This document shows, piece after piece, positions 1-64,000 of a DNA stretch of 64,000 nt (positions within the stretch are counted from its first letter, which is position 1; every line of letters begins with the position of its first letter). The notes below the pieces were generated by a model. That model was given only the letters and a program-made list of their open reading frames with translations, was not told the origin of the DNA and searched no databases. Origin of the DNA: a virus; the IMG/VR virus record IMGVR_UViG_3300049595_004693, positions 14,804-78,803 of that record. One strand, 5' to 3'. The translations under genes and the position numbers were made by a program.

Positions 1-2108
1 ATGGTGGTTATTTCGTCGTGTACTTGAGCACAAATGTAACCGTCAATGCCTCGCTCTGTAAACGTGTCTGCGATGGCGATAGAAGCTCTATTGACGATGT
101 GAGCCGCCAGCGATTGAATAGGATGATTACATGCTAGATTTAAATTAGACTTAAATGCTCTACGAATGTCCATAAGTCCATTCTGTCTAGCGTATTTATG
201 ATCTAGTATTTTATCTCCATATTTCTTATAGATCCCCATGCACGACTCTAGGTGTCTGACTCGGCCGAATCTAGATATCGCACGACCATACTTCTTAGCT
301 TGCCAATGGCACTCACGAATATACTTCATAAGTCCCGGGTAGGCTGTGAAATACTTATCTAAAATGTCCTGAGCCTCTTCAGGGGAGATGTCTAGAATCT
401 GAGCAATGCGGAATGCTTCGGCTCCATACACCGCCGCAAGCGCCACTACTTTATAAACTTGTCTAAGCTCAGGCCGTTTGTTCTTTAAGTAATTAGGTGA
501 CTTCTTGTCAGCGGAAAACTCTTTTTCTAAGTTATTGGATCTAATAGCGATTGCAGAATATAAATCTTGTTTTTTCTTAAAGATGTCTTGAAGGTCGGCG
601 TCTCCACAGGCTGAAGCGAATCCGCACGGTTCTAGCTGCGAATAGTCAGCATTTACAATTTTGTATCCTTTTGGGGCTACAAAGCCTCGTTTGATCTCGT
701 TGGTATACTTTAAAACTAGAGGTGATAGGTTAGAATCCTCATCTTTGACTCGTGGTTGATTTTGAAGGTTTGGTCCTGTGCAGCTATATCTCCCAGAGGT
801 GGTTCCGAATTGTAGCCAGCCTGGGTATAGTATGCCATCAACTTGTCGGCTCAAAATTCCATCAACATATGTGCTTAGTAGTTTGTTGAGCTTCTTGTAA
901 TCTATGATAGTGTCAGCAATTGGGTGTTGGCCCGACAGCTCCTCTAGAACGTCAGCCGACAGTTTGGGCTCACCTGTTTCGGTAAACTCCGTAGGTTTAA
1001 CCCCAAGCTTGGTAAAGAATAAATAGCGTAGATGATTATTAGATCCTAGATTGAATACATATTTACTATTTGGATATTTCTTATCCCAAAGAACTCGTCG
1101 TGCTTTGTCTTCATACTCAAGCACTATGGGATCGTTGTGCATTTCTACCTTTGTCCACTCAAGCCATAAAGAAGCGCCATTTTCAATGGCCCACTTTTCA
1201 ATCTTATTTTTGGACAAGCTTTCTGGCTCCTGGCCACACATGACTAGTGCCATAGCTTTAGGAAAGTTTCCTTTTTTCTTTGATGGAAATTCTTCTAAAA
1301 GTAAATTGTCTGTGTATTCTTTAACTAAAGGCATTATCTCTTGCTGAATGTTATCTTCTAGTTTTGCGATCTGAAATTCAATCTCCTGTTTGAGATTTGA
1401 GAAGTGGTCTACGTTGACAGGAAATCCTCGTTGCTTCATGGGAATGGTGACTTTACGATAAAGCTCCATTGTCTCTTGAAGGAATAACTCCCACATTCCC
1501 TCAGATTTAATCTTAGCTTCAAATTTATGCCACAGAATTAGAGACAAGCAGCAATCGTGTACACAATACTTTCCAAGCACTTCGGTATCGGCCTTAAACA
1601 TTTCAATAACGTCTTCTGTAACCTTACCTCCATTTTGTCGAATATTGGCATAAAGCTCCTGTTGAGCCGCATCAGAGCCTTCGCCTAAATATTTGACAGC
1701 CACTTCTTTTAGTCCGTGTGGGCGCTCCTCATCGGAAAGTGCTTTAGCAAGAATACCGTCAGCCCATAAGTGTTTAGTGAGATCTGGAAATCCATTATTA
1801 ATAAATACGTTGATATCGTATGAGATATTCCAGCCAATCAACTGTCTGCCAGCGCAAAGCTTTTTAATAGCTTCCTTAAGCGCCTCTAGTTGCTGTTCGC
1901 TCCAAACAAGCGACCCATCCTTGCGACGAATTGGAATATAGAATCCCTCGTGCTCTTCTAGAGCAATTCCGATTCCATATAGTTTAGCCAACTTTTCGTT
2001 AGAGCTATCCGTTTCAGCATCAATACAAATTTCTTTCAATGGCTGCTCCTTGGCCCACGAAAGAAAATCAATAATTTTATCTCTAGAATCAATTATAAAA
2101 TAATTCAA
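1..2108 (-). CDS. polA: DNA polymerase family A with 3'-5' exonuclease domain; 3' end runs off the window
   Basis: Not in the ORF track; translated manually from TTG at 2108. ExoI CIDAETD, TTSGRYSCTGPNLQN, motif A NADYSQLE, motif B RQVYKVVALAAVYG, motif C QVHDE. Confidence 0.95.
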   Translation of the reverse strand, partial: MNYFIIDSRDKIIDFLSWAKEQPLKEICIDAETDSSNEKLAKLYGIGIALEEHEGFYIPIRRKDGSLVWSEQQLEALKEAIKKLCAGRQLIGWNISYDINVFINNGFPDLTKHLWADGILAKALSDEERPHGLKEVAVKYLGEGSDAAQQELYANIRQNGGKVTEDVIEMFKADTEVLGKYCVHDCCLSLILWHKFEAKIKSEGMWELFLQETMELYRKVTIPMKQRGFPVNVDHFSNLKQEIEFQIAKLEDNIQQEIMPLVKEYTDNLLLEEFPSKKKGNFPKAMALVMCGQEPESLSKNKIEKWAIENGASLWLEWTKVEMHNDPIVLEYEDKARRVLWDKKYPNSKYVFNLGSNNHLRYLFFTKLGVKPTEFTETGEPKLSADVLEELSGQHPIADTIIDYKKLNKLLSTYVDGILSRQVDGILYPGWLQFGTTSGRYSCTGPNLQNQPRVKDEDSNLSPLVLKYTNEIKRGFVAPKGYKIVNADYSQLEPCGFASACGDADLQDIFKKKQDLYSAIAIRSNNLEKEFSADKKSPNYLKNKRPELRQVYKVVALAAVYGAEAFRIAQILDISPEEAQDILDKYFTAYPGLMKYIRECHWQAKKYGRAISRFGRVRHLESCMGIYKKYGDKILDHKYARQNGLMDIRRAFKSNLNLACNHPIQSLAAHIVNRASIAIADTFTERGIDGYICAQVHDEITT

Positions 2109-2458
2109 GGAGAATACCACGGAAAGCTCATTTGTTTTGCATCGAGCACTTCTTTTAGAGCATCGTCCCAAGATTTACCACAATCGATTAAATCTTGGAT
2201 TTCTATGGCCTCCTCGAAATTAAAAGTAGGGTAGTTATTAGGAGATTTTGTCCAATAGTGAGTTTTAAAAAAAGTTAGTTTTATCCAACCATTATTAAGT
2301 AATCGTTTTTTTTGTTCATCTTCAGAAAGATGAGAAGAGCCGTCCTTGGCTTTCAGAGCATTAGCTACAATTTCTTCCTTGCAAGTACGACAATAGTGAT
2401 ATGAAAAGCTAGTAAATTGTTTGAGTTCTCCTAGCGTATGGCACTTAGGGCAGATCAT
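2105..2458 (-). CDS. hypothetical protein with N-terminal Zn-ribbon
   Basis: CPKC...CRTC; stop overlaps the polA start. Confidence 0.7.
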   Translation of the reverse strand: MICPKCHTLGELKQFTSFSYHYCRTCKEEIVANALKAKDGSSHLSEDEQKKRLLNNGWIKLTFFKTHYWTKSPNNYPTFNFEEAIEIQDLIDCGKSWDDALKEVLDAKQMSFPWYSP

Positions 2459-2736
2459 CAGTTAAACTCCGAAGGATCGGGCGACTCCTCCGCGGTTAAG
2501 TCGATGGGAGATACAATGTCGCTATCTACGATCGTGACTATGTATTTTTTTGCAATAATGTTGGAAATATGTTCCGGGCTCTGGCCCAAATAAATAAACT
2601 CATCGTCCTCTTCTAAAAGAATTCCTTCATAGACCATGCTGTGTTTAATCAAACCTTCTTGCGTAGGTATTTGATTAACGCCAGTGGTGAACACTGTTAC
2701 ATGAGATCCCGCAAGCGATTCTAAAATCTTAGACAT
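2458..2736 (-). CDS. small protein, possible Sm/Hfq-like fold
   Basis: HVTVFT...YEGILLEEDDEFIYL...IIAKKYIVTI resembles the Sm1/Sm2 pattern. Confidence 0.45.
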   Translation of the reverse strand: MSKILESLAGSHVTVFTTGVNQIPTQEGLIKHSMVYEGILLEEDDEFIYLGQSPEHISNIIAKKYIVTIVDSDIVSPIDLTAEESPDPSEFN

Positions 2737-2737
2737 A

Positions 2738-2833
2738 TTAAAATACCGCCTTAGTGAATTCAGCGATTACCCATCCTAAGGAATACCCAATAAGTCCTAA
2801 AAGGATAAAAAAGCCCACTAGATGTCTATTCAT
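2738..2833 (-). CDS. 31-aa membrane peptide
   Basis: Manual translation MNRHLVGFFILLGLIGYSLGWVIAEFTKAVF; fills the gap and overlaps the helicase stop. Confidence 0.55.
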   Translation of the reverse strand: MNRHLVGFFILLGLIGYSLGWVIAEFTKAVF

Positions 2834-4749
2834 TACCACTCACCCTTCTTTTTAGTTTCCTCTTTAACTTGCCTAATCTGAGCTAACTCGGCCTCTCCTT
2901 CGTTGTCGATATCCCAAACTTGCCCCTTAAGTCCATCCCAATACATATCCACAGCGAAGAGAGGACCATTGCGATTTTTAAGTGCGTTGATACTCAAATA
3001 TCTATCTTGCTCTGGTTTCCTAGGATTGAATCCCGGTCTAGATAAGCTTAGCATAAGTGTGAGCGATTGCGCAATAGAACCTGAACCTTTAGCTGCTTGG
3101 TACGTAGTAGCTTCTTCCGCAGGGTTAGAATAAAGCTTAGAAGGTTGTAGCAACGTGACTACACACACTGACAAATCATTGGCAATCTGCCTAAGGCGTT
3201 GCGCCACTTGTGCCGAAGCTTGAGTGGGGTCGCTGGCTCCAGAAATAACAAGCTCGTTATAGTCAATGATAATGAGCTTGATTTTTTCGCCCGTCTTTTC
3301 TTGAGTGTCTACGATGGTTTGTTGAATATCGTCCGGAGTGATTCCAGACTTAAAGCAGAAGTTGACCTTCTCGTATTCCCTTCGAATAAGCTCATGGAAC
3401 TGCTTTGATTTCACTGGATCATTTCGAAACACTTTGAAGATGTCTTCTTGAGGCAGTCCTGTGTGGCGCTGCAGCAAGCGAAGATAGATCATCGAATGAT
3501 ACACGTCCAAAGAATAGAAGATGCTAGGAATGCCTTGCTTAGAGTTGTGGTTAAGAATCCCCAAGCTTACCGAGGTCTTACCGACACCTGGAGGAGCAAG
3601 AATACCGTTTGAAGTGCCCACCATGAATTTCACTCGCTCGTCTAGAGCAGCGATGCCTGAGGTGAGCGCATTCTTATCGTAATTCTGCGTGTAGTCTTGG
3701 AATAGAGAAAACACCTGATCAGTAGTAACCACCGAGTTGTTGGCTACTGCAGCGCACTTGTGTGGTCCTAGGGCGTCGCAGATTGATGTGAGCCACGGAC
3801 TTTTGCCATCTTTGCAGCTATAAGTGCCGCCATTCCAGTTAGGGCTATATACCGCTTCGGCGGCTTTCCAGATGGACTCTTTAGGATACTCTTCTGCTCC
3901 TGTTCTATCAGTGGAAGCCTTCACTGCGGACTTAGCCATATAGTAGGCTGTAACTTGAGGATAGTTCAGTCCTCGTGCGGTAGCTAGAATTGCCATGACG
4001 GCTTGGTTGCGAATACCATCATTGAAGTTGCCTGAGAGTAGCGAGTATTTACAATTTGACCAGCCTTTAGGAGCACGAGAAAAATCCATAGGATTAAGCT
4101 CAGCTACCTCATACTTTGGCTTTTCTACGGAGTTTACGGCCACGATACCAAGATCCACTTTTTGAAACTTAGGTACTTCTTCGTACGCTTCTTTACCAAT
4201 AGCTGCAACTTCTTTAATAGCACTTACAGCCATGCCGCTAAGATCGATAAACTTTAGTGGGATTTTAAATGCCTTGGTCTCTGGATGACGAGTAAAAGGA
4301 ACCCGAATAATTCTAGAGGGGTTGCCAATGACACGGTCATTGCTAACCAATCCTTCGGCTAGCTTTGACGTGGTGGCTCTAAATTGATCTACGGTGATAA
4401 GCTTGTCTCCCGACAGAGCCACCGTAAATCCTTTCTTACCACTAAAATAAATTTGAATCGCTTCTTGAGAAATTCCCTTAGCGATAAGACGCTTAACGAG
4501 TTCTACGGCGTCTTTTTTAGAAACTTCCAAATCTTTGGAGTCGAAGTCCCACACCAAGTTATTAGTAACGACTTGAGTGATGCCGGAGATAGTGCCTTTA
4601 CGCTCAAACTCTTGCTTTTGATCTTCATTATAAAGATAGAGCGATCGGTAATAATCTACATCTTTTCTAATGTGATTATCTAGCTCATCTGTATATGGGA
4701 TGAGCTTGCCCTTATCAGATAGTGTTTCACAGAGACGATAGTAAAGCAT
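2833..4749 (-). CDS. primase-helicase fusion (AEP/PrimPol N-terminus, DnaB-like SF4 helicase C-terminus)
   Basis: WDFD and FSGKKGF primase motifs; Walker A APPGVGKT, Walker B IIIDY, KNRNG arginine finger. Confidence 0.9.
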   Translation of the reverse strand: MLYYRLCETLSDKGKLIPYTDELDNHIRKDVDYYRSLYLYNEDQKQEFERKGTISGITQVVTNNLVWDFDSKDLEVSKKDAVELVKRLIAKGISQEAIQIYFSGKKGFTVALSGDKLITVDQFRATTSKLAEGLVSNDRVIGNPSRIIRVPFTRHPETKAFKIPLKFIDLSGMAVSAIKEVAAIGKEAYEEVPKFQKVDLGIVAVNSVEKPKYEVAELNPMDFSRAPKGWSNCKYSLLSGNFNDGIRNQAVMAILATARGLNYPQVTAYYMAKSAVKASTDRTGAEEYPKESIWKAAEAVYSPNWNGGTYSCKDGKSPWLTSICDALGPHKCAAVANNSVVTTDQVFSLFQDYTQNYDKNALTSGIAALDERVKFMVGTSNGILAPPGVGKTSVSLGILNHNSKQGIPSIFYSLDVYHSMIYLRLLQRHTGLPQEDIFKVFRNDPVKSKQFHELIRREYEKVNFCFKSGITPDDIQQTIVDTQEKTGEKIKLIIIDYNELVISGASDPTQASAQVAQRLRQIANDLSVCVVTLLQPSKLYSNPAEEATTYQAAKGSGSIAQSLTLMLSLSRPGFNPRKPEQDRYLSINALKNRNGPLFAVDMYWDGLKGQVWDIDNEGEAELAQIRQVKEETKKKGEW

Positions 4750-4837
4750 GAGGTTCCTTTGGTTGAAATAGGAGCCTTCCGTGGCTCGTGATGTTGGATG
4801 GCTGGAACAACAGCTTCATGCTGTGCTTTGGGGGAAA

Positions 4838-5104
4838 CTATTTATTGTTTGGTGGAAGATAGAGTTCCTTAACCGTGTTGGCGTAAATAATCTTGACGCG
4901 TCCAGCACCGTTAGAGATTTCAATCTTACCCTCGGATTCAAGCTCAGCAATCTGCTCTTCTGAGAGGCGAGCACGAGGATCAACTACCGTTAGCATGGTG
5001 CCTTTTTGCAAATCGCGAAGAACTTTGATATATGTGCCCTCTCCGCTCTTTTTTTTATTGACTACAGCAACCAAGGTCCAATATTTACCGTTATTGTTAT
5101 CCAT
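4838..5104 (-). CDS. hypothetical protein, possibly ssDNA-binding
   Basis: Small beta-rich ORF with good SD between the ERF and primase genes. Confidence 0.55.
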   Translation of the reverse strand: MDNNNGKYWTLVAVVNKKKSGEGTYIKVLRDLQKGTMLTVVDPRARLSEEQIAELESEGKIEISNGAGRVKIIYANTVKELYLPPNNK

Positions 5105-5385
5105 TATTCTTTTTCTTTCTTTCTATTATGAGAGTAGCTCATCACTACCATCTTAGCATTATACAGGCTGGTCGTCAAGGTGAACAATTCAATTTCTTGG
5201 GGGGACGCGTGCTTTACTTCATCCTGCTCCAAAGGAAATAGGATAAGGTTTCGCAAAAGTCTCTCCATTTCACCCTTAGACATGGTGCGCAATTGGAATG
5301 AGAACGCGGGCGCCTTCTCGCTGTAGAACTTAGCTTCCTGTTCTACAACGTCCTGAATTTCCTGATCTAATTCTTTAGAATCCAT
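5104..5385 (-). CDS. hypothetical protein
   Basis: Likely start ATG 5385 (MDSKELDQ), coupled to neighbouring genes. Confidence 0.65.
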   Translation of the reverse strand: MDSKELDQEIQDVVEQEAKFYSEKAPAFSFQLRTMSKGEMERLLRNLILFPLEQDEVKHASPQEIELFTLTTSLYNAKMVVMSYSHNRKKEKE

Positions 5386-6025
5386 GATTGTCTCGTGCTG
5401 CTCCGTTGGTGCGGGGCTTAAAGCTAGAACGCTTAGTGGCTTCCGCGGTAGAGGCTGCCTCAACAGGAGCCGTAGTCTCTGCAGGCTTGGTTACCGGAAG
5501 CGGCGTGGTGGGAGCCGTGATGCTTGACTTGAGAGGGGCGGTAGTAGTTGGTTTTTCTGGTCCTGGCTTGGCTCGCGCTCCGATCTCGGGAGAATCCGAA
5601 TCGGCTTCTGCCATATCTTCCGTAGGAATACTGAAGGTTTGAATGAGAGCATACTTAAGAGCTGCGGAAAGCGCTTTATTCGTAGCTTTGTCGCCGCTAT
5701 CCAGTCCTTCCGCAGCAATAGGACCCACCGCCACACTTGATCCATCTTCTGCGTAGAAGGTATATTTTACTAGGATGTGAACATGTTTATCAATACCGTT
5801 CTTTCCGCTAGAGCGAACCACTTCCTGAAGGACATGCTCTTCCTTTACCACCTCCGGAGCCATGAACACACCGTGTTTGACGAGAGCGGGGTACAGCGCA
5901 TTTACAAACTGATCAATGCCTCGAAATTTAAACCCTTGAGCTACGTTCTTTTGATCTTTTCCAACGGATTTAATCTCGCTCATCACCAAAGACATTTTTT
6001 TATAAATCAAACCTGTATTAGACAT
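5375..6025 (-). CDS. ERF-family single-strand annealing protein
   Basis: KDQKNVAQGFKFRGID and GLDSGDKATNKALSAALKYAL signatures; P/T/A-rich tail. Confidence 0.9.
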   Translation of the reverse strand: MSNTGLIYKKMSLVMSEIKSVGKDQKNVAQGFKFRGIDQFVNALYPALVKHGVFMAPEVVKEEHVLQEVVRSSGKNGIDKHVHILVKYTFYAEDGSSVAVGPIAAEGLDSGDKATNKALSAALKYALIQTFSIPTEDMAEADSDSPEIGARAKPGPEKPTTTAPLKSSITAPTTPLPVTKPAETTAPVEAASTAEATKRSSFKPRTNGAARDNHGF

Positions 6026-6034
6026 CTATACTCC

Positions 6035-6271
6035 TTAAGGCGTATTGTTACGCAGCTCATAGCTACGCACATTATATTTAGAAATGGCGTGAGCTTTGGT
6101 TTCGCCACACGAGATCACACTAGTAATCTTAGCATAATTTTTATCAACATTAAAGTCAATTTCAACTACTTCCCACATTTTAGTTTCTTGGTTATATCGT
6201 GTAGCCAGCGCCGTACCTTCGCTTTTAGGAGCAACGCTACTAATCTTTTCCCATCCAGTTTCCTTACTCAT
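6035..6271 (-). CDS. hypothetical protein
   Basis: ORF within the operon. Confidence 0.65.
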   Translation of the reverse strand: MSKETGWEKISSVAPKSEGTALATRYNQETKMWEVVEIDFNVDKNYAKITSVISCGETKAHAISKYNVRSYELRNNTP

Positions 6272-7367
6272 TCTGCTCTAATCCCTTCATACTTCCTTTG
6301 TGACATAGATTAATATACGGACAAATTAGATTGCCGTTTTTGCAGGCCGCCAAGTTCTTATAAAAAATTCCTAGCTTAATCATCTGGTTAATATCAATGA
6401 AGTTATCTAAAATGAGGTTCTCTGATTCTGGAGTAACCTCATTAAGTACTGTTTGAATGTAGCATTCTGGATTTACTTTTACAATCCACTCACCGCCACA
6501 ACGCTTCCCTTCGATCTCATTGTCGCAGGTCTTAGCTCTAGATCCGGTGCCGTCATGACCACATTGAGAACATTTCTTATCTTTATTAAGTTTGATGTTC
6601 TTATTAAGAACGATGAAGCCGACGCCGGCAAGATTATACTTTTCTTTGAGAGTGTGATAATATAGCACTAGCTGCTGAGAGCGGGCTGCGGAATCTTCGT
6701 CGTACGCTCTAGCTGAGGTCTTATTGTCTAGTACGTAATTCTTGCCGTCTTTGTATGTAGCGACAAGATCCACGAATCCCGTAATCTTATCCCCTTCCTC
6801 GTTCTCTAGCGAAATCTCTTCCTGGATAGAAACTACTTCGATGATTTGTGGGAGCACTTTATCAAAATAGCTCTTAATCATCGCGTGACCCTTTCTACGC
6901 ATAGAAAGCCAGTTTAGATGATTATATTTAGCTTGGGTAGCTGGGACAATGTTATCCCATCCGATGCTAGCCTTAAGCTCCTGAATTTCTTTAATGAAGT
7001 CGTCAGGGGAGTTTTGGCAAATATATTTCGCGACTGTCTCTAAATCATCTTCGATGAGAAGGTTTGAATCAAAGTCGGAGGCGCCATATACTAACTTGGT
7101 GTTGTTTATAAGCTCCTCGTAGGAGTTACCTATGCGTCCGTTTTTCCATTTAGCGTCAAATATTTCAATGGCCTTATTGTAATTACGATCAATAAGAAGA
7201 TTATTAAGGGCCTCGTCAATAGCGGAGCCAAAAGCAAGAGCGGAATGAAACACTGTTTCGCGAACGCGGTCGATATAGTGATATTTATATCTTTGACCGC
7301 ACTCGCTATAAAGTCTAAGTGAGCTGTGACTTAATTTAGTCGCCACCTGTATAACCGCCCTCGTCAA
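6264..7367 (-). CDS. PD-(D/E)XK exonuclease (RecB/AddB/Cas4-like) with inserted Cys cluster
   Basis: LSHSSL..Y.EC start, GFVD...VLDNKTS, QLVLY, terminal C..CPY...C. Confidence 0.88.
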   Translation of the reverse strand: MTRAVIQVATKLSHSSLRLYSECGQRYKYHYIDRVRETVFHSALAFGSAIDEALNNLLIDRNYNKAIEIFDAKWKNGRIGNSYEELINNTKLVYGASDFDSNLLIEDDLETVAKYICQNSPDDFIKEIQELKASIGWDNIVPATQAKYNHLNWLSMRRKGHAMIKSYFDKVLPQIIEVVSIQEEISLENEEGDKITGFVDLVATYKDGKNYVLDNKTSARAYDEDSAARSQQLVLYYHTLKEKYNLAGVGFIVLNKNIKLNKDKKCSQCGHDGTGSRAKTCDNEIEGKRCGGEWIVKVNPECYIQTVLNEVTPESENLILDNFIDINQMIKLGIFYKNLAACKNGNLICPYINLCHKGSMKGLEQNE

Positions 7368-7527
7368 TCATTCGTTCAAACTCTTTAACAAGATCATACT
7401 CTACATCTTTAGATTTGTCAAATTTATGGTTGCAGTATTCGCAGACAGAAGCGGAGTCACTCTTCTGAATGACTCCGCAGTATGAACACCTTACTGTACG
7501 ATTGGAGTGTATGTCGCTAGATCGCAT
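7336..7527 (-). CDS. small Zn-ribbon protein
   Basis: CSYC...CEYC; start position uncertain. Confidence 0.5.
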   Translation of the reverse strand: MRSSDIHSNRTVRCSYCGVIQKSDSASVCEYCNHKFDKSKDVEYDLVKEFERMIDEGGYTGGD

Positions 7528-8369
7528 ACATCTCGTACTTCCAAAGGCATACCAGAAGCCATTTTACAATTCTCAACGACTTCTCTAATCTTTCGATTTT
7601 CTTCTAGAGCGCTGTAGTCAATAGTGTTGTTAGCCTCAGTGTAGAAAACTCCGCCTCGAGCTGAGTCTAAGAATCGGGAAACGGCTTCGTGCGGCATAGC
7701 CCAAGCATATCCAAGTTCTCCTCTACCAGCAAATACTACGGCGGAAAGCTCATTTTTAGCATTGTATACTGCTGAGCCAGATGATCCTGGCATGATAGTG
7801 GCAGTCACTAGAATGGATTCATAGTTTTTAATAATCGGAATACCTCCAAGGAACAAACACAACATTCCATTAGAGTTCCAATCTTTAGTTTCACATTTAC
7901 GAATACCTACCATGATAGGAATAATGCGTAATTCTGAGAAATGTCCTTCACTTACTACTGTTGGATATAAAGCAGGATGACCTACGATAGTGGCCTTAGA
8001 AAGATGCTTTGGTGCTGTGCTCGCTACCTCAGTGTTAATTTCTAAATTCTTATCGACTTGTACAAGACATAGATCATATTCTTCCGAGCTATAATAGCGT
8101 TTAATGGAAAAATCTCCGATATGCGTACTAGCAATCGCTGGACCAGTTTTAGCCAATTTACAAACGTGTGCGTTTGTTAAAATGGTGGATACTGACTCGG
8201 TAGATTCAAGAATAACTCCAGTACCTCCGCTACGCTTATTAGGCCTTGAAATTATTACAGAAGATTTACTAAGCTGTTCCGTAGTTGGAGCGGAAGTATT
8301 TAACATCCACGTCAAAGCAACAATGCTCAACGCGGCCAAAAGAGTGGGCAATTTAAAAGAACGCTTCAT
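7491..8369 (-). CDS. exported trypsin-like (S1) serine protease
   Basis: N-terminal hydrophobic segment; triad ILTNAHV, DLCL, PGSSGS. Confidence 0.88.
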   Translation of the reverse strand: MKRSFKLPTLLAALSIVALTWMLNTSAPTTEQLSKSSVIISRPNKRSGGTGVILESTESVSTILTNAHVCKLAKTGPAIASTHIGDFSIKRYYSSEEYDLCLVQVDKNLEINTEVASTAPKHLSKATIVGHPALYPTVVSEGHFSELRIIPIMVGIRKCETKDWNSNGMLCLFLGGIPIIKNYESILVTATIMPGSSGSAVYNAKNELSAVVFAGRGELGYAWAMPHEAVSRFLDSARGGVFYTEANNTIDYSALEENRKIREVVENCKMASGMPLEVRDVCDLATYTPIVQ

Positions 8370-9067
8370 TTAGTGCTCCTATCAATGTCTTGTCTGACGG
8401 TTTTTCCGGTAAAGATGGCGGTAGAAAAGCTAGTGCCGGACACTCGCTCATCTCCTACGGAAACGTCTACGCCTAATTCATAATGTTTAACTACGGAACC
8501 ATAATTAGAAGAGTCAGATCTATTTCCTCTAGCGTCAATAGATCCTATAACATAGATTCTTTTGTCGTACATAGCAGGATAGTATTTTGGTTCGATAAGC
8601 CAGGACAACTCTATTCCCTCATTACCAGCCGCTACAAATATCTTGGTGCCTTTATTCAAATGCGCTTTGACTAGTACCTCTTCGTAGTTGGTTCTATAGG
8701 TGCCTGAAGAGCTGTAGTTAATATATTTAACATTCTGATTAAGAAGATAGGAAAGAGCTTTTTCTGAAGCTTCAACATTTTCTTTGCCAGTCTGTCTATC
8801 GTCAAAATATTTAACAATAAGTAAGCACCATTTATTTTTATCAATAGAAGCTAGCTGTTCGCTAATCAAATATGCTATCGGCGTTCCATGTTTAGAACGA
8901 TCTTCTAACTTGCGGTCTTTAGTAAAGCTGCGATGTCCTGTGGGGCACAAGTTTAACGCCGGCTTATTTGTATGCTCAGTAAGTCCAGTATCCACAATGG
9001 CTATTTTTAGCGGCTCAGCCAATACTAAAGAAAATGATAATAGCCAATATAACATCATATCTATCAA
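8366..9067 (-). CDS. exported subtilisin-like (S8) serine protease
   Basis: Signal peptide; IAIVDTG, HGT, AAGN, SGTSFS. Confidence 0.9.
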   Translation of the reverse strand: MIDMMLYWLLSFSLVLAEPLKIAIVDTGLTEHTNKPALNLCPTGHRSFTKDRKLEDRSKHGTPIAYLISEQLASIDKNKWCLLIVKYFDDRQTGKENVEASEKALSYLLNQNVKYINYSSSGTYRTNYEEVLVKAHLNKGTKIFVAAGNEGIELSWLIEPKYYPAMYDKRIYVIGSIDARGNRSDSSNYGSVVKHYELGVDVSVGDERVSGTSFSTAIFTGKTVRQDIDRSTK

Positions 9068-9069
9068 AT

Positions 9070-9098
9070 AGTATACTATAGTATTATAGCGCTGTCAA
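9070..9098 (-). promoter_or_regulatory. sigma70-type promoter of the protease pair
   Basis: TTGACA-17 nt-TATACT on the minus strand. Confidence 0.8.
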
Positions 9099-9099
9099 A

Positions 9100-10968
9100 C
9101 TAAATTTCGCATACTCCAGAAACACAAGCTAAATTTTGAGCACCTTCTGTTTGATCTTCTAGCTCATATACTGAAAGCTTTGAGTATTCAATCTCTGGAA
9201 ATTTCTTAGACAATTCGGCATATTGCTTGGCAGTAATCTCTTCATATGGAGCTAATTTATAGATGCCTCCGTCGTAAGGGAGAAAGGAAACTCCGTTGAT
9301 ATATTCCCAGTTAGTATATACCCAATTACCTACTTCAAACCATTCATCATCTTTGACATAGATAGTTGCTGATGCACTATGCTCACACCAGTTGTTTTGA
9401 ATTTTTTTATAATGTTCAAGCTGTTTGATAGCCGACATGTCTTTACGAGTAATGCATCCTTCTGGAGCCTTTACAGGAAACTCAACAACCCAAGTAGTCG
9501 CCGTATCCTCCGATTGACCTACTTCTGGTTTCATGGGCGCACCCTGATCTTTTAGAAGTTTACATAACGGGTCGGTGCTAGAAATACGATAACGACGAAT
9601 ATAGTATTCAGAATATCTAGTATGAAGTCCGCTAGCCGAGTCTACGACCTGCGATACGGTGCCGCTCGGCTTAGTGCAGGTGATCGCGGCCGGCATGTTG
9701 ATGCCTAGCTTTTCAGAAGCGTGTTTAGCCACCTTGATAGCTTTCTTTTTCATGGCTCTTAGAGTTTCGGGGGTTAGGATGTCTGGATTATCCATTTGAC
9801 CCGTGAGACTCACTCCAAGAAGTCGCTCCTCTTCTGAATTGCTCTTCCAAGAATCTCTAAGGTACGGATGATAAGTGAAAGTCGATTGAATGGCTCCAAG
9901 CCAGGTTGCTGTTTCAACTTTATCGAGTAGCGTGTCTAAATCATCCTCAGCTCGTACCACAACCTCCGAAAGGTTGCAGAATTCATTATTGCGAAGTAAA
10001 ATTTCCGAGCAAGGATTTGTTCCTCTGATTAGCTCCGCTTTTCTCCTAGTCGGCGCTTTGTTCCTAGCGCCTTCTAGGTTAAAGATGCCTCGCTCACCGC
10101 TGCCGCTAGAAGCAAGAGCGGACCACTCCCTAAGAAATTCTACGGCGCTTGGCTTTTTGTAGTATATAGCGCTATTGTTGGCCATGTATCTGTGAGCTGG
10201 AAATGGCGGCATTTTGGCTAGCCGCATAGCCTCATCATCTAAGTCTGACAGGGAAATTTGTGATGATCGACGCACTCCTCCGACTACCACAATTTCAGCG
10301 ATTTTATTACAGATATCATGTACTTCTAAAGTAGTTAGTTTTCTACCCTGAGCTTTATCAAATACTTCTTTAATAAACTTATGAAGTCCCATCAGAGGCT
10401 CAGGGCCAGAGGAGCGCCCTCCCATAGTCTTGAGCCTAGCGCCTTTGGGACGCAGAAGGGAATAGTCAAAGTCGAGATTTTTGCCGTCATAGAGAGCGAC
10501 TAAAAGCGCCTTTACACTATCAGCCCAACCCTTTCGATCATCCGTTATTACCATCGTGCCGTTACTTTCTGGCTTAGCAATAGCGACGGACGGTAGTTTA
10601 TCTACAGACTCTTTTGTAACAGAAAATCCGAACCCTGTACCGCACATCAAAATGTATAAACATTCTGAAAACGCGTCAATAGAGTCCATCTCAGCAAATG
10701 AGCAGTTGAAGATGGTGGTGTTGTCCGCTTCCGCTGCGGGTCCGGCTGCCCACATTGCTCGCATAGAAGGCATAACATCGAAGTTAAGAATATAGTTGCG
10801 AGCCTTTTTAATCACTTTAGAAGGCAACTTACCTTCTGTATGCTTTTCGATAAACGCTATATAGCGCTCTACAGTTTCGGGCCACGTTTCTCGCCGACCA
10901 AGCTCGTCAACCCAGCGACTATAAGTACGAGTGTACACGAATTCCGCTGCGCGATTTTTAAAATACAT
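9100..10968 (-). CDS. nrdJ: class II (adenosylcobalamin-dependent) ribonucleoside-triphosphate reductase
   Basis: RTYSR, FNCSF, VVVGGVRRSS, GTNPCSE, KPSGTVSQ, C-terminal ACVSGVCEI. Confidence 0.95.
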   Translation of the reverse strand: MYFKNRAAEFVYTRTYSRWVDELGRRETWPETVERYIAFIEKHTEGKLPSKVIKKARNYILNFDVMPSMRAMWAAGPAAEADNTTIFNCSFAEMDSIDAFSECLYILMCGTGFGFSVTKESVDKLPSVAIAKPESNGTMVITDDRKGWADSVKALLVALYDGKNLDFDYSLLRPKGARLKTMGGRSSGPEPLMGLHKFIKEVFDKAQGRKLTTLEVHDICNKIAEIVVVGGVRRSSQISLSDLDDEAMRLAKMPPFPAHRYMANNSAIYYKKPSAVEFLREWSALASSGSGERGIFNLEGARNKAPTRRKAELIRGTNPCSEILLRNNEFCNLSEVVVRAEDDLDTLLDKVETATWLGAIQSTFTYHPYLRDSWKSNSEEERLLGVSLTGQMDNPDILTPETLRAMKKKAIKVAKHASEKLGINMPAAITCTKPSGTVSQVVDSASGLHTRYSEYYIRRYRISSTDPLCKLLKDQGAPMKPEVGQSEDTATTWVVEFPVKAPEGCITRKDMSAIKQLEHYKKIQNNWCEHSASATIYVKDDEWFEVGNWVYTNWEYINGVSFLPYDGGIYKLAPYEEITAKQYAELSKKFPEIEYSKLSVYELEDQTEGAQNLACVSGVCEI

Positions 10969-10986
10969 GCTGTTTCCTCTCAGGAG

Positions 10987-11394
10987 TTATTTATATTTTT
11001 TAGTTAGTTTGCTTAATTCTTTAAAAAATTTATCTATGAATTTAGGATCGTCTAATCGTTTATCTCCAGCAGAAATATTAGTCAGACGCATAATCATTAT
11101 TTTTTTTGATTTTTTATCAATTTCTTTTTGAGTAGTCTTTATTTTATTAGTGCTGATTTTTTTAGGCATCATTACAAATTCGCTACCATCGAAAAACAAC
11201 GCATATTTAGACTTTAACTGGTTAAAAATAAACCCAGGAAAAATATCTAAATATTTAAAAAAATCACTTATGATATCGTCTTCAATATAAGAGAGACTAA
11301 TTGGCCAATAATTACGCTGACTAAAATGAGTGTCGTCTAACTCTTTAGTTTTAGTCTTAATTAGTTTAGTTAAAATTTTATCGTAGTGCTTCAT
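10987..11394 (-). CDS. AT-rich hypothetical protein with its own promoter
   Basis: 135-aa ORF directly behind a consensus promoter. Confidence 0.65.
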   Translation of the reverse strand: MKHYDKILTKLIKTKTKELDDTHFSQRNYWPISLSYIEDDIISDFFKYLDIFPGFIFNQLKSKYALFFDGSEFVMMPKKISTNKIKTTQKEIDKKSKKIMIMRLTNISAGDKRLDDPKFIDKFFKELSKLTKKYK

Positions 11395-11400
11395 TAGAAT

Positions 11401-11429
11401 AGTATATAAGAGAATAGATTATATGTCAA
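11401..11429 (-). promoter_or_regulatory. sigma70-type promoter, leaderless transcript
   Basis: TTGACA-17 nt-TATACT, then 6 nt, then ATG. Confidence 0.8.
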
Positions 11430-11430
11430 A

Positions 11431-11652
11431 CTACTCCTCATATAGATTAGTGACATCCAGCCATTGAGACATATCCTTAGGCTTGTCATAAGCCGCGGAT
11501 CCAACTACAAATGTTTTACCTAGCGTAGGATGTCCTTCTAGACGATATATAGGAATGAGCCCAACGCACGAATCAGTGACATATAGACATTTAAAATCTA
11601 CGTCTAAGCAGCTAGTGTGTCGGTAGATATGATTAGGTTCCATTACTTCCAA
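11431..11652 (-). CDS. hypothetical protein
   Basis: ORF on the coding strand. Confidence 0.55.
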   Translation of the reverse strand: MEVMEPNHIYRHTSCLDVDFKCLYVTDSCVGLIPIYRLEGHPTLGKTFVVGSAAYDKPKDMSQWLDVTNLYEE

Positions 11653-11777
11653 ATCTCATCAAGCTCATTAAAAAGCTCAGTAACACCTCGGTCCTGCATG
11701 TTCTCTAATTCCAAACGCACATCCTCCGGCCAATTAGGTGAGCATCCTGTAGTCGCCGTGGCTGCATTTCCTGGCCT

Positions 11778-12026
11778 TCAGTTCCGCAATGGTCGCTGTC
11801 TTAAATTTAAAGAAACAGATGCTTTAGTTTTTATAGAGGAGTTGTTCGATTTTTTTATTTTTTCTAATACTACTCTCGCTAAATTAACATCTCCAGCTAA
11901 TGTAACTAAACAGGTTTCTATAGTTTGAGAATTCCAATATTTTTCACCAATAGCTGCATTTTCTTCATAAAATGCAATACTTTCTAAAGCATCTTTCATA
12001 ATTTTAAACTGTTCACTTTTTGTCAT
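11778..12026 (-). CDS. hypothetical protein
   Basis: ORF on the coding strand. Confidence 0.55.
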   Translation of the reverse strand: MTKSEQFKIMKDALESIAFYEENAAIGEKYWNSQTIETCLVTLAGDVNLARVVLEKIKKSNNSSIKTKASVSLNLRQRPLRN

Positions 12027-12048
12027 ATTTATTTATAATTTAAGTTGT

Positions 12049-12585
12049 TTAGGGAAGTTTCCAAATCACATTATTATGTTTAATTTCATCTTTACTCAAA
12101 GATTTTGCGCAAATACCGGGATCTTTAAATAAAATTCTATATTGTGGATATATTAGTAGTTCTCCGCTTGTTGCTTCAATAACATGCATCATTTTCCAAT
12201 GCTCGGGGTCTCTGCTTAGATCATTATTACCAACATAATCAATGGAAAATCTATAATAACCATTTATTATTCTATCTTTTGTGGTTTTTACTGTGCATGG
12301 CATATATCTCAGCAAATCAATAGTAATTATATCTATTTCATTACTTATATTGTCCCACATTACAGATTCAGATAAGCTAATTTTGGGAGCTTCTGAACTA
12401 AAACAGATAGCATGAGGAGGTAATCCAGTATAAAAAACTCCATTTTCAAGTAATACTTGAAATTGTATAGTTTGATTAGAAAGTGCTCTTACCGAAGCTA
12501 ATCTTCCTTCTATAAATTTAAATTTATTGTTATAAATAAATTCTTCTCTTAAAAATATTGTAAGAGGAGGAGTGTTTTTATTCAA
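12049..12585 (-). CDS. hypothetical protein
   Basis: 178-aa AT-rich ORF with AAGGA SD. Confidence 0.7.
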   Translation of the reverse strand: MNKNTPPLTIFLREEFIYNNKFKFIEGRLASVRALSNQTIQFQVLLENGVFYTGLPPHAICFSSEAPKISLSESVMWDNISNEIDIITIDLLRYMPCTVKTTKDRIINGYYRFSIDYVGNNDLSRDPEHWKMMHVIEATSGELLIYPQYRILFKDPGICAKSLSKDEIKHNNVIWKLP

Positions 12586-12675
12586 ATTTTATTTTCCTTA
12601 ACCAATATTATTTTAATTTATTATTTGATCTTATCCTTAATTCTACTAGTCATTTATGTTACTCGTCGCGCTTTA

Positions 12676-12737
12676 TCGTGAGGGCCGGGATTCTTTCCGG
12701 CAGCCTAGGCCCGTCATGTGCTCACGCCGCCTCACGA
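12676..12737. ncRNA. candidate structured RNA (multi-stem, GC-rich island)
   Basis: 8-bp closing stem TCGTGAGG/CCTCACGA enclosing a GCCGG/CCGGC hairpin, in intergenic DNA. Confidence 0.3.
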
Positions 12738-12741
12738 AACT

Positions 12742-12948
12742 TTATTCTTTCAGCTCTTTTACGTCAAACCATTTACTATGTTTCAGTGCATCTTCTAAAT
12801 GTATATCAAAAGGCCAATGCCGTAAACACGCATATGCTCTACGTCGAATATTTTTAGGCACCTTAGGTGTTTTCTTTGGATCTAAAAGATCTAGCAAAAA
12901 CTGCTTTCCATACTGGAGCGCTCGCGTACGCTCGTCAGGCAAGGTCAT
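12742..12948 (-). CDS. BPSL0761-like small protein
   Basis: MTLPDERTRA...FL..L...P...RRRA..CLRHWP pattern. Confidence 0.7.
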   Translation of the reverse strand: MTLPDERTRALQYGKQFLLDLLDPKKTPKVPKNIRRRAYACLRHWPFDIHLEDALKHSKWFDVKELKE

Positions 12949-13067
12949 TTAGCCTCCCAGCAAAGCACCATCTGGCCTTCAATATATTCAAACCAACACA
13001 CATGTTTATCAGACATGTACAGCAACATGCTGTGTGTAGACTCTTCTGGTGGAAAGCGATTAATCAT
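12945..13067 (-). CDS. 40-aa hypothetical protein
   Basis: Manual translation MINRFPPEE...WEAK; ATGA overlap with the next gene. Confidence 0.45.
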   Translation of the reverse strand: MINRFPPEESTHSMLLYMSDKHVCWFEYIEGQMVLCWEAK

Positions 13068-13167
13068 AAATTTGGGGCCTCGTTGTGGGTGTAGGTGAGG
13101 CTAAACCTACAGTCAATCCGTTATAAATCGGCAACCCTAACTTAATTATATTAAATCACACTACTAA

Positions 13168-13641
13168 CTAGAAGTCAACTCCTAAAAGCACCGATCCTGT
13201 TTTATTAGTCTGCACTTGAGCGCCGATGGACAGAGTGTCATTAAGCATTCTTTGGTATTGGGCTCCTCCCACCACTCCGGTATCAGACTCCACTTCAACA
13301 GTGCTTCCTGCCTGTGTAGTAGTTAGTCCTCCTTGATTACCGTGTCCTCCGAGTAACGACACGCGATTTTTCTTACTTGTGGAGCAACTGAGCGTTTTAG
13401 AACGCTCTGTTTTAGTTACTACAAACTGCTGTTTCCTTGGCACCACTTTAAACTTCTCGGCTGGTACCGCAGACTCCACTCCATCGGCTCTGCGAACAAT
13501 AATAACCGCTCCTTTAAGGTGACTAGGAACATCCGTACTAATCACTTTCGTTTCTGTCAAAACCTCCTCACTAACCTTTTCAACACAGTCAGAAGCTAAA
13601 GAAGAAACACTAAACAACATGCTAAAAATAATATATTTCAT
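13168..13641 (-). CDS. exported protein with outer-membrane beta-strand C-terminus
   Basis: Signal peptide (SSLA/SD); alternating C-terminal strands ending LLGVDF. Confidence 0.7.
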   Translation of the reverse strand: MKYIIFSMLFSVSSLASDCVEKVSEEVLTETKVISTDVPSHLKGAVIIVRRADGVESAVPAEKFKVVPRKQQFVVTKTERSKTLSCSTSKKNRVSLLGGHGNQGGLTTTQAGSTVEVESDTGVVGGAQYQRMLNDTLSIGAQVQTNKTGSVLLGVDF

Positions 13642-13649
13642 ATATTTCC

Positions 13650-14531
13650 TTAGTTATTGAGGGCTTGGCCGGTGGTTGCTGAAGGGGTGGATGATACATC
13701 AAGGTTAGCACTTACTGTGACACGACACTGCGCTCCATTGCGATCGGTGGTGACATAGCTACCTGGAGCGAGTAGTGTGAGCCGATCAAGGTGCGGGCCA
13801 CCGTCATATAGTGCCAAAATTTTGCCGTCCGTAAGTCGTAGAAAAATTTCATCATTTGCAAACTCTTGTCCACAAGGATAAATATATCCTTTAATACCAA
13901 TTGCATTAGCTAGTGCGTTTTGTCCTGGTTCGCCCTGCGGTCCTTGCGGACCCGTCGGGCCTACCGCACCGTCTTCGCCGTCATAGATCATTTGGCTAGT
14001 GCTTCCGCAAGTAATACGAGCACCTCCAGAGGCATTAGCGATGCTGCAGCTAGTACCATTTTGGCCATTTACTCCATTATAAACATAAGCTACAGAATTG
14101 CCGCAAGTAATGCGAGCGCCGTTCGACAATTGCTTTACTTTACAATCCTCACCGTCTTCACCGTCATGGATGAATACAGGGAATTGATTTGGGCAGGCCA
14201 GATACACTCCAGAAAAGAAAAGTGAACGATAGGCTTGGCAACTTGCTCCTGCCGGTCCTGTTTGTCCTACAGGCCCTTGAATGCCCTGTGCTCCTTGTGG
14301 GCCTTGAACACCCTGCGGTCCCTGGGCACCGTTTAGAACAACGGAAGATGATCCATCGGTACACGAGATTCGCGCGCCCACCACAGCAAAACTTTCTTCA
14401 TCGAGTTCTGCGGAAACCGAGCAGCTTGTGCCGTCTTTTCCTGGCTCCCCTTTAAAAATTTGAACCACTTCTCGGGCAGGAGAACAACTAATAAAAACCA
14501 AAGAACAAAACAGTAAAATCCAGTTACGCAT
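13650..14531 (-). CDS. collagen-like lipoprotein
   Basis: Lipobox FISC; G-X-Y runs interleaved with C-x-V...GARITC repeats. Confidence 0.85.
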   Translation of the reverse strand: MRNWILLFCSLVFISCSPAREVVQIFKGEPGKDGTSCSVSAELDEESFAVVGARISCTDGSSSVVLNGAQGPQGVQGPQGAQGIQGPVGQTGPAGASCQAYRSLFFSGVYLACPNQFPVFIHDGEDGEDCKVKQLSNGARITCGNSVAYVYNGVNGQNGTSCSIANASGGARITCGSTSQMIYDGEDGAVGPTGPQGPQGEPGQNALANAIGIKGYIYPCGQEFANDEIFLRLTDGKILALYDGGPHLDRLTLLAPGSYVTTDRNGAQCRVTVSANLDVSSTPSATTGQALNN

Positions 14532-14541
14532 TAATACTCCT

Positions 14542-14865
14542 TTAGTTAAGGTAGGCCCTAACAGAATATCCTAATTTTTCTAAAACGTCAACCTCAATTT
14601 CACTCTCTTCTATGGAAAATCCACCCAGATGCATCAATATATCGCGCATTACATTTAAAGCATACACTAAGCGAACGCTTTGCGCCTTCTCATAGGACAG
14701 CCTATCCCGCATCACTCCAATCTGTAAAGCGTCATACCTTCTGAGTCCTTCGGAGAGGTAAAAGCTAACCCGTTCTTTATTCTCAATTAAAAATAAAAGC
14801 ACGTCGTCAGTACGTTGTACGTTTGGGTCAATAGACATCATTTGAATCATTTGTGCTTTTTTCAT
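14542..14865 (-). CDS. hypothetical protein
   Basis: Translationally coupled ORF. Confidence 0.65.
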   Translation of the reverse strand: MKKAQMIQMMSIDPNVQRTDDVLLFLIENKERVSFYLSEGLRRYDALQIGVMRDRLSYEKAQSVRLVYALNVMRDILMHLGGFSIEESEIEVDVLEKLGYSVRAYLN

Positions 14866-15152
14866 TCTAGTTCCACTTCTTCTAGCAGCTCCATATGCTC
14901 TAGATTGATGGAAGTAATCCGGTGAATTGGCACCAACTCAGCGGTGTCCACCTCAATAAAATTACGGCTCGACATAAGAATTTTTTTAATGCATTCCGAG
15001 CTGTGTTTTACGCGCAGAGTAGACATTAAAAAATAATATTCCCCTTTAACAGTTAGTTTACGGGCTCCTCCTTGATATTCAATAGTGGCAATAGATACTC
15101 CTAAATTAACCATCTTGGTTTTTTTAGGTTTCTTTTTAAACCACCCCATCAT
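14862..15152 (-). CDS. hypothetical protein
   Basis: ATGA-coupled ORF. Confidence 0.65.
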   Translation of the reverse strand: MMGWFKKKPKKTKMVNLGVSIATIEYQGGARKLTVKGEYYFLMSTLRVKHSSECIKKILMSSRNFIEVDTAELVPIHRITSINLEHMELLEEVELE

Positions 15153-15367
15153 ATTGCGCCGCTCCCGTCCGGCTTATTAAAATATTCTAACTCGCTGATA
15201 CGCCAATCATCGAAGCGTTTGATTTGCTCGGCTAGTTCTTTTTGCTTATTCATATTGATAATTTCAAGAGCGAGTTCTCCCGAATTAGAATGCACTTTGT
15301 GGGCAAACACGAAGGCCCACTGTCCCATGCTCATACCATCCCACAATGCGCGACTAGGATACAGCAT
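15149..15367 (-). CDS. hypothetical protein
   Basis: ATGA-coupled ORF. Confidence 0.6.
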   Translation of the reverse strand: MLYPSRALWDGMSMGQWAFVFAHKVHSNSGELALEIINMNKQKELAEQIKRFDDWRISELEYFNKPDGSGAI

Positions 15368-15643
15368 TTAATCTTCCCTTTCTGTGCGAACATAATTAGC
15401 TGTCGGTGCTTTAAGTAGCTCAGAGGCTTCGAAGATGCGTTCCTTACTTACGGGCAGCTCCGTAGTTTCGTCCACTAACATCTTGGGGTTGCCCGTGTGA
15501 GGATCATTGCGCCAATAGCCAATGAAAGTGGCAAGTCCATCCTTACCGGGACCAAATAAGTTTTTTACGCCGTATTGTTTACCTTTAACTAACTCCATTC
15601 GTCGTAGCTTCCTTTTTCTGTTCATTTCTCTGAGTGAATTCAT
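15368..15643 (-). CDS. hypothetical protein
   Basis: GAGG SD; abuts the next gene. Confidence 0.65.
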   Translation of the reverse strand: MNSLREMNRKRKLRRMELVKGKQYGVKNLFGPGKDGLATFIGYWRNDPHTGNPKMLVDETTELPVSKERIFEASELLKAPTANYVRTERED

Positions 15644-15870
15644 TATTCTAAAGCCTCTCTCACCATATCAAACAATTTATCTGTTAGCGATTGAAATTGT
15701 GAGTCATTTAAAAGCCTACGATTATTATGCAAGGCCTCCAACAATTCGCGATATTTTTACGCAATAAAAATCGAGCTTGGGACTCTGCGTCGGCATGATC
15801 GCTTGCCACGACTTCAGTACCCAAAGTCAACATAGGGTCTTTTTGATTTCTAAATACCACCCTGTACTTT

Positions 15871-16284
15871 TTAGTAAATTTCATTTTGTTTTCCTACCGT
15901 CCCTTTTATTTTTTCAATAGAAAACCTAGAACGCACCTTTAAATAATAGTCATCTTTGTGTGGTTCCTTTACCTTAGAGCCTCCCGTTCTCCCTCGGTTA
16001 TAGCACACAAGCCAAGTGTAATTTTCTTTATGCTGACACACCTCTCGGTATTTTACAAGCAATTTGATACCTTCGGGAATATTTACTGAAATATTTTTTA
16101 GTGCCTTGGGATCTCCCGAATAATTAACCGGCATAACCTGAAGCACTCCCACCGCACCCTTATTAGATACCGCGTGGGGATCGTATCGGCTCTCTATTGC
16201 CGCCACTGCGCGGACTAGTGCCGGATCTATTCCGGTTAGTCTTGCATGGTATTCTATTAAGGCGTTAATAATAAATTCCATCAT
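15871..16284 (-). CDS. soluble lytic transglycosylase (SLT domain)
   Basis: AVAAIESRYDPHAVSNKGAVGVLQVMP and CYNRG motifs. Confidence 0.92.
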   Translation of the reverse strand: MMEFIINALIEYHARLTGIDPALVRAVAAIESRYDPHAVSNKGAVGVLQVMPVNYSGDPKALKNISVNIPEGIKLLVKYREVCQHKENYTWLVCYNRGRTGGSKVKEPHKDDYYLKVRSRFSIEKIKGTVGKQNEIY

Positions 16285-16601
16285 TCACACCTAAGCCAGC
16301 TATGATGCACTATTGACACAATGTTAGCTTCTAACCCCGGTTCTTGCTCCTCTGTTAGCTCGTTGCACTTATGACAATGCCACCATCGGTCCTGAGGCAA
16401 CGGTTTAGAGCACGCTCTACACTTGCGCTCCCTGCGTTGATAAAGAGGCTTAGAATAAAGCCTAACACACTCGGGGCACGTGTCCCCGTTCTCCCAAACA
16501 TCACCATTAACGTCAAGCGTTTTTTTTGCCTTTGTGCTTTGATTTGAAACGCCTTTTTTGCGACACACTTGGCAATTAAGCAATACCGTTTTGACTCGCA
16601 T
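16281..16601 (-). CDS. Cys-rich Zn-finger protein
   Basis: Four CxxC pairs; likely start ATG 16601. Confidence 0.6.
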   Translation of the reverse strand: MRVKTVLLNCQVCRKKGVSNQSTKAKKTLDVNGDVWENGDTCPECVRLYSKPLYQRRERKCRACSKPLPQDRWWHCHKCNELTEEQEPGLEANIVSIVHHSWLRCE

Positions 16602-16809
16602 GACTAAACTCCTTCCGGTAAATCTCTGAAGCGCCGACGAAAGGCTCTCCATGGTAGGGTCGCCAAAATCCGGCCACGTTAATATAAAATTCCACTATCT
16701 CGCACCTTCCATCGGCCACTAGACCACGGGCTCGAAACTTAGCTTGAAACAATAGATTGAATTCCCTAATGCGCTCCTCGTAATGTTTTGGCTCTATTAG
16801 TCGGATCAT
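16576..16809 (-). CDS. hypothetical protein
   Basis: Coupled ORF. Confidence 0.55.
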   Translation of the reverse strand: MIRLIEPKHYEERIREFNLLFQAKFRARGLVADGRCEIVEFYINVAGFWRPYHGEPFVGASEIYRKEFSHASQNGIA

Positions 16810-17111
16810 TTTAATCCTTTCAAAATTAAGCAGTCAATCGCCCGGATAACATTTTGCTTTGGTGTCTTAGGATCATATCCCATTTTTTGAATGGAAGCAA
16901 GGCTAGCCTCCTCAATTTCTGAGATACTTGCGCCTAAGTTAGCGGTAAACTGTACGCGAAACTCAAATAGCTCTCTATACCTATAATCCCCCATTTCTCG
17001 CACTCCAAGCCATCCTAACGCGCTCTTTTTGCGTCCACTCTGGTAGTCCTCAACGGTCCATCGTGTCTCGGGGATACTTTCGAAGTAGCGTCGTGTCTCA
17101 AGTAGTGTCAT
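16806..17111 (-). CDS. hypothetical protein
   Basis: Coupled ORF. Confidence 0.65.
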   Translation of the reverse strand: MTLLETRRYFESIPETRWTVEDYQSGRKKSALGWLGVREMGDYRYRELFEFRVQFTANLGASISEIEEASLASIQKMGYDPKTPKQNVIRAIDCLILKGLK

Positions 17112-17112
17112 T

Positions 17113-17313
17113 TTAAATCGCTCCCTTTTCTAATGCTCGTTTGATTTTCTCTTGATATTCCGTCATGCGAGACAATTGCTCCGCATCAAGCCGGTGACCA
17201 TGCTGCACTAGTCGCAACAATTCTTTAAAATATTTCCCATTGTGGGCATCAAACACCGCACTAGCCTTACCTATTAGATCAATCAATACCTGCGCATGAT
17301 CTTGTATTTTCAT
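17113..17313 (-). CDS. hypothetical protein
   Basis: GAGG SD. Confidence 0.6.
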   Translation of the reverse strand: MKIQDHAQVLIDLIGKASAVFDAHNGKYFKELLRLVQHGHRLDAEQLSRMTEYQEKIKRALEKGAI

Positions 17314-17381
17314 ATTCGCCTCTCAGTCAAACATTAAATCGTATGTTACAGCGACCACAATAAACAATACTAACAATATCA

Positions 17382-18263
17382 TTATTTTTTACCGTATTGT
17401 GCCAACATATAGTCAGAATAACCCTCATTAGACTCATAGGAATAGCGGTCATAATCGTCCATCACGTCACGACTGCCAAAGGCACGCGCGGCCAATGAAT
17501 CAAGGCTAGTGGTCGCGGTTAAGACTAAAGGTTTAATTTCTTGCTGATACACAATGTCATTACCTTCGAATACCGCGTGTGTGTTATCAAGGATTAGCTC
17601 CGGGTGCTCGACTTTCCACTTCATGTCCTTGGCTACGCGCTCGATGATATCGGTAGTGGTTGCAATAACATATGACCTAATAGTGCGGCACCACGCGATA
17701 TAAAGCGACGCGCGACTATCTCGAATAACGTGCGTCGTGCCTCTCTTGTCTTGAATGATCATCGCATAATAGCCTGTAACATTTTCCTCAATAGCTTCCA
17801 TCCCCCCCTTTTCCCAGTACCTAAGAAGAATTTCTGTATCGCAAGTCGTGGTTAGCTTGGACTTTACTTCGTTAGTAAAGTCTTGCACGACTCCGTTATG
17901 AATTAGCGAAACTTTGTTATTCATGAAGGGGTGGGTGTTCTCGATGGTGACATTATTAGTGCTAAGTCTCCCATGCGCCATGAATGATTTATTGCCTTTT
18001 TGCTTCACCTCTCCGAAGCAATTTCGAGTCTTCTCAATGATTGGTAGCTTGTCGGTGCGCGTATCTTGATTTGTGAATTGCAGAGGTTTCCAGTTGAAAG
18101 GCTTAGTGGTACGCTCACCGCTTATGGTGCCGTCCGATCCTAGAACGGAATAACCAAAACCATCCTTATCACTCAAGGCGCAAACTGCGTCGCGCACGCT
18201 ATTGATAAACTTAGAGTTAACATTCAAATTGCTAGCATCAGTCACCGCGAAAATCTTGCACAT
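17382..18263 (-). CDS. class II (Ntn) glutamine amidotransferase
   Basis: N-terminal Cys2 (MCKIF), DGFG, AHGRLST, NTHPF, HNGVV, CDTE. Confidence 0.92.
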   Translation of the reverse strand: MCKIFAVTDASNLNVNSKFINSVRDAVCALSDKDGFGYSVLGSDGTISGERTTKPFNWKPLQFTNQDTRTDKLPIIEKTRNCFGEVKQKGNKSFMAHGRLSTNNVTIENTHPFMNNKVSLIHNGVVQDFTNEVKSKLTTTCDTEILLRYWEKGGMEAIEENVTGYYAMIIQDKRGTTHVIRDSRASLYIAWCRTIRSYVIATTTDIIERVAKDMKWKVEHPELILDNTHAVFEGNDIVYQQEIKPLVLTATTSLDSLAARAFGSRDVMDDYDRYSYESNEGYSDYMLAQYGKK

Positions 18264-18290
18264 AATAAACTCCTGTTATTGTTATGATTA

Positions 18291-19478
18291 TTAAAAAGGC
18301 ATTCCATCGCTACCCGTAGCGTCATATCCGGGCAATGGTCCTCCGTTAATGACCGCGCTAACGCTACCCTGAAGGCTAGGCGACACAATGACTTGCATCG
18401 GTAGCGTCTGCGTGCTCTCCTCATTGTCGTCTAACACTTGATCAACTTCGGAGGACACCTCGGGGGAGAATTTCGCGACACGTTCGCGGATATATCCCCT
18501 CAAAGTCTCCGATGCGCCGACAAGATGCGCCACAACTTCCATGCTATCAACGCTAGACTTAATAGCCTTGCATTGCATAATGCCCTGAAGCAATTCAATC
18601 CAAGATGCGATTTTAGACGCATCTGTGCTCCCACTATGGCCGCGAATCTCAAGCGTGCCGTACTTGGAAAGGCTATGCATATTCACAAACGCGTAACGCG
18701 ATCCCCCGCGCCTAGCGTTAATAGTAGTGGCGCAAAATCGGTTATCCCGGCGAGACTTAGGCAACATGCGCTTAAGAGCCGGGACACAATGAGCGACACG
18801 GTTAGCCTTGAGAGTCACCATGCGGCTAGACTCCGTGCGCATGTCAAAATGCACATGGAGCCCACAAGTACGGTTAACCCAACACCCTAGCTTATTCAAT
18901 TCTGCGCAAACTTTAAATAGCGGCGACATGTCCGACTTTTTAAAGCTAACGCAGATCTCTTTACCATGTGACTCAGTGCCACACTCACACCGACCGTCAT
19001 TGTCTTCTGTTTCTTCCATGCTACACGAGGAGTCATGGGGATTGAGTGATCCGTCATTTTTAATGGTGACAAATTTACTTAATCCTAAACCCCTGATATT
19101 TTTGGCAAACGCATTTTCCCTAGCCTGAGAAGTGAAAAAACACTCGATTTCTACACTAATCCACTCTCCCTCAAACCCCTCGGGATTTTTGGAGCTATAA
19201 ACTACGCGAGATAGCTCTACGATTTGAGAAACGGACCATTGCCCCTCATTACCATATTGATCAAGCCTATCGGCCAACATGTCGACACCTGCGCTGCGTA
19301 AATGCTTGCGATATGTCTGCAATGAACGCTTTATAACGTCCTTAAGTTCATCGGGCAATTCCCCCTTGTAGTTATCAATCAAAAACTTATAGGCGGGATT
19401 GAGGTTGGCGATAAAAGCGGCTTTACGAGAATTTGACATATTAGCAAGCCTCCCATGTTTCAACGGTATTAAATTCAT
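18291..19478 (-). CDS. putative amidoligase (COOH-NH2 ligase, Amidoligase_2-like)
   Basis: SVEIEC, KNDGSL, GKEI, TCGLHVHFD, RYAFVN, GTLEIR motifs; adjacent to the GATase. Confidence 0.88.
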   Translation of the reverse strand: MNLIPLKHGRLANMSNSRKAAFIANLNPAYKFLIDNYKGELPDELKDVIKRSLQTYRKHLRSAGVDMLADRLDQYGNEGQWSVSQIVELSRVVYSSKNPEGFEGEWISVEIECFFTSQARENAFAKNIRGLGLSKFVTIKNDGSLNPHDSSCSMEETEDNDGRCECGTESHGKEICVSFKKSDMSPLFKVCAELNKLGCWVNRTCGLHVHFDMRTESSRMVTLKANRVAHCVPALKRMLPKSRRDNRFCATTINARRGGSRYAFVNMHSLSKYGTLEIRGHSGSTDASKIASWIELLQGIMQCKAIKSSVDSMEVVAHLVGASETLRGYIRERVAKFSPEVSSEVDQVLDDNEESTQTLPMQVIVSPSLQGSVSAVINGGPLPGYDATGSDGMPF

Positions 19479-19629
19479 CCACCAAAGTCAAGGCATATTC
19501 CAAACTCTCAATGCCTTGAATGCTCCAAAGGATTTTGTCGCGATAGGACGCCCTAGAATTGATTTTCTCAAATTGGCTAGGGGATACGACGGCACACTCA
19601 CCTGTTATCAATTTAAAGACAATATACAT
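19441..19629 (-). CDS. hypothetical protein
   Basis: AAGGA SD. Confidence 0.55.
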   Translation of the reverse strand: MYIVFKLITGECAVVSPSQFEKINSRASYRDKILWSIQGIESLEYALTLVDEFNTVETWEAC

Positions 19630-19674
19630 TTTAAATATCCTTTCATTTCAATAGGTTAATTTTTAGAATTTTGA

Positions 19675-20112
19675 CTAAGTGATCACACAGCACTCCTTAA
19701 AACCCCAAACTGTAAAGCCATAGCGATGAATTTGAATAAAAGCGGGTTTATAGGTCACCGACCCGCCATTGAATGAACCAGGTTTACCGGCGGCATCTTG
19801 GAAGTACTTGTCGCAGTCTCTAAAAGCCTTTAGAGCATCTTCCTGGCATTTATAGGCGTCGTTAGGCATGTAATAAGATCCTCCCACTAGGCTAGTAAAC
19901 TTTTCAGGGTTACCAAAGCCCAACACCTTGCGTGGTGCATCATAATCAGAGGCATCATCGGAGACGGACACGATGACCACGCTTCCGTTGTCCGCAGTGT
20001 ACCACAAGAGACTAGGAAGCAATGCGGCTAGTGGTCGATACTTCTCACCGCTTAGAGATAATTCGGAAAGGCTTTTAATGGACTCAATGACTGACTTGAC
20101 TTGATTATTCAT
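19675..20112 (-). CDS. hypothetical early protein
   Basis: Likely start ATG 20112 (MNNQVKSV), just downstream of a sigma54 box. Confidence 0.7.
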   Translation of the reverse strand: MNNQVKSVIESIKSLSELSLSGEKYRPLAALLPSLLWYTADNGSVVIVSVSDDASDYDAPRKVLGFGNPEKFTSLVGGSYYMPNDAYKCQEDALKAFRDCDKYFQDAAGKPGSFNGGSVTYKPAFIQIHRYGFTVWGFKECCVIT

Positions 20113-20125
20113 GATTATAAGGTGT

Positions 20126-20141
20126 TGCATCGAGCGGGCCA
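20126..20141 (-). promoter_or_regulatory. sigma54 (-24/-12) promoter A
   Basis: TGGCCCGCTCGATGCA (GG-N10-GC) pointing into the early operon. Confidence 0.65.
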
Positions 20142-20184
20142 ACACAAAACCTTAATGATATCGCGGAATGCTGAGACGGAATGC

Positions 20185-20219
20185 TGTAAAACTTTCAGGC
20201 AGAGTCTAAGCCTTAGACA
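20185..20219. promoter_or_regulatory. tandem 17-bp imperfect palindromes, candidate enhancer (UAS) of promoter A
   Basis: TGTAAAACTTTCAGGCA-g-AGTCTAAGCCTTAGACA; a related copy lies at 21267-21301. Confidence 0.5.
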
Positions 20220-20228
20220 CCTAGTCCC

Positions 20229-20465
20229 TATATATATATATATATATAAGAATATAATTATAATACATATATTAAGTATTATTAAATAGAATATAATACA
20301 TATTAAGTATAATATAATAAGTATTAAGTAGATATTAATAGTATATAGTAACTATTATTAGTATATAGTTAACTTAACTAATATAAAGTAACTACTAGTA
20401 TATAGTAGCTACTAAGATATATTAAGTATTTATATATAATATGAATCACTTAATAAAAATTAAGT
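20229..20465. repeat. very AT-rich tract with short direct repeats, candidate replication origin
   Basis: (TA)n run, TATTAAGTA x4, TAGTATATAGT x3; non-coding. Confidence 0.5.
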
Positions 20466-20578
20466 GAACTTAGAGAGAGGCTCTAAGAGGATATAAAACA
20501 CTTGAGCGAAAGCGCAAGTGTGTGAAAGGACAGGGGAATGAGAGATGAGAAAAGATGGAGGTACTAGCTCTGCAATTT

Positions 20579-20944
20579 CTATGCCAAGTCCCAATATTCC
20601 TCACCCAATAAATAACTCGACTTGGTAGGATACTCGGTAACACTCAATGTCCCCAACACTTCGGAGTCACCATTGAGATAAAACCTAGTAACCTTATGAT
20701 TTTCAATATAAATTAAACTTGACAACATAGCTTTCTTAGCAATATCAAGTACTTGATTCTCTTGATAAGAGTCAACACAAATAACTAGAATAACACATTG
20801 ACCATTCTGTGTCAAGTATTGCAAAGGTATATTGCAATCTTTAAGCCAATTATAGGCCCATTGAGTAGCCTCTAAGTTAGTAGAACTAGAACGCTCTGAA
20901 CGATTAAGATTTAAAATATATCCTTTATGCTCTAATGCAATCAT
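20579..20944 (-). CDS. hypothetical protein
   Basis: Likely start ATG 20944 with AAAGG SD. Confidence 0.6.
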   Translation of the reverse strand: MIALEHKGYILNLNRSERSSSTNLEATQWAYNWLKDCNIPLQYLTQNGQCVILVICVDSYQENQVLDIAKKAMLSSLIYIENHKVTRFYLNGDSEVLGTLSVTEYPTKSSYLLGEEYWDLA

Positions 20945-20964
20945 ATCATAGCCTTTCGTATAAG

Positions 20965-21117
20965 TCAAGCAGCTATAGACTCATTGTCGACCATGTTGGC
21001 CAACTTGTCAATCTCTAAAGCTAGCAGATTAGCTATCACATAATCGGTAGGACAAGCCTCAAGAGAGTCTCTTAGGGCTTTGATACTTCTGATTAGTTCT
21101 AATACTTCAGGTGTCAT
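20965..21117 (-). CDS. 50-aa helical hypothetical protein
   Basis: Manual translation MTPEVLELIRSIKALRDSLEACP...ESIAA; TTGACT-16-TATCCT upstream. Confidence 0.55.
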   Translation of the reverse strand: MTPEVLELIRSIKALRDSLEACPTDYVIANLLALEIDKLANMVDNESIAA

Positions 21118-21209
21118 ACAATTACCACGATATATCCTTAGGATATCAGGGAATGATATTGAGTCAAGGTTATTTTGTGGACTCTGATAACTCTCATGCT
21201 ATAGGGTAT

Positions 21210-21225
21210 TGCATAGGCAATGCCA
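21210..21225 (-). promoter_or_regulatory. sigma54 (-24/-12) promoter B
   Basis: TGGCATTGCCTATGCA (GG-N10-GC). Confidence 0.65.
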
Positions 21226-21266
21226 GAAATAAACTAATGATAATGCTATGTGTCAATGGAGATTAG

Positions 21267-21301
21267 TGTAGAACTTTTAGGCAGTGTATAGTTCTTATGC
21301 A
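21267..21301. promoter_or_regulatory. tandem 17-bp sites, candidate enhancer (UAS) of promoter B
   Basis: TGTAGAACTTTTAGGCA-g-TGTATAGTTCTTATGCA, at a similar offset from its box as in promoter A (57 vs 59 bp). Confidence 0.5.
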
Positions 21302-21314
21302 CTCATAGTTTTTA

Positions 21315-21496
21315 TGCAAGGACTATACCACAATAGCTTGGCATATATCTTGCAATAAAACATTTTGATTGGCAAGGGAATTGCTATAGCAAGAATCGTG
21401 CCAGATTAGAGCTGGCATAGAGCTTGCAGGGGGAATGCTGTGTGCAAGTATAGTGCCAGGCATGGGGATTGCAGGGGGGGTGCAAGAAGTGTGCCA
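21315..21496. promoter_or_regulatory. array of eight sigma54 -24/-12 boxes in mixed orientation
   Basis: Starts 21315(-), 21339(+), 21370(+), 21388(-), 21413(+), 21443(-), 21458(+), 21481(-); all fit (T/A)GG(C/T)A-N6-TTGC(A/T). Confidence 0.85.
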
Positions 21497-21586
21497 GGGG
21501 GGGGGTAGGGTACTTTTTACGGGGATTAAATATCGATAGTGATATCCAACAGATAAGTCATTTTTCTCACAAATTACCGTGTTACC

Positions 21587-21596
21587 TAACAAGTTA
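21587..21596 (+). promoter_or_regulatory. late-promoter motif TAACAAGTTA (leaderless HNH gene)
   Basis: Exact 10-mer with ATG 5 nt downstream. Confidence 0.75.
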
Positions 21597-21600
21597 GTGT

Positions 21601-22515
21601 ATGGCAACATGGATGAAAAAAGAATGTTCTAAGTGTAAGAAATCACTAAGCTATGGCATAGTGAACACCTACTCTAACAGCTCAGTATACGCTATTAATA
21701 AGCAGCTAAAGCCCTGGAACGGCTCTATATGCCCTCGATGCAATAGAGAAAAGAAAATAGCCGAGAAGAAGCTCGTAGTACTTGAGAACATAAAATGCCA
21801 CACCTGTCAATCAGAATTTACCCCTCGCAATCGTCAGGCAAAGTATTGCTCTTCTAGATGTAGAGTGGTCATGACTATGCGGCGTAAAATAAAGCCGACT
21901 AAGCCAAAAAACGACTGTGTAGTGTGCCTAACACCCAACTCGGCCACGAGATTATATTGCGGCAGCCAGTGTCAGTCAAAAGCTGCATACCTTAGAAACA
22001 AGGTAGAACGAGTTTGTATCGAGTGTGGCAACTCTCCCGCTAAAAGCAAATACTGCTCCGCTACGTGTAGGTCAAAAGCTAACAGACGGCCCGCGAAACC
22101 CAGATCGCATAAAGTAAAAAAATGTGTTACCTGCGGGTCGGAGTTCCGCCCTCGCGGAAAGCAGTTATATTGCGATAATCCCTGTCGCCGACCAAAACCA
22201 TCTATAAATCGAGAGAGTCTTAGAAAGTATAAAAAAATAGCTAGGAAGAAAAGAAAGCTGTGGGAACGTAGGGCATGTCCTCGTTGGGTTAAAGGAAGCG
22301 ATTTATTAAAAATAGAGGCTTCTAAGCCTGGGCCAGAATATCATCTAGACCACATCATCCCACTAAAGCACCCTTTGGTGTGTGGACTTCACGTACCCGA
22401 AAATCTCCAATGGCTCAAAAAAGAAGAGAATGAGTTTAAGAACAATAAGTGGGACGGCACAGAGACTAACGAAAGTTGGAAGGTGGAGTTTGAGAAGTCC
22501 CGTTCTAAGTCGTAG
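21601..22515 (+). CDS. HNH endonuclease with tandem Zn-finger repeats
   Basis: Repeated CxxC...YCSxxC units; HLDHIIPL...CGLHVPENLQ...EN..KNN. Confidence 0.9.
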   Translation: MATWMKKECSKCKKSLSYGIVNTYSNSSVYAINKQLKPWNGSICPRCNREKKIAEKKLVVLENIKCHTCQSEFTPRNRQAKYCSSRCRVVMTMRRKIKPTKPKNDCVVCLTPNSATRLYCGSQCQSKAAYLRNKVERVCIECGNSPAKSKYCSATCRSKANRRPAKPRSHKVKKCVTCGSEFRPRGKQLYCDNPCRRPKPSINRESLRKYKKIARKKRKLWERRACPRWVKGSDLLKIEASKPGPEYHLDHIIPLKHPLVCGLHVPENLQWLKKEENEFKNNKWDGTETNESWKVEFEKSRSKS

Positions 22516-22541
22516 TCAAATATTCACTCAACTAACTCAGT

Positions 22542-22835
22542 TTACAAATCCACCACAGCGGCCTTGTAGCTCACAAACTCATATGCGGCCACACCCTGTT
22601 CATTAACACCTCTGAGCCGATACTCCACTTGTTTTATGAAGTCCATACTAGGGATTCTATCTGAGCCTACGACGAGCCTAGGCACTATGGGCGCCAGTAT
22701 AGGCACAACTAGCGTAGGCCCGCTGAAGTCCTGCACGTAGATAATATGCTTAATGCTCGCCACTTCGCCATCTTCGGTGTAATGTACGGGAGGGCCGAAT
22801 AGTATTTTCGTGCTACGTCCACCTCTCATAAGCAT
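22542..22835 (-). CDS. hypothetical protein
   Basis: Last ORF of the minus-strand block. Confidence 0.55.
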   Translation of the reverse strand: MLMRGGRSTKILFGPPVHYTEDGEVASIKHIIYVQDFSGPTLVVPILAPIVPRLVVGSDRIPSMDFIKQVEYRLRGVNEQGVAAYEFVSYKAAVVDL

Positions 22836-23805
22836 CTAAAATAATCTCATCAGCCAGCTCAAGGTCTGGCTTCTCCGGTAAGGAGCTTCTCTGTTGAGCA
22901 GACACAACGTCGACCAACCCCTGCTCAATTACCTCGGCCACTTGCTCATAAGGAAGCTGTCCCGTTTTAATCTTCGTAAGAAGCTCCCTGTCAGGACGAG
23001 GGAATGTAATATGCCCCGTACGCAGAAGCTCAACAGCCTGAGAATTTACGCGTACAGCGTGGGATAGAGCCTTCCAATCCACGCCTCCAGCAAGATGAGC
23101 CTTCTGAGCCCGCTTGCCATATTCGTTTAGCATCTTATTGGTAATCTCTAAAGCATACTTCACCTTGGCGTGAAACGGAATTTTGCGCCCGTTTATGTGA
23201 AGATGAGGGGCGTCAGTAGCGCCTTTAGGTCCACGACACATAATGATCTCAATAAGGGGTGTTTTTTCTAATGAGATGAGATCGGATGATTCCCTAATCA
23301 GCCCATTAAGCCACGCCACATTCTGCTCTAACGTGGTGTCTAAATCTAGAGTTTCGAGAAGCTCCGCCGTACGCTTTAAAGCGTCCATTCTGGAACCTTT
23401 AATCCCGTATTTGGCGGCTTGCTGCCTAGCATACCCCATAAAGGCCGAGACGTTTTTAGAAATAAGGCGGTGCCTATTGTAGTATATCTCGTGCATTACC
23501 TCAAAGCTCTTGCCCGCGTCTAGTGTTGTTTGTCGATATCCAAATAGTACATCTAACGCCACAGTTTGACCTTGCGTCAGAAGCTCTAAATAACGCGCTA
23601 GGCTAAAATACTCTTGGTCTACATCTTCCGCTGTGTTCCTTTCCGCGTGCTCTTTTGAGCGGGAAATAGAAATGGTTGGTCGCGAGCGACCTAAGAATAG
23701 CTCTTTTTTAGATGGGATATATACTCCCTTATAATCTTTGTCAGACTCCGGAGTATTGGTGCCATATAAGTGGCTCCCAAAGAGCATTTTAAAACACAGA
23801 TTCAT
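22813..23805 (-). CDS. Pol-beta superfamily nucleotidyltransferase (RlaP-like phage family)
   Basis: FGSHLYGTNTPESDKDYKGV (GS...DxD); DWKALSHAVR; S.LPEKPD C-terminus. Confidence 0.88.
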   Translation of the reverse strand: MNLCFKMLFGSHLYGTNTPESDKDYKGVYIPSKKELFLGRSRPTISISRSKEHAERNTAEDVDQEYFSLARYLELLTQGQTVALDVLFGYRQTTLDAGKSFEVMHEIYYNRHRLISKNVSAFMGYARQQAAKYGIKGSRMDALKRTAELLETLDLDTTLEQNVAWLNGLIRESSDLISLEKTPLIEIIMCRGPKGATDAPHLHINGRKIPFHAKVKYALEITNKMLNEYGKRAQKAHLAGGVDWKALSHAVRVNSQAVELLRTGHITFPRPDRELLTKIKTGQLPYEQVAEVIEQGLVDVVSAQQRSSLPEKPDLELADEIILDAYERWT

Positions 23806-24017
23806 TCAAACCCTACGTAGTCTAGGAAAGCTTGATAACCTTTGGTAGAGTCGCAATTTGAATATTCCGCCAAGTCGGCCTCAAATAAAAGCTCAGGAGT
23901 AAACACACTAGGCGCCAGCTTATTTAGCTTTTTAAAGAGGCTACTAACGCAGGCAGGGCACCCGCTGTCCGCAGTAGCACATATTCTGGCGATATTTAAA
24001 GCTTGCTCTCTAGTCAT
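23802..24017 (-). CDS. hypothetical protein (GCPAC motif)
   Basis: Coupled ORF. Confidence 0.6.
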   Translation of the reverse strand: MTREQALNIARICATADSGCPACVSSLFKKLNKLAPSVFTPELLFEADLAEYSNCDSTKGYQAFLDYVGFE

Positions 24018-24178
24018 TTATCCCCCACAGGAATTTCAATAGTGAACAATAAAACGAATGGAGATATCACCGCGAGCGCCGCTATACAAATAGCAACTGC
24101 TAAAAGACCTGCGGGCGCTATCAGCATGAGCCCAATGCGCTCAGGCCATTTTAACTTTCTAGTTTTTCTTAATTTCAT
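24014..24178 (-). CDS. small membrane protein
   Basis: Manual translation MKLRKTRKLKWPERIGLMLIAPAGLLAVAICIAALAVISPFVLLF...; fills the gap. Confidence 0.5.
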   Translation of the reverse strand: MKLRKTRKLKWPERIGLMLIAPAGLLAVAICIAALAVISPFVLLFTIEIPVGDK

Positions 24179-24779
24179 TTAACACTTCCTCTAAGCTAGC
24201 TGGACGCATATACCAAGTGGCGCCTGGCGCGTCAACGCCTACGTTTAACATTAGTGTACCATTAGATGTTCGCTTTGTCAACCAGCGCTCATGAACGTGC
24301 CCGCAGAGGAGCGTCAGCCCTTCATCTTTGGGGCGATGCTTGAGGTAGCGAATTGTTGTCGGCTGATCCTGATAAGTGTCTTCTACATCTTCGTAAGGGA
24401 AATGGCACAAGGCGAAGCGCTCATCTTCTAGAACAAGCTCTAGTTGCGTTTGTACAGAAGCCCACCCTAAGTCGAGATACTTCTGAACCCAGGTATGATA
24501 CTTCTCGGGAGTTTTGCCCTTATTGGAGGAATGAGGCTTATCATGATTTCCTAGGATAAGATGCTTAGTGCCGTTGAGTCTATGTAGCACGGCCTCCACC
24601 TCACGTTCATGGAAACTAAAGTCTCCTAAATGATACACTAGATCCGTAGGACCCACCTGAGCGTTCCAGCTATTGATGAGTACCTCGCGCATCTCTTCTA
24701 CGTTCCGAAAGGGTCTATTGCAGTACTTAATTATATTCGCATGCCCGTAGTGAGTGTCGCTAGTAAAGAATACGCTCAT
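24159..24779 (-). CDS. calcineurin-like metallophosphoesterase
   Basis: SDTHYGH, HLGDF, GNHD, LCHFP, GHVH, NVGVD. Confidence 0.92.
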   Translation of the reverse strand: MSVFFTSDTHYGHANIIKYCNRPFRNVEEMREVLINSWNAQVGPTDLVYHLGDFSFHEREVEAVLHRLNGTKHLILGNHDKPHSSNKGKTPEKYHTWVQKYLDLGWASVQTQLELVLEDERFALCHFPYEDVEDTYQDQPTTIRYLKHRPKDEGLTLLCGHVHERWLTKRTSNGTLMLNVGVDAPGATWYMRPASLEEVLNEIKKN

Positions 24780-25072
24780 ACATTTTTTAATGCCATATTT
24801 ATAGCAGCTAACCGCTGCTTAAGCTCCGCATTTTCTTTTTCTAGCTTCTCGATATACTCTTTGTCTTTGAGTACGAGTTGAACATTCCGACTTATTTCCA
24901 CCCTATTAACCTCAGGATTGAACCCCAGTCTAAGTTCAGATGTATGCACCTCGATAAGATTTCTAGATATAAAGTCATTAAGCTGACCTAATATCGCCAT
25001 TTCGGTTTGTCGAGCTGTTTCTTCAGCAACCTTACTTGCCAATAGATCTATCGCAGTTGTATTGTAAATCAT
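24776..25072 (-). CDS. hypothetical coiled-coil protein
   Basis: Coupled ORF. Confidence 0.6.
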   Translation of the reverse strand: MIYNTTAIDLLASKVAEETARQTEMAILGQLNDFISRNLIEVHTSELRLGFNPEVNRVEISRNVQLVLKDKEYIEKLEKENAELKQRLAAINMALKNV

Positions 25073-25179
25073 AAATAAACCACCTTAAAAGCATTCACCG
25101 CTTGATATATTTTGTCCATCATGGCTGCATTAACTAAAATACTATCGCCCATGCGTGTCAGAAACCACCACGAGTTTTT

Positions 25180-25689
25180 TCATGACCACCACGACCCAGA
25201 ATATTTTGTCACCATCGTGTCTGCTAGCCGCCTATCTCGCTGCCGTAGTAGATCAGTACGTTTGGTCATTAGCATTATTTCTTTGTGGTGCTGTGTTTCT
25301 AGCTCTACGCTTTTTACCCAAACACCATCTTTAAGATATTCCCAAGACATTACAAAAAATCCGTCAGAGTTTTCTTTAAGTATCTGTCTATAGTTTACAT
25401 TAAAAACAAATTTTTTGTGATCTTCCAACAGATCATCATAAAAGAAATCTGTCGTAATGCGCTCTAGAAGCTTAATTAAAATGCGTAGTGACTGTAGTTG
25501 GCGCTTTTCATATTGCACAAACTTAGAGTCTTTATGTAATTGCTTGTAGAGCCTTTTATATTTGTATAGGAGAATATTATCTACAAAGGCGTAATCCCAA
25601 TCCCTATCTTTCCAGATGACGGGAGCCCACTCGATTACGCGCAGAATATTTTGAAAAAAGCTCCTAAGACTTCGCACGCTCATCCTCAA
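25180..25689 (-). CDS. conserved phage hypothetical protein
   Basis: W.PVIWKDRDWD...WW pattern common in phage proteins. Confidence 0.7.
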   Translation of the reverse strand: MRMSVRSLRSFFQNILRVIEWAPVIWKDRDWDYAFVDNILLYKYKRLYKQLHKDSKFVQYEKRQLQSLRILIKLLERITTDFFYDDLLEDHKKFVFNVNYRQILKENSDGFFVMSWEYLKDGVWVKSVELETQHHKEIMLMTKRTDLLRQRDRRLADTMVTKYSGSWWS

Positions 25690-26146
25690 GCATCTTTATA
25701 AAGTTCTCCGTAGACTTTTTAAAAGCTCGCTCAATATCCTTCTTGCTTCGACTTACGCCCAATACCTCAAACCCTTTTTTATATCGCCCAAGGTATAGAA
25801 TAATATCTGGCAATAGAGAATGTTCTATCCAGCTACGCACATTCTCCACATCAACTGTCTCGTTAGGTACAACATAAGCTACTAGCTTATCATCCCGCAC
25901 CCCGTTATCCATACCTCTAATTAAGGCGACCGCCTGAGCGATCACTCTAGTTTTGGGAGGTATAGACTCACGACTATAAATAAATACGTCTAGAGCGTCC
26001 CCGTCCTCTTCTAGTGTTCCCGGAATATATCCATAATTTGAAGGGGTGCCTACGGGCAATACTCGGTCCAAAAAAAGTTCGCCTGATCTGATCTCATATT
26101 TATGAGCAGTGCCGTACGGCATTTCAACTATTGCGGTAAGGAGCAT
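25664..26146 (-). CDS. ppa: family I inorganic pyrophosphatase
   Basis: VEMP.G..HKYE, LDR, NYGYIPGTLEEDGDALDV, DNGVRDDKL. Confidence 0.9.
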   Translation of the reverse strand: MLLTAIVEMPYGTAHKYEIRSGELFLDRVLPVGTPSNYGYIPGTLEEDGDALDVFIYSRESIPPKTRVIAQAVALIRGMDNGVRDDKLVAYVVPNETVDVENVRSWIEHSLLPDIILYLGRYKKGFEVLGVSRSKKDIERAFKKSTENFIKMLEDERAKS

Positions 26147-26429
26147 ATTTTTTCTTTAGCCTCGAGAGTTTTTTGTTCATGCTGAGCATAAGCACCACTG
26201 TGAAGCTTCGCTCTTTTTCTCTACTAGAAATAATTTTACGAATACGAGAGAATCTGTGGAATTTAATCAGGCGGGACAACAGTGGAAACTTGCTAAGTCT
26301 CTTCTTACCACTTTCGATGCGATACTGAAGTCGAAAGCTTCGAGCCAAAAGCTTTTCTACAAATTCCTGAAGCTTGTCGATGCCGTCTAGCGTATCGATT
26401 ACGTCTTGATAACTCACACATCTTCCCAA
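26124..26429 (-). CDS. basic hypothetical protein
   Basis: ORF filling the operon. Confidence 0.5.
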   Translation of the reverse strand: MGRCVSYQDVIDTLDGIDKLQEFVEKLLARSFRLQYRIESGKKRLSKFPLLSRLIKFHRFSRIRKIISSREKERSFTVVLMLSMNKKLSRLKKKYAPYRNS

Positions 26430-26656
26430 TAAATAGTTAAATAATCATCAAATGCACTTCCAACAATAGTATATCCTAAATTAGCTAAACTAATTCTAAC
26501 ATTTGGCGTAGCTACATTTCTGGATATTTGAAGGTCCGTCGCTGCTCTAAGTCTAGCTGCATTTTCAATTTCATTAAGAATACTATATAAAAATTCTTTA
26601 TCACGAAGTGGTTGTGATTCTTTAGCAATCCTTAAAGCTTCTTTAGCACTTAGCAC
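26414..26656 (-). CDS. hypothetical protein
   Basis: GGAGG SD. Confidence 0.65.
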   Translation of the reverse strand: MLSAKEALRIAKESQPLRDKEFLYSILNEIENAARLRAATDLQISRNVATPNVRISLANLGYTIVGSAFDDYLTIYWEDV

Positions 26657-26861
26657 GATTAATCCTCCTGCTTACGCGAGCTATTTTGTTACGCACATTA
26701 CGTTTTGCCTTATCCACACACTTTTGTTTAGGCGCTCGGCGCATTAAAGCCCTTAGACGACGAAACTCCTTACGATTGAGTTTTGGGGCCTTAAGCTGAG
26801 GCGTGCTCGCGTTCGCTTCGGCTGTAGAAAGCTCTCCAAGTTCGGTGATATCAGTGCTCAT
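26643..26861 (-). CDS. basic hypothetical protein
   Basis: Coupled ORF. Confidence 0.55.
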   Translation of the reverse strand: MSTDITELGELSTAEANASTPQLKAPKLNRKEFRRLRALMRRAPKQKCVDKAKRNVRNKIARVSRRINRAKC

Positions 26862-27079
26862 TCAATAGCTTCTTTCTTTTTTGTTGATTTAAATGGTTCA
26901 GGAGCCTGAATCCACTCAGGCACCATTTCTAATTTTACAACGCCACATTTCTTAGCGCAAGTAGAATATTTTAAAAGCTGAGCTACAGAGGAATATGCCT
27001 CAACATAGTGTTTATCTACACCCTCCGATAGAGTGGTGCCACAAACATACCACACTTGTTTTTTTTCTTTATTTTTCAA
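26858..27079 (-). CDS. hypothetical protein
   Basis: Coupled ORF. Confidence 0.55.
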   Translation of the reverse strand: MKNKEKKQVWYVCGTTLSEGVDKHYVEAYSSVAQLLKYSTCAKKCGVVKLEMVPEWIQAPEPFKSTKKKEAIE

Positions 27080-27351
27080 AATGGCTCCCTTTCGATGGCT
27101 TGTTGTAATTTCACCTCAAGAAGTTTTAGCAAATTCAAAATATCGGTGGTAATATCGCCATTAAGCATATCATCCATTTCTACTTCTCCATGTACCGACA
27201 AAAGTACCTGACCGTGGGCAGGGACGCCCACCACCGCAAACATGGTAATGATAAAAATGTCGCGGTCTTCCTCTTCACGAACGACAACTTGATAGCGTGA
27301 GTTGTAGTTTTTGATAGTGTTTTCGAGAGCTTGTTGAAGAGCTTCTACCAT
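27076..27351 (-). CDS. hypothetical protein
   Basis: Extended -10 (TGaTATACT) 7 nt before the ATG. Confidence 0.65.
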   Translation of the reverse strand: MVEALQQALENTIKNYNSRYQVVVREEEDRDIFIITMFAVVGVPAHGQVLLSVHGEVEMDDMLNGDITTDILNLLKLLEVKLQQAIEREPF

Positions 27352-27500
27352 ATCCTATAGTATATCAGTAAATTTTGCGTTTCGCCAGTTAAAAATCAAA
27401 AAGTTTACGCTCAAGCCACGGTCCCCCGCAGACAATTCTTAAAAATCGCAAATAAGGAAAAATGAAAATAGCAAGTGCTTGTAATATTAAGTAATTATTT

Positions 27501-28178
27501 TTAGGAATTTTGCCACATCGCAGAGCCTAGCTCAGGATATTGCTCAGATACGACAGATTTGATGGCAAGTGCGATATCTCTATGCTCTTTTTGTGTGGTA
27601 GGATCAGTGCGTACCTCGATATAGTGCAACCAGCTTCTAACGGATCCGGTCATAAATAAGGTGGTTTCTGTGGAAAGAGGAAGCACCATGCGAGCCTGTT
27701 CCTTTGCCACTCCCTTCTGAAGGGCCGTATTGTAAATTTCCATAGATTTTTCAGCTAGTTGCTTCTGAGCCTCTGCAAACCACATCTGGTCTTCGTCACT
27801 CATGTCGTCGATGCTATTTTGGCGGTTCTTAGAGTCCTGCCTTCTAGCCTTATACGCGATAGTATTAGTAGCTACTTGGTATCTTTGAGAAAATTCTTGA
27901 AAAACAAACGATCGGTGGCGCAAAATCTGAGCGGCTATTGCGCGGCTTGTAGTTATCTTGAAGGTAAGGTAGGCGTGCTCAAACGGACTCCAGTGCTTGT
28001 GCTTAATTAGATATCTAAGTAGCTTGGGCGCCGTCTCGTGGTTCATTTGATTAGTGGGATTACTCACCCGCGCCACATAAGCTATGAACTCATTAGGGCT
28101 CATCCCGTCATGAGCACCCGGCTGTGGGACGGCGGAGGTCTGGGCTACGAGCTGTACGCTAAAAGACGTGTCTTTCAT
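27501..28178 (-). CDS. thyX: FAD-dependent thymidylate synthase
   Basis: HWSPFEH, RAIAAQILRHRSFVFQEFSQRY, EQARMVLP, TQKEHR. Confidence 0.96.
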   Translation of the reverse strand: MKDTSFSVQLVAQTSAVPQPGAHDGMSPNEFIAYVARVSNPTNQMNHETAPKLLRYLIKHKHWSPFEHAYLTFKITTSRAIAAQILRHRSFVFQEFSQRYQVATNTIAYKARRQDSKNRQNSIDDMSDEDQMWFAEAQKQLAEKSMEIYNTALQKGVAKEQARMVLPLSTETTLFMTGSVRSWLHYIEVRTDPTTQKEHRDIALAIKSVVSEQYPELGSAMWQNS

Positions 28179-28458
28179 GGGCGATCCTCAGTTGCATTGA
28201 TGTCCACTTCAAAGGTTGGATTGCCGGGAGCAGTTTTAGGGCGGCCGACTCGTCGAGCACCACCTGACACTCTTCACCTCTTGCGATGTCCTTACCAAAT
28301 TGCTTAGCCGCACTTTGATTATACACTATGAATAGATAAAATCCTGGAGAGTATACAGACACCTCTCCACGTCTACCAACAAGCACAGCCTCTTTAGTTT
28401 TTTTGTGCTCTACACAGGAATAGCCTAGAATTTTTTTAGAACATTCCTTCCAGTTCAT
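28159..28458 (-). CDS. hypothetical protein
   Basis: Coupled ORF. Confidence 0.6.
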   Translation of the reverse strand: MNWKECSKKILGYSCVEHKKTKEAVLVGRRGEVSVYSPGFYLFIVYNQSAAKQFGKDIARGEECQVVLDESAALKLLPAIQPLKWTSMQLRIAHERHVF

Positions 28459-28676
28459 GCATCCTCATAATAACGAATCGTATACCATCCTTGAGTGGTG
28501 CGAACAGAGAGTGTTCCTTGCGTATAATCGGTAGCCTCTACTAATCCTAACTGCATTTCTCCAGAGTTGGCCATAAATCTAAAAGATTGCCCTAGAATTG
28601 GCAAAGATCGTAATGTGCCGAAATCCAAATAGTAATACTGATCGTTTTCGTATTTATAAATATACCCATCAATCAT
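28455..28676 (-). CDS. hypothetical protein
   Basis: Coupled ORF. Confidence 0.6.
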   Translation of the reverse strand: MIDGYIYKYENDQYYYLDFGTLRSLPILGQSFRFMANSGEMQLGLVEATDYTQGTLSVRTTQGWYTIRYYEDA

Positions 28677-28929
28677 CCGTAACCTCGTCGTATTTGTAAA
28701 AAGCGATCACGCTGTCTGCAATCTTCTTAGCTTCTTCTTTTCCAGTCATCTCATAAATATACAATGCTGCAGCAGCTACCGGAATGCCTGTCATAATACT
28801 GGCATTATTTATAGCGTCCATGATTGGAATAGTGTTGCCTCTATGTTCCATATAAGATTTGATAACTGGAAAAGCTACTCGATAGAGTTTTAAGCTAAGC
28901 CTCACTACAAGCCACCATGTCTCGCGCAA
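28669..28929 (-). CDS. hypothetical protein
   Basis: ORF in the operon; start uncertain. Confidence 0.55.
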   Translation of the reverse strand: MRETWWLVVRLSLKLYRVAFPVIKSYMEHRGNTIPIMDAINNASIMTGIPVAAAALYIYEMTGKEEAKKIADSVIAFYKYDEVTDD

Positions 28930-29065
28930 TTTTATCTAATAGCTCAGAAAAATGCTCATCTTTTTCTTTAGTAAGTGGTCCAAACGACACTTCTTCCTCA
29001 ATAGCACGCAGCGCTTCTGTAAAAGTCATTTTTTCTAAAGCATAATCAACACAGATTCTACACAT
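28895..29065 (-). CDS. small hypothetical protein (MCxxC start)
   Basis: Likely start ATG 29065. Confidence 0.55.
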   Translation of the reverse strand: MCRICVDYALEKMTFTEALRAIEEEVSFGPLTKEKDEHFSELLDKIARDMVACSEA

Positions 29066-29256
29066 TATGAAGTTACCGCTAAAAATAAAAGAATTAAACC
29101 TACCGCCACTAGTCCCCAAAGTGCTTTTATTTCTTCTTTGTTCATTGACGAGTCCCCAAACCATCACAACCAGCTATATCAGGATTTTTTTTACAACGAG
29201 TAGTCACTTCATCTGTGATATCTTTGCCGTTATGATAATATCTTACAGAAACACAA

Positions 29257-29523
29257 CTACTCGTAAATATCGCCATTAGCATCAATAGCATCATCTTCAT
29301 ATTCCGAAACCTGCCTACGATAAAATTCTAATTTAGCTGACTCAAGTACGCCAATGATTTCATTGAGCGCCGTATAATTAACCTTTCCAACAGTATTCAG
29401 CCTAGCCAAACACAATTGAGAAATAAGGTAATTAAGTTCTCCGGGAGATTCAATCGGACCGTCAAAAAATCCAGCCACCAACGGTTCTAATTCCTGGCGC
29501 AGCTCTTGTTTAATATACGGCAT
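29257..29523 (-). CDS. conserved phage protein of unknown function
   Basis: MPYIK...PGELNY...LESAKLEFYRR...YED....NGDIY, a recurrent phage family pattern. Confidence 0.8.
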   Translation of the reverse strand: MPYIKQELRQELEPLVAGFFDGPIESPGELNYLISQLCLARLNTVGKVNYTALNEIIGVLESAKLEFYRRQVSEYEDDAIDANGDIYE

Positions 29524-29743
29524 CCTCTAACTCCTTCATAAACTTAGTCATCTTTTTGGTGCATGTGGACCAATCTTTGGTTTGCTCTACACATCCTAGT
29601 CTATACGATTCTGCAGCACTTGTCAAGTGGGCTCTTTTAAGATTCTCTGGATCGTATATGATCGAGTGGGCGTATAAATCTAGCAACACCCCCACACTAA
29701 ATGCCGCGGTCAATCTTACGGATGTCGGAATCGACCATTTCAT
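29510..29743 (-). CDS. small membrane-anchored protein
   Basis: N-terminal hydrophobic segment. Confidence 0.55.
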
Positions 29744-30680
29744 GTATCATCTCCTCAAATGAAATCAAAGGCTCCCAACCCAACACATTGAGAGCTTTTG
29801 AGGCGTCCCCTAAAAGAACATCTACCTCAGATGGACGCTTTAGCGTTTCGTCAACAACTACGTAATCTCTCCAATTAAGGTCAACTGAGGAAAATGCTAC
29901 GTCTAGCAAATACTCTACGGAGTAGGTACACCCGGTGGCTAAAACATAATCATCCGGCCGTTCGTGTTGTAGCATTTTCCACATTCCCGATACATAATCT
30001 ACAGCATGTCCCCAGTCTCTATGGGCGGAAAGATTTCCTAAGTGCAGCTTATCTCTGCGCTTTCTTAAAATCTCCGCCACCGCCTTGGTCACTTTGCGAG
30101 TTACAAACTCTTCACCCCTTCGCGGCGACTCGTGATTAAAAAGGATCCCACTACAAGCAAATAATCCGTAGGACTCTCTATAGTTCTTAGTGATCCAGTG
30201 TGAAAATAACTTAGCACATCCGTATGGAGATCTAGGATAGAACGGCGTGGTCTCATTCTGAGCAGGTTCCTGTACTTTTCCATACATCTCTGAAGAAGAT
30301 GCCTGGTAAAATTTAATGTCGGCATTCTTTAGGTCGGTGCCATGAACCGTGCGAATAGCTTCAAGTATACGTAGTGTTCCTACTCCAGTAATGTCTGCAG
30401 TAAGTACCGGGGTATTAAAGGAGGTGCCCACGTGACTTTGCGCGGCCAAGTTGTACACCTCTTGAGCACCTGAAACCTCTAGAGCGTTGGTAAGCGAGCC
30501 GCTGTCAGTGAGGTCGGCTGAAATAAATTTAATATCTTTCTCAATATGTGCAATATTATCTAGATTGGGCCGGGACGCGCGTCGCACAGTACCAAAAACT
30601 TCATAATTTTTTTGCAAGAGAAGTTCAGCCAGATATGACCCATCCTGACCTGTAATTCCAGTAATCAATGCTTTTTTCAT
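29697..30680 (-). CDS. gmd: GDP-mannose 4,6-dehydratase
   Basis: [49 protein letters not shown]. Confidence 0.97.
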
Positions 30681-31873
30681 TCTGTATATCCTAATAGTAC
30701 ATCAACATATTCATGAATTGCGTAAGCCGGTAGTTTGTGAGGAGGAAGCCCTATATATAATCCAGCGCTATGCACTCTTTCCGCCCCAGGAAGCGTATCC
30801 GCTGGAGGGAATACAAAAGTGGTTTCTTGAAGCATGGGCTGTCGTAAGAAGTTGCCGCTCACGATAGGGCGATTATCCATGCCATTCTTAAGAAGATAGT
30901 CAGAATATTTCTTTCTATCATAATCTGTCATGAAAGGAAATCCAAACCAGGCGGCCGTGACACCGCGAGAAGCCAGAGGAAAGGTGAGCTGTCCCTTGAA
31001 TCGGTTGTCGGAAGTGAGAGCTTCGATCAGCGCTTCGCGATTATACACCCTGGCTGCATTCATTTCTTCAATCTTCTTAAGCTGCACCACCCCAATCGCA
31101 GCGTTGATGTCGGTTGGTCGCAAATTAAATCCAGCTTCTAAAAACAAGAATCTAGGGTCTACGTCCGGAGCATATCGTGTATACATTTCTTTTAGATCTT
31201 GGCGAAGATCACGCACCCACCCGTGACTCCTAAGCATTAAAAGCAACGAATAGATTTGATGGTGATTAGTAACGACGTATCCGCCCTCACCCGTTGTGAT
31301 ATGGTGAGAAAAGTAAGAGCTAAACGTACCCATAGCCCCAAACGTGCCTAGCTTTTTGTTATTAAACGAAGAGCCCATACTTTCGCAGGTGTCTTCAATT
31401 AGCAGCAGTTTATTATCACTTACAAATTCCATAACGGAATCCATGCTAGCGCTGTTGCCTAAAATATGTACCGCTAAAAGAGCTTTAGTTTTATCTGTGA
31501 GTTTTGAACGAGCGGAGGCTAAGTCGATGTTTAAAGTTCTATGATCAACGTCTACGAATACAGGTTTAAGACCTAGTTGAATAATAGGAGCGACCGAGGT
31601 GGCCCAAGCGACGGCTGGCACAAGTACCTCGTCTCCGTTTTCTAGCCTACGCTCTTTAGGAAAATAGGAGCTTTTGGTGGCGGCCAAAGCCAGTAAGTTA
31701 GCGGAGGATCCGCTGTTTACCATGATGCAATACTTAGCTCCTACGTATTTCGCAAACGCTTCTTCCATCTCTTTGGTTTTAGGTCCCATAGTAAGCATCC
31801 CGCTTTTGATGACAGAAATAGCGGCTTCTTTTTCGGCTGCAGTAATCGTATCGAACGCCATTGGGAATTTCAT
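30677..31873 (-). CDS. DegT-family PLP enzyme, ColD-type GDP-4-keto-6-deoxymannose 3-dehydratase
   Basis: [32 protein letters not shown] with His in place of the Schiff-base Lys, RSHGW. Confidence 0.85.
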
Positions 31874-32955
31874 TTTAGCAGAATCTCCAGAGATTTGCCA
31901 TAAGCTAATCCATTTAGCGGATTAAACCCGACAACATTACCTTCATAACGATTAGAAGGAAAATCATCGAATAAAAACTCATCGCGCATAACCACACTCC
32001 AATCAATCTTACTAGAGGCAGGGGAAGCGGATTCTGTGATGAGAGAGGCTGAATGCAAATCTGCATGAGCACTAGTATGCAGTACATAATTAAAGAACTT
32101 TTGATTAACTACTCCGGATTCTTTCATAAGAGCTGCAAACATTGGATTTGCTGAGGAGTAACTCTGTGCAGCTACAAATCGCATACCAAGTTTTGCAAGT
32201 TTACTTTGAAAAGCTTTGATTATGAGTTGATAACCAACCATACAAGTGTATTCAATAAAATAAAGTCGACGATTTTTAGCGTGATATGTAATAGGTGCTA
32301 TAAAAAGCAAAAACCAACCTTCTAAAAACAGTTTTTTAGTAAAGATCTTTTTAAAGATTTTGCGGTTGGTAACTAAATAGGCGGCTGCCAACACTCCGCT
32401 AAAAAATACAGCATCCACTCCAGTAGAAATAACTCTTTGTTTACCGTAAGGAGTATTATTATATACAGTATAATTATTACGAATAAGCTTAATTACGGCT
32501 CTAATAAAATGACGTTTTACCTTACGCGATATTGGACCTTGAGTGATACCTAGACATACTCCAAGCACAGCTTCAATTGGAGTAGTAACATCTCCACCTC
32601 CACTATCGTTGCGTGTAAATACGCCATATTTATCAATAAAATTAGAAGAACCGCTAATAAGTGCTGGAGCAGGGTTGGCCCAAACCATAGCGCCGTGTCG
32701 AATAGCTTGATGGTCTCCTACCCCATGAATATTAGAAAAAGTTCTACGGGTTATATAGGAAGCTCCTATAGTTTTGCCCGGACGAACATAATCAGTAGCC
32801 ATAGATCGCAGTTTTAAAATATCTTTATAAATAACAGAAAGATCAGGACGAGCTGTATAGTTGCCAAAAGGAATACGAGCTTGATATATGCGATAAAAGC
32901 CAACTAATGGAATTAAAATAGCCTTGAGTGGTAAAGTTAAATAAAACCAAAACAT
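31870..32955 (-). CDS. hypothetical membrane-associated protein in the sugar cluster
   Basis: 361 aa with several hydrophobic segments; no motif recognised. Confidence 0.7.
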   Translation of the reverse strand: MFWFYLTLPLKAILIPLVGFYRIYQARIPFGNYTARPDLSVIYKDILKLRSMATDYVRPGKTIGASYITRRTFSNIHGVGDHQAIRHGAMVWANPAPALISGSSNFIDKYGVFTRNDSGGGDVTTPIEAVLGVCLGITQGPISRKVKRHFIRAVIKLIRNNYTVYNNTPYGKQRVISTGVDAVFFSGVLAAAYLVTNRKIFKKIFTKKLFLEGWFLLFIAPITYHAKNRRLYFIEYTCMVGYQLIIKAFQSKLAKLGMRFVAAQSYSSANPMFAALMKESGVVNQKFFNYVLHTSAHADLHSASLITESASPASSKIDWSVVMRDEFLFDDFPSNRYEGNVVGFNPLNGLAYGKSLEILLK

Positions 32956-33386
32956 TAGAAAAAAGTTCCTCTTTTGGAGTCTGAAATAATTTTAATACGT
33001 AAATTAATACTATTTTGCAAAGGCGCGTTAGGAAATTCTTTGTCTAATACGTGCGATGAAGTATGCGCATAATATACATCAAACTCTTTGAATAAACGAA
33101 TACCTAATTTATAGTTATATTCTACAGTTTGATGACTTCCTTTAGCCATTAGTGTGGTAACGTTATTTTCATATAATAAATATGTGTTAATAGAAATGTC
33201 TAAATTTAGATCCAGTCTAGATTCTGGTGCAACAGGAGACCACGGATGTCGAGTAACCCCATAGTACCAAAAATGTTCTAAATTAAGATTATCCACTTTA
33301 AAAAGTGGGTCGGCGTTGGCTGGCAGCGACGGTAATAAGATTAAGATAAGAAGAAACAAATTTTTGATACGATCTTTCAGTTTCAT
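32955..33386 (-). CDS. exported protein, possible small outer-membrane beta-barrel
   Basis: Signal peptide (ANA/DP), amphipathic strands, C-terminal Phe; start uncertain. Confidence 0.6.
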   Translation of the reverse strand: MKLKDRIKNLFLLILILLPSLPANADPLFKVDNLNLEHFWYYGVTRHPWSPVAPESRLDLNLDISINTYLLYENNVTTLMAKGSHQTVEYNYKLGIRLFKEFDVYYAHTSSHVLDKEFPNAPLQNSINLRIKIISDSKRGTFF

Positions 33387-34371
33387 ATAGCCGCTTAGCC
33401 TCTTTCCCAAACGATTCTCGTTTGTCTTTATCAGTATACAACAAATCTAGCTTTTTGGCAAGCTCTTTGTAGTTTTCATTAGGAAATATATACCCAGTCT
33501 TTCCGTCAAGCACCGCCTCATCAAGCGCCCCCACATCAGAGCTAATTACCGGCTTACCTAGAGCCTGCGCCTCAATGACTACAGTAGCAATAAGCTCGTC
33601 TCTAGAAGGCATAATCAGCGCGTCGCAGTGCTGCAGTACGGCGGCTTTGGAAGACTCGTTGAGCACGCCAGTAAATTTTACAGACTTAATACCTCTAGTG
33701 TTAAGAGTTTCATTAAGTTTATTAAAGTAATTTTGATCTAGAGTTCTGCCAGAGATAATAACCTTGACATTAGTTCGCACCTCTTCCATAGCTCGTATGA
33801 GAACATCCTGCCCCTTACGAGGCTCGATGCTTCCTAGCTGCAAAACGTAGAGCGCTTCGGGGTCTTTCTCAAAAGGAACAACGTAGTTGTCGCTAGGTTT
33901 TATTGTAGTACCTGTATAAATTACATTAGCCTTATCTAAATCTATAAATCTTGCGTAGTTTTTTACGGACCATTTAGAAGGAAATATCGTGAACGTGGCC
34001 ATCCTAAGAGCGTTTCTAATAATTGGATTGTTGGTTGTCATCTGAACGCCAAACTCAGGCTCGTGTATTCCCCAAAGTACGGGTGTCCTAGCTGCGTTAA
34101 CGCCATAAATACAGTTATACCCAATAAGTGTGTTCACTAATGCAACATCAACTTGTTGGGCTAGGGCGTAGCTGGCCGAAGGGTCGGTGAGAATGCTTGG
34201 AATTACTCTAACCACTACTCCCATCTTTTCGTATAGTTCTTTTTGTGGTCCGTCTGACGCAGACACCACAAATACTTTATAACCTAGCCGGACTAGCTCA
34301 GAGCTTAAATTAAAGCATGCAGCAGGGACGCCACTGAAGGCAAGCTCATTTACGATCATTAAGATTTTCAC
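33298..34371 (-). CDS. GT-B glycosyltransferase (GT4-like)
   Basis: MKILMI...SGV, GSIEPRKGQD, PSRDE..ATVVIEAQALGKPVISSDVG. Confidence 0.93.
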   Translation of the reverse strand: MKILMIVNELAFSGVPAACFNLSSELVRLGYKVFVVSASDGPQKELYEKMGVVVRVIPSILTDPSASYALAQQVDVALVNTLIGYNCIYGVNAARTPVLWGIHEPEFGVQMTTNNPIIRNALRMATFTIFPSKWSVKNYARFIDLDKANVIYTGTTIKPSDNYVVPFEKDPEALYVLQLGSIEPRKGQDVLIRAMEEVRTNVKVIISGRTLDQNYFNKLNETLNTRGIKSVKFTGVLNESSKAAVLQHCDALIMPSRDELIATVVIEAQALGKPVISSDVGALDEAVLDGKTGYIFPNENYKELAKKLDLLYTDKDKRESFGKEAKRLYETERSYQKFVSSYLNLITVAASQRRPTF

Positions 34372-35354
34372 TTAATTAAGCTCCTAAAGATTTCTTCTCG
34401 TTGTTTATTAACGATAGTTAAATTAAGATTTGTCTTAATATATTCTAAGCTCTCATTTCTAAGTTTTAGTAGTTGCTTAGGAGAAGTGAGCAACATATCA
34501 AGCTTTTCTTGAAAGTCGTCCACATCTTTATATCTAGTAGCGCCAGGTACGCTCCACGCTTCCCAGTCAGGGACTAGCGCCGCCGCTCCTGCCATAGTCC
34601 CTTCTAACCAGGCAATGTTTGATTTAGATTTATTAAATTTATTATCCTTGAGCGGTACAAAAATTAGATCTGGTCGAAGCAGTCCCAAGTTTTTATGATA
34701 GCTGTACCAAGAACGACCTCCGTGAAATGTGGCCGCGGGGAGAGCTTCTTGTAAGAACCACGGTCTATCACCATAAATATGCCAACGCCAATCATCATGC
34801 TGTGCGGCATTTTCTTTAATAGGGGCCAAATGGCTCATCAAATCAGCTACGTGGCTGGTAGATCCGCGCCACAGCACGTTCTTGTATATTTTATTTTTTT
34901 CGTAAATAGGGATAAATCTCTCGTCCCATGCGTTAGGAACAACCGAAATGTTTTTTGAAAATGGCCGGAGCTGCTCCGCAAGATGGTTGGTGGTCACCAT
35001 CGTGTGATCGGCGAGTTGCAGGCATTTACGATATGATTCTTGAATAGCTGGTTGATTATATGTGCCAGCTACGGGGTTGTCTGGCGTAACGCAGGAAAGA
35101 TCGTCATCTAGATCTAACACGATGGGCTTATTCATCTCCTTTACCAAAATCATCGTCTCTAGGTGCTTTGGTGTAAACGGTCGATGCATAAAAATAAGAT
35201 CGTGTAAAGAAATATCTACCCAATTGGGTGTAACGCCCTCCGGAATATAGACAATCTCAAATTTATCCTTAAGCGCCGTCAGCGGTCCCAATGCTCGCCA
35301 AGAAGAAACTGGGTCGTGAGGAATAGGTGATATTACTAAAATTTTGGCCAGCAT
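34368..35354 (-). CDS. GT-B glycosyltransferase, phage type
   Basis: DLDDDL, VVPNAWD, WRGSTSH, PLKDNKFNKSKSNIAWLE. Confidence 0.85.
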   Translation of the reverse strand: MLAKILVISPIPHDPVSSWRALGPLTALKDKFEIVYIPEGVTPNWVDISLHDLIFMHRPFTPKHLETMILVKEMNKPIVLDLDDDLSCVTPDNPVAGTYNQPAIQESYRKCLQLADHTMVTTNHLAEQLRPFSKNISVVPNAWDERFIPIYEKNKIYKNVLWRGSTSHVADLMSHLAPIKENAAQHDDWRWHIYGDRPWFLQEALPAATFHGGRSWYSYHKNLGLLRPDLIFVPLKDNKFNKSKSNIAWLEGTMAGAAALVPDWEAWSVPGATRYKDVDDFQEKLDMLLTSPKQLLKLRNESLEYIKTNLNLTIVNKQREEIFRSLIK

Positions 35355-35360
35355 ATTAAT

Positions 35361-35389
35361 AGGTTATCATAAAATACAACAACAGTCAA
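35361..35389 (-). promoter_or_regulatory. sigma70-type promoter of the glycosylation operon, leaderless
   Basis: TTGACT-17 nt-(TGa)TAACCT, then 6 nt, then ATG. Confidence 0.7.
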
Positions 35390-35401
35390 TATTTAATTAG
35401 C

Positions 35402-35411
35402 TAACAAGTTA
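35402..35411 (+). promoter_or_regulatory. late-promoter motif TAACAAGTTA (terminase operon)
   Basis: Exact 10-mer at the strand switch. Confidence 0.75.
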
Positions 35412-35512
35412 GAATAGGAGAGTTTAGGCAATACGAACTCCGGCTAGTGCTGGTCAGCTCATAGAGCAATTAATGTCGTTTACGCCAAAGATTCTTTTAC
35501 CAAGGAGCGGTT

Positions 35513-35767
35513 ATGAAGATTAATTTAATTAGTATTGCTTTTATAGCGTTTGGCGTAAAACTGATGTTTTCGCCCGGAACTAGTGAAAGCGTGGCTTTTG
35601 TGTCCGTAGCCGCTCTGCTGGGACTGCAAGAGCTTTACATTCAGCGTCTATTTTCTAAAAAACAAACTCAACAGCTTGAAGAAATGCAGAAGTCGGTGGA
35701 TCAGCTAAAAACCGAAATGTCCGCTATTAAAATTAGCCAAAGCTGGAAAAATTTAAAGAATGGATGA
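35513..35767 (+). CDS. two-TM membrane protein with coiled-coil tail
   Basis: Two hydrophobic helices; AAGGAG SD. Confidence 0.7.
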   Translation: MKINLISIAFIAFGVKLMFSPGTSESVAFVSVAALLGLQELYIQRLFSKKQTQQLEEMQKSVDQLKTEMSAIKISQSWKNLKNG

Positions 35768-36122
35768 CGTAAAGTCCATATCAAAAAAATTTAATAAGTC
35801 TATGGAGATTGTGGAGCTTCGCGCTCAGTTAGCGGAAGCGCACGCCATTATTACCGAATTGCGCAACAAGCTTGCGCTACGACCCGCCGTAGAGGAATCT
35901 CTAAAGACTCCCGAAGAAGTTCTATGTCAGGTAGAGATTGAAAAGCTCAGGCAGTTAGCTGAGCATCGCCCTCTCTCTCCTCCAGAAACTAAGCAACTTG
36001 AAGTGTACATCAAGATGCTTTATTTAATCCGCTCTAGCGCTCCTAAAACATTTGACGGCTCTGTAAAAGATCTAGCTTCCATAGAAGAGGCTGAGCTGCT
36101 TAACTTGGCCAAGTTGGACTAG
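35760..36122 (+). CDS. putative terminase small subunit
   Basis: Helical 120-aa ORF directly upstream of TerL; call is positional only. Confidence 0.45.
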   Translation: MDDVKSISKKFNKSMEIVELRAQLAEAHAIITELRNKLALRPAVEESLKTPEEVLCQVEIEKLRQLAEHRPLSPPETKQLEVYIKMLYLIRSSAPKTFDGSVKDLASIEEAELLNLAKLD

Positions 36123-37564
36123 TGGAACACCCTACGCAAGGACCTAAAGTTTCTCAAAAAGTGGCTAGAGACATTCTCTGGTCTAAGGGAAACATCGCGT
36201 GGAAGCTCGACCCTCTTCAACAAGAAATCCGCCAAGCGTATTATAAATCCTCTAATAAAATTAACGTATGGTTGATGTCGCGCCGCCTAGGGAAATCACA
36301 CCTACTCTGCGCGCTGGCCATTGAGCAATGCATAAAGAAGCCTGGCAGCATTGTAAAGTATCTTGCTCCCGAAGGTAAGCAAGTTAAGACTATTATTAAG
36401 CCCATTATCAGCGACCTGACCTCGGACTGCCCTAACGATATTAGACCTCAATTTAAAACTCAGGAAATGCTCTATCGCTTTCCTAATGGAAGCGAAATTC
36501 ACTTAGCAGGATCCGATGGGGGAGGAGCCGAGAAGCTTCGAGGTACTAAATCAGATCTATGCATTGTTGACGAAGCCGGTTTCTGTAATGAGCTTAAGTA
36601 TGCCGTAAGAACCATTTTACTCCCGACCATGCTCACTACTGGAGGGAAGATGATTCTGTCTTCAACTCCCCCTTCCGAGCCTGCTCACGAATTCTTGGAC
36701 TTCATTGAAGAGGCTGATGCTAAAGGTACCTTAATTAAAAAAACAGTGGATGAGTGCCCAAGATACACACGGAATTTTATTGAGGCGGAAATCGTGTCTC
36801 AGTATCCTTCTGGTAGACAGGACCCTGAGTTTCGACGAGAATACTTAGTTGAAATTTTAAAGGACGAAAATCTTTCAGTTATCCCAGAATTCACAGAAGA
36901 ATTAGAAAAAAAGATCGTTATTGACGCACCGCTACCACCTTATTATGACGCCTATGTGGCAGCTGACTGGGGAGTATCCGATCTTACAGTGGTATTATTC
37001 GCCTATTTTGACTTTAGAAATTCTAGGGTAGTGATTTTAGATGAACTAATTATGAATGGCGCTAAAATGAACACCTCGGTGTTGGCGGCAGGCATCAAGG
37101 CAAAGGAGGCGGCTCTTTGGCATGATCAATACACCAAAGAACCGAAACCTATATATATGCGCGTTGCAGATAATAATATGCTGCTTATTCAGGATATGCA
37201 AGCTCTACACAATCTAAATTTTCTAGCTACTGAAAAGACGGATAAGCATGGCGCCCTTAATAATTTAAGAATTTTGCTACAGGGAGAGAGAGTCCACATT
37301 CACCCTCGCTGCACCACTCTAAGAACACACCTTAAGTACGCCACTTGGGATAAGAATCGACGCACTTACAAACGTAGTGGACAACACGGTCACTACGACG
37401 CTATTGACGCACTAAGCTATCTTATTAGAAACATCGTCTGGTCGCATAACCCCTATCCTAAAGAAAGCTTTGGGGAGAACGTCTTTATAAATGAGTCGAA
37501 AAAACCAGAGGTTACGGCTGCAGTGACTCAGATTAAGAACATATTCCGCGTGCGCAGAGGTTAA
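36122..37564 (+). CDS. terL: terminase large subunit
   Basis: Walker A SRRLGKS, LRG, Walker B IVDEAG, SSTP, FRREY, nuclease ADWG and YDAIDA. Confidence 0.95.
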   Translation: MEHPTQGPKVSQKVARDILWSKGNIAWKLDPLQQEIRQAYYKSSNKINVWLMSRRLGKSHLLCALAIEQCIKKPGSIVKYLAPEGKQVKTIIKPIISDLTSDCPNDIRPQFKTQEMLYRFPNGSEIHLAGSDGGGAEKLRGTKSDLCIVDEAGFCNELKYAVRTILLPTMLTTGGKMILSSTPPSEPAHEFLDFIEEADAKGTLIKKTVDECPRYTRNFIEAEIVSQYPSGRQDPEFRREYLVEILKDENLSVIPEFTEELEKKIVIDAPLPPYYDAYVAADWGVSDLTVVLFAYFDFRNSRVVILDELIMNGAKMNTSVLAAGIKAKEAALWHDQYTKEPKPIYMRVADNNMLLIQDMQALHNLNFLATEKTDKHGALNNLRILLQGERVHIHPRCTTLRTHLKYATWDKNRRTYKRSGQHGHYDAIDALSYLIRNIVWSHNPYPKESFGENVFINESKKPEVTAAVTQIKNIFRVRRG

Positions 37565-37571
37565 CAAGTTA
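37562..37571 (+). promoter_or_regulatory. late-promoter motif TAACAAGTTA (portal)
   Basis: Exact 10-mer followed 5 nt later by AGGAG. Confidence 0.75.
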
Positions 37572-37586
37572 ACTTAGGAGATTGTA

Positions 37587-39596
37587 ATGGCCAAAGACCA
37601 ATATTTTGCAGCCAAGCCTGCTAAAGAGTGCGTTGCTGTTCTTGAAAGCAAAGCTTCTACCCATTACACTATTGTAAACACCTCAAACTATCTTAACAAA
37701 GTTCGACGTAGTTGGCGATATTATCACGGTGCTTTTAATAGCGACGTAGGTGAGGGGCATCAGATCTCCTTTTCTGGAGAACAAGGCGAAATTGCTCAAC
37801 TTTCCATCAATCACTACCGCAATATTGCACAACACATTCTTCAGATGATTACGGCCTCGCGTCCCTCATTAGAGGCGCGCGCAGTCAATACAGACTACAA
37901 GTCCCTCGTTCAAGCTACTCTTGCAAACGGACTTCTTGATTACTACATGCGAGAAAAAAAGCTAGAGATGTATCTTAAGAGCGCCGTCGAGTACGCGGTG
38001 GTTCTAGGCGCAGGGTACATCAAGATGGAGTGGAACGCTACGGGCGGAGAGGCATTTGAATTCAACGAAGAAACCAATACTCCTATTTACGAAGGGGACG
38101 TTGAGTTTTCTAATTTAAGTCCCTTTGACGTTTACTACGACGTTAATAAAAATAACGCCAATTTTGATTGGATTATTGTACGCTCGTTTAAGAACAAGTA
38201 CGACCTAATGGCTAAGTACCCCGAAATGGCTGACGACATTTCAGCCGTAGGGTCAAATCAAGAATTCTTTAAGTTTAATATTCTTCCTGGTTATGACGAC
38301 ACTGACGACGTGCCAGTATATGAGTTTTTCCACAAGCGTACTGAGGCCATGCCGGAAGGTCGTTATGTGTTGTATCTCAGCTCAAACGTGATCCTGGCTG
38401 ACGCCCCGATGCCTTATCGAAGACTGCCGGTGTTTATGATCGCTCCCAGCACTATTCTGGGCACCCCGCTCGGCTACACCCCAATGTTTGACCTTCTCCC
38501 TATTCAGGAATCGGTCAATTCGCTATACACCACCATCTTGACTAACCAAAATGCGTTTGGTGTGCAAAACGTGCTCCTTCCTCGTGGATCCGACATCGTA
38601 GTGCAAAATCTTCAAGGTGGCCTAAACGTCATTGAGTATAACTCGCAAGCAGGTCGCCCAGAGCCGCTTAACCTCACAAATACTCCGCAAGAGGTGTTTG
38701 CTTTCTTAGCCACCCTGGAAAAGCAAATGGAAACCGTATCGGGGGTGTCTTCTGTTACTCGCGGAAACCCAGAGTCCTCTTTGAAGTCAGGTAACGCTCT
38801 AGCGCTCGTTCAAAGCATGAGCTTGCAGTTTATGTCCGGACTTCAGCAATCATACGTAATGATGATTGAGAGTGTGGGTACAGCGTTGATTGAGATGCTT
38901 AAGGACTTTGCTGCGGCTCCTCGTGTGGCGGCTATTGTAGGTAAGTCCAATCGTACCGAGCTTCGTCAATTTAAAGGTGACGATCTTTCTCAGATTTCTC
39001 GCGTTGTCGTAGATTTAGGCAATCCTCTGGCTCGCACGACAGCCGGTCGGGTAGAAATGGCGCAACAGCTTCTTCAAATGCAAGCCGTAACTACCCCTCA
39101 ACAATATCTCCAAATCCTAAACACAGGCAAGCTAGAAGTTATGACCGAAGACACTACTTCTCAGCTTATGAACATGCGTTCAGAGAATGAGCGGCTTACT
39201 GAGGGGCTTACTGTTGCGGCCATTGTTACAGACAATCATTCGCTGCACGTAAAAGAGCATTCCGTAATTTTGAATGATCCTATTCTTAGAGAAGACCCCG
39301 AGCTTGTTGCCCGCGTATTAGGACACATTCAAGAACACATTGATCTGCTTAAAAATGCAGATCCTGACGTACTTACTATGACTGGTCAACAACCTCTTGC
39401 TCCACCTTCTGCACCACCAGCACCCAACGCACAGCCTGGTCCTGGCCCCGGAGGTCCGATTGATACGCCTACGGAAATTTTAAACAATCCAGATCTTGCG
39501 GCACCAGAAATGGCGCAGGATGTGCAAGTGCCGGCTCCAGCAACTCCTCCTGGAGAATTTGAAAACCTGCCCACTAACCCAGCAGAGATGATCTAA
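37587..39596 (+). CDS. portal protein (podovirus/P22-like)
   Basis: 669 aa after TerL; LSINHYRNI, LSPFDVYYD, SGVSSVTRG, Pro-rich tail. Confidence 0.88.
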   Translation: MAKDQYFAAKPAKECVAVLESKASTHYTIVNTSNYLNKVRRSWRYYHGAFNSDVGEGHQISFSGEQGEIAQLSINHYRNIAQHILQMITASRPSLEARAVNTDYKSLVQATLANGLLDYYMREKKLEMYLKSAVEYAVVLGAGYIKMEWNATGGEAFEFNEETNTPIYEGDVEFSNLSPFDVYYDVNKNNANFDWIIVRSFKNKYDLMAKYPEMADDISAVGSNQEFFKFNILPGYDDTDDVPVYEFFHKRTEAMPEGRYVLYLSSNVILADAPMPYRRLPVFMIAPSTILGTPLGYTPMFDLLPIQESVNSLYTTILTNQNAFGVQNVLLPRGSDIVVQNLQGGLNVIEYNSQAGRPEPLNLTNTPQEVFAFLATLEKQMETVSGVSSVTRGNPESSLKSGNALALVQSMSLQFMSGLQQSYVMMIESVGTALIEMLKDFAAAPRVAAIVGKSNRTELRQFKGDDLSQISRVVVDLGNPLARTTAGRVEMAQQLLQMQAVTTPQQYLQILNTGKLEVMTEDTTSQLMNMRSENERLTEGLTVAAIVTDNHSLHVKEHSVILNDPILREDPELVARVLGHIQEHIDLLKNADPDVLTMTGQQPLAPPSAPPAPNAQPGPGPGGPIDTPTEILNNPDLAAPEMAQDVQVPAPATPPGEFENLPTNPAEMI

Positions 39597-39853
39597 TGGC
39601 TTATGATAAGTTAAAGAAAAAGTTTAACTTAAAGGCCGAGCATAAAAGTGATGCGGGCGGCCTCACCGAAAAAGGACGTAAGGCTTATAATCGAGCCACT
39701 GGATCTAACTTAAAAGCTCCTCAACCTGAGGGCGGCGCCAGAAGAAACTCTTTTTGTGCTAGAATGGGCGGAGCTAAAAAAGATCACGAGATCGACTGCA
39801 GGAAAGATCCTGAAAAGCGTATATGTAAGGCGCTAAGGCGTTGGAACTGCTAA
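39596..39853 (+). CDS. small basic conserved phage protein
   Basis: GGLTEKGRKAYN..TGSNLKAP...RRNSFCARM...RRWNC, a widespread phage family pattern. Confidence 0.8.
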   Translation: MAYDKLKKKFNLKAEHKSDAGGLTEKGRKAYNRATGSNLKAPQPEGGARRNSFCARMGGAKKDHEIDCRKDPEKRICKALRRWNC

Positions 39854-39854
39854 T

Positions 39855-39864
39855 TAACAAGTTA
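39855..39864 (+). promoter_or_regulatory. late-promoter motif TAACAAGTTA
   Basis: Exact 10-mer followed by AGAGG. Confidence 0.75.
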
Positions 39865-39877
39865 AACTAGAGGTTAA

Positions 39878-40645
39878 ATGCCGGGCCCTAATGCACCATA
39901 TACAGAATTGGATTCTAATCAAGTCATAAAACAAGTTTATGACGAGGCTGGCGACCGTTTACGAGTTGATGCAGTTGTTTCAGCCACCATTGGCGACGTG
40001 ATCATTGACGCCGAAGAGTCCGATATTGCTATTAAAGATAGAGTTACAGATAACCTTCTTAAGATTAACAATGATGGTTCTATTGATGCCAATGTAGTTG
40101 TTTCTGCTTCTGGAGGCGATAATATCGCTATCTCGGATGGCACGGACACCCTTGAAATTAATTCTGATGGCTCAATAAACGTAAAAATTAGTGATGTATT
40201 AGCTGTATCTGGCAACGTGTCAGCGGATATTGAAGTATCGGCTTCTGATGGAGATAATATTGCTATCTCCGATGGAATTAATACTCTTCAAATTAATTCA
40301 GACGGTTCTATTAATGTTCAAATTCCAAATACTGTAGCAGTTTCTGGTAATTTATCTGTAAGTGCTGTATTATCAAATGAACCTATTAAAGCTAGTGGAA
40401 CAATTGATGGATCAGTTACGGGGCAGGAATTTGGTTTAGTATATAACTTAAGACAACAAGTACTTGCCTCACATGATAGAATTGATACATACACATACGC
40501 TGACTTTGGCACCAAAAATCAAAGAATTACAAGAGTTGACTACACTAGTGCTACTTTTTCGAGCATTACTGTAAGAAGAGAGTTTAATTACGTTTTAGAC
40601 GGTAATAGATATAGGAGAACAACCAGTCCTTGGACTGTTGTGTAA
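39878..40645 (+). CDS. virion fibre or decoration protein with internal repeats
   Basis: Three L.IN.DGSI.(V/A) repeats; N-terminal LD..QV...YD motif. Confidence 0.7.
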   Translation: MPGPNAPYTELDSNQVIKQVYDEAGDRLRVDAVVSATIGDVIIDAEESDIAIKDRVTDNLLKINNDGSIDANVVVSASGGDNIAISDGTDTLEINSDGSINVKISDVLAVSGNVSADIEVSASDGDNIAISDGINTLQINSDGSINVQIPNTVAVSGNLSVSAVLSNEPIKASGTIDGSVTGQEFGLVYNLRQQVLASHDRIDTYTYADFGTKNQRITRVDYTSATFSSITVRREFNYVLDGNRYRRTTSPWTVV

Positions 40646-40655
40646 GGAGTAGAAA

Positions 40656-42998
40656 ATGAAACTTTTAGATGCACAGTTATTAGCAAACACAGGAACATCC
40701 TACGACCAAACTCGCACGACTCTTGCGGGCCGCGTAACTCAGCGCACAATTGATTCAAAGCCTGTTCTTGGGCCAAGTCCCACGCGCTTCCTTGACGTGT
40801 TCTCGGATACTGCGGGCGCTTTCACTCCGATCACGACGATGTTCGCAACCGATAACGGACGACTGTTTATGATCGGTGCGATTGCGGGTGGTGCGCTTCC
40901 TGTCGTGCTTTATGAAATCAATCAATCGACTGGTGTTCACACTTACGTTGGCCGTATCAATATTTCGATTCCATCCTCTCCGGCAATCGTACACACGATC
41001 CGCTCGATCAAGGCGATTGATACTGGAACAACCGGGTGGAAAATTTATGTAATTGCGACTGGTACCGTTCTATTTGGTGGATCTGGCGTGTTGCTTGCGA
41101 ATAACATTGCAAAGGCTGACTTCTCGCAAGTTTCTCCACCATTAATTCCTTTCGCTACAGGAAACAACCAGAAAGCAGTGTACCAATTGGGGCGACTTGC
41201 CTCACTCACTTCTCGTTCGTTTACGATCACGCTCGGAACTCCTGTAAAGTTCAATTTCACCTCTCATGGTTTTAGCAACAACGACCAGGTTTATTTCACT
41301 TCTCAAGTAGGCTCGGCGTGGACTGCCTCGACATTTGCCGTCAACACGAAATACTTCGTGCGTAACGCATCGGCGAACGATTTTGAATTGTCGGCAACTT
41401 ATAACGGCGCATCGATTGGTGCTGCCGCTGGACCGACTTCTGTGGTGCTTCAGCCACTCAATCAAGAAATCGACGCATTCGGCGCAATTATCGACACGGC
41501 GGCGAACAGACTATATACGCATGTCGGTACTGCTGCGAACCCACAATACTTTGTCCGTGATACAAGCGTAAGCCCAACTTACTCGACGTTAACGGTCGAT
41601 GTAACCTCAGGAACTCCCGCAAAGATTGGCTTGGTTGGTCATGGACTGACTGAAAACGAGCCTGTTCAATTCTTGGCTGGATCTCTCCCCGCCGCGTTTG
41701 CGCTCAACACAACGTATTTCGTTCGTAACCCTTCCGCAAACGACTTTGAACTATCGGCAACCGCTGGCGGTGCTTCGATTAACGCAGTTACGACTTCTCT
41801 CGCTGTAACGCTTGGAAAAGCATTCGGATACACAAATAGTCAATGGCTACATAAGACGCAAATCCTTCCAGCTATTGCTGGTACTTTGCTTTCATCAACG
41901 GACGTAGATGCAATTGCTACACCGACGAATGCGCCACTAAACGGCGGAGTGCTTAACGGACAGAAGTGCGCTTTCTTTGCGACCTCTACCAACCTTTACT
42001 TGGGCCGATTAGATGAACTGACCTCTGAAACCACAACCTGGCCAAGCCTTACGACCTCAAATATGTTAGGGCTTCCCTCGCAAATTGTTGCGCCAGTTGT
42101 AGTCACCGCATCTTGGTCTGACGCTCTTGATTCTGCAATCGTTCTTATTGGTTCTGCATCAACAAACGCTTTCAGGTTCATGCTTAAGAAAGTTGAAAAT
42201 AACAAATTGACCGCGTTGTTCGGTGATTATTGCATGGAGTTTTACGAGACAACCACAAGAGAAGCGTATGAGTTGCGGCCATCAGCGCCTTACCTTAACT
42301 TCACCAACAATTCTGGTTGGATTTTTGCTCTAGGTTCGGCAATCGGGCAGAGAGGCGTTTTTGCAACTGACGTAAGATCAGATTCTTTATTTGATCATAG
42401 CTACGTTATTTCCAAAGTTTTAACGCTGCCACAAAATTCTGTCATCAAGTCAGTTCACATTGAAAAGGAACTTGTTAGAACGGGTGGAGAGATCAAAGTG
42501 GAGTATCGGTTGAGCGGATTTGGCTCCATCTCTGGCGGATGGATTGAACTTGATGCAGACCAAGAGCTTACCATCGTAGCTGGAACGCAGGTGCAATTTA
42601 AACTAAGTTTTAAAACGCACACGTTCGACAGAACGAGTCACGCTCAAGTGGCAGATGTCCTAATAGGATATGAAGCTGGCGAAGAGTTGTCTGACAATTG
42701 GGAATACAGCTACGATGATTCGTCTAGCGGTTCTCCTACTCGCTCCGCTTTCCGCTTGAAGCAGGCTTATGCGACTAGCGTGCCATTGACCCTAGCATTC
42801 CGCGCATACGACTTGAGCGGTGTGCTTCTCGTGGATCACGACATTACGAATGAAGCCGCAAACTTCCAGTATTCGACCGATGGCGGAACAACCTGGCTCG
42901 CGCTCGGTACGATTCCAAATACGGTAGGAACTTTGATTCGATACACGTTCCTAAGCCCTCCTGGAGTGGATATCCGCCCAAGCCTAAAGGATAGCTAA
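40656..42998 (+). CDS. large beta-rich virion protein
   Basis: 780 aa; duplicated HG(F/L)..N..V.F...FA.NT.YFVRN.SANDFELSAT.(G)GASI domain. Confidence 0.75.
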   Translation: MKLLDAQLLANTGTSYDQTRTTLAGRVTQRTIDSKPVLGPSPTRFLDVFSDTAGAFTPITTMFATDNGRLFMIGAIAGGALPVVLYEINQSTGVHTYVGRINISIPSSPAIVHTIRSIKAIDTGTTGWKIYVIATGTVLFGGSGVLLANNIAKADFSQVSPPLIPFATGNNQKAVYQLGRLASLTSRSFTITLGTPVKFNFTSHGFSNNDQVYFTSQVGSAWTASTFAVNTKYFVRNASANDFELSATYNGASIGAAAGPTSVVLQPLNQEIDAFGAIIDTAANRLYTHVGTAANPQYFVRDTSVSPTYSTLTVDVTSGTPAKIGLVGHGLTENEPVQFLAGSLPAAFALNTTYFVRNPSANDFELSATAGGASINAVTTSLAVTLGKAFGYTNSQWLHKTQILPAIAGTLLSSTDVDAIATPTNAPLNGGVLNGQKCAFFATSTNLYLGRLDELTSETTTWPSLTTSNMLGLPSQIVAPVVVTASWSDALDSAIVLIGSASTNAFRFMLKKVENNKLTALFGDYCMEFYETTTREAYELRPSAPYLNFTNNSGWIFALGSAIGQRGVFATDVRSDSLFDHSYVISKVLTLPQNSVIKSVHIEKELVRTGGEIKVEYRLSGFGSISGGWIELDADQELTIVAGTQVQFKLSFKTHTFDRTSHAQVADVLIGYEAGEELSDNWEYSYDDSSSGSPTRSAFRLKQAYATSVPLTLAFRAYDLSGVLLVDHDITNEAANFQYSTDGGTTWLALGTIPNTVGTLIRYTFLSPPGVDIRPSLKDS

Positions 42999-44083
42999 TG
43001 AGCAATCAACTAACGATTGGTCCTATAATTCAAGGAACCAGCCTGTATGGACCAATCCTCAATCAGCTTGTGACAGGAGGTAGCTTTCAATCAAGCTCGC
43101 AAGCATGTATTGTTGATCTTATACCGCCTACATTTGCTGGAATTAATTTTATTGGTAGAGGAGCGTTGGGACAATTACGAGCATCTTGGTTAGCGGCTAC
43201 AGATACAACCGCTCCAATATCTTATGAAGTATATGTAGAAGCTGAGCCAGCAGCTAGTCTGTTTAATACAGCAAATATAGCCTTGGTTACAAAAAGTTTA
43301 CAAACAGATATTTTTGTTCTATCTAATGGAACTTTGCTACAATCTGGAGTTAAATACTATGTTGGCGTTAGGGCAGTGGACGGTGTAGGTAATCGAGATA
43401 GTAATACTATTTCTCAGTTTCAAACTAGCCCTGGAATTACTGGCGCAACAAATGCAAGAATTGATGGCGTTTTTGCGGTAAACACAAACAATCAACTTAT
43501 CGCTAGTTTTTGGGTTAATGATAATGATGGCACTATTAGTAATCCCTCTCGTCTTGGTTTAGCTAGCTATGTAATTTATGATCAAAACGGAAATCTTATA
43601 CCAAGCATGAGCGAAAATAATATCGCGTCTGATAGCGAAGGATTTTTTGAAATTACTCCTGTAAATTCAGTGCTTGATTTAGATAATACATATTATACTG
43701 TTAAGGTTACAATTCTTGTTGATTCTATACCTATAGTATATAATTTACCAATTACGTATCCAGAGTCAGGTCCTCACTATGAACCACGAGCTATTTTTTC
43801 TATTAATGCGGCAAACCAGCTTCAAGCTACTATTTGGTGTGTAAAAGATGGAGAATTAATTACTAATTCTTTAGGCACAGCTAGTTTTACAATCTATGAT
43901 AAAGAAGGAAATAGTATAGGAATTGCTCAATCGGGTCTTACTCCAGATTTAAATGGATATTATGAAATTTCTCCGGTTAGTGCAGTGCCTATTACCGATT
44001 TAACCCATTATATTGTTAAGATCACGATAAACGCTTCTGGACAAAATAGAGTTGGAACGGTTGGCATCACTTTAGGTGAATAA
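42998..44083 (+). CDS. FN3/Ig-like domain virion protein
   Basis: DLIPPTFAG..ASW.AATD...YYVGVRAVDGVGNRD plus two repeated beta domains. Confidence 0.75.
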   Translation: MSNQLTIGPIIQGTSLYGPILNQLVTGGSFQSSSQACIVDLIPPTFAGINFIGRGALGQLRASWLAATDTTAPISYEVYVEAEPAASLFNTANIALVTKSLQTDIFVLSNGTLLQSGVKYYVGVRAVDGVGNRDSNTISQFQTSPGITGATNARIDGVFAVNTNNQLIASFWVNDNDGTISNPSRLGLASYVIYDQNGNLIPSMSENNIASDSEGFFEITPVNSVLDLDNTYYTVKVTILVDSIPIVYNLPITYPESGPHYEPRAIFSINAANQLQATIWCVKDGELITNSLGTASFTIYDKEGNSIGIAQSGLTPDLNGYYEISPVSAVPITDLTHYIVKITINASGQNRVGTVGITLGE

Positions 44084-44631
44084 TGGCAACAAGACGGACT
44101 CGCCTTACAATAAATAATGAGTACGTGCAACCGCTTAAGCTGGGAATGGGAAGAAAGCTTGTTTTAACTCCTTCCGCAAGTTATAACTCAATTCTTTTTA
44201 CACAAGAACATAGAGGACATAGTCCTACTTTAAATAATATTAAAGTTTGGGCAAAATTTAATACAAGCACATTTGATGGAATTCAAATGATCGCTTGGCT
44301 AGAAGATAAAGATAAAGAGATAATCACGACAGCTTCTTGTGAATTTAAAGTATATTATATAGATACTACGAATAATTGGGACGAAACTCTTATTTTTATA
44401 GGATCAGGAACAGCTTCAGGATTACGTTGGATTTCTTCTCCTAGTCAATCTGATCTAGGTTCGAGCAACGAGTTAGATGGAGAACGCACTATTATGATAC
44501 AGGCCACCATGTTAAGGTGGGGACGTACATATAAAAATAAAATTTATATTAACCATCTGGGTGTGTACGACAGTATTGTTCGGCTTAAAAATGATATAGA
44601 GTTTTTAGACATAAGCAAACAAGATATTTAA
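44083..44631 (+). CDS. hypothetical protein
   Basis: TAATG-coupled ORF. Confidence 0.7.
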   Translation: MATRRTRLTINNEYVQPLKLGMGRKLVLTPSASYNSILFTQEHRGHSPTLNNIKVWAKFNTSTFDGIQMIAWLEDKDKEIITTASCEFKVYYIDTTNNWDETLIFIGSGTASGLRWISSPSQSDLGSSNELDGERTIMIQATMLRWGRTYKNKIYINHLGVYDSIVRLKNDIEFLDISKQDI

Positions 44632-44654
44632 ATTATATTTTTTTAAAAAAGGAA

Positions 44655-44789
44655 ATGCTAGTGGCTAAACACGAGGGACATAGTAGATTAATATCTAAGC
44701 CTAGACTAACCAAAGATAATAAACTTGGTATTATTTCCGTATTTTTGCACATTGTCACTATAGGTTTACTAATATATAACTTATTGTAG
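44655..44789 (+). CDS. 44-aa peptide with C-terminal TM helix
   Basis: Manual translation MLVAKHEGH...GIISVFLHIVTIGLLIYNLL. Confidence 0.35.
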   Translation: MLVAKHEGHSRLISKPRLTKDNKLGIISVFLHIVTIGLLIYNLL

Positions 44790-44801
44790 TTTTTGAACAA
44801 T

Positions 44802-44811
44802 TAACAAGTTA
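44802..44811 (+). promoter_or_regulatory. late-promoter motif TAACAAGTTA
   Basis: Exact 10-mer followed by AGAGG. Confidence 0.75.
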
Positions 44812-44825
44812 TAGCAGAGGATAGT

Positions 44826-45182
44826 ATGGATCAAGTAAAAAAACGAACACTTCAACAAGTACTTAATCAACAAAAAAATATTGAAAACTACATTCAAGGA
44901 AAAGATGTAGCTCTTTCAAAACTATCTGAAGCGGAACGAACGAACCCTTTAATTTATAAAGGGGTTACAGAGATGGATCCAGAAATAACTCGCAAAACTC
45001 AACTAAACGAAAACAATATTAATAGACTTAATATTTTAGCAGATATGGACAGATCTTCGGCATCTCTAGAGGAATTACAAGCCCGAGCCGCTGCTAAAGC
45101 TGAAGCTGAACGTTATCCCGAGCTTCGCAAACGCCTTCGACATCGCGTAGAATCTTTTCCTGCTATCGTAAACGACGAGTAA
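44826..45182 (+). CDS. hypothetical late protein
   Basis: ORF with SD behind the late motif. Confidence 0.7.
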   Translation: MDQVKKRTLQQVLNQQKNIENYIQGKDVALSKLSEAERTNPLIYKGVTEMDPEITRKTQLNENNINRLNILADMDRSSASLEELQARAAAKAEAERYPELRKRLRHRVESFPAIVNDE

Positions 45183-45266
45183 AGTTTTGCCTTAAGATGA
45201 GGCAGAAGCGGCATCCAATAACGGACCCGCAATCCACTATATCCTATAGGACTATTGGAGTATAAC

Positions 45267-46208
45267 ATGAGTGAAATCCTTCCCACCTCGGCTCCCGCCG
45301 AGACTGCGTCCGAATCCGCTAACGAACAAGTAGAACAACAAGAACAAGAATTAGGTCAAGAGACCGCGGCTCCCGCCGCGTCCACAGAGCCCACCAAAGA
45401 AGAAATCAAGGAGCTTAAAAAGCGCCTTAAGATTAAGGTGGACGGCGAAGAGTTTGAAGAAGAAATCGACCTCGCTGACGAAGAAGGGCTCAAGCGCCAC
45501 CTTCAGATGTCTAAAGTAGCTCAGAAGCGCATGCAGGAGTTTAGCTCCCTTCGTAAAGAAGTAGAAGATTTCGTGGGTGCCATGAAAGACCCGAAACAGG
45601 CACGCGCCATTATGCGCGAACTGGGCCTCAATGAGCGAGAACTTGCCGAGTTGATTATCAATGATGCTATTGAGGAGTCGAAGAAGACACCTGAACAGCT
45701 TGCTATGGAGAAGATTGAGCAAGAAAAAGAAAAGCTTCGTAAGGAGCTTGATGCCATTAAGAAAGAAAAAGAAGAGAGTGAACTTCGCGCTAAGCAGGAG
45801 CGTTTCGAGAAGGAACTCGAAAACGAAATGATTACGGCGATTGACAAAGCAGGAGTACCTGTGTCTCCTTACATGATTAAGCGTACGGCAGACTTTATGT
45901 CTCTAGCTTTGGAAAATAATATCAAGTTGAGCCCAGCAGAGATTCTTCCTTTAGTAATCTCCGAAGTTAAGGGTGATATTAAAAAGCTCGTTGCCGACAT
46001 GCCTGACGAAGTTCTTGAGGAATACCTCACAAAAGATCGCCTTTCTAACTATCGTAAGAAGGCTATCGCTAAGGCTAAGGAAGTGGCACAGGCGGTGGGT
46101 CAATCTCAAGTCAAGGCCACGGGTCAGTCTGAGCTTAAGACCAAAGAAGAAAAAGCTGCGAAAGATGAGCCGAAGAAAATGTCAGTCCGTGACTGGTTAA
46201 AAAGCTAA
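45267..46208 (+). CDS. capsid scaffolding protein
   Basis: Acidic N-terminus, KIKVDGEE motif, coiled coils; directly upstream of the capsid gene; ATG 45267 with GGAG. Confidence 0.85.
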   Translation: MSEILPTSAPAETASESANEQVEQQEQELGQETAAPAASTEPTKEEIKELKKRLKIKVDGEEFEEEIDLADEEGLKRHLQMSKVAQKRMQEFSSLRKEVEDFVGAMKDPKQARAIMRELGLNERELAELIINDAIEESKKTPEQLAMEKIEQEKEKLRKELDAIKKEKEESELRAKQERFEKELENEMITAIDKAGVPVSPYMIKRTADFMSLALENNIKLSPAEILPLVISEVKGDIKKLVADMPDEVLEEYLTKDRLSNYRKKAIAKAKEVAQAVGQSQVKATGQSELKTKEEKAAKDEPKKMSVRDWLKS

Positions 46209-46231
46209 ATAATTACAAATAGTTATATACT

Positions 46232-46269
46232 AGGGATTACTGTATTTTTGCAGTAATCCCTTTTATTTT
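46232..46269 (+). terminator. intrinsic terminator
   Basis: GGGATTACTG/CAGTAATCCC stem followed by a T-tract. Confidence 0.8.
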
Positions 46270-46278
46270 AACAAGTTA
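46269..46278 (+). promoter_or_regulatory. late-promoter motif TAACAAGTTA (major capsid gene)
   Basis: Exact 10-mer right after the terminator. Confidence 0.75.
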
Positions 46279-46408
46279 GATTAGATAAAGACTTCTGCTT
46301 TATTTCCGGGGGACGCGAGAGCTATCCGCTGAGCTTATAAAGGGAATATCTAGTAATCAAATAATCGTATCAATAGAATAATTTCATTTTTACTTTAAGG
46401 AGTAAACA

Positions 46409-46558
46409 ATGGCTACTGCAAATACTATGGATACCCTTAACGGCCTGTTTAAGGAAGTCTACGCTGACAAAGTTGAGCGTTTGATTCCTGAAGGTCTTAA
46501 GCTGTATTCTGCTGTTCCCTTCGTCGGCAAAGAAAAAATGCCAGGAAACAACTACCAT
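46409..46558 (+). CDS. major capsid protein, exon 1 (50 aa)
   Basis: TAAGGAG SD; MATANTMDTLNGLFKEVYAD...PGNNYH then TAA at the intron start. Confidence 0.88.
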
Positions 46559-47373
46559 TAATGTTGGTGGTAGGTGGGTGAAAATCCCAAAACCAACTGG
46601 TTTATAAATCTTCTCTAATTGACTTGAAACTCCTGAAAACAGGAAAACAAGGCGGAAGACGAAAGTCACCGTGAGAGACTAAACGAGAAGACGCCGAAAG
46701 GCGATGCGATAGTCCGAACTACTGAAATAAAATAGACGAATCCTCTAGAGGAATAAGTCGTGAAAAATTACAAAGTGTACCTAATACGGGAAAAAGAATC
46801 CTGCGATATTAAATACGTAGGCTTGACTAGCCAATCTTTATATAAAAGATTTAGTCAGCATAAGTTAAAACGTCGCATAACCGATCAAAAGTATCAAATA
46901 GAGTTGGTTGCTGAAGAGCTGTCATTAGAAGAGGCTGTTCAGCTAGAAAAGTTGTTGATAAAGCAATATGATCTTTTGATTAAAGGTTGGAACGTCTCTC
47001 CCGGATCAGTCAACGGATACTCTAATCTACACTCGGACCAACTTAAAGAAAAATGGTCTAGAGAAAGAAGAGGGGTTCCTGTGTCCGAGGAGCACGCCGA
47101 AAAAAATAGGCTCGCTCGATTAGGTAGAAAAAACTCGCCCGAGCATAATAAAGCTATTAGCGAAAAAACAGCTAAAGCGGTGATATGTTTGGAAACCGGA
47201 AAAGTATACCCATCAGCCAGAGCGGCTGCTAAAGAGTTGGGAGTATCTTATTGCAAGATAAGCTTGTGCTGCACCGGCAAAAGAAAAACTACGAGGGGAT
47301 TACACTTTAAATTTGTGGAAACAGTAGAGACTAGCAGAAATGACTAGTCCCATCTAACGATGAGTAACACATG
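46559..47373 (+). mobile_element. group I self-splicing intron (815 nt) carrying a homing endonuclease
   Basis: P1 CTACCAT/GTGGTAG with U-G at the splice site; P3 CTTCTC/GAGAAG; P7 GACTA/TAGTC; P8 CGCC-GAAA-GGCG; terminal G; exons join in frame. Confidence 0.9.
46760..47347 (+). CDS. intron-encoded GIY-YIG homing endonuclease
   Basis: KVYLI...KYVGLT...RFSQH...LEK; C-terminal VICLETGKVYPSARAAAKELG (NUMOD1-like). Confidence 0.88.
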   Translation: MKNYKVYLIREKESCDIKYVGLTSQSLYKRFSQHKLKRRITDQKYQIELVAEELSLEEAVQLEKLLIKQYDLLIKGWNVSPGSVNGYSNLHSDQLKEKWSRERRGVPVSEEHAEKNRLARLGRKNSPEHNKAISEKTAKAVICLETGKVYPSARAAAKELGVSYCKISLCCTGKRKTTRGLHFKFVETVETSRND

Positions 47374-48441
47374 CAACCAGTCGTGCTCGCAAGCGAACAC
47401 GGCTTCTCTCATGGCGGTCAAGACGACGGCGCGTTCACTCTGAACAACGCTGTTGCTGGTCAAGTCAAAGACGCAACGGTTAAGGGCTATCAAATCGTCC
47501 TCCGCACCGTTATGTCTTACTCTGTCCTCTCTCGCGCATCGTCTGCTGGCGCACGCGCTTTCGAAACTGCTACGAAGCATATTCTCGCGAATATGATTCG
47601 TTCGTTCGGACGCCGCGCTGAAATTCAGTGCATGTATGGACAAGTTGGTTTGGGCGTTATCGCGTCTACTTCGTCCCCTGCTATCGTTATCAGCACTGCT
47701 GAATGGGCTGCTGGTATCTGGTCGGGAATGAAGAATCTTCCAATCGAAATTCGTAGTTCTGCTGGCGTACTTCGCGGAACTGCTGTGGTTTCTTCGATTG
47801 ATCTCGATACTCGCACAATCACTCTTGATGCTCTTCCTGGCGGTACTGTTGCCACCGACGTTGTACATTACCTAGGTGCATACAACAACGAAATGGCCGG
47901 CCTCCACAAGATCATCTCAAACTCCGGATCGCTCTTCGGCATCGACGCAGCTCAGTACGAACTGTGGAAGGGTAACACCTATTCCGCAGGTTCGGCAGCT
48001 CTTTCGTTTGCTAAGATTCAATCGGCAGTCGCTAAGGCTGTTGAGAAGGGTCTTGATAGTGACGTTAAGGTACTCGTCAACGTGAAAACGTGGGCAAACC
48101 TCCTCAACGAACAAGCAGCTCTCCGCATGTACGATCAATCGTATAAGCTTGCTGAAGCTGAAAACGGAGCACAAAGCATCAAGTTCCACGGTCAAAATGG
48201 TATCGTGGAAATCGTTCCTTCGATTTACGTCAAGGAAGGGTATGCTTACCTTGCTCCGTTCGAAGATCTTCTCAAAGTCGGTTCGACGGACATGACCTTC
48301 AAGCTCCCTGGCTCTGAAGATCAGTTCTTCCGCCAACTCGAAAACAGCGCTGGCGTAGAACTTAGATGTTATTCCGATATGAGTTTGTTCTCTTGCGCCC
48401 CCGGCAAGATGACGCTCATTAGTAATATAGTAAATAGCTAG
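47374..48441 (+). CDS. major capsid protein, exon 2 (355 aa; spliced product 405 aa)
   Basis: QPVVLASEHGF...; biased codon usage; follows the scaffold and precedes a strong terminator. Confidence 0.88.
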   Translation, partial: QPVVLASEHGFSHGGQDDGAFTLNNAVAGQVKDATVKGYQIVLRTVMSYSVLSRASSAGARAFETATKHILANMIRSFGRRAEIQCMYGQVGLGVIASTSSPAIVISTAEWAAGIWSGMKNLPIEIRSSAGVLRGTAVVSSIDLDTRTITLDALPGGTVATDVVHYLGAYNNEMAGLHKIISNSGSLFGIDAAQYELWKGNTYSAGSAALSFAKIQSAVAKAVEKGLDSDVKVLVNVKTWANLLNEQAALRMYDQSYKLAEAENGAQSIKFHGQNGIVEIVPSIYVKEGYAYLAPFEDLLKVGSTDMTFKLPGSEDQFFRQLENSAGVELRCYSDMSLFSCAPGKMTLISNIVNS

Positions 48442-48474
48442 TTATTTCAATAACTTAGCTTATTTATCCCCCCT

Positions 48475-48508
48475 GAGCCCCCGGATTTAATTATTTGGGG
48501 GCTCTTTT
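48475..48508 (+). terminator. intrinsic terminator after the capsid gene
   Basis: GAGCCCCC/GGGGGCTC stem followed by TTTT. Confidence 0.8.
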
Positions 48509-48541
48509 GTATCATCTTAACCCTGATTTGCGGTATTGTTC

Positions 48542-48551
48542 TAACAAGTTA
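48542..48551 (+). promoter_or_regulatory. late-promoter motif TAACAAGTTA (leaderless)
   Basis: Exact 10-mer with ATG 5 nt downstream. Confidence 0.75.
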
Positions 48552-48555
48552 ATAT

Positions 48556-49329
48556 ATGAACATAATCTACAAAATCACTAATAAAATAAACGGCAAGTTA
48601 TATATCGGATCTACCACAATGTCATTAGAACGTAGGTGGATGATGCATATTAAGTATGGTAAAAACATCCTAAGCAGAGCTATTAAAAAATATGGTGAGC
48701 ATAACTTTCTAGTAGAAGAATTATGCTGTGTTTTAGATATTAATGAACTTTATGTTGTTGAGGGTTATTTTATTAATTTGCATAATGCTTTAGTCCCCTC
48801 TGGATATAATATATTAAGCCCCTCAAAAAATGAGGTCCCCTCGTCTCCCAGTTACAGAAAAGAGTGTGCTGCCCGAACAAAAAACAGGCACGCGAATTCA
48901 GAGCAGCATAAAAAAATGATGAGCGGAATTAGTATTTACGTAGAGAATAAAAAACGAAAGGTTCTGGCTGTAGACATTAGAGATGGTAAAACAATTACTA
49001 AATTTGACACTGTCCACGCGGCGGAACAAGTGGATCCTTCTCTGCATCCCTGTCTTAAAGGTGATACCACCTATTCTCTTAACTACTGCTGGTTCTACGA
49101 CACCGGCGAATCAGACGAGCACTATATCCAAAAAGCTTTAGAAAGAGTTCGCTTTTGGAGAAAGTACGAAGTGTCTCCGTTCTACGGTATTCATAAAGAA
49201 ACAGGAGAAGTAGTAGAGTTTGCTAACATCAAGTCTATCGACTCTAGGTTTGACGAAATACAAGTTAAAGCCGCTCTGCGTAAAAAAATCAAATCAACTC
49301 AAGGGTTTGTGTTCCATTACCGCGAGTAA
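48556..49329 (+). CDS. free-standing GIY-YIG homing endonuclease
   Basis: IIYKITNKINGKLYIGST...RW..H...AIKKYG...GYN. Confidence 0.9.
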   Translation: MNIIYKITNKINGKLYIGSTTMSLERRWMMHIKYGKNILSRAIKKYGEHNFLVEELCCVLDINELYVVEGYFINLHNALVPSGYNILSPSKNEVPSSPSYRKECAARTKNRHANSEQHKKMMSGISIYVENKKRKVLAVDIRDGKTITKFDTVHAAEQVDPSLHPCLKGDTTYSLNYCWFYDTGESDEHYIQKALERVRFWRKYEVSPFYGIHKETGEVVEFANIKSIDSRFDEIQVKAALRKKIKSTQGFVFHYRE

Positions 49330-49336
49330 CAAGTTA
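49327..49336 (+). promoter_or_regulatory. late-promoter motif TAACAAGTTA (leaderless, lysis genes)
   Basis: Exact 10-mer with ATG 5 nt downstream. Confidence 0.75.
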
Positions 49337-49340
49337 CAAT

Positions 49341-49679
49341 ATGAGCGCCTCATTCAAGGATGATGTTATATTCTTTATAGATCCCGGCACAGATAAGGCT
49401 TACTACACCGCACTAGCCACTCAGGTATTCGACATTGATGTAAATCTACAGAGCGCTAAAATAGAGCGTGATATGGCTCACTTAAGACGCCTTAAGCGCT
49501 ACTTCTGGGCCGAAACTATCGTTTTTCCTTTGAAGGCGCTACTCCTCCTAGCCCTTATGGGGCCTAGAAATGCTTGGGATTATTGCGTACTTCAGAAGAA
49601 CATCGCTAAAGCTCTCCTACAAAAAAATATTACAATTTACGAATTTGAAACACTTCTATTAGAAGGAATGCCTAAATGA
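49341..49679 (+). CDS. hypothetical protein upstream of the endolysin
   Basis: One hydrophobic segment; ATGA-coupled to the M15 peptidase. Confidence 0.65.
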   Translation: MSASFKDDVIFFIDPGTDKAYYTALATQVFDIDVNLQSAKIERDMAHLRRLKRYFWAETIVFPLKALLLLALMGPRNAWDYCVLQKNIAKALLQKNITIYEFETLLLEGMPK

Positions 49680-50086
49680 TTACTTTTGAAGCTTTCTGGA
49701 TGGGTAGGGATAAAACTCACTCAGCCGATCTCACAGAGGAAGTAAAGAAAAATGCTAAGGATTTCGTACCCAAAGTAAATGCTTTTTTGGCCGAGATCGG
49801 ATGGGCTCAGGAATGCAAGGTGTCCTCTGGCTGGCGTCCAGCTAGCATCAACGGAGCTGTTGGTGGCGCTAAGAAGTCTCTTCATATGTTAGGACTAGCT
49901 GTGGATATCAGGGACGACAAAGACCAAACTTTAGGTAAACTTGTAGCTTCTAAGCCGGAATTAATGCGTAAGTATGGATTGTTTTTAGAAGATCTTAGTG
50001 CCACTAAGGGAAAGCATTCGAATTGGGTTCACTTAGACGCCTCGCCCACCCGCTCTGACCGTCCCAGTAGAGTATTCAAGCCTTAG
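49676..50086 (+). CDS. peptidase M15A-family endolysin
   Basis: SSGWRP..N.AVGGAKKSLHMLGLAVDI...WVHLD. Confidence 0.9.
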   Translation: MITFEAFWMGRDKTHSADLTEEVKKNAKDFVPKVNAFLAEIGWAQECKVSSGWRPASINGAVGGAKKSLHMLGLAVDIRDDKDQTLGKLVASKPELMRKYGLFLEDLSATKGKHSNWVHLDASPTRSDRPSRVFKP

Positions 50087-50301
50087 CCGGGCCTGTGCCC
50101 GCAAATAGCGCAAGTCATTACAACATCTTCTGGGTTATTAGCCTTAGGCGTCTCGACCCATTTATGGAATGTGCAAGGAGCGGCTCGCTTCTGCTTAGGT
50201 AGTAGAAACAGCGCCACGAATAGAATGCCTAACAAAATCAATAAAAAATCCAAAGATTCTTCCATTATCTCGATTATATCATTTGAGTGTACTTTTAACA
50301 A
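50083..50301 (-). CDS. small membrane protein with Cys/His motif, antisense to the late genes
   Basis: TM helix then C.FHKW...CAICG; fills the gap; true start probably a later Met. Confidence 0.55.
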   Translation of the reverse strand: MLKVHSNDIIEIMEESLDFLLILLGILFVALFLLPKQKRAAPCTFHKWVETPKANNPEDVVMTCAICGHRPG

Positions 50302-50305
50302 GTTA
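50296..50305 (+). promoter_or_regulatory. late-promoter motif TAACAAGTTA
   Basis: Exact 10-mer followed by AGGAG. Confidence 0.75.
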
Positions 50306-50325
50306 CAATAGGAGCCGCTGTCATA

Positions 50326-50805
50326 ATGAAAACCCTTATAGTCAATGGAGTTCCTTATAGTTTCCCCGAACAGGGCGAAACACCTACGTGGGGCAAGGAA
50401 GTCACTGACTGGGCCACAGCGATTACGGACACTATTTCCGGATTAGCTTCCAGCTACGACCTACTTAATCAAGTGTTTTTATTACAAAACACGTCTACTT
50501 CATTGATCGACATTACGAATTTTGCGCTTGATTCGGCGTTGGTTCAGGGAGCCATTATAGACTACTCTATCCGTAGAACCACAGATAGCCAGGGGGCCTT
50601 TGAAGCAGGCACTATGTATCTATCTTATAATTCATTTGATCCCATAAATCAAAAGTGGACTATTTCTAGAACTTATGGCGGGGACTCCCGCTGCACTTTT
50701 TATATGACAGATGCGGGCCAAATGCAGATTGCCATAAACGATATTCTAGCTGGTTCTAATTTTAGCGGTAGATTGCGTTATACAGTAAGAGCTTTGGAAG
50801 TTTAA
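50326..50805 (+). CDS. virion structural protein
   Basis: Beta-rich; C-terminal domain resembles that of the ORF at 58158. Confidence 0.7.
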   Translation: MKTLIVNGVPYSFPEQGETPTWGKEVTDWATAITDTISGLASSYDLLNQVFLLQNTSTSLIDITNFALDSALVQGAIIDYSIRRTTDSQGAFEAGTMYLSYNSFDPINQKWTISRTYGGDSRCTFYMTDAGQMQIAINDILAGSNFSGRLRYTVRALEV

Positions 50806-51446
50806 TGGGCACTATTTATTTGATTGTGAATAAAATCAATCAAAAAAAATATATAGGTAAAACTAATTTTTCGTTGTCTAGGCGATGGTCAGAACATTGT
50901 TCTCAAGCTAAGCACAGCCCTAAAACTTATTTGCATAAAGCCATTAAAAAATACGGCAAAGAAAATTTTGAAATCAAGAGTATTTTTAGCACAGACTCTA
51001 AGACTGGATTAGCTAAACATGAAATTCAATTCATAAAAATGTACAAAACTAAAGCTCCATTTGGATACAATCTGACCGATGGTGGTGAGGGAGTATCTGG
51101 CCTTTCCGTAGAAACAAAAGAAAAAATAAGACTTAAAAAGTTAGGGCAAAGGGCTTCAGCAGAAACACGACAAAGACTATCTGAGTCGCACAGGGGGGTA
51201 GTTAATTTTGCGCTGATTAAATACGCAAAAGCTGTTAGCGTAAAAACCCAAGAGGTTATCTACTTCTTCTCTCTAAAAAACGCAGCTGTATTTTGTGGGT
51301 CGCGCACACAGCTAAAACGAGTTTTGGATTCTAATAAAGTATATAAAGATTTTCTATGGACTCGTTGTTCAGCGGAAGAATTTTATAGTAACAAACATTT
51401 GGCCTGGAAAGGCATAATTTCTCTGGAAAATGAAAGGGATATCTAG
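50805..51446 (+). CDS. free-standing GIY-YIG homing endonuclease with NUMOD3 repeats
   Basis: GTIYLIVNKINQKKYIGKT, GYNLTDGGEG, ETKEKIR/ETRQRLSESH. Confidence 0.9.
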   Translation: MGTIYLIVNKINQKKYIGKTNFSLSRRWSEHCSQAKHSPKTYLHKAIKKYGKENFEIKSIFSTDSKTGLAKHEIQFIKMYKTKAPFGYNLTDGGEGVSGLSVETKEKIRLKKLGQRASAETRQRLSESHRGVVNFALIKYAKAVSVKTQEVIYFFSLKNAAVFCGSRTQLKRVLDSNKVYKDFLWTRCSAEEFYSNKHLAWKGIISLENERDI

Positions 51447-52627
51447 TGGGGCAGAATTATTTTAAAATCAAGCGCGGAACAAACCTAGAACCTACCGCTG
51501 TAGCCGCGAACTCCGCAGGCGATTTGCAAGCTGCCTCTTCTCTAGATAATCAGTTAGTTTATCACGATGGCTCAGCAACCGCAATAGTAGCTACCGAAAC
51601 TAATGAAATCACACTAACTAATAAGACCATTGTTGACGCCTACTCCCTTTCGGTAACTGGAGATACCGTTCTCCAAGCGGTCACGGCAAACGGCAACGTA
51701 TTGATTAATGGATCTGTAACTTCTGGAAACTTTGCCTCCACTGGTACTGTTATTTCTCAAAGTGGTTTGTCTGAGTTTGCTAGCGCTAGAGTTAATGGAG
51801 CAGCAACAGTAACTGGCAATCTTTCCGTTGGTGGTAATGCTTCGATTACCGGTACGCTGAGCGCTACTGGAGCAGCCTCACTACAAAGTACTCTTTCTGT
51901 TGGAAGCGACGCCTCTATCACTGGCACGTTAAGTGTCACAGGTAACAGCACTTTTCAAAACGCTATGAATATTGGAGGCAATGCCTCCGTAACAGGCACT
52001 CTCAGCGTTACTGGCAATTCTACTTTGCAAGGCGCACTTACCGTAAATAACGACGCATCAGTAACTGGAAATATTTCTGTTGGAGGTAACGCGTCCGTCA
52101 CTGGCGCCCTTAGCGCCACAGGAAATGCGTCGCTACAAGGTACGCTTAGTGTCACTGGAGTTGCTTCTTTTGACAGCGAGTTTAACCTTAAGCATCTTTC
52201 AGCAACTCCTTCTAACCCTGCAGCAGGCCGCAATAAAGTTTATTATAAAAACGATGGTAAACTTTATCAGCTCACTTCTGCAGGCTCTGAGTCTCTTCTT
52301 GGGGCCGGCGCTTACGTTCCTTCTGGAACTAGAGCTTCGCCCGCAAACATTACAGCAGTCGGTGGGATCACCTTTGGTGGACAGCAACGAGAGCTGGCCT
52401 TTATTCAAGGCTCAGGCGGACACATCAACGTCACAGCCAACCCGCAAATTAGCGCGGGAACTTCTGTTGGTCAAGAGCTTACATTGATTGGTCGTAATGA
52501 TTCTCAAACAGTGACTCTCGAAAACGGAGACGGGCTTGAGCTTAATGGTGAAGCTGTTCTCGGAGCTTCTGATAGTTTATCTTTGGTATGGGATGGCACC
52601 TCCTGGGTGGAGATTTCTAGAAACTAA
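51446..52627 (+). CDS. fibre protein with beta-helix repeats
   Basis: Tandem G(N/D)AS(I/V)TG(T/N)LS(V/A) repeats. Confidence 0.8.
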   Translation: MGQNYFKIKRGTNLEPTAVAANSAGDLQAASSLDNQLVYHDGSATAIVATETNEITLTNKTIVDAYSLSVTGDTVLQAVTANGNVLINGSVTSGNFASTGTVISQSGLSEFASARVNGAATVTGNLSVGGNASITGTLSATGAASLQSTLSVGSDASITGTLSVTGNSTFQNAMNIGGNASVTGTLSVTGNSTLQGALTVNNDASVTGNISVGGNASVTGALSATGNASLQGTLSVTGVASFDSEFNLKHLSATPSNPAAGRNKVYYKNDGKLYQLTSAGSESLLGAGAYVPSGTRASPANITAVGGITFGGQQRELAFIQGSGGHINVTANPQISAGTSVGQELTLIGRNDSQTVTLENGDGLELNGEAVLGASDSLSLVWDGTSWVEISRN

Positions 52628-52675
52628 CCTGCTATATGGATATGCAGTAATATAGGAACACGACGTAAATAATAT

Positions 52676-54541
52676 ATGGGTAATATAGCAAACAGAGTTC
52701 TTTTAGCGGATTATTTGGGCGGCCAGGCTTCTGGAGCCGTTATGGGCCGCAACTACATTAAAAACCCTTCAGGGCTTTTTAATACAAATAATATTTCGGT
52801 GGCAAACAGTGCTACCGTTGCGCGCAATACCGGCACACCCCTTACTCGCATCGCGGATATTGAAGTGGTGCTGCCCAACAACACCAACGGTTACGCCGAA
52901 TGGGCCGCTAATACGATGGATCTTTCTCTCGGCGGGCAAAATTGTGAGCTTCGATTTGACTATATTGCATCAAGCATCGGTTCCGCTGTTTACGCTCAAG
53001 TGCTCGACACCGGCACCGTCGTAGCTCAGCAGCAACTTGCGTTGTCTTCATCACCACGTCAATTTAGTTTGAATGTGCCATGTAATAGTACTGGCGCTAC
53101 CACCACGGTTCGTATTACGAATGCTACAGGTAACTCGGGTACTTCGAATATTAAAGTGGCGAACGTTAGCTATAGTAAAGCTTCTAACGTAGGAACGACG
53201 GCTCAGGCGAGCTTTTACGGTTCAGCCACTACCGCAGGTACCGCGAACTGTAATTGGAGCCGTACGTCTAACCAAAGCTTTGGGTCATTTTCTGCAGACT
53301 CTGACTGCCCTACACCGTCTGTGGAAGGAAACGCAGCCGCTCCCGCCACCAAGATTCCAGCTATTCGCTTCCCTAACATGGCCCCTGGCGACTACCAATT
53401 TACCGCGACTGGTATGTTCTTTGCGTCTGGCACCAACCAACCATGCTCGTTTAGGTTCAGCGACGGCACAAACTCAACTAGCGCCCAGGTAGTTTTTGCT
53501 ACAGGTTCGCCCGGCATGCCCGTGATTAGCGGTAAGATAAGCTACGCAACGGCTGGCGACCGCACTATAGAAGTTCAGGCTACAGGCCGAGACGGCAACT
53601 ACCCTTGCGACATTCTTGCTAACACGGCGACAACCACCCCTTTCCGCATCGATGTTGTGCGCTTCCCCTCTTCCTCTGAGATCGCGGTACGGCCCGAACA
53701 ACTTCCCGGTTTTTGGAACGGTTATCATGGTAGCAACTGCACCTATTCTCGCTCCGGAACTTCTCTTGGCGATTTCCCCGCCGACTCTGTTTGCGATTTT
53801 GTCGAAATGCAAAATGTCAACTTTGGTACTGTCACTTCTCAATTGAGTGGTTCAGATAAACTTCCAGGAATTGTGTTTACTCCTCGCAGAGCAGGTCGAT
53901 ACTTGATTATTGCCAACTTTTCTGGTCTTCTTACTGCAGGAGGTACTAGCTCTGTTTACGAGCTTTATGATGGTACTAACAGCTTAGGAAATTCTACGTT
54001 TTCAAGCCCCGCAAACGAATATATTCCACACACACTTCAAGGGATTGTGAACGCTACATCCACTAGTCCCGTCACTGTTAGAATTAGGGGTGCTGCCGCG
54101 TCAGGCGACATCAGGATCACCGGACCGGGGTCGCCCTCAACAAGTCACATTCGTTGGACGATTATTGCCCTCGACCAAGCCCTCCCGGCCCCTCTTCTCG
54201 TAGGCTCGGTGACTTCAAACTCTTCTGGTTTGGAGCGTGTAGAAAGGGCAACAGTAAACGAATTTACTACCTGCACTTCTAGCCCTTGCACTATCACCCG
54301 ACAAAGCGGCTCTTGGCTAACGTCGGTAACTCGTTCATCGACAGGTAATTTTACATTAGACATCGCCGCTGGCGTTTTTTCTGCAACACCTTCGTGTTCA
54401 TGGAGCGTTACTAATGCGTTTATTTGTCGTTCCGTGTCTTCTGGAAACACTCCAACTTCCATTGGATTGGATTGTAGAAACCAAGCTGGCGGCGCCGACG
54501 ATTTAAATACACTTTACGTTACTTGTATGGGTCCTCGATAA
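52676..54541 (+). CDS. Cys-rich fibre or receptor-binding protein
   Basis: 621 aa, S/T/G-rich, duplicated domain, many Cys, ends TCMGPR. Confidence 0.75.
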   Translation: MGNIANRVLLADYLGGQASGAVMGRNYIKNPSGLFNTNNISVANSATVARNTGTPLTRIADIEVVLPNNTNGYAEWAANTMDLSLGGQNCELRFDYIASSIGSAVYAQVLDTGTVVAQQQLALSSSPRQFSLNVPCNSTGATTTVRITNATGNSGTSNIKVANVSYSKASNVGTTAQASFYGSATTAGTANCNWSRTSNQSFGSFSADSDCPTPSVEGNAAAPATKIPAIRFPNMAPGDYQFTATGMFFASGTNQPCSFRFSDGTNSTSAQVVFATGSPGMPVISGKISYATAGDRTIEVQATGRDGNYPCDILANTATTTPFRIDVVRFPSSSEIAVRPEQLPGFWNGYHGSNCTYSRSGTSLGDFPADSVCDFVEMQNVNFGTVTSQLSGSDKLPGIVFTPRRAGRYLIIANFSGLLTAGGTSSVYELYDGTNSLGNSTFSSPANEYIPHTLQGIVNATSTSPVTVRIRGAAASGDIRITGPGSPSTSHIRWTIIALDQALPAPLLVGSVTSNSSGLERVERATVNEFTTCTSSPCTITRQSGSWLTSVTRSSTGNFTLDIAAGVFSATPSCSWSVTNAFICRSVSSGNTPTSIGLDCRNQAGGADDLNTLYVTCMGPR

Positions 54542-54555
54542 CATAAGGAGATGTT

Positions 54556-54909
54556 ATGGAATTAATTAATTCATTGAAGAATTCAGAATGGGTAATCGGA
54601 TATATTCATGCACCTTGGTGTAAGGTGTGTGAGGGTAACGCGGAAGTAGTGGAACAAGTTATTAAAGAAACTCCAGATATTACAATTGTAAAGATGGACG
54701 CTACTGATGGAAACAATGCCGCTATCTTGCAGGCTTTAGATTTTGAGTCACTGCCATATTATGCGGTGTTTCATACGGCAAAAGAAGGAGCTGACCCAGA
54801 AGATCCGACTACGTGCTTTGTAGGAGGAGAAACCGGCGGCGGAAAAGATATTCCCGATCAGATCGTCACCATGATTCGCCAATTTAGAGCACAACAGGTG
54901 GTTGCTTGA
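54556..54909 (+). CDS. thioredoxin-fold protein
   Basis: HAPWCKVC active site and a cis-Pro motif ESLP. Confidence 0.8.
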   Translation: MELINSLKNSEWVIGYIHAPWCKVCEGNAEVVEQVIKETPDITIVKMDATDGNNAAILQALDFESLPYYAVFHTAKEGADPEDPTTCFVGGETGGGKDIPDQIVTMIRQFRAQQVVA

Positions 54910-55151
54910 GCTTTCTGAAAAAAGCCAAACTAGCTATGGAAAGCGGCAGCAAGGTGCTTACTAACCTCGCTGCTGGCGAGGAATTGTTAGTGTCTGATGA
55001 AGTGGCTCAAAAGCGTATGGAAGTTTGTAAGGGATGCCCGCACTTCGTAATTACGTTAGGGCAGCCAAGATGTAATGAGTGTAGCTGCCTAATGGCGCTA
55101 AAAACTAAATTGGCGGGCATGAAGTGTCCGCTGCATAAGTGGGAAGAATAA
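54906..55151 (+). CDS. small Cys-rich protein
   Basis: RMEVCKGCP...CNECSC...KT......CPLHKW. Confidence 0.75.
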   Translation: MSFLKKAKLAMESGSKVLTNLAAGEELLVSDEVAQKRMEVCKGCPHFVITLGQPRCNECSCLMALKTKLAGMKCPLHKWEE

Positions 55152-55330
55152 TGCCTCTCAAGTCTAAGGCTCAGCAAAAACTAATGTTCGCAACTTTGGC
55201 CGGAGCCGACACTGGCGTGCCCAAGGACGTAGCGCAGGACTTTATTAAAAACACTTCTAAAAAGCAGTTTCAAAAGCTTAGGGATAGGCTTCGACCTCTA
55301 AAGAAAGGTACTAAGTATGAGCCTAAGTAA
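55151..55330 (+). CDS. small basic phage protein
   Basis: MPLKSKAQQKLMFA...GVPKDVAQDF pattern; ATG 55151. Confidence 0.7.
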   Translation: MPLKSKAQQKLMFATLAGADTGVPKDVAQDFIKNTSKKQFQKLRDRLRPLKKGTKYEPK

Positions 55331-55754
55331 ATTAGACGCTCCACAGGTCCTACAAAGCGTATATGACGACGATGGTGCGCTAAGAGTCACAAATAAAGAT
55401 GGTGAGCCTATTGCTGTATCTGGCAGCTTGTCCATTGGCGCAGAATCTCTTAGAGTCGTAGATTATTCTGACGTAAATCCACTCCCCGCTTCAGCTCTGA
55501 ATCCTGCTTCTGGAGCGCTTGTTCAAATTATAGCTACGGCTGCAGCATCAGCTAAGTTTGCTCGTATTAGCGACACTACAGGGTATCCAGTGGCATTTCA
55601 CGTAAATGGTGCTGTAACGGCCTCCTTTATTTCCTCAGCAGGCATGGACGACCAAATTCAAGTAAAAGTGGACGCTGGGAATTCTGTCAGCGCAAGATAT
55701 TTAGAAAACGTGTCGCCGACTGCTGGTACTTTGATTATTCAACTGATCGGATAA
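55317..55754 (+). CDS. virion decoration-type protein
   Basis: N-terminal LD..QVL..VYD motif shared with 39878 and 58746. Confidence 0.7.
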   Translation: MSLSKLDAPQVLQSVYDDDGALRVTNKDGEPIAVSGSLSIGAESLRVVDYSDVNPLPASALNPASGALVQIIATAAASAKFARISDTTGYPVAFHVNGAVTASFISSAGMDDQIQVKVDAGNSVSARYLENVSPTAGTLIIQLIG

Positions 55755-55757
55755 CCT

Positions 55758-56207
55758 ATGGGTTTTGGATTTTTCTTTGGAGATAGAATCAAGATCCTTC
55801 GCGAGAAGCTTAAGCTCGGCGAAGGCGTCACTATTCATTCTATCAACATTGACCCAACCGTATCAGGTCTAGATGTTCCAGATGGCGATGTAGCCATCTC
55901 AACGCTGACTAAAAAGATCTATGTAAAGACTACAGGCGCCCCAACCGTATGGGACGAGCTTCAAAGCTCAGCAGACCTGTTTATTATAGAAAAATTTACG
56001 CTAAATTCAACGGACATTAGCAACAAGTACGTCACCTTATCTTCGGCTCCTTTAGATCCCTCTCTCACTATTATGGGCGTACTGGGTGGCGTAGAGCAAG
56101 AGTACGGTGTGGATTTTACTGTAACAGGATCACAATTAAGTTGGAACGGCACGTTTTTGGACGGCGTGCTTGTCTCCGGAGATAAGCTAACCGTCCAACA
56201 TAACTAG
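55758..56207 (+). CDS. virion structural protein
   Basis: C-terminal GG.EQ..G.DFT...GDKL domain shared with 56829. Confidence 0.7.
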   Translation: MGFGFFFGDRIKILREKLKLGEGVTIHSINIDPTVSGLDVPDGDVAISTLTKKIYVKTTGAPTVWDELQSSADLFIIEKFTLNSTDISNKYVTLSSAPLDPSLTIMGVLGGVEQEYGVDFTVTGSQLSWNGTFLDGVLVSGDKLTVQHN

Positions 56208-56210
56208 TAT

Positions 56211-56825
56211 ATGATTATTTATAAAATTACTAATAAATTAAATAATAAAATATACATAGGGCAGACCACTAAAAAAATGAGCGTGCGTTTTGCGCAACAC
56301 TGCGGAACTAATAATAGCAGCTATATATCAAGAGCCATAAAAAAATACGGTAAGAATAATTTTATTGTAGAAGAGATTTGTTGCGCGAAGTCACTAGAAG
56401 ACTTAAATTTTTTAGAAATATTTTTTATCTCTAAACTGAATACGCTTAAACCTAAAGGCTATAATATTGAGTACGGAGGAGACAATATAAAAAGAGTAAG
56501 GTCTTCTATGTCAGGAAAACAACATTCTGAAGCTACTCGACTAAGAATGAGCGAAGCTCACAAAGGTAAGAAATTAAGTGCTGAAACCAAAAAAAAATTG
56601 AGCGTTGCTAGGAAGGGGGTGCCTGTTAAGCCGGAGGTTCTAAAAAACAGATCCAATAACTTAACAGGAATTAGACATCGAGGCAAAGAAGTGGTTAGTA
56701 CACAAAACAATCAAGTTTTTAAATCAATAGTGCAAGCTTGTGAGCACTTAAAATTAGCAAGAAGAACGGTCTCTCGTTGGCTAAAACAAGGCATAAATAA
56801 AAACATTATAGCATATAAGGAATAA
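56211..56825 (+). CDS. free-standing GIY-YIG homing endonuclease with NUMOD3 repeats
   Basis: IIYKITNKLNNKIYIGQT, GYNIEYGG, HSEATRLRMSEAHKGKKLSAETKKKLS. Confidence 0.92.
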   Translation: MIIYKITNKLNNKIYIGQTTKKMSVRFAQHCGTNNSSYISRAIKKYGKNNFIVEEICCAKSLEDLNFLEIFFISKLNTLKPKGYNIEYGGDNIKRVRSSMSGKQHSEATRLRMSEAHKGKKLSAETKKKLSVARKGVPVKPEVLKNRSNNLTGIRHRGKEVVSTQNNQVFKSIVQACEHLKLARRTVSRWLKQGINKNIIAYKE

Positions 56826-56828
56826 GAC

Positions 56829-58067
56829 ATGGCTCAAGTAGTTAAAAAGTTTATACAAAATAACGCAGTAGATGAAAATAAAATCAGACTAAGTAATAAC
56901 GCCAACCTTAAGGCTCGTAACGCAGCCAATAGCGCTGACGTTAGCATTCTTAAGGTAAATGCTTCTGATAAAATTGAGTTTGCCTCGGTGCCTCAAGCAA
57001 CTTCCGATGCGTCTGCGGGTAACGATCTTGTTCGTTATTCTCAGATTCAAAGTCTTATCGACGGTCTTAAGCCTAAGCAAGCTGTTCGAGTAGCTTCTAC
57101 CACAAGTGGTACGTTAGCTACTGATTTTGAAAATGGTGATATTGTAGACGGTGTTACGCTAGCTACTAACGATCGAATTCTTTTAAAGAATCAATCATCT
57201 CCATCAGAAAATGGTATTTACGTTGTTCAAGCTTCAGGTGCTCCTGTACGCGCCTCTGATTTTAATGCCCCCTCTGAAATTCCAGGATCCTATACCGTAG
57301 CACAAGAAGGTACAATTGGTCAGGGTGTACTTTATGTTTGTTTATCTTCTCCTGCAACAATTGGAGTAGATCCTATTCAATTTGCTGTACGCTCTATCAC
57401 TGCTCTTAGTGGTGGAGATATGATTACTGTTAGCGGAGGAGAAATCTCTGTTGATCTCGCTTCAGTGTCAGGTCTTGAGTCTTCTAATCCAGGTAATGCA
57501 TCTGGTGAGCTTCGTATTAAACTTGAAGCTTCTAACCCTACCCTTCAAATTGACGGATCTAATCAACTCGGCGCAAAACTTGATGCTGCCGGAGCAATTA
57601 AGACAGGATCTGGCGGTCTTGCTATTAGCCTTGAAGCCTCTAATCCATCTCTTCAGATTAGCTCTAACGAGCTAGGTCTTAAAATGGATTCTGCCGGAGC
57701 CCTTGAAAAGATCGCTGGTGGAGTGTCTGTTCGTACGGATGATATTACGGTTAAAATTAATGGCTCAAACAATCTTGAGTCGCTCAAACATTATGAGCAA
57801 AAAATCACTCTTAATAATGGTCAAATAAACTCACAGCATATTGATCTTGCTTTTGCAGCATATGGTGTAGATGCTAACAACAATTCTATTCAGTTATCAG
57901 TTATAGGTGGACCTATTCAAGAAAAAGACGTAGACTATACTATATCTCTTACTGGTGGTGGCGGTGGAGTAACTCGCATTAACTTTGCTGGTGATTTAGC
58001 TACGGGTGGGGCCGCTGCACTTGTACAGGGAGATAAGTTAGTAATTAGCTATAGCTATTTAACCTAA
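56829..58067 (+). CDS. head or tail fibre protein
   Basis: KQAVRVAST...VDGVTL..NDRILLKNQ..PSENGIYVV fibre domain; LEASNP.LQI repeats. Confidence 0.8.
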   Translation: MAQVVKKFIQNNAVDENKIRLSNNANLKARNAANSADVSILKVNASDKIEFASVPQATSDASAGNDLVRYSQIQSLIDGLKPKQAVRVASTTSGTLATDFENGDIVDGVTLATNDRILLKNQSSPSENGIYVVQASGAPVRASDFNAPSEIPGSYTVAQEGTIGQGVLYVCLSSPATIGVDPIQFAVRSITALSGGDMITVSGGEISVDLASVSGLESSNPGNASGELRIKLEASNPTLQIDGSNQLGAKLDAAGAIKTGSGGLAISLEASNPSLQISSNELGLKMDSAGALEKIAGGVSVRTDDITVKINGSNNLESLKHYEQKITLNNGQINSQHIDLAFAAYGVDANNNSIQLSVIGGPIQEKDVDYTISLTGGGGGVTRINFAGDLATGGAAALVQGDKLVISYSYLT

Positions 58068-58157
58068 TGATTATAAAAGCAAAAAAGAGATTATCCTTTT
58101 TTGACTACCGCCTGAAAGGGCGAAGCTGGCTCGGATGAGCTGAAGGAAACTTCAAAG

Positions 58158-58736
58158 ATGTCTCAGATTAAAACAAAGTATATAGCGAATAATCAGGTGA
58201 CCAACACTAAGTTGGCCCAGATGAACACGCTCACGATTAAAGGCAATAGCACTGGCGGTACAGCCGATCCACAAGATCTTTCAGCAAGTACTGTCACTAA
58301 TATGCTTGTTGTTTTTACAGGAGATTCTGGATCCGGTGGGTCTAAGGGGCTTGTTCCAGCTCCTAGCACGGGCGATGCCACTAAGTACCTAAAAGGCGAT
58401 GGTACGTGGGCCTCTATCCCTGGAGCTGGGCCTGGAGATTTAGCAGAAGCTAGTTTTGCAGTGAGCGCTAGCTTAAATAATACAACAGTAGTGGCTCTCA
58501 GCTCCTCTGTACGCTCGTATCATTTTATTTGGTCGCTCGCCAACACGACTTCTGATCTTTATGAAGCTGGAGAATTTAATATTATCCGTAAAAACGGATC
58601 TTATAACATCTCTTCTAATTCCGTAGGCGATAATTTAGGCATTTCTTTTTCTGTGTCAAACTCAGGAGATTTACAAGTAACCTCTGGAGCGACGACCGCA
58701 ACATTTAAATATCGTGCAATGGGCACGTCAGTATAG
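58158..58736 (+). CDS. fibre-type protein
   Basis: VTNTKLAQM..TIKGN and GLVPAP...YLKGDGTW fibre motifs. Confidence 0.78.
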   Translation: MSQIKTKYIANNQVTNTKLAQMNTLTIKGNSTGGTADPQDLSASTVTNMLVVFTGDSGSGGSKGLVPAPSTGDATKYLKGDGTWASIPGAGPGDLAEASFAVSASLNNTTVVALSSSVRSYHFIWSLANTTSDLYEAGEFNIIRKNGSYNISSNSVGDNLGISFSVSNSGDLQVTSGATTATFKYRAMGTSV

Positions 58737-58745
58737 TGAGGATTT

Positions 58746-59222
58746 ATGAGTTTATCTAGTCTCGATTGGACACAAGTTCTTAGAAGCGCCCACGACGAAG
58801 TTTCGGGCGCATTAAAAACCATCCCCGCCTCTGGATCAGTGACAGAAATCTCCCTATCGCATACTGATGGGGACAGTGTTCTTAGTTATTCAGCGCACGG
58901 ATCCGCCAGTGGGAGTGCTCCCGCAAGTGGATCTCCCGGTGACGTAGTAATTTCAGAAGTGGCAGTGTCGGGGTTTGATCAGGCTCAGCTTTTTGCTCTA
59001 TCTAACGGAGTCTTAGGTACTCCAGCTTCAGCCACCCTACAGATTAGCCCCCTTGCTTCTGGGGGTTTATGGCATAGCGTAGCAACGTTACAGTCCTCCG
59101 CTGTTTCTGGCGGCGTAGTAGCTACCGCAGTTCAATCCTTCGCGGCTAAGCGTGCGCGAGTCATTTTAAGCGTAGCTCCTGTAGGTGGATCTGCCGACTA
59201 TCACTTGGTGCTCAATGGGTAA
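58746..59222 (+). CDS. virion decoration-type protein
   Basis: Shared N-terminal LD..QVL motif; beta-sandwich-like body. Confidence 0.7.
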   Translation: MSLSSLDWTQVLRSAHDEVSGALKTIPASGSVTEISLSHTDGDSVLSYSAHGSASGSAPASGSPGDVVISEVAVSGFDQAQLFALSNGVLGTPASATLQISPLASGGLWHSVATLQSSAVSGGVVATAVQSFAAKRARVILSVAPVGGSADYHLVLNG

Positions 59223-59223
59223 G

Positions 59224-59676
59224 ATGGTATCAGGTACCCGAGAACAAGTAGATAGTCTTTGGAGCACCTCTGACGGCTCAGACCAAATTGTATTTACTGG
59301 TAAGGCTTTGCCGCTTATAGCCGATTACGTGCCACCCCCTCCGGTAATTATTGAAAAAGAACGCGTTGTTTACGTTGATCGTGAAGTTCCAGTGGAAGTG
59401 ATCAAAGAAGTGGAAAAGATCGTAATTCAAGAAATTCCTAAAATTGAAGTTTTTGAAATCATTAAGGAAAAAATTGTAGAAATTCCTGTGGAACGTATTG
59501 TTGAGAGAATTGTTGAGCAGCGTGTAGAAGTGCCTGTAGAAGTTGTTGTAGAAAAGCGTGTAGAAGTGCCTACAGACGTTATTAGACTTATTCAAAAACC
59601 CTTCTTGCCGTTTTGGGCCAAGGTGGCTATGGGGGTTCAATTGGTTGTTATTCTTGGCCTAATGCTAACAAGTTAA
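59224..59676 (+). CDS. protein with E(K/R)(I/V)VE(V/I)PV repeats and a C-terminal TM anchor
   Basis: Articulin/alveolin-like repeats; likely ATG 59224. Confidence 0.75.
   Translation: MVSGTREQVDSLWSTSDGSDQIVFTGKALPLIADYVPPPPVIIEKERVVYVDREVPVEVIKEVEKIVIQEIPKIEVFEIIKEKIVEIPVERIVERIVEQRVEVPVEVVVEKRVEVPTDVIRLIQKPFLPFWAKVAMGVQLVVILGLMLTS
59666..59675 (+). promoter_or_regulatory. late-promoter motif TAACAAGTTA
   Basis: Exact 10-mer overlapping the upstream stop codon. Confidence 0.7.
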
Positions 59677-59693
59677 TAAGAGGGTAAAAGTAA

Positions 59694-60056
59694 ATGGAAG
59701 AGATTAAAGCACTTCTTAAAAAGAAGATGAAGTCGGGCGACAAGCTCGAAAAAGGTGATAAGGAAGCTATGCAAGGCGCCATCGGCGGCCTTCGTAAAAT
59801 GGCTTCTGAGATGCTTGGCGAAGATATGGAAGGTCGCCTGCAGTCGCTGAAAAAGGTCACAGTTGCCGCTAAAGACAAAGAAGGTCTCGAAGAAGGACTT
59901 GAGAAGGCAAAAGAAATCGTGGAAGCCTCTGATGATGAGGATCACGAAGACGAAAAGTTTTCTCCTAGCGGAGAATCCGATGAAGAGTCGGCTGACGAAA
60001 TCGAAAAAGCCATTCTTAAGCTTCAAGAAAAATTGGCAAAAAAGCGGGCTGAATAA
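59694..60056 (+). CDS. highly charged hypothetical late protein
   Basis: K/E-rich ORF with GAGG SD. Confidence 0.75.
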   Translation: MEEIKALLKKKMKSGDKLEKGDKEAMQGAIGGLRKMASEMLGEDMEGRLQSLKKVTVAAKDKEGLEEGLEKAKEIVEASDDEDHEDEKFSPSGESDEESADEIEKAILKLQEKLAKKRAE

Positions 60057-60086
60057 CTGTAGGTTCGCCTAAATAAAGGGGAGCCT

Positions 60087-61064
60087 ATGGCAGGTTACAA
60101 GCCTTATCTCACATCTGACGACTTGATTGCTAGCATTAAGAGGCGGGCTGCTATCCCCGTTTCTCAAGTCACGTTCAGCAATCAGGATCTTTTAGATTTC
60201 GCAAACGAAGAAATGCAAATGGGCATCCTACCCTCGGTGCTTCAGTTGCATGAAGAATTCTTCCTCAATATGGAAGATGTTCCTCTTCAGGCGAACGTGA
60301 ACAAATACGAAATTCCATATAGGGCGGTTGGCTCTAAACTTAGGGATATCGTGTTTGAAGACACTAATGGTAACCTATACGAAATGGCGCGAATTTCTCC
60401 AGATGAGCGCGTCCATTATCAATTCGCAGATGGTAGCTTTAATCAAGCCTATCGTTTTTACATTGAGAATAATGCTGTAGTTCCTGTTCCTGGAGTGGGC
60501 GATAACGTCAGCGGCTCCTTTGTCATGGCTTATTACATGCGACCAAATCAGCTCGTGCTGAATAGTCGCGCGGCCATCATCACTGGAACTAGCGTTAGCG
60601 GACTAAATACAATTCTTCAATTGTCGTCGGCCCCGTCTAATATTGTCGATGGATCTGTAGTGGATTTTTTACAAACCGCTCCAGGCCATCGCACTCTGAA
60701 GTATGACTATACTTTTGGATCTGGTACAGTTAATCAAGTAAATAAAACCTACACTATTCCTACAGCCGATCTCCCCACTTCACTCAGTGTGGGTGATTAT
60801 ATTTGCTTGGCACAAGAAGCTATCATTCCACAAATTCCAGCAGAATTGCATCCGGTGTTGGCTCAGAGAGCGGCGGCTCGTTGCTTAGAATCTCTGGGCG
60901 ACACTTCCGGACTTCAAAATGCTAACTTAAAGCTTGCTGAGATGGAAGCTAAACTTACAAATATTATTGACAATAGGGCGGAATCCAGCCCTATTAAAGT
61001 GGTGAATTTCCACTCACCTCTCAGATACGGCAAGTTTCGAAAAATCGGCTACAACAGATACTAA
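60087..61064 (+). CDS. putative head-tail adaptor
   Basis: LIASIKRRA...DLLDFANEE start and IPQIPAELH..LA..AA end, typical of adaptor proteins; gene position. Confidence 0.65.
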   Translation: MAGYKPYLTSDDLIASIKRRAAIPVSQVTFSNQDLLDFANEEMQMGILPSVLQLHEEFFLNMEDVPLQANVNKYEIPYRAVGSKLRDIVFEDTNGNLYEMARISPDERVHYQFADGSFNQAYRFYIENNAVVPVPGVGDNVSGSFVMAYYMRPNQLVLNSRAAIITGTSVSGLNTILQLSSAPSNIVDGSVVDFLQTAPGHRTLKYDYTFGSGTVNQVNKTYTIPTADLPTSLSVGDYICLAQEAIIPQIPAELHPVLAQRAAARCLESLGDTSGLQNANLKLAEMEAKLTNIIDNRAESSPIKVVNFHSPLRYGKFRKIGYNRY

Positions 61065-61073
61065 AGAGGCTCT

Positions 61074-64000
61074 GTGGGCATCCAGACTCAACTACAAATT
61101 ACAGGACTTGAAACTTTACCTTCTGAACTAGGGGAAGGTGGATCTCTTACTCAAGCTGATAATATTGTTATTGATAGAGAAAATGTTGCCGAACCTCGTC
61201 GTGGATTTGAGTTATATAACGGAGCATTTGGAAGTGCTGGCGACCGTTCAAAGCAACTTTTTACTTATAAAGATCGAGTTTTAAATCACTATCAGAATAA
61301 ACTTCAATATGACAGTGGAACAGGCGCTTTTATTTCCTTTGATGGAAACTATAGCGAGCCAGATCCTACGCAACGCATGCGTTCTATTGACGCAAATTCC
61401 AACTTCTACTTTACTACTTCAGACGGGGTTAAAAAGATCTCAGCTACAGGAGCCGATCAGTTTAGCTCTTCTTCCGGATTTGTGGTGAACGCAGGTGGTC
61501 CTAAAGCTCTAGACCTCGAAGCCTCGTTGGTTAATCAGCCAGGATTTTTCACTTACGATAGTAAGGTAGCTTATCGTATACTTTGGGGTACTCGTGACGC
61601 CAATACGAATCTAATTTTGGGCGCTCCTTCTGAGCGAGTAGTTATTTCTAACTCTTTATCTGAATCTCTTGTAAAAGACTTTAATGATCTTCTTTTAAAT
61701 ATCGACTCCGCCGCAGCGGCTTCTAGTTCTGATATTTTTAATGATACTAATTATTTTCTTACGCTAAGTCTTCCTTCAGACGCAACAGCAGCAGACCTTA
61801 GAGTAAACTTGCTCACTCTAGCTGAAAAGCTTGACAAAGATTTTACAATTACAGAGCCGTCTATTACCACTGCTTCCGGGTCTAGAATCGGGCAAACTGT
61901 AGACTTAGTATTTTCTGCTGCTGTATCTGGAAGACTTGTTGCTGGAGATAAAATTTCTGTGGCGGGCTTTGTGACTCCGCTAGATCCTTTAAACAGTACC
62001 ACAGCAAATCAATTTTATACGGTGTCCGAAGTTACATCTACTTCTGTCAGCGGCGATAGTATTAAATATACTACGGCTACCAGCGGCACTATTGCTAATA
62101 CTGCTTCCATTGCGGGCGTAGTTGAACTTTATAATTTTAGATCTATTGAACAACCAGAAGAGCTTTCCGATAGTCCGACATTTGATCAACTTGACTCTCT
62201 TAGAAACTACTATGATAATCTTGTTCTCGAACTTCAAAATCTTAACACGCCTCTTGGACGCATTGCTCCTCCAGGTTACTTTGATGATAACCTGTCTGAC
62301 GATAGCGCTCAGGTCAAACTCAGCTTTTCTATTCCTCGCGAATTAAATAGTGGTAATATATCTTCATATTTTTATCAAATCTATCGCACAGAAGTTCGTC
62401 AAGGTACTGGTCCAATTACTCTTTCTGACATTGATCCTGGTGACGAAATGGGACTTGTTTATGAAAATAACGCTACGTCCGCTCAACTTGCTGAAGGATA
62501 TGTAGAAATTATTGATGAAACTCCAGATACGTTTAGAGGAGTTAATCTTTATACTAATCCTAACACCGGAGAGGGTATTCTGCAGGCTAACGAGCCGCCT
62601 CCAGTAGCAAAAGACCTAGCCCGCTTTAAGGGTTCTACGTTTTACGCTAACACTCGCACTAAGCATAAAAAGACCATTACGCTCTTAGGAACTACTAATC
62701 TCACAGATACAATTGAAACCAGTCTATCTCAGGTAAGTGTGTCTTCTAATATCGCATCTTTAATTTTTTCTTCTTCGGTAACAGGATTACTCAGCGCATC
62801 ATCCACAATCGCTTTAAGTGAGTTTACCGGAGCGGCGCTTCCTGTGAATGGAGTTCATACGCTGACTTCCGTATCCGGAGTTACAGCTCAATTTTCTCTC
62901 ACCGCGTCCAACTTTAGTACCTCGGCTTCAGCGGATTTTGGAGACATCGTAGAGTGCGGGAAGCTTTACATTAAGAGCGGACTTGTTACTAACACCTACA
63001 CCTTTGTACCTTCTGCTCAAGAGCAAACTAAGATTGAGTATTTGCCTGCGTCTAGTCTTACTTCCACTGGATCAGCCGACTATTTTACTATTAATGCCGG
63101 TAACGGTAATGGCTACTACGTTTGGTATTCAGTTTCCGGTGGAACAAACACGGACCCGGCTCCTACTGGACTTACTGGAATCGAAGTAGTGGTTAATCCG
63201 GCGGATTCGGCTTCCGCGGTAGCAGCTTCAACTAATCTAGAGCTTTTCTCTACTTTCGACTTTGCGGCCACAGGGACATTCTATAACTCTGCTACTGGAT
63301 ATGTGCAGTCAGCCTCAGAAGGTTTTACCGGAGACGTTCAAGATTTTGGCACAGGGTTTACCTTTACCGTACTTACTCAAGGGACAGGAGATAATTTATC
63401 TCTTAAGTACGTTGGGGTGTCTAATGCAGCTACTCCGGCTCAACGAGTTGATGATACGGCTAGGTCATTAATTAAAAACATAAATAGAAATACTTCTAGT
63501 TTAGTTAATGCATATTATCTATCTGGTGTGGCCGACGCTCCTGGTAAGATCAATCTAGAAACTGTGACCTTAGGAACGACAGCGTTCTATCTTAACAGTT
63601 CCAAGCTGTCAGTTGGAGAAAGCTTCGATCCCACTATCCCCACTTCAGGAACTACGGTTATTTCCGATAATGAAGTATCTCCTAATGCTCTTTACTACTC
63701 TAAAACAGATCAGCCTGAGGCGGTGCCGATTGTTAATAGGCTTTTCTTAGGAAGTAGGGACAAAGCTATTAAGCGTATACTAGCCTTACGCGACAGTCTT
63801 TTTGTTCTAAAAGAAGACGGTGTGTTTCGGGTATCTGGAGAAGGCCCATCTACTTTTAGTCAATTTCTATTTGATGGTACGGCAAAAATACTCTCTCCTG
63901 ATTCTGCCGCAGTGCTTAATAACCAAATCTATGTTTGGACCAACCAAGGTATTTCTCGTATTGGTGAGGCTGGAGTAGATACTGCTTCACGTGTTATCGA
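61074..64000 (+). CDS. large tail nozzle / tubular B-like protein; runs off the window
   Basis: Not in the ORF track; ends translated manually from GTG 61074: QADNIVID....EPRRGF at the start, LYYSKTDQPEAVP...LRDSLFVLKEDG near the window end. Confidence 0.75.
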   Translation, partial: MGIQTQLQITGLETLPSELGEGGSLTQADNIVIDRENVAEPRRGFELYNGAFGSAGDRSKQLFTYKDRVLNHYQNKLQYDSGTGAFISFDGNYSEPDPTQRMRSIDANSNFYFTTSDGVKKISATGADQFSSSSGFVVNAGGPKALDLEASLVNQPGFFTYDSKVAYRILWGTRDANTNLILGAPSERVVISNSLSESLVKDFNDLLLNIDSAAAASSSDIFNDTNYFLTLSLPSDATAADLRVNLLTLAEKLDKDFTITEPSITTASGSRIGQTVDLVFSAAVSGRLVAGDKISVAGFVTPLDPLNSTTANQFYTVSEVTSTSVSGDSIKYTTATSGTIANTASIAGVVELYNFRSIEQPEELSDSPTFDQLDSLRNYYDNLVLELQNLNTPLGRIAPPGYFDDNLSDDSAQVKLSFSIPRELNSGNISSYFYQIYRTEVRQGTGPITLSDIDPGDEMGLVYENNATSAQLAEGYVEIIDETPDTFRGVNLYTNPNTGEGILQANEPPPVAKDLARFKGSTFYANTRTKHKKTITLLGTTNLTDTIETSLSQVSVSSNIASLIFSSSVTGLLSASSTIALSEFTGAALPVNGVHTLTSVSGVTAQFSLTASNFSTSASADFGDIVECGKLYIKSGLVTNTYTFVPSAQEQTKIEYLPASSLTSTGSADYFTINAGNGNGYYVWYSVSGGTNTDPAPTGLTGIEVVVNPADSASAVAASTNLELFSTFDFAATGTFYNSATGYVQSASEGFTGDVQDFGTGFTFTVLTQGTGDNLSLKYVGVSNAATPAQRVDDTARSLIKNINRNTSSLVNAYYLSGVADAPGKINLETVTLGTTAFYLNSSKLSVGESFDPTIPTSGTTVISDNEVSPNALYYSKTDQPEAVPIVNRLFLGSRDKAIKRILALRDSLFVLKEDGVFRVSGEGPSTFSQFLFDGTAKILSPDSAAVLNNQIYVWTNQGISRIGEAGVDTASRVI

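Follow-up and report, generated by a model that had tools for sequence, protein, structure and literature searches.

Twelve sigma-54-type (-24/-12) boxes lie within positions 20126-21496 of an uncultured phage genome. We lean towards reading this region as the control region of a leftward gene block, with 12 sites for host sigma-54, two of which, boxes A and B, sit in units whose firing would depend on a trans-acting factor. The sigma-54 reading of the boxes themselves is well supported by their enrichment and by their occurrence in related phages. Positions refer to the window, the whole 64,000-nucleotide stretch that was analysed. It corresponds to bases 14804-78803 in the record of an uncultured virus, which is 78,803 bp long and has an estimated completeness of 93%. 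Coordinates of the features are collected in Table 1.

The window encodes a DNA polymerase, a primase-helicase, a ribonucleotide reductase, ThyX, a dUTPase, the terminase, the portal protein and tail proteins. There is neither an RNA polymerase gene nor a tRNA gene, and an Rfam search of the window returned no match. Genes run leftward from 35354 to the left end, and the structural genes run rightward from 35760. Letter-identical DNA is present in four lake and freshwater metagenomes collected between 2016 and 2024; because the contigs from these four DNA runs are identical to the window, they carry no information on natural variation. The first gene after unit A has no database relatives, the two small ORFs between unit B and the terminator-like hairpin gave no family matches, and the HNH protein gave no match to solved structures. 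Judged by its predicted fold, the hairpin would end the upstream transcription unit as a putative terminator, and the AT-rich iteron stretch beside it looks like a replication origin. Since unit A is preceded by both the hairpin and this 240-bp stretch, the operon that follows A would need a promoter of its own.

Table 1. Features of the sigma-54-type box cluster and its surroundings (window positions; -, leftward; +, rightward).
Feature	Position	Strand	Remarks
Box A, TGGCCCGCTCGATGCA	20126-20141	-	GG-N10-GC; predicted start near 20115
Box B, TGGCATTGCCTATGCA	21210-21225	-	GG-N10-GC; predicted start near 21199
Core array, eight boxes	21315-21496		Four leftward and four rightward, interleaved; gap between the leftward genes and the HNH gene
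Leftward core boxes	21481-21496, 21443-21458, 21388-21403	-	All perfect TGGCAC-N5-TTGC
Leftward core box	21315-21330	-	TGGTAT...TTGCA
Rightward core boxes	21339-21354, 21370-21385, 21413-21428	+	
Rightward core box	21458-21473	+	AGGCAT...TTGCA
Leader motif, AAAGTACCCTA then C9	21497-21517	-	Directly upstream of the first leftward box; conserved in relatives
Leftward box, TGGCTTAAAGATTGCA	20833-20848	-	Within the 129-aa ORF
Leftward box, TGGCATAGAAATTGCA	20571-20586	-	Overlaps the stop codon of the 129-aa ORF
Unit A tandem 17-mers	20185-20219	-	Distal palindrome TGTCTAAGGCTTAGACT, proximal TGCCTGAAAGTTTTACA
Unit B tandem 17-mers	21267-21301	-	Distal TGCATAAGAACTATACA, proximal TGCCTAAAAGTTCTACA
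First gene after unit A	19675-20130	-	145 aa from ATG 20112, 151 aa from ATG 20130
Amidoligase	18291-19478	-	Further down the leftward operon of unit A
Glutamine amidotransferase (GATase)	17382-18263	-	Further down the leftward operon of unit A
Two small ORFs, 50 aa and about 129 aa	20579-21117	-	Between unit B and the putative terminator
Gene for cysteine-rich protein with C-terminal HNH nuclease	21601-22515	+	The four rightward boxes point to it
Terminator-like hairpin CACUUG...CAAGUG then U-run, UUUUAUAU	20490-20521	-	Fold of 20440-20575, z = -5.5
AT-rich non-coding stretch	20240-20480		~20-bp iterons TAGTATATAGTAnCTA and a (TA)n run

The cluster stands out against the genome as a whole. 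The pattern TGG-N9-TGCW occurs 40 times in the 78.8-kb genome, and 11 of these occurrences fall inside the 1,371 bp of the cluster (0.51 expected; Poisson P = 1e-11), with seven in the 182-bp core (0.07 expected). Perfect TGGCAC-N5-TTGC boxes are found three times in the whole genome, each time in the core array, and under a weighted consensus score all the top-scoring sites of the genome fall in the cluster. GG and GC are exactly 10 nt apart in all 12 boxes; three boxes are perfect, and A and B have two mismatches each at other positions. TGG is preceded by C or T in 11 of the 12 boxes, and the hexamer is followed, by direct reading, by A or G in 10; neither position was used to select the boxes. 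The extended sigma-54 consensus that Barrios and colleagues reportedly derived in 1999 is yTGGCACGr, and the flanking positions of the boxes fit this consensus. The four boxes outside the core (B, 20848, 20586 and A) all point leftward, in the same direction as the genes. Within the core, face-to-face boxes are 18-30 nt apart, which makes it impossible for all of them to be occupied or to fire at the same time. The initial annotation had described A and B as isolated boxes, which they are not: they are 2 of the 12 sigma-54-type sites in the region. The sites themselves, their enrichment, their conservation in relatives and their orientation are observed in the sequences, and we infer sigma-54 binding, the transcription start sites and the terminator.

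Related phages provide the second line of evidence for the sigma-54 reading. The comparison set consists of phages with a portal protein 47-59% identical to that of this phage, and all of them carry sigma-54-type boxes, often clustered. A leader motif (AAAGTA, an optional base, CCCTA and a run of C) directly precedes the first box here and in at least five relatives; among the relatives, it lies before sigma-54 boxes in L273/L289, L276/L301, L295/L303/L309, L302 and L310. The best-matching array is that of relative G009, which corresponds to the present one box by box, with offsets from the first box of 93/111/142/166/271 here and 42/60/98/121/253 there. In seven matched box pairs, the GG and TGC bases are identical at 35 of 35 positions as against 12 of 35 for the spacer bases (Fisher P = 9e-10), and the other consensus positions at 32 of 42, a footprint that is partly circular because the presence of GG and GC was the condition for selecting boxes in either genome. 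The matching offsets are the sole independent part of the G009 comparison. The G009 counterpart of box B, TGGCATACATGTTGCA, lies at a matching offset and has TTGCA in place of ATGCA, and the counterpart of box A, TGGCACGCCTCATGCT, has TGGCAC in place of TGGCCC; both are closer to the consensus than A and B. Counterparts of box B are also present in L295 and L302, where the region opens a gene block divergent from the terminase. A further relative, G002, has the matching amidoligase and GATase genes at the end of an operon, with a tandem pair of boxes ~180-250 bp in front of that operon. Phages sharing amidoligase or nucleotidyltransferase relatives (<=62% identity) were considered as carriers of the region and set aside, the box cluster being absent in them.

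Boxes A and B are both present on the minus strand, as the initial annotation had it, and are among the weakest of the twelve (TGGCCC and ATGCA). The ~110 nt around each of them form one duplicated unit, with a local alignment score of 31 (300 shuffles gave 17.9 +/- 2.5, with a maximum of 29). The pairs of 17-mers that had been noted upstream of the boxes are found at -70 to -104 relative to the predicted starts, with 18 bp between the centres of the two sites. The proximal 18-mers of A and B agree at 16 of 18 positions, with no further copy in the window; because the two units are copies of one another, the resemblance of their 17-mer pairs does not count as independent evidence in this genome. 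The 17-mers had been called tandem palindromes, and they are tandem; only the distal 17-mer of A (GTCTAAG-g-CTTAGAC) is a palindrome, and the other three have a weak dyad or none. Dyad symmetry of the distal site is 7 of 8 in A and 6 of 8 in L295, and the proximal sites reach 2-5 of 8. Activator sites read TGT-N10-ACA for NifA, TGTC-N10-GACA for GlrR and TGCACC-N5-GGTGCA for NtrC. The suggested NtrC/NifA-type arrangement is consistent with the position of the 17-mers and not with their consensus: the TGT-N11-ACA and TGTC-N9-GACA spacings fit none of the three, lying one base off those of NifA and GlrR, the sites are unlike that of NtrC, and only one of the four is a good palindrome.

L295 and L302 also carry the whole unit, with its tandem 17-mers, box and TAG-CATGA. 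Alignment of the A, B, L295 and L302 units gives three conserved blocks with unalignable DNA of variable length between them. The first block comprises the tandem pair of 17-mers (distal, TGTCnAAGnCTTnGACA-like; proximal, TGyCnAwAAGTTyTACA-like), and the second is an ATATCA/ATCATTA patch. The third is the box followed at a fixed distance by TA-R-YCATGA, and at this distance the predicted sigma-54 start falls on R. The alignment marks the 17-mers as conserved candidate regulator sites. It is possible, though we doubt it, that they are instead left over from the duplication of the promoter unit, or are operators of a phage regulator, and not enhancers. Besides the duplication itself, several results fit that explanation: the 17-mers are absent in G009, the 18-mer gave 11 single matches in viral contigs, about the chance level and none adjoining boxes, and the strict IHF consensus is absent between 17-mers and box in both units, with a one-mismatch version in B only. 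It is harder to square with L295 and L302, where the 35-nt block of 17-mers is kept and the 24-35 nt from there to the box are unalignable and variable in length. It is also at odds with the distribution of the palindrome TGTCNAAGNCTTNGACA: 301 Bdellovibrionota genomes hold 36 copies, spread over 28 of them, where the reversed control has 9, and 301 Pseudomonadota genomes hold two, where the control has 3.

The DNA around boxes A and B also contains sigma-70-like elements, and those named in the initial annotation exist (TATAAT at 20114-20119; TTGACT-16-TATCCT at 21167-21140). Box A overlaps TTGGCC-17-TATAAT (20142-20114), which scores 10/12 as a sigma-70 promoter with a 17-nt spacer and a perfect -10, and the G009 counterpart of A also reads TTGGCA-16-TATATT. 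Overlapping sigma-70 and sigma-54 promoters are said to occur at glmY and glmZ in Enterobacteriaceae, and copies of the palindrome in candidate host genomes lie upstream of genes that have no sigma-54 box. These points favour a reading that we consider unlikely, in which A and B are ordinary sigma-70 promoters, or sigma-54 serves there as a blocker over sigma-70, with the 17-mers as ordinary operators. Box B, read as CTGGCA-17-TATAGC, scores only about 8/12, and a transcript that began 7 nt beyond the TATAAT of A would start within the gene and miss both ATGs. The L295 unit has no -10-like hexamer, and its box and the fixed distance to TAG-CATGA are kept, so that the sigma-70 reading is not conserved and the comparison favours sigma-54. 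Ordinary sigma-70 promoters at A and B would also leave ten further sigma-54 boxes in 1.4 kb unexplained. With sigma-54, the predicted start of A precedes ATG 20112 by only 3-4 nt, there is no ribosome-binding site, and gene callers begin the downstream gene at ATG 20130, inside box A.

Arrays of such boxes are found well beyond the relatives of this phage. Tandem perfect boxes are present in more than 120 viral contigs, where about 0.3 would be expected by chance. The contigs span 32% to 65% GC and belong to unrelated phages without a shared neighbour gene; given this spread in GC, a universal host protein fits better than a phage-specific one. No proteins near the array described here are shared with the 120 other array loci. 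The commonest neighbour of arrays elsewhere is the large terminase, which here lies 15 kb away. Among 578 boxes from 78 non-redundant viral loci, T or C precedes TGG in 74% and G or A follows the hexamer in 82%, with a purine in 64% at another flanking position. Among the 78 unrelated loci, one-way arrays point toward a same-strand gene in 29 cases versus 12, and 11 of the 22 mixed arrays occupy divergent gaps. Face-to-face pairs across phages have a 17-21 nt offset in 48 of 64 cases, a spacing at which divergent transcripts with overlapping 5' ends would result. A reading with still less in its favour than sigma-70 takes the boxes, mainly those of the array, as docking sites and not promoters. 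They would titrate holoenzyme, for instance to dampen sigma-54-dependent stress responses, would load polymerase near an origin, or would bind a phage protein that shares the TGGCA-N6-TTGCA motif by coincidence. In its favour, sigma-54 holoenzyme binds stably without firing, at many such sites in E. coli (PMC4591121), the array sites are 15-30 nt apart on both strands, the sharply preferred 17-21 nt offset makes a composite palindrome of ~35 bp to which a dimer might be suited, the phage encodes no recognisable activator, and an origin-like stretch lies inside the cluster. Against it, arrays point to genes more than chance predicts and mixed ones favour divergent gaps, the flanking bases that played no part in selection match the sigma-54 consensus and no new one, and the motif is shared by unrelated phages across the whole GC range.

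A sigma-54 promoter raises the question of its activator. Searches with PF00158 gave no match in this phage or in five relatives, which agrees with the earlier statement that no enhancer-binding protein is encoded, and PF04552, for a sigma-54 gene, had no match in this phage. Sigma-54 holoenzyme alone cannot open DNA, and firing needs an ATP-driven activator, which makes this type of transcription a strict switch. As no phage activator is recognisable, firing should depend on a factor acting in trans, and these genes are probably gated by a factor that the phage does not encode. The activator may be a host protein or possibly a divergent phage AAA+ protein; a divergent phage AAA+ activator has been proposed in a T4-like phage in a preprint (10.64898/2026.10.06.757011).

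We searched candidate host genomes for the 17-mers. Ten sites of the palindrome in Bdellovibrionota were examined, and all lie at or between gene ends, beside unrelated genes. The initial annotation had suggested that the 17-mer would be found upstream of host sigma-54 promoters, and this was not borne out: no canonical box lies within 300-400 nt of any of the 10 sites, and TGGCAT-N5-TTG(A/G)A is present near two of them. A Bdellovibrionota regulator probably recognises the palindrome, and its role as a sigma-54 activator is unsupported by these sites. Because the host copies lack sigma-54 boxes and the 17-mers match no known consensus, the activator idea is unproven. The proximal 17-mer has 57 sites in Bdellovibrionota, compared with 26 for the control. 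A single sequence, TGCCGAAAAGTTTTACA, makes up about 20 of these sites and 7 of the 12 loci that were fetched, and in 11 of those 12 loci the motif lies in the promoter of one gene family, with a sigma-28-like look. This enrichment was rejected as independent support on account of the repeated sequence and the single gene family. In the phage, the AAG-N11-GCC spacing does not fit the N14 of sigma-28.

Other indications of the host are of a similar kind. BLAST of 20000-21700 against five Bdellovibrionota genomes gave chance-level short matches only. The best cellular matches of the phage aminotransferase, at 46-50% identity, are in Bdellovibrionota and Pelagibacter assemblies, and the three Bdellovibrionota assemblies with the best matches each encode Sigma54_DBD. 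Among cultured phages, the one with the closest portal protein (28% identity) has Silvanigrella as its host. Taken with the palindrome, the aminotransferase and portal matches are weak hints of a host in or near Bdellovibrionota. The earlier proposal of gating by a host activator holds up in part: the sigma-54 boxes, the conserved 17-mers and the absence of a phage activator from the searches agree with it, and the 17-mers do not bear it out as enhancers of a known type.

To our knowledge, YuA is the only phage with experimental support for sigma-54 promoters. This Pseudomonas phage is described as having sigma-54-dependent promoters (Ceyssens 2008, cited in bioRxiv 10.1101/2023.10.13.562163), and one sigma-54-like promoter, P015, is reported there as re-found by start-site mapping (bioRxiv 10.1101/2023.10.13.562163). 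The two phages are alike in having no RNA polymerase of their own, in carrying host -24/-12 elements and in encoding no activator. The few single promoters of YuA reportedly lie in the particle-formation and lysis region and were tested with an rpoN mutant. The present phage differs in its twelve clustered sites, its replication and metabolism block, its two-way array and its 17-mer unit, and is known from sequence only. Sigma-54 promoters in phage are therefore already known from YuA; for arrays of sigma-54 boxes, a literature search found no description.

The region also shares features with bacterial systems. As at glnAp2/NtrC, nifH/NifA, pspA/PspF and glmY/GlrR, there are GG-N10-GC boxes, an extended consensus and paired sites at -70 to -105, and as at glmY, box A may overlap a sigma-70 promoter. 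The non-transcribing and intragenic sigma-54 sites of E. coli are likewise consensus-grade and need not serve a gene (PMC4591121), and two of the phage boxes, like the intragenic ones, overlap an ORF, one within it and one at its end. In E. coli such sites occur one by one along the chromosome, whereas those of the phage are packed 15-30 nt apart in an array that is conserved across relatives.

In the mechanism that we favour, the phage would rely on host RNA polymerase, and 20126-21496 would be the main control region of its replication and metabolism block. The eight-site array would serve the small ORFs on its left and the HNH gene on its right. A and B would be duplicated, special sigma-54 promoters, each made up of tandem 17-mers, box and conserved start region, with unit B firing behind the array. 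Unit A would restart transcription after the hairpin and the origin-like stretch, and would drive the first gene, in its 145- or 151-aa form, followed by the amidoligase and the amidotransferase. Firing would need the factor supplied in trans, in the simplest case a host protein bound at the 17-mers. A wider and more tentative picture, which we think rather improbable as a whole, is that many unrelated phages, this lineage included, keep sigma-54 docking arrays, among them face-to-face pairs with the fixed 17-21 nt offset, that are fired by a non-classical factor, and that lineage-specific promoters such as those of units A and B are gated by a host regulator of the TGTCnAAGnCTTnGACA site.

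If this wider picture is true, the arrays would be a control device that bacteria do not use, serving as two-way promoters or as polymerase-loading platforms. The phages related to this one form a lineage whose control regions match; the boxes, one candidate regulator site and a target operon can each be named in it. If the region is gated by sigma-54, part of the replication and metabolism programme of the phage would be tied to a host signal or to a phage factor.

Sigma-54 arrays comparable to the one in the window (eight predicted -24/-12 boxes facing both directions) were compared across 120 loci of other phages (L025-L144). The large terminase is the commonest gene near these arrays (38 loci in 14 groups, at a median distance of 1.4 kb), and many arrays therefore stand at the head of packaging and structural genes. 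Nine of the loci are linear contigs of about 11-13 kb (L028, L037, L098, L105, L108, L109, L131, L143 and L144) with two tandem perfect sigma-54 boxes some 60-135 nt inside the ends, facing the contig interior. The tandem boxes are present at both ends in the eight contigs other than L028, and L028 was confirmed to encode a protein-primed type-B DNA polymerase.

Coordinates of the features are collected below. The predicted rightward boxes of the array serve a single gene, the HNH gene, whose product is without a match in Pfam families or among solved structures. The leader motif directly upstream of the first leftward box, AAAGTA(N)CCCTACCCCC, is contained in 34 viral contigs (L278-L311). In several contigs without nearby boxes it pairs with GGGGTAGGGTACT as a perfect hairpin arm. 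In the window, the G-rich strand (G7, G9, GGG, GGGG) could form a quadruplex.

Features in the window and in comparison loci
Feature	Position	Strand	Details
Leader motif	21497-21517	minus
Three-hairpin RNA fold	20440-20575	minus	z = -5.5; downstream of box at 20586
AT-rich non-coding stretch	20240-20480		240 bp; iterons of ~20 bp (TAGTATATAGTAnCTA) in four copies, plus a (TA)n run
HNH protein gene	21601-22515	+	about five cysteine-rich repeats (CxxC...YCSxxCR), then nuclease
Epimerase, aminotransferase, two glycosyltransferases (sugar-nucleotide run); ThyX; amidoligase and amidotransferase	17382-19478 and 27501-35354
TTGAA/TTGGA variant boxes (G002 and two Bdellovibrionota genomes)	L273 7555-7575; L312; L315

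The folded RNA begins with a CU-rich tract containing CCUCC. One possibility is a short sigma-54-driven transcript of about 70 nt, with the terminator as its end; alternatively, the RNA may be no more than the upstream operon's 3' end. The AT-rich stretch is flanked by a leftward sigma-54 box and terminator on one side and by unit A, the tandem 17-mers with their box, on the other. This layout is reminiscent of replication origins built as a promoter plus an unwinding element, and the corresponding position in the related phage G009 likewise holds an AT-rich gap.

The proximal 17-mer of the phage is alike at 15 of 17 positions to TAAAG-N14-GCCGAAAAGTTTTACA, a conserved, promoter-like, sigma-28-like sequence upstream of one gene family in many Bdellovibrionota genomes (L326-L337); the family's protein begins MINWQDMGKLHV. 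Variant boxes in which TTGAA or TTGGA replaces TTGCA (TGGCAC-N5-TTGAA) were found in the related phage G002, and also in two Bdellovibrionota genomes, where they lie downstream of the palindrome.

The sugar-nucleotide genes, ThyX and the amidoligase/amidotransferase pair form a combination that would suit a candidate DNA base hypermodification. In Pseudomonas phage YuA, sigma-54 promoters are likewise reported to lie ahead of packaging and structural genes, as do many of the arrays compared here.

Follow-up and report, generated by a model that had tools for sequence, protein, structure and literature searches.

The closest described counterparts of the sites considered in this study are the enhancer-dependent promoters of sigma-54 (RpoN), which have conserved elements at -24 and -12 and the consensus TGGCAC-N5-TTGCW (PMC12316311, PMC4591121). 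In vivo the sigma-54 holoenzyme occupies such promoters in an inactive form, whatever the growth condition (PMC4591121). Bacterial promoters of this kind are single, are directed at a gene, and are paired with an activator and its upstream site. Sigma-54 is scarce, amounting to about 100 molecules per E. coli cell.

Pseudomonas phage YuA carries three annotated -24/-12 late promoters (GenBank AM749441), whose dependence on sigma-54 is credited to Ceyssens et al. (2008) in a later preprint (bioRxiv 10.1101/2023.10.13.562163). YuA provides the likeness of a lytic phage, lacking an activator of its own, that relies on host sigma-54 promoters, but its promoters are three dispersed, single, co-directional sites inside the late region. 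On the + strand of YuA, the strand of its genes and promoters, nothing comes within one mismatch of the strict box, and YuA has no array.

Phage packaging sites offer a second comparison. Lambda has arrays of R sites in cosB, HK97-type cos sites come with an adjacent HNH gene, and cos boxes are specific to each small terminase. The locus described below resembles cosB in having several boxes of roughly 16 bp, in both orientations, by a GC-rich element, with an HNH gene adjoining the array in this phage and, in many IMG/VR contigs, with a position just upstream of a terminase operon. It differs in that its sigma-54-like motif is common to phages with unrelated packaging genes, and in that it lies, in this phage, 14.6 kb from the terminase. 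A third comparison is with P2- and 186-type phages, which have single face-to-face pairs of sigma-70 promoters, at least 60 bp apart and controlled by a repressor. The likeness there is to convergent, mutually exclusive promoters at the boundary of two gene blocks, and the difference is that the present array consists of several sigma-54-type pairs a few bp apart. I know of no case of decoy titration that concerns a sigma factor or that is borne by a virus. Decoy arrays that titrate transcription factors (PMC8599769) provide a likeness in that clustered, high-affinity sites could lower the free pool of a scarce DNA-binding protein.

The array considered here comes from an uncultured lake phage. 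By the window I mean the whole stretch of 64,000 nucleotides that was analysed, bases 14804 to 78803 of a 78,803-bp IMG/VR contig with a rated completeness of 93%. The array is the same as bacterial sigma-54 promoters in its core sequence and exact GG-N10-GC spacing, and the flanking preferences are identical as well. Unlike those promoters, it has 8 to 10 sites, in both orientations, within about 200 bp, often head-to-head 2–5 bp apart, with a poly-C run at one edge and no activator gene. The original prediction knew of no described phage element of this kind, and a full-text search of the literature bears this out, having turned up no paper that describes sigma-54 sites in phages as clustered or opposed.

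The boxes of the array and the reliability of the sequence

The array was predicted from eight 16-mers, each with its position and strand, and all eight are present as described (Table 1). The pattern TGGYA-N6-TTGCW is matched exactly by seven of them, and the GG-N10-GC spacing is kept in all eight, as well as in a ninth, isolated box and in a tenth, degenerate one. Comparison of the boxes confirms that their spacers differ, as had been claimed. The boxes are mostly inverted and irregularly spaced, with start-to-start distances of 15 to 31 bp.

Table 1. Positions of boxes, homopolymer runs and neighbouring features in the window
Feature	Position	Strand	Sequence and remarks
Amidoligase and class-II glutamine amidotransferase	17382-19478	-	gene pair
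10-mer direct repeat	20164-20186		CGGAATGCTG, copies 13 bp apart, just upstream of the 156-aa gene
AT-rich tract	20225-20460		230 bp, about 11% GC, with (TA)10 and 4–5 TAGTATATAGTAAC-like repeats, each roughly 20 bp long; separated by 110 bp from the ninth box, on its downstream side; ahead of the 156-aa gene, about 850 bp from the array
Ninth box, isolated, exact	20571-20586	-	TGGCATAGAAATTGCA; co-directional; spans the stop codon of the 129-aa ORF
Tenth box, degenerate	21210-21225	-	TGGCATTGCCTATGCA; co-directional; -12 element with one mismatch; about 90 bp ahead of the 50-aa ORF
Box 1	21315-21330	-	TGGTATAGTCCTTGCA; faces the 50-aa and 129-aa ORFs; in gene direction, the final box of the array
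Box 2	21339-21354	+	TGGCATATATCTTGCA; back-to-back with box 1, 8 bp between them
Box 3	21370-21385	+	TGGCAAGGGAATTGCT; head-to-head with box 4
Box 4	21388-21403	-	TGGCACGATTCTTGCT
Box 5	21413-21428	+	TGGCATAGAGCTTGCA
G5 run	21429-21433	+	directly after box 5
10-mer, one-mismatch copy	21431-21440		GGGAATGCTG, a copy of CGGAATGCTG between boxes 5 and 6
Box 6	21443-21458	-	TGGCACTATACTTGCA
Box 7	21458-21473	+	AGGCATGGGGATTGCA; AGGCA variant (A for T before GG), GG-N10-GC intact, ending in TTGCA
G7 run	21474-21480	+	directly after box 7
Box 8	21481-21496	-	TGGCACACTTCTTGCA; first box in gene direction, touches the long homopolymer run
G9 run	21497-21505		reads as poly-C on the flanking genes' strand; bounds the module on its upstream side
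Putative late-gene 10-mer	21587, 35402, 37562, 39855, 44802, 46269, 48542, 49327, 50296, 59666	+	TAACAAGTTA
HNH endonuclease	21601-22515	+	PHROG 1271; long N-terminal region of repeated CxxC pairs
GDP-sugar genes	29697-34371	-	GDP-mannose 4,6-dehydratase, DegT-family PLP enzyme, GT4 glycosyltransferase: a phage-borne GDP-sugar pathway
Large terminase	36122-37564		

Exact boxes number eight in the 64-kb window, as against 0.51 expected, and none of 100 dinucleotide-preserving shuffles reaches that number. In the scan of the genome for clustering that had been proposed along with the prediction, the eight exact boxes, seven in the array and the isolated one at 20571 (-), fall inside about 930 bp, and there are no others in the whole 78.8-kb genome. 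The isolated box lies about 110 bp ahead of a very AT-rich repeat tract. A further box claimed at 20126-20141 reads GGCCCGCTCGATGC, which is a poor match, and it is left out of account here.

Three G runs on the + strand (G5, G7 and G9) interleave with the array. Homopolymers of G/C directly follow three of its boxes, 5, 7 and 8, at about -10 to -4, a position where they should hinder the melting of DNA.

Contigs in Logan from four other lake or freshwater runs, with different study codes, match the array region at an identity of 99% or more. Among the runs listed as containing this DNA there is no RNA run. Three of these contigs, X3 (20159-21505), X5 (20265-21585) and X2 (20516-21438), show no differences at all in the array, and since their study codes differ, the array sequence is real and stable and not an artefact of assembly. 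No population variation inside the array was seen among the four runs, so they provide no within-species footprint. Contigs X3 and X5 bridge the array, and X5 bridges the G run as well; other Logan contigs end at the G run, at low depth. Such breaks do not count as evidence of physical genome ends, given the low depth and the inability of Logan contigs to show ends. The suggestion that the array coats a genome end finds no support here, in that Logan contigs read through both array and G run and the array is internal in the contigs of most relatives.

Related arrays in the phage lineage and in other genomes

Relatives of the phage were picked by their portal protein, which gave 42 at 46–63% identity, and the 15 of these with records of 46–86 kb were examined. 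The neighbouring nucleotidyltransferase was tried as a guide to relatives and discarded, as its viral and metagenome matches (59–62%) have that gene alone in common and are not syntenic.

Clustering in related phages, which the original prediction had proposed as a check, was seen. At least three boxes within 300 bp occur in 10 of the 15 large relatives, a tight pair in four, and none in one, and the box hits over all 15 come to 94, as against 8 for a reversed control pattern. Every cluster falls in a gap among small genes, most of them co-directional. There is one array per genome, and its place, where a gene block begins, is conserved. A C run of at least 5 stands at the upstream edge, in gene direction, of 10 of the 11 arrays that were read (at least 6 in 8 of the 11); the runs of the relatives range from 5 to 13 nt, reaching 13 in three lineages.

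Orientation is less regular. Of 47 boxes over the lineage, 29 point the same way as the gene block, a weak bias (one-sided p = 0.07), and the co-directional boxes include the first box in 9 of 13 lineages and the last, nearest the downstream genes, in 10 of 13. Orientation is thus close to symmetric, and this counts against reading the array as plain promoters, which predicts a strong bias.

The array of one relative, G026, overlays that of the phage box by box, down to a shared end, ...GTGTGCCA-G(n)-TAGGG(G)TAC. Consensus positions are kept between the two and spacers have diverged, in accord with the earlier claim that the boxes are selected sites and not recent duplicates. The alignment is supporting and not independent evidence, because it is anchored on the boxes. 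In a second relative, G014, two co-directional boxes lie about 1.2 kb upstream of the same amidoligase/amidotransferase pair (L410; 36% and 32% identity). Flanking small genes are otherwise not conserved among the arrays of relatives. The sites have been kept by descent in the phage lineage while their spacers drift, and the box module is older than its neighbour genes.

Two relatives have contigs that both start and end inside the box array: G018 (1-156 and 85919-86035) and G021 (18-84 and 81643-81709), with end overlaps of about 135 bp and 140 bp, respectively. The overlaps look like assembler k-mer overlaps, from circular assemblies broken at poly-C, rather than terminal repeats.

To see the module beyond this lineage, IMG/VR was scanned for head-to-head pairs (TGGCA-N6-TTGC, 2–30 bp, GCAA-N6-TGCCA), and at least 120 loci were found besides this phage. 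Among the 120 matches listed, 66 have at least three strict boxes within 300 bp and 45 have at least four. Control patterns with a spacing one base more or less (N5/N7) matched 75 and 61 loci, and not one of these 136 has more than two boxes. The controls are of equal base composition and give no arrays; the arrays are therefore tied to the sigma-54 spacing.

The positions left free by the search follow the sigma-54 consensus as well. In 298 unique boxes from the listed IMG/VR arrays, T makes up 64% at position -27, C or T 100% at -21, G 66% and A 30% (96% together) at -20, purines 73% at -19, and A or T 85% at -10. The extended consensus YTGGCACGr-N3-TTGCW fits both the boxes of the phage array and the free positions of these 298.

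The arrays also have an anatomy in common. Across array families, the commonest arrangement is of head-to-head neighbours with a gap of 2–5 bp (51 of 73), while for back-to-back neighbours the commonest gap is 10 bp (24 of 59), and the two gaps combine to give units of about 46–47 bp. Runs of at least 5 G/C occur at arrays with four times the density seen elsewhere in the loci. They are polar, with C on the 5' side of the array in 25 of the 32 families that have a run (p = 0.002), and this arrangement is without exception among runs of at least 9 bases; a run is lacking in 23 of the 55 array families.

Many IMG/VR contigs have the array between divergent gene blocks. In about 30 of the 120 loci listed, in podovirus-like contigs, it stands 200–600 bp upstream of a conserved gene encoding a protein of 127–185 aa, which is followed by genes for endolysin, large terminase and portal. 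The protein (L036:8665-9057 and about 30 other IMG/VR loci) has N-terminal AT-hook-like motifs (KRGRGRPRK / GRPKGD) and no PHROG match, and is probably a small terminase of undescribed type.

Cellular genomes were searched with a stricter pair pattern, which in 596 Gbp of bacterial and archaeal sequence occurs in 49 places, mostly perfect hairpins without further boxes. The matches in Actinomycetota and Bacillota, perfect hairpins with no further boxes nearby, are set aside as a different thing. Array-like cases are confined to eight MAG contigs (Flavobacterium, Sediminibacterium, Saprospiraceae, Methylococcaceae, Planctomycetales, Gemmatimonadota, one gammaproteobacterial and one alphaproteobacterial), and in six of these eight MAGs, which are candidate hosts, a sigma-54 DNA-binding domain was found. 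Three contigs of one Bifidobacterium jacchi genome (L153, L173 and L179) carry near-identical 36-bp perfect palindromes, TGGCATGTTGGTTGCC..GGCAACCAACATGCCA. That genome is without rpoN, and the palindromes, a repeated hairpin element, do no more than imitate the pair pattern.

Among cultured phages, blastn of the array region gave no DNA match, tblastn of the portal gave a best match of 28% identity, and no isolate carrying the box module was found in those searched. The large terminase of the L036 family is likewise without a close cultured relative. No tRNA genes that might serve as a clue to the host were found in the phage.

Gene setting and candidate binder

Early genes and those for nucleotide metabolism and replication form one long block on the minus strand and the structural genes a block on the plus strand, and the array sits inside a 480-bp gap within the minus-strand block. 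Upstream of it, in gene direction, are the GDP-sugar operon and genes for thymidylate synthase, a pyrophosphatase, a phosphoesterase and the nucleotidyltransferase. Nearest downstream are two small ORFs (50 aa and 129 aa) and then the AT-rich tract, and the downstream block goes on to encode the amidoligase, the glutamine amidotransferase, ribonucleotide reductase, an exonuclease, Erf and a primase-helicase. Every box of the array has a gene of the same sense somewhere downstream, the HNH gene rightward and the 50-aa and 129-aa ORFs leftward. The GDP-sugar pathway suggests modification of a host surface polysaccharide, and the operon gives no more than a weak pointer, and not an exclusive one, to a Gram-negative host. 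The presence of a glutamine-using gene pair downstream of boxes for a nitrogen-associated sigma factor, in this phage and in G014, may be a coincidence.

Between the array and the start of the HNH gene there are 105 bp. This gene is probably a mobile element inserted next to the module, since it is the only plus-strand gene within the minus-strand block and no HNH gene is found next to the arrays of relatives. Before it stands one of the 10 copies of the 10-mer TAACAAGTTA, all on the plus strand, that occur in the window (0.25 expected); the other nine are in the structural-gene region. The copy at 21587 ends 5 nt ahead of the HNH start codon. From this distribution the 10-mer is probably a phage-specific late-gene signal, and mRNAs that begin from it may be nearly leaderless, given its closeness to the ATG. 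With a late-gene motif of its own, the phage would not need sigma-54 for its late genes.

The AT-rich tract could be a DNA-unwinding element or origin, or else a battery of AT-rich promoters. Relatives lack a tract as AT-rich; G014 has a dip to 18% GC at the same distance from its boxes (931 bp). No initiator gene adjoins the array among its neighbouring genes.

What binds the boxes has to be sought among proteins of the phage and of its host. The phage genome has no sigma-54 gene and no match at E<=1 to the sigma-54 activator domain (PF00158), the 30 other array-bearing records have only sub-threshold, generic AAA+ matches, and no upstream activator site was recognised near the phage array. 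A host activator is possible. A phage protein shared by all array-bearing phages was considered as the common binder and rejected. Profiles of all protein families that recur beside arrays gave, in this phage, only the large terminase, a weak match to the portal, a family of 543–578 aa proteins, matched by the 765-aa ORF of the phage, and a marginal match to one small ORF (E = 0.003). The profile of the AT-hook family of 127–185 aa finds nothing in the phage genome. I favour the host sigma-54 holoenzyme as candidate binder, because the free positions match its consensus, the spacing is strict, the motif recurs in phages of unrelated gene content, and no phage protein family beyond generic functions was found to be shared. 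That the boxes are sigma-54-type sites under selection is supported by these comparisons of sequence.

Several other identities were tried and dropped. The array does not appear to be an RNA gene, as Rfam at E<=1 gives nothing in 19500-23000, nor a set of stem-loops, as the spacers of the paired boxes in three head-to-head pairs proved on a check by hand to be non-complementary. The C run was considered as a Rho-loading (rut) site and rejected because the skew of C over G is inconsistent across arrays. A function as roadblock or insulator was rejected since sigma-54 sites within E. coli genes leave the expression of those genes undiminished (PMC4591121), and since many arrays lie between gene blocks that diverge, so that no read-through arrives to be stopped.

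What the array may do

The reading that I prefer, though only tentatively and in the knowledge that it may well prove wrong, is of a capture array for the host sigma-54 polymerase, working as an activator-gated, two-way cluster of promoters. The array would dock host sigma-54 holoenzyme on the phage genome, and several strong sites in both orientations would enable a single infecting genome to capture the holoenzyme quickly, in the form of silent closed complexes. These would be fired by an activator that is not recognisably encoded by the phage, namely a host enhancer-binding protein acting from solution or, alternatively, an unknown phage early protein. Firing would lead to transcription leftward into the downstream gene block; the opposed boxes would send it rightward, into the HNH gene and, in antisense, the upstream block. 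Head-to-head pairs with a gap of 2–5 bp occlude each other; such a pair would have room for one polymerase at a time and so might act as a two-way toggle. Against the capture array count these same occluding pairs, the missing activator gene, the homopolymers that hinder melting, and the phage's own late motif.

A broader possibility, which I think unlikely though by no means far-fetched, is that the combination of polar poly-C and palindromic -24/-12 pairs constitutes a dedicated sigma-54 polymerase trap, present in many phage lineages. The trap might end in either of two ways. The cell could be stripped of sigma-54 and the regulon silenced, or a phage early protein of a new kind could take the place of the AAA+ activator, making of sigma-54 a switch from early to middle transcription.

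It is also possible, and I would again call it unlikely while giving it serious weight, that the boxes never fire. Replication of the phage would then produce hundreds to thousands of near-consensus sites that outcompete those of the host and silence its sigma-54 regulon, with its genes for envelope stress, RNA repair, motility and nitrogen. Such a sponge would explain the nearly symmetric orientation, the closeness of every box to consensus, the palindromic pairs, which double the number of sites per unit length, and the absence of an activator gene from all 31 records, and the G/C runs after three boxes would disfavour melting. Titration of transcription factors by decoy sites is an established principle (PMC8599769), and E. 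coli has only 135 to about 250 sigma-54 sites, with inactive holoenzyme bound (PMC4591121), so that phage copies could plausibly outnumber them. But a sponge needs no fixed genomic place, no polar C run and no co-directional last box, all three of which are seen. There are only 2–10 sites per genome, and the isolated co-directional boxes at 21210 and 20571 resemble ordinary promoters.

More doubtful is a likeness to sigma-54 promoters that is superficial only, the array being bound by a phage-encoded or other host protein as a packaging (cos/pac), genome-end, partition or replication-initiator site. The position of the array upstream of the putative small terminase, in about 30 of the 120 IMG/VR loci listed, is that of a lambda-type cosB. 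Many arrays are close to contig ends, the G/C runs at their edges resemble the GC-rich elements of cos, and the HNH gene with its late-gene motif lies close by in this phage. However, the same motif occurs in phages with unrelated gene content, and the 127–185 aa family is absent here. The large terminase is far away, and cos or pac adjacency to it is thus not seen; the HNH gene is missing beside the arrays of relatives. The free positions fit sigma-54 in particular. As for genome ends, X3 and X5 read through the array, X5 through the G run too, and the overlaps at the ends of G018 and G021 appear to be of the size of assembler k-mer overlaps.

Very improbable is an origin of replication primed by transcription, in which boxes facing the run yield poly-G RNA, a primer in a stable R-loop, or the box at 20571 fires into the AT-rich tract to give the primer, as in the origins of T7 and T4, ColE1 and mitochondrial CSBII: RNA leaving the array by way of the run would be G-rich in the same 25 of 32 run-bearing families, all runs of at least 9 bases share a side, the tract with its (TA)10 and repeats lies just past that box, and replication genes are downstream, but 23 of 55 array families are without a run, relatives are without an equally AT-rich tract, and GC skew does not turn at the array.

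Returning to sigma-54 itself, no other bacterial sigma factor leaves polymerase waiting on DNA in a locked state. Hardly any studies have dealt with its part in phage infection, YuA with its three ordinary promoters being the only worked case that I found. The elements of the module are known sigma-54 promoter elements, and what is new is their conserved, polar, two-way array on phage DNA. That a dense, two-way module without an activator gene is conserved within a lineage, recurs in more than 100 unrelated viral contigs and is rare in bacteria suggests that phages exploit the locking of sigma-54 polymerase. They might use it to capture a scarce form of the polymerase for a timing switch of their own or to remove that polymerase from the host. 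If this is true, the module would be a compact natural part for titrating or gating sigma-54 transcription, and either outcome would be a new route by which a phage takes over its host.
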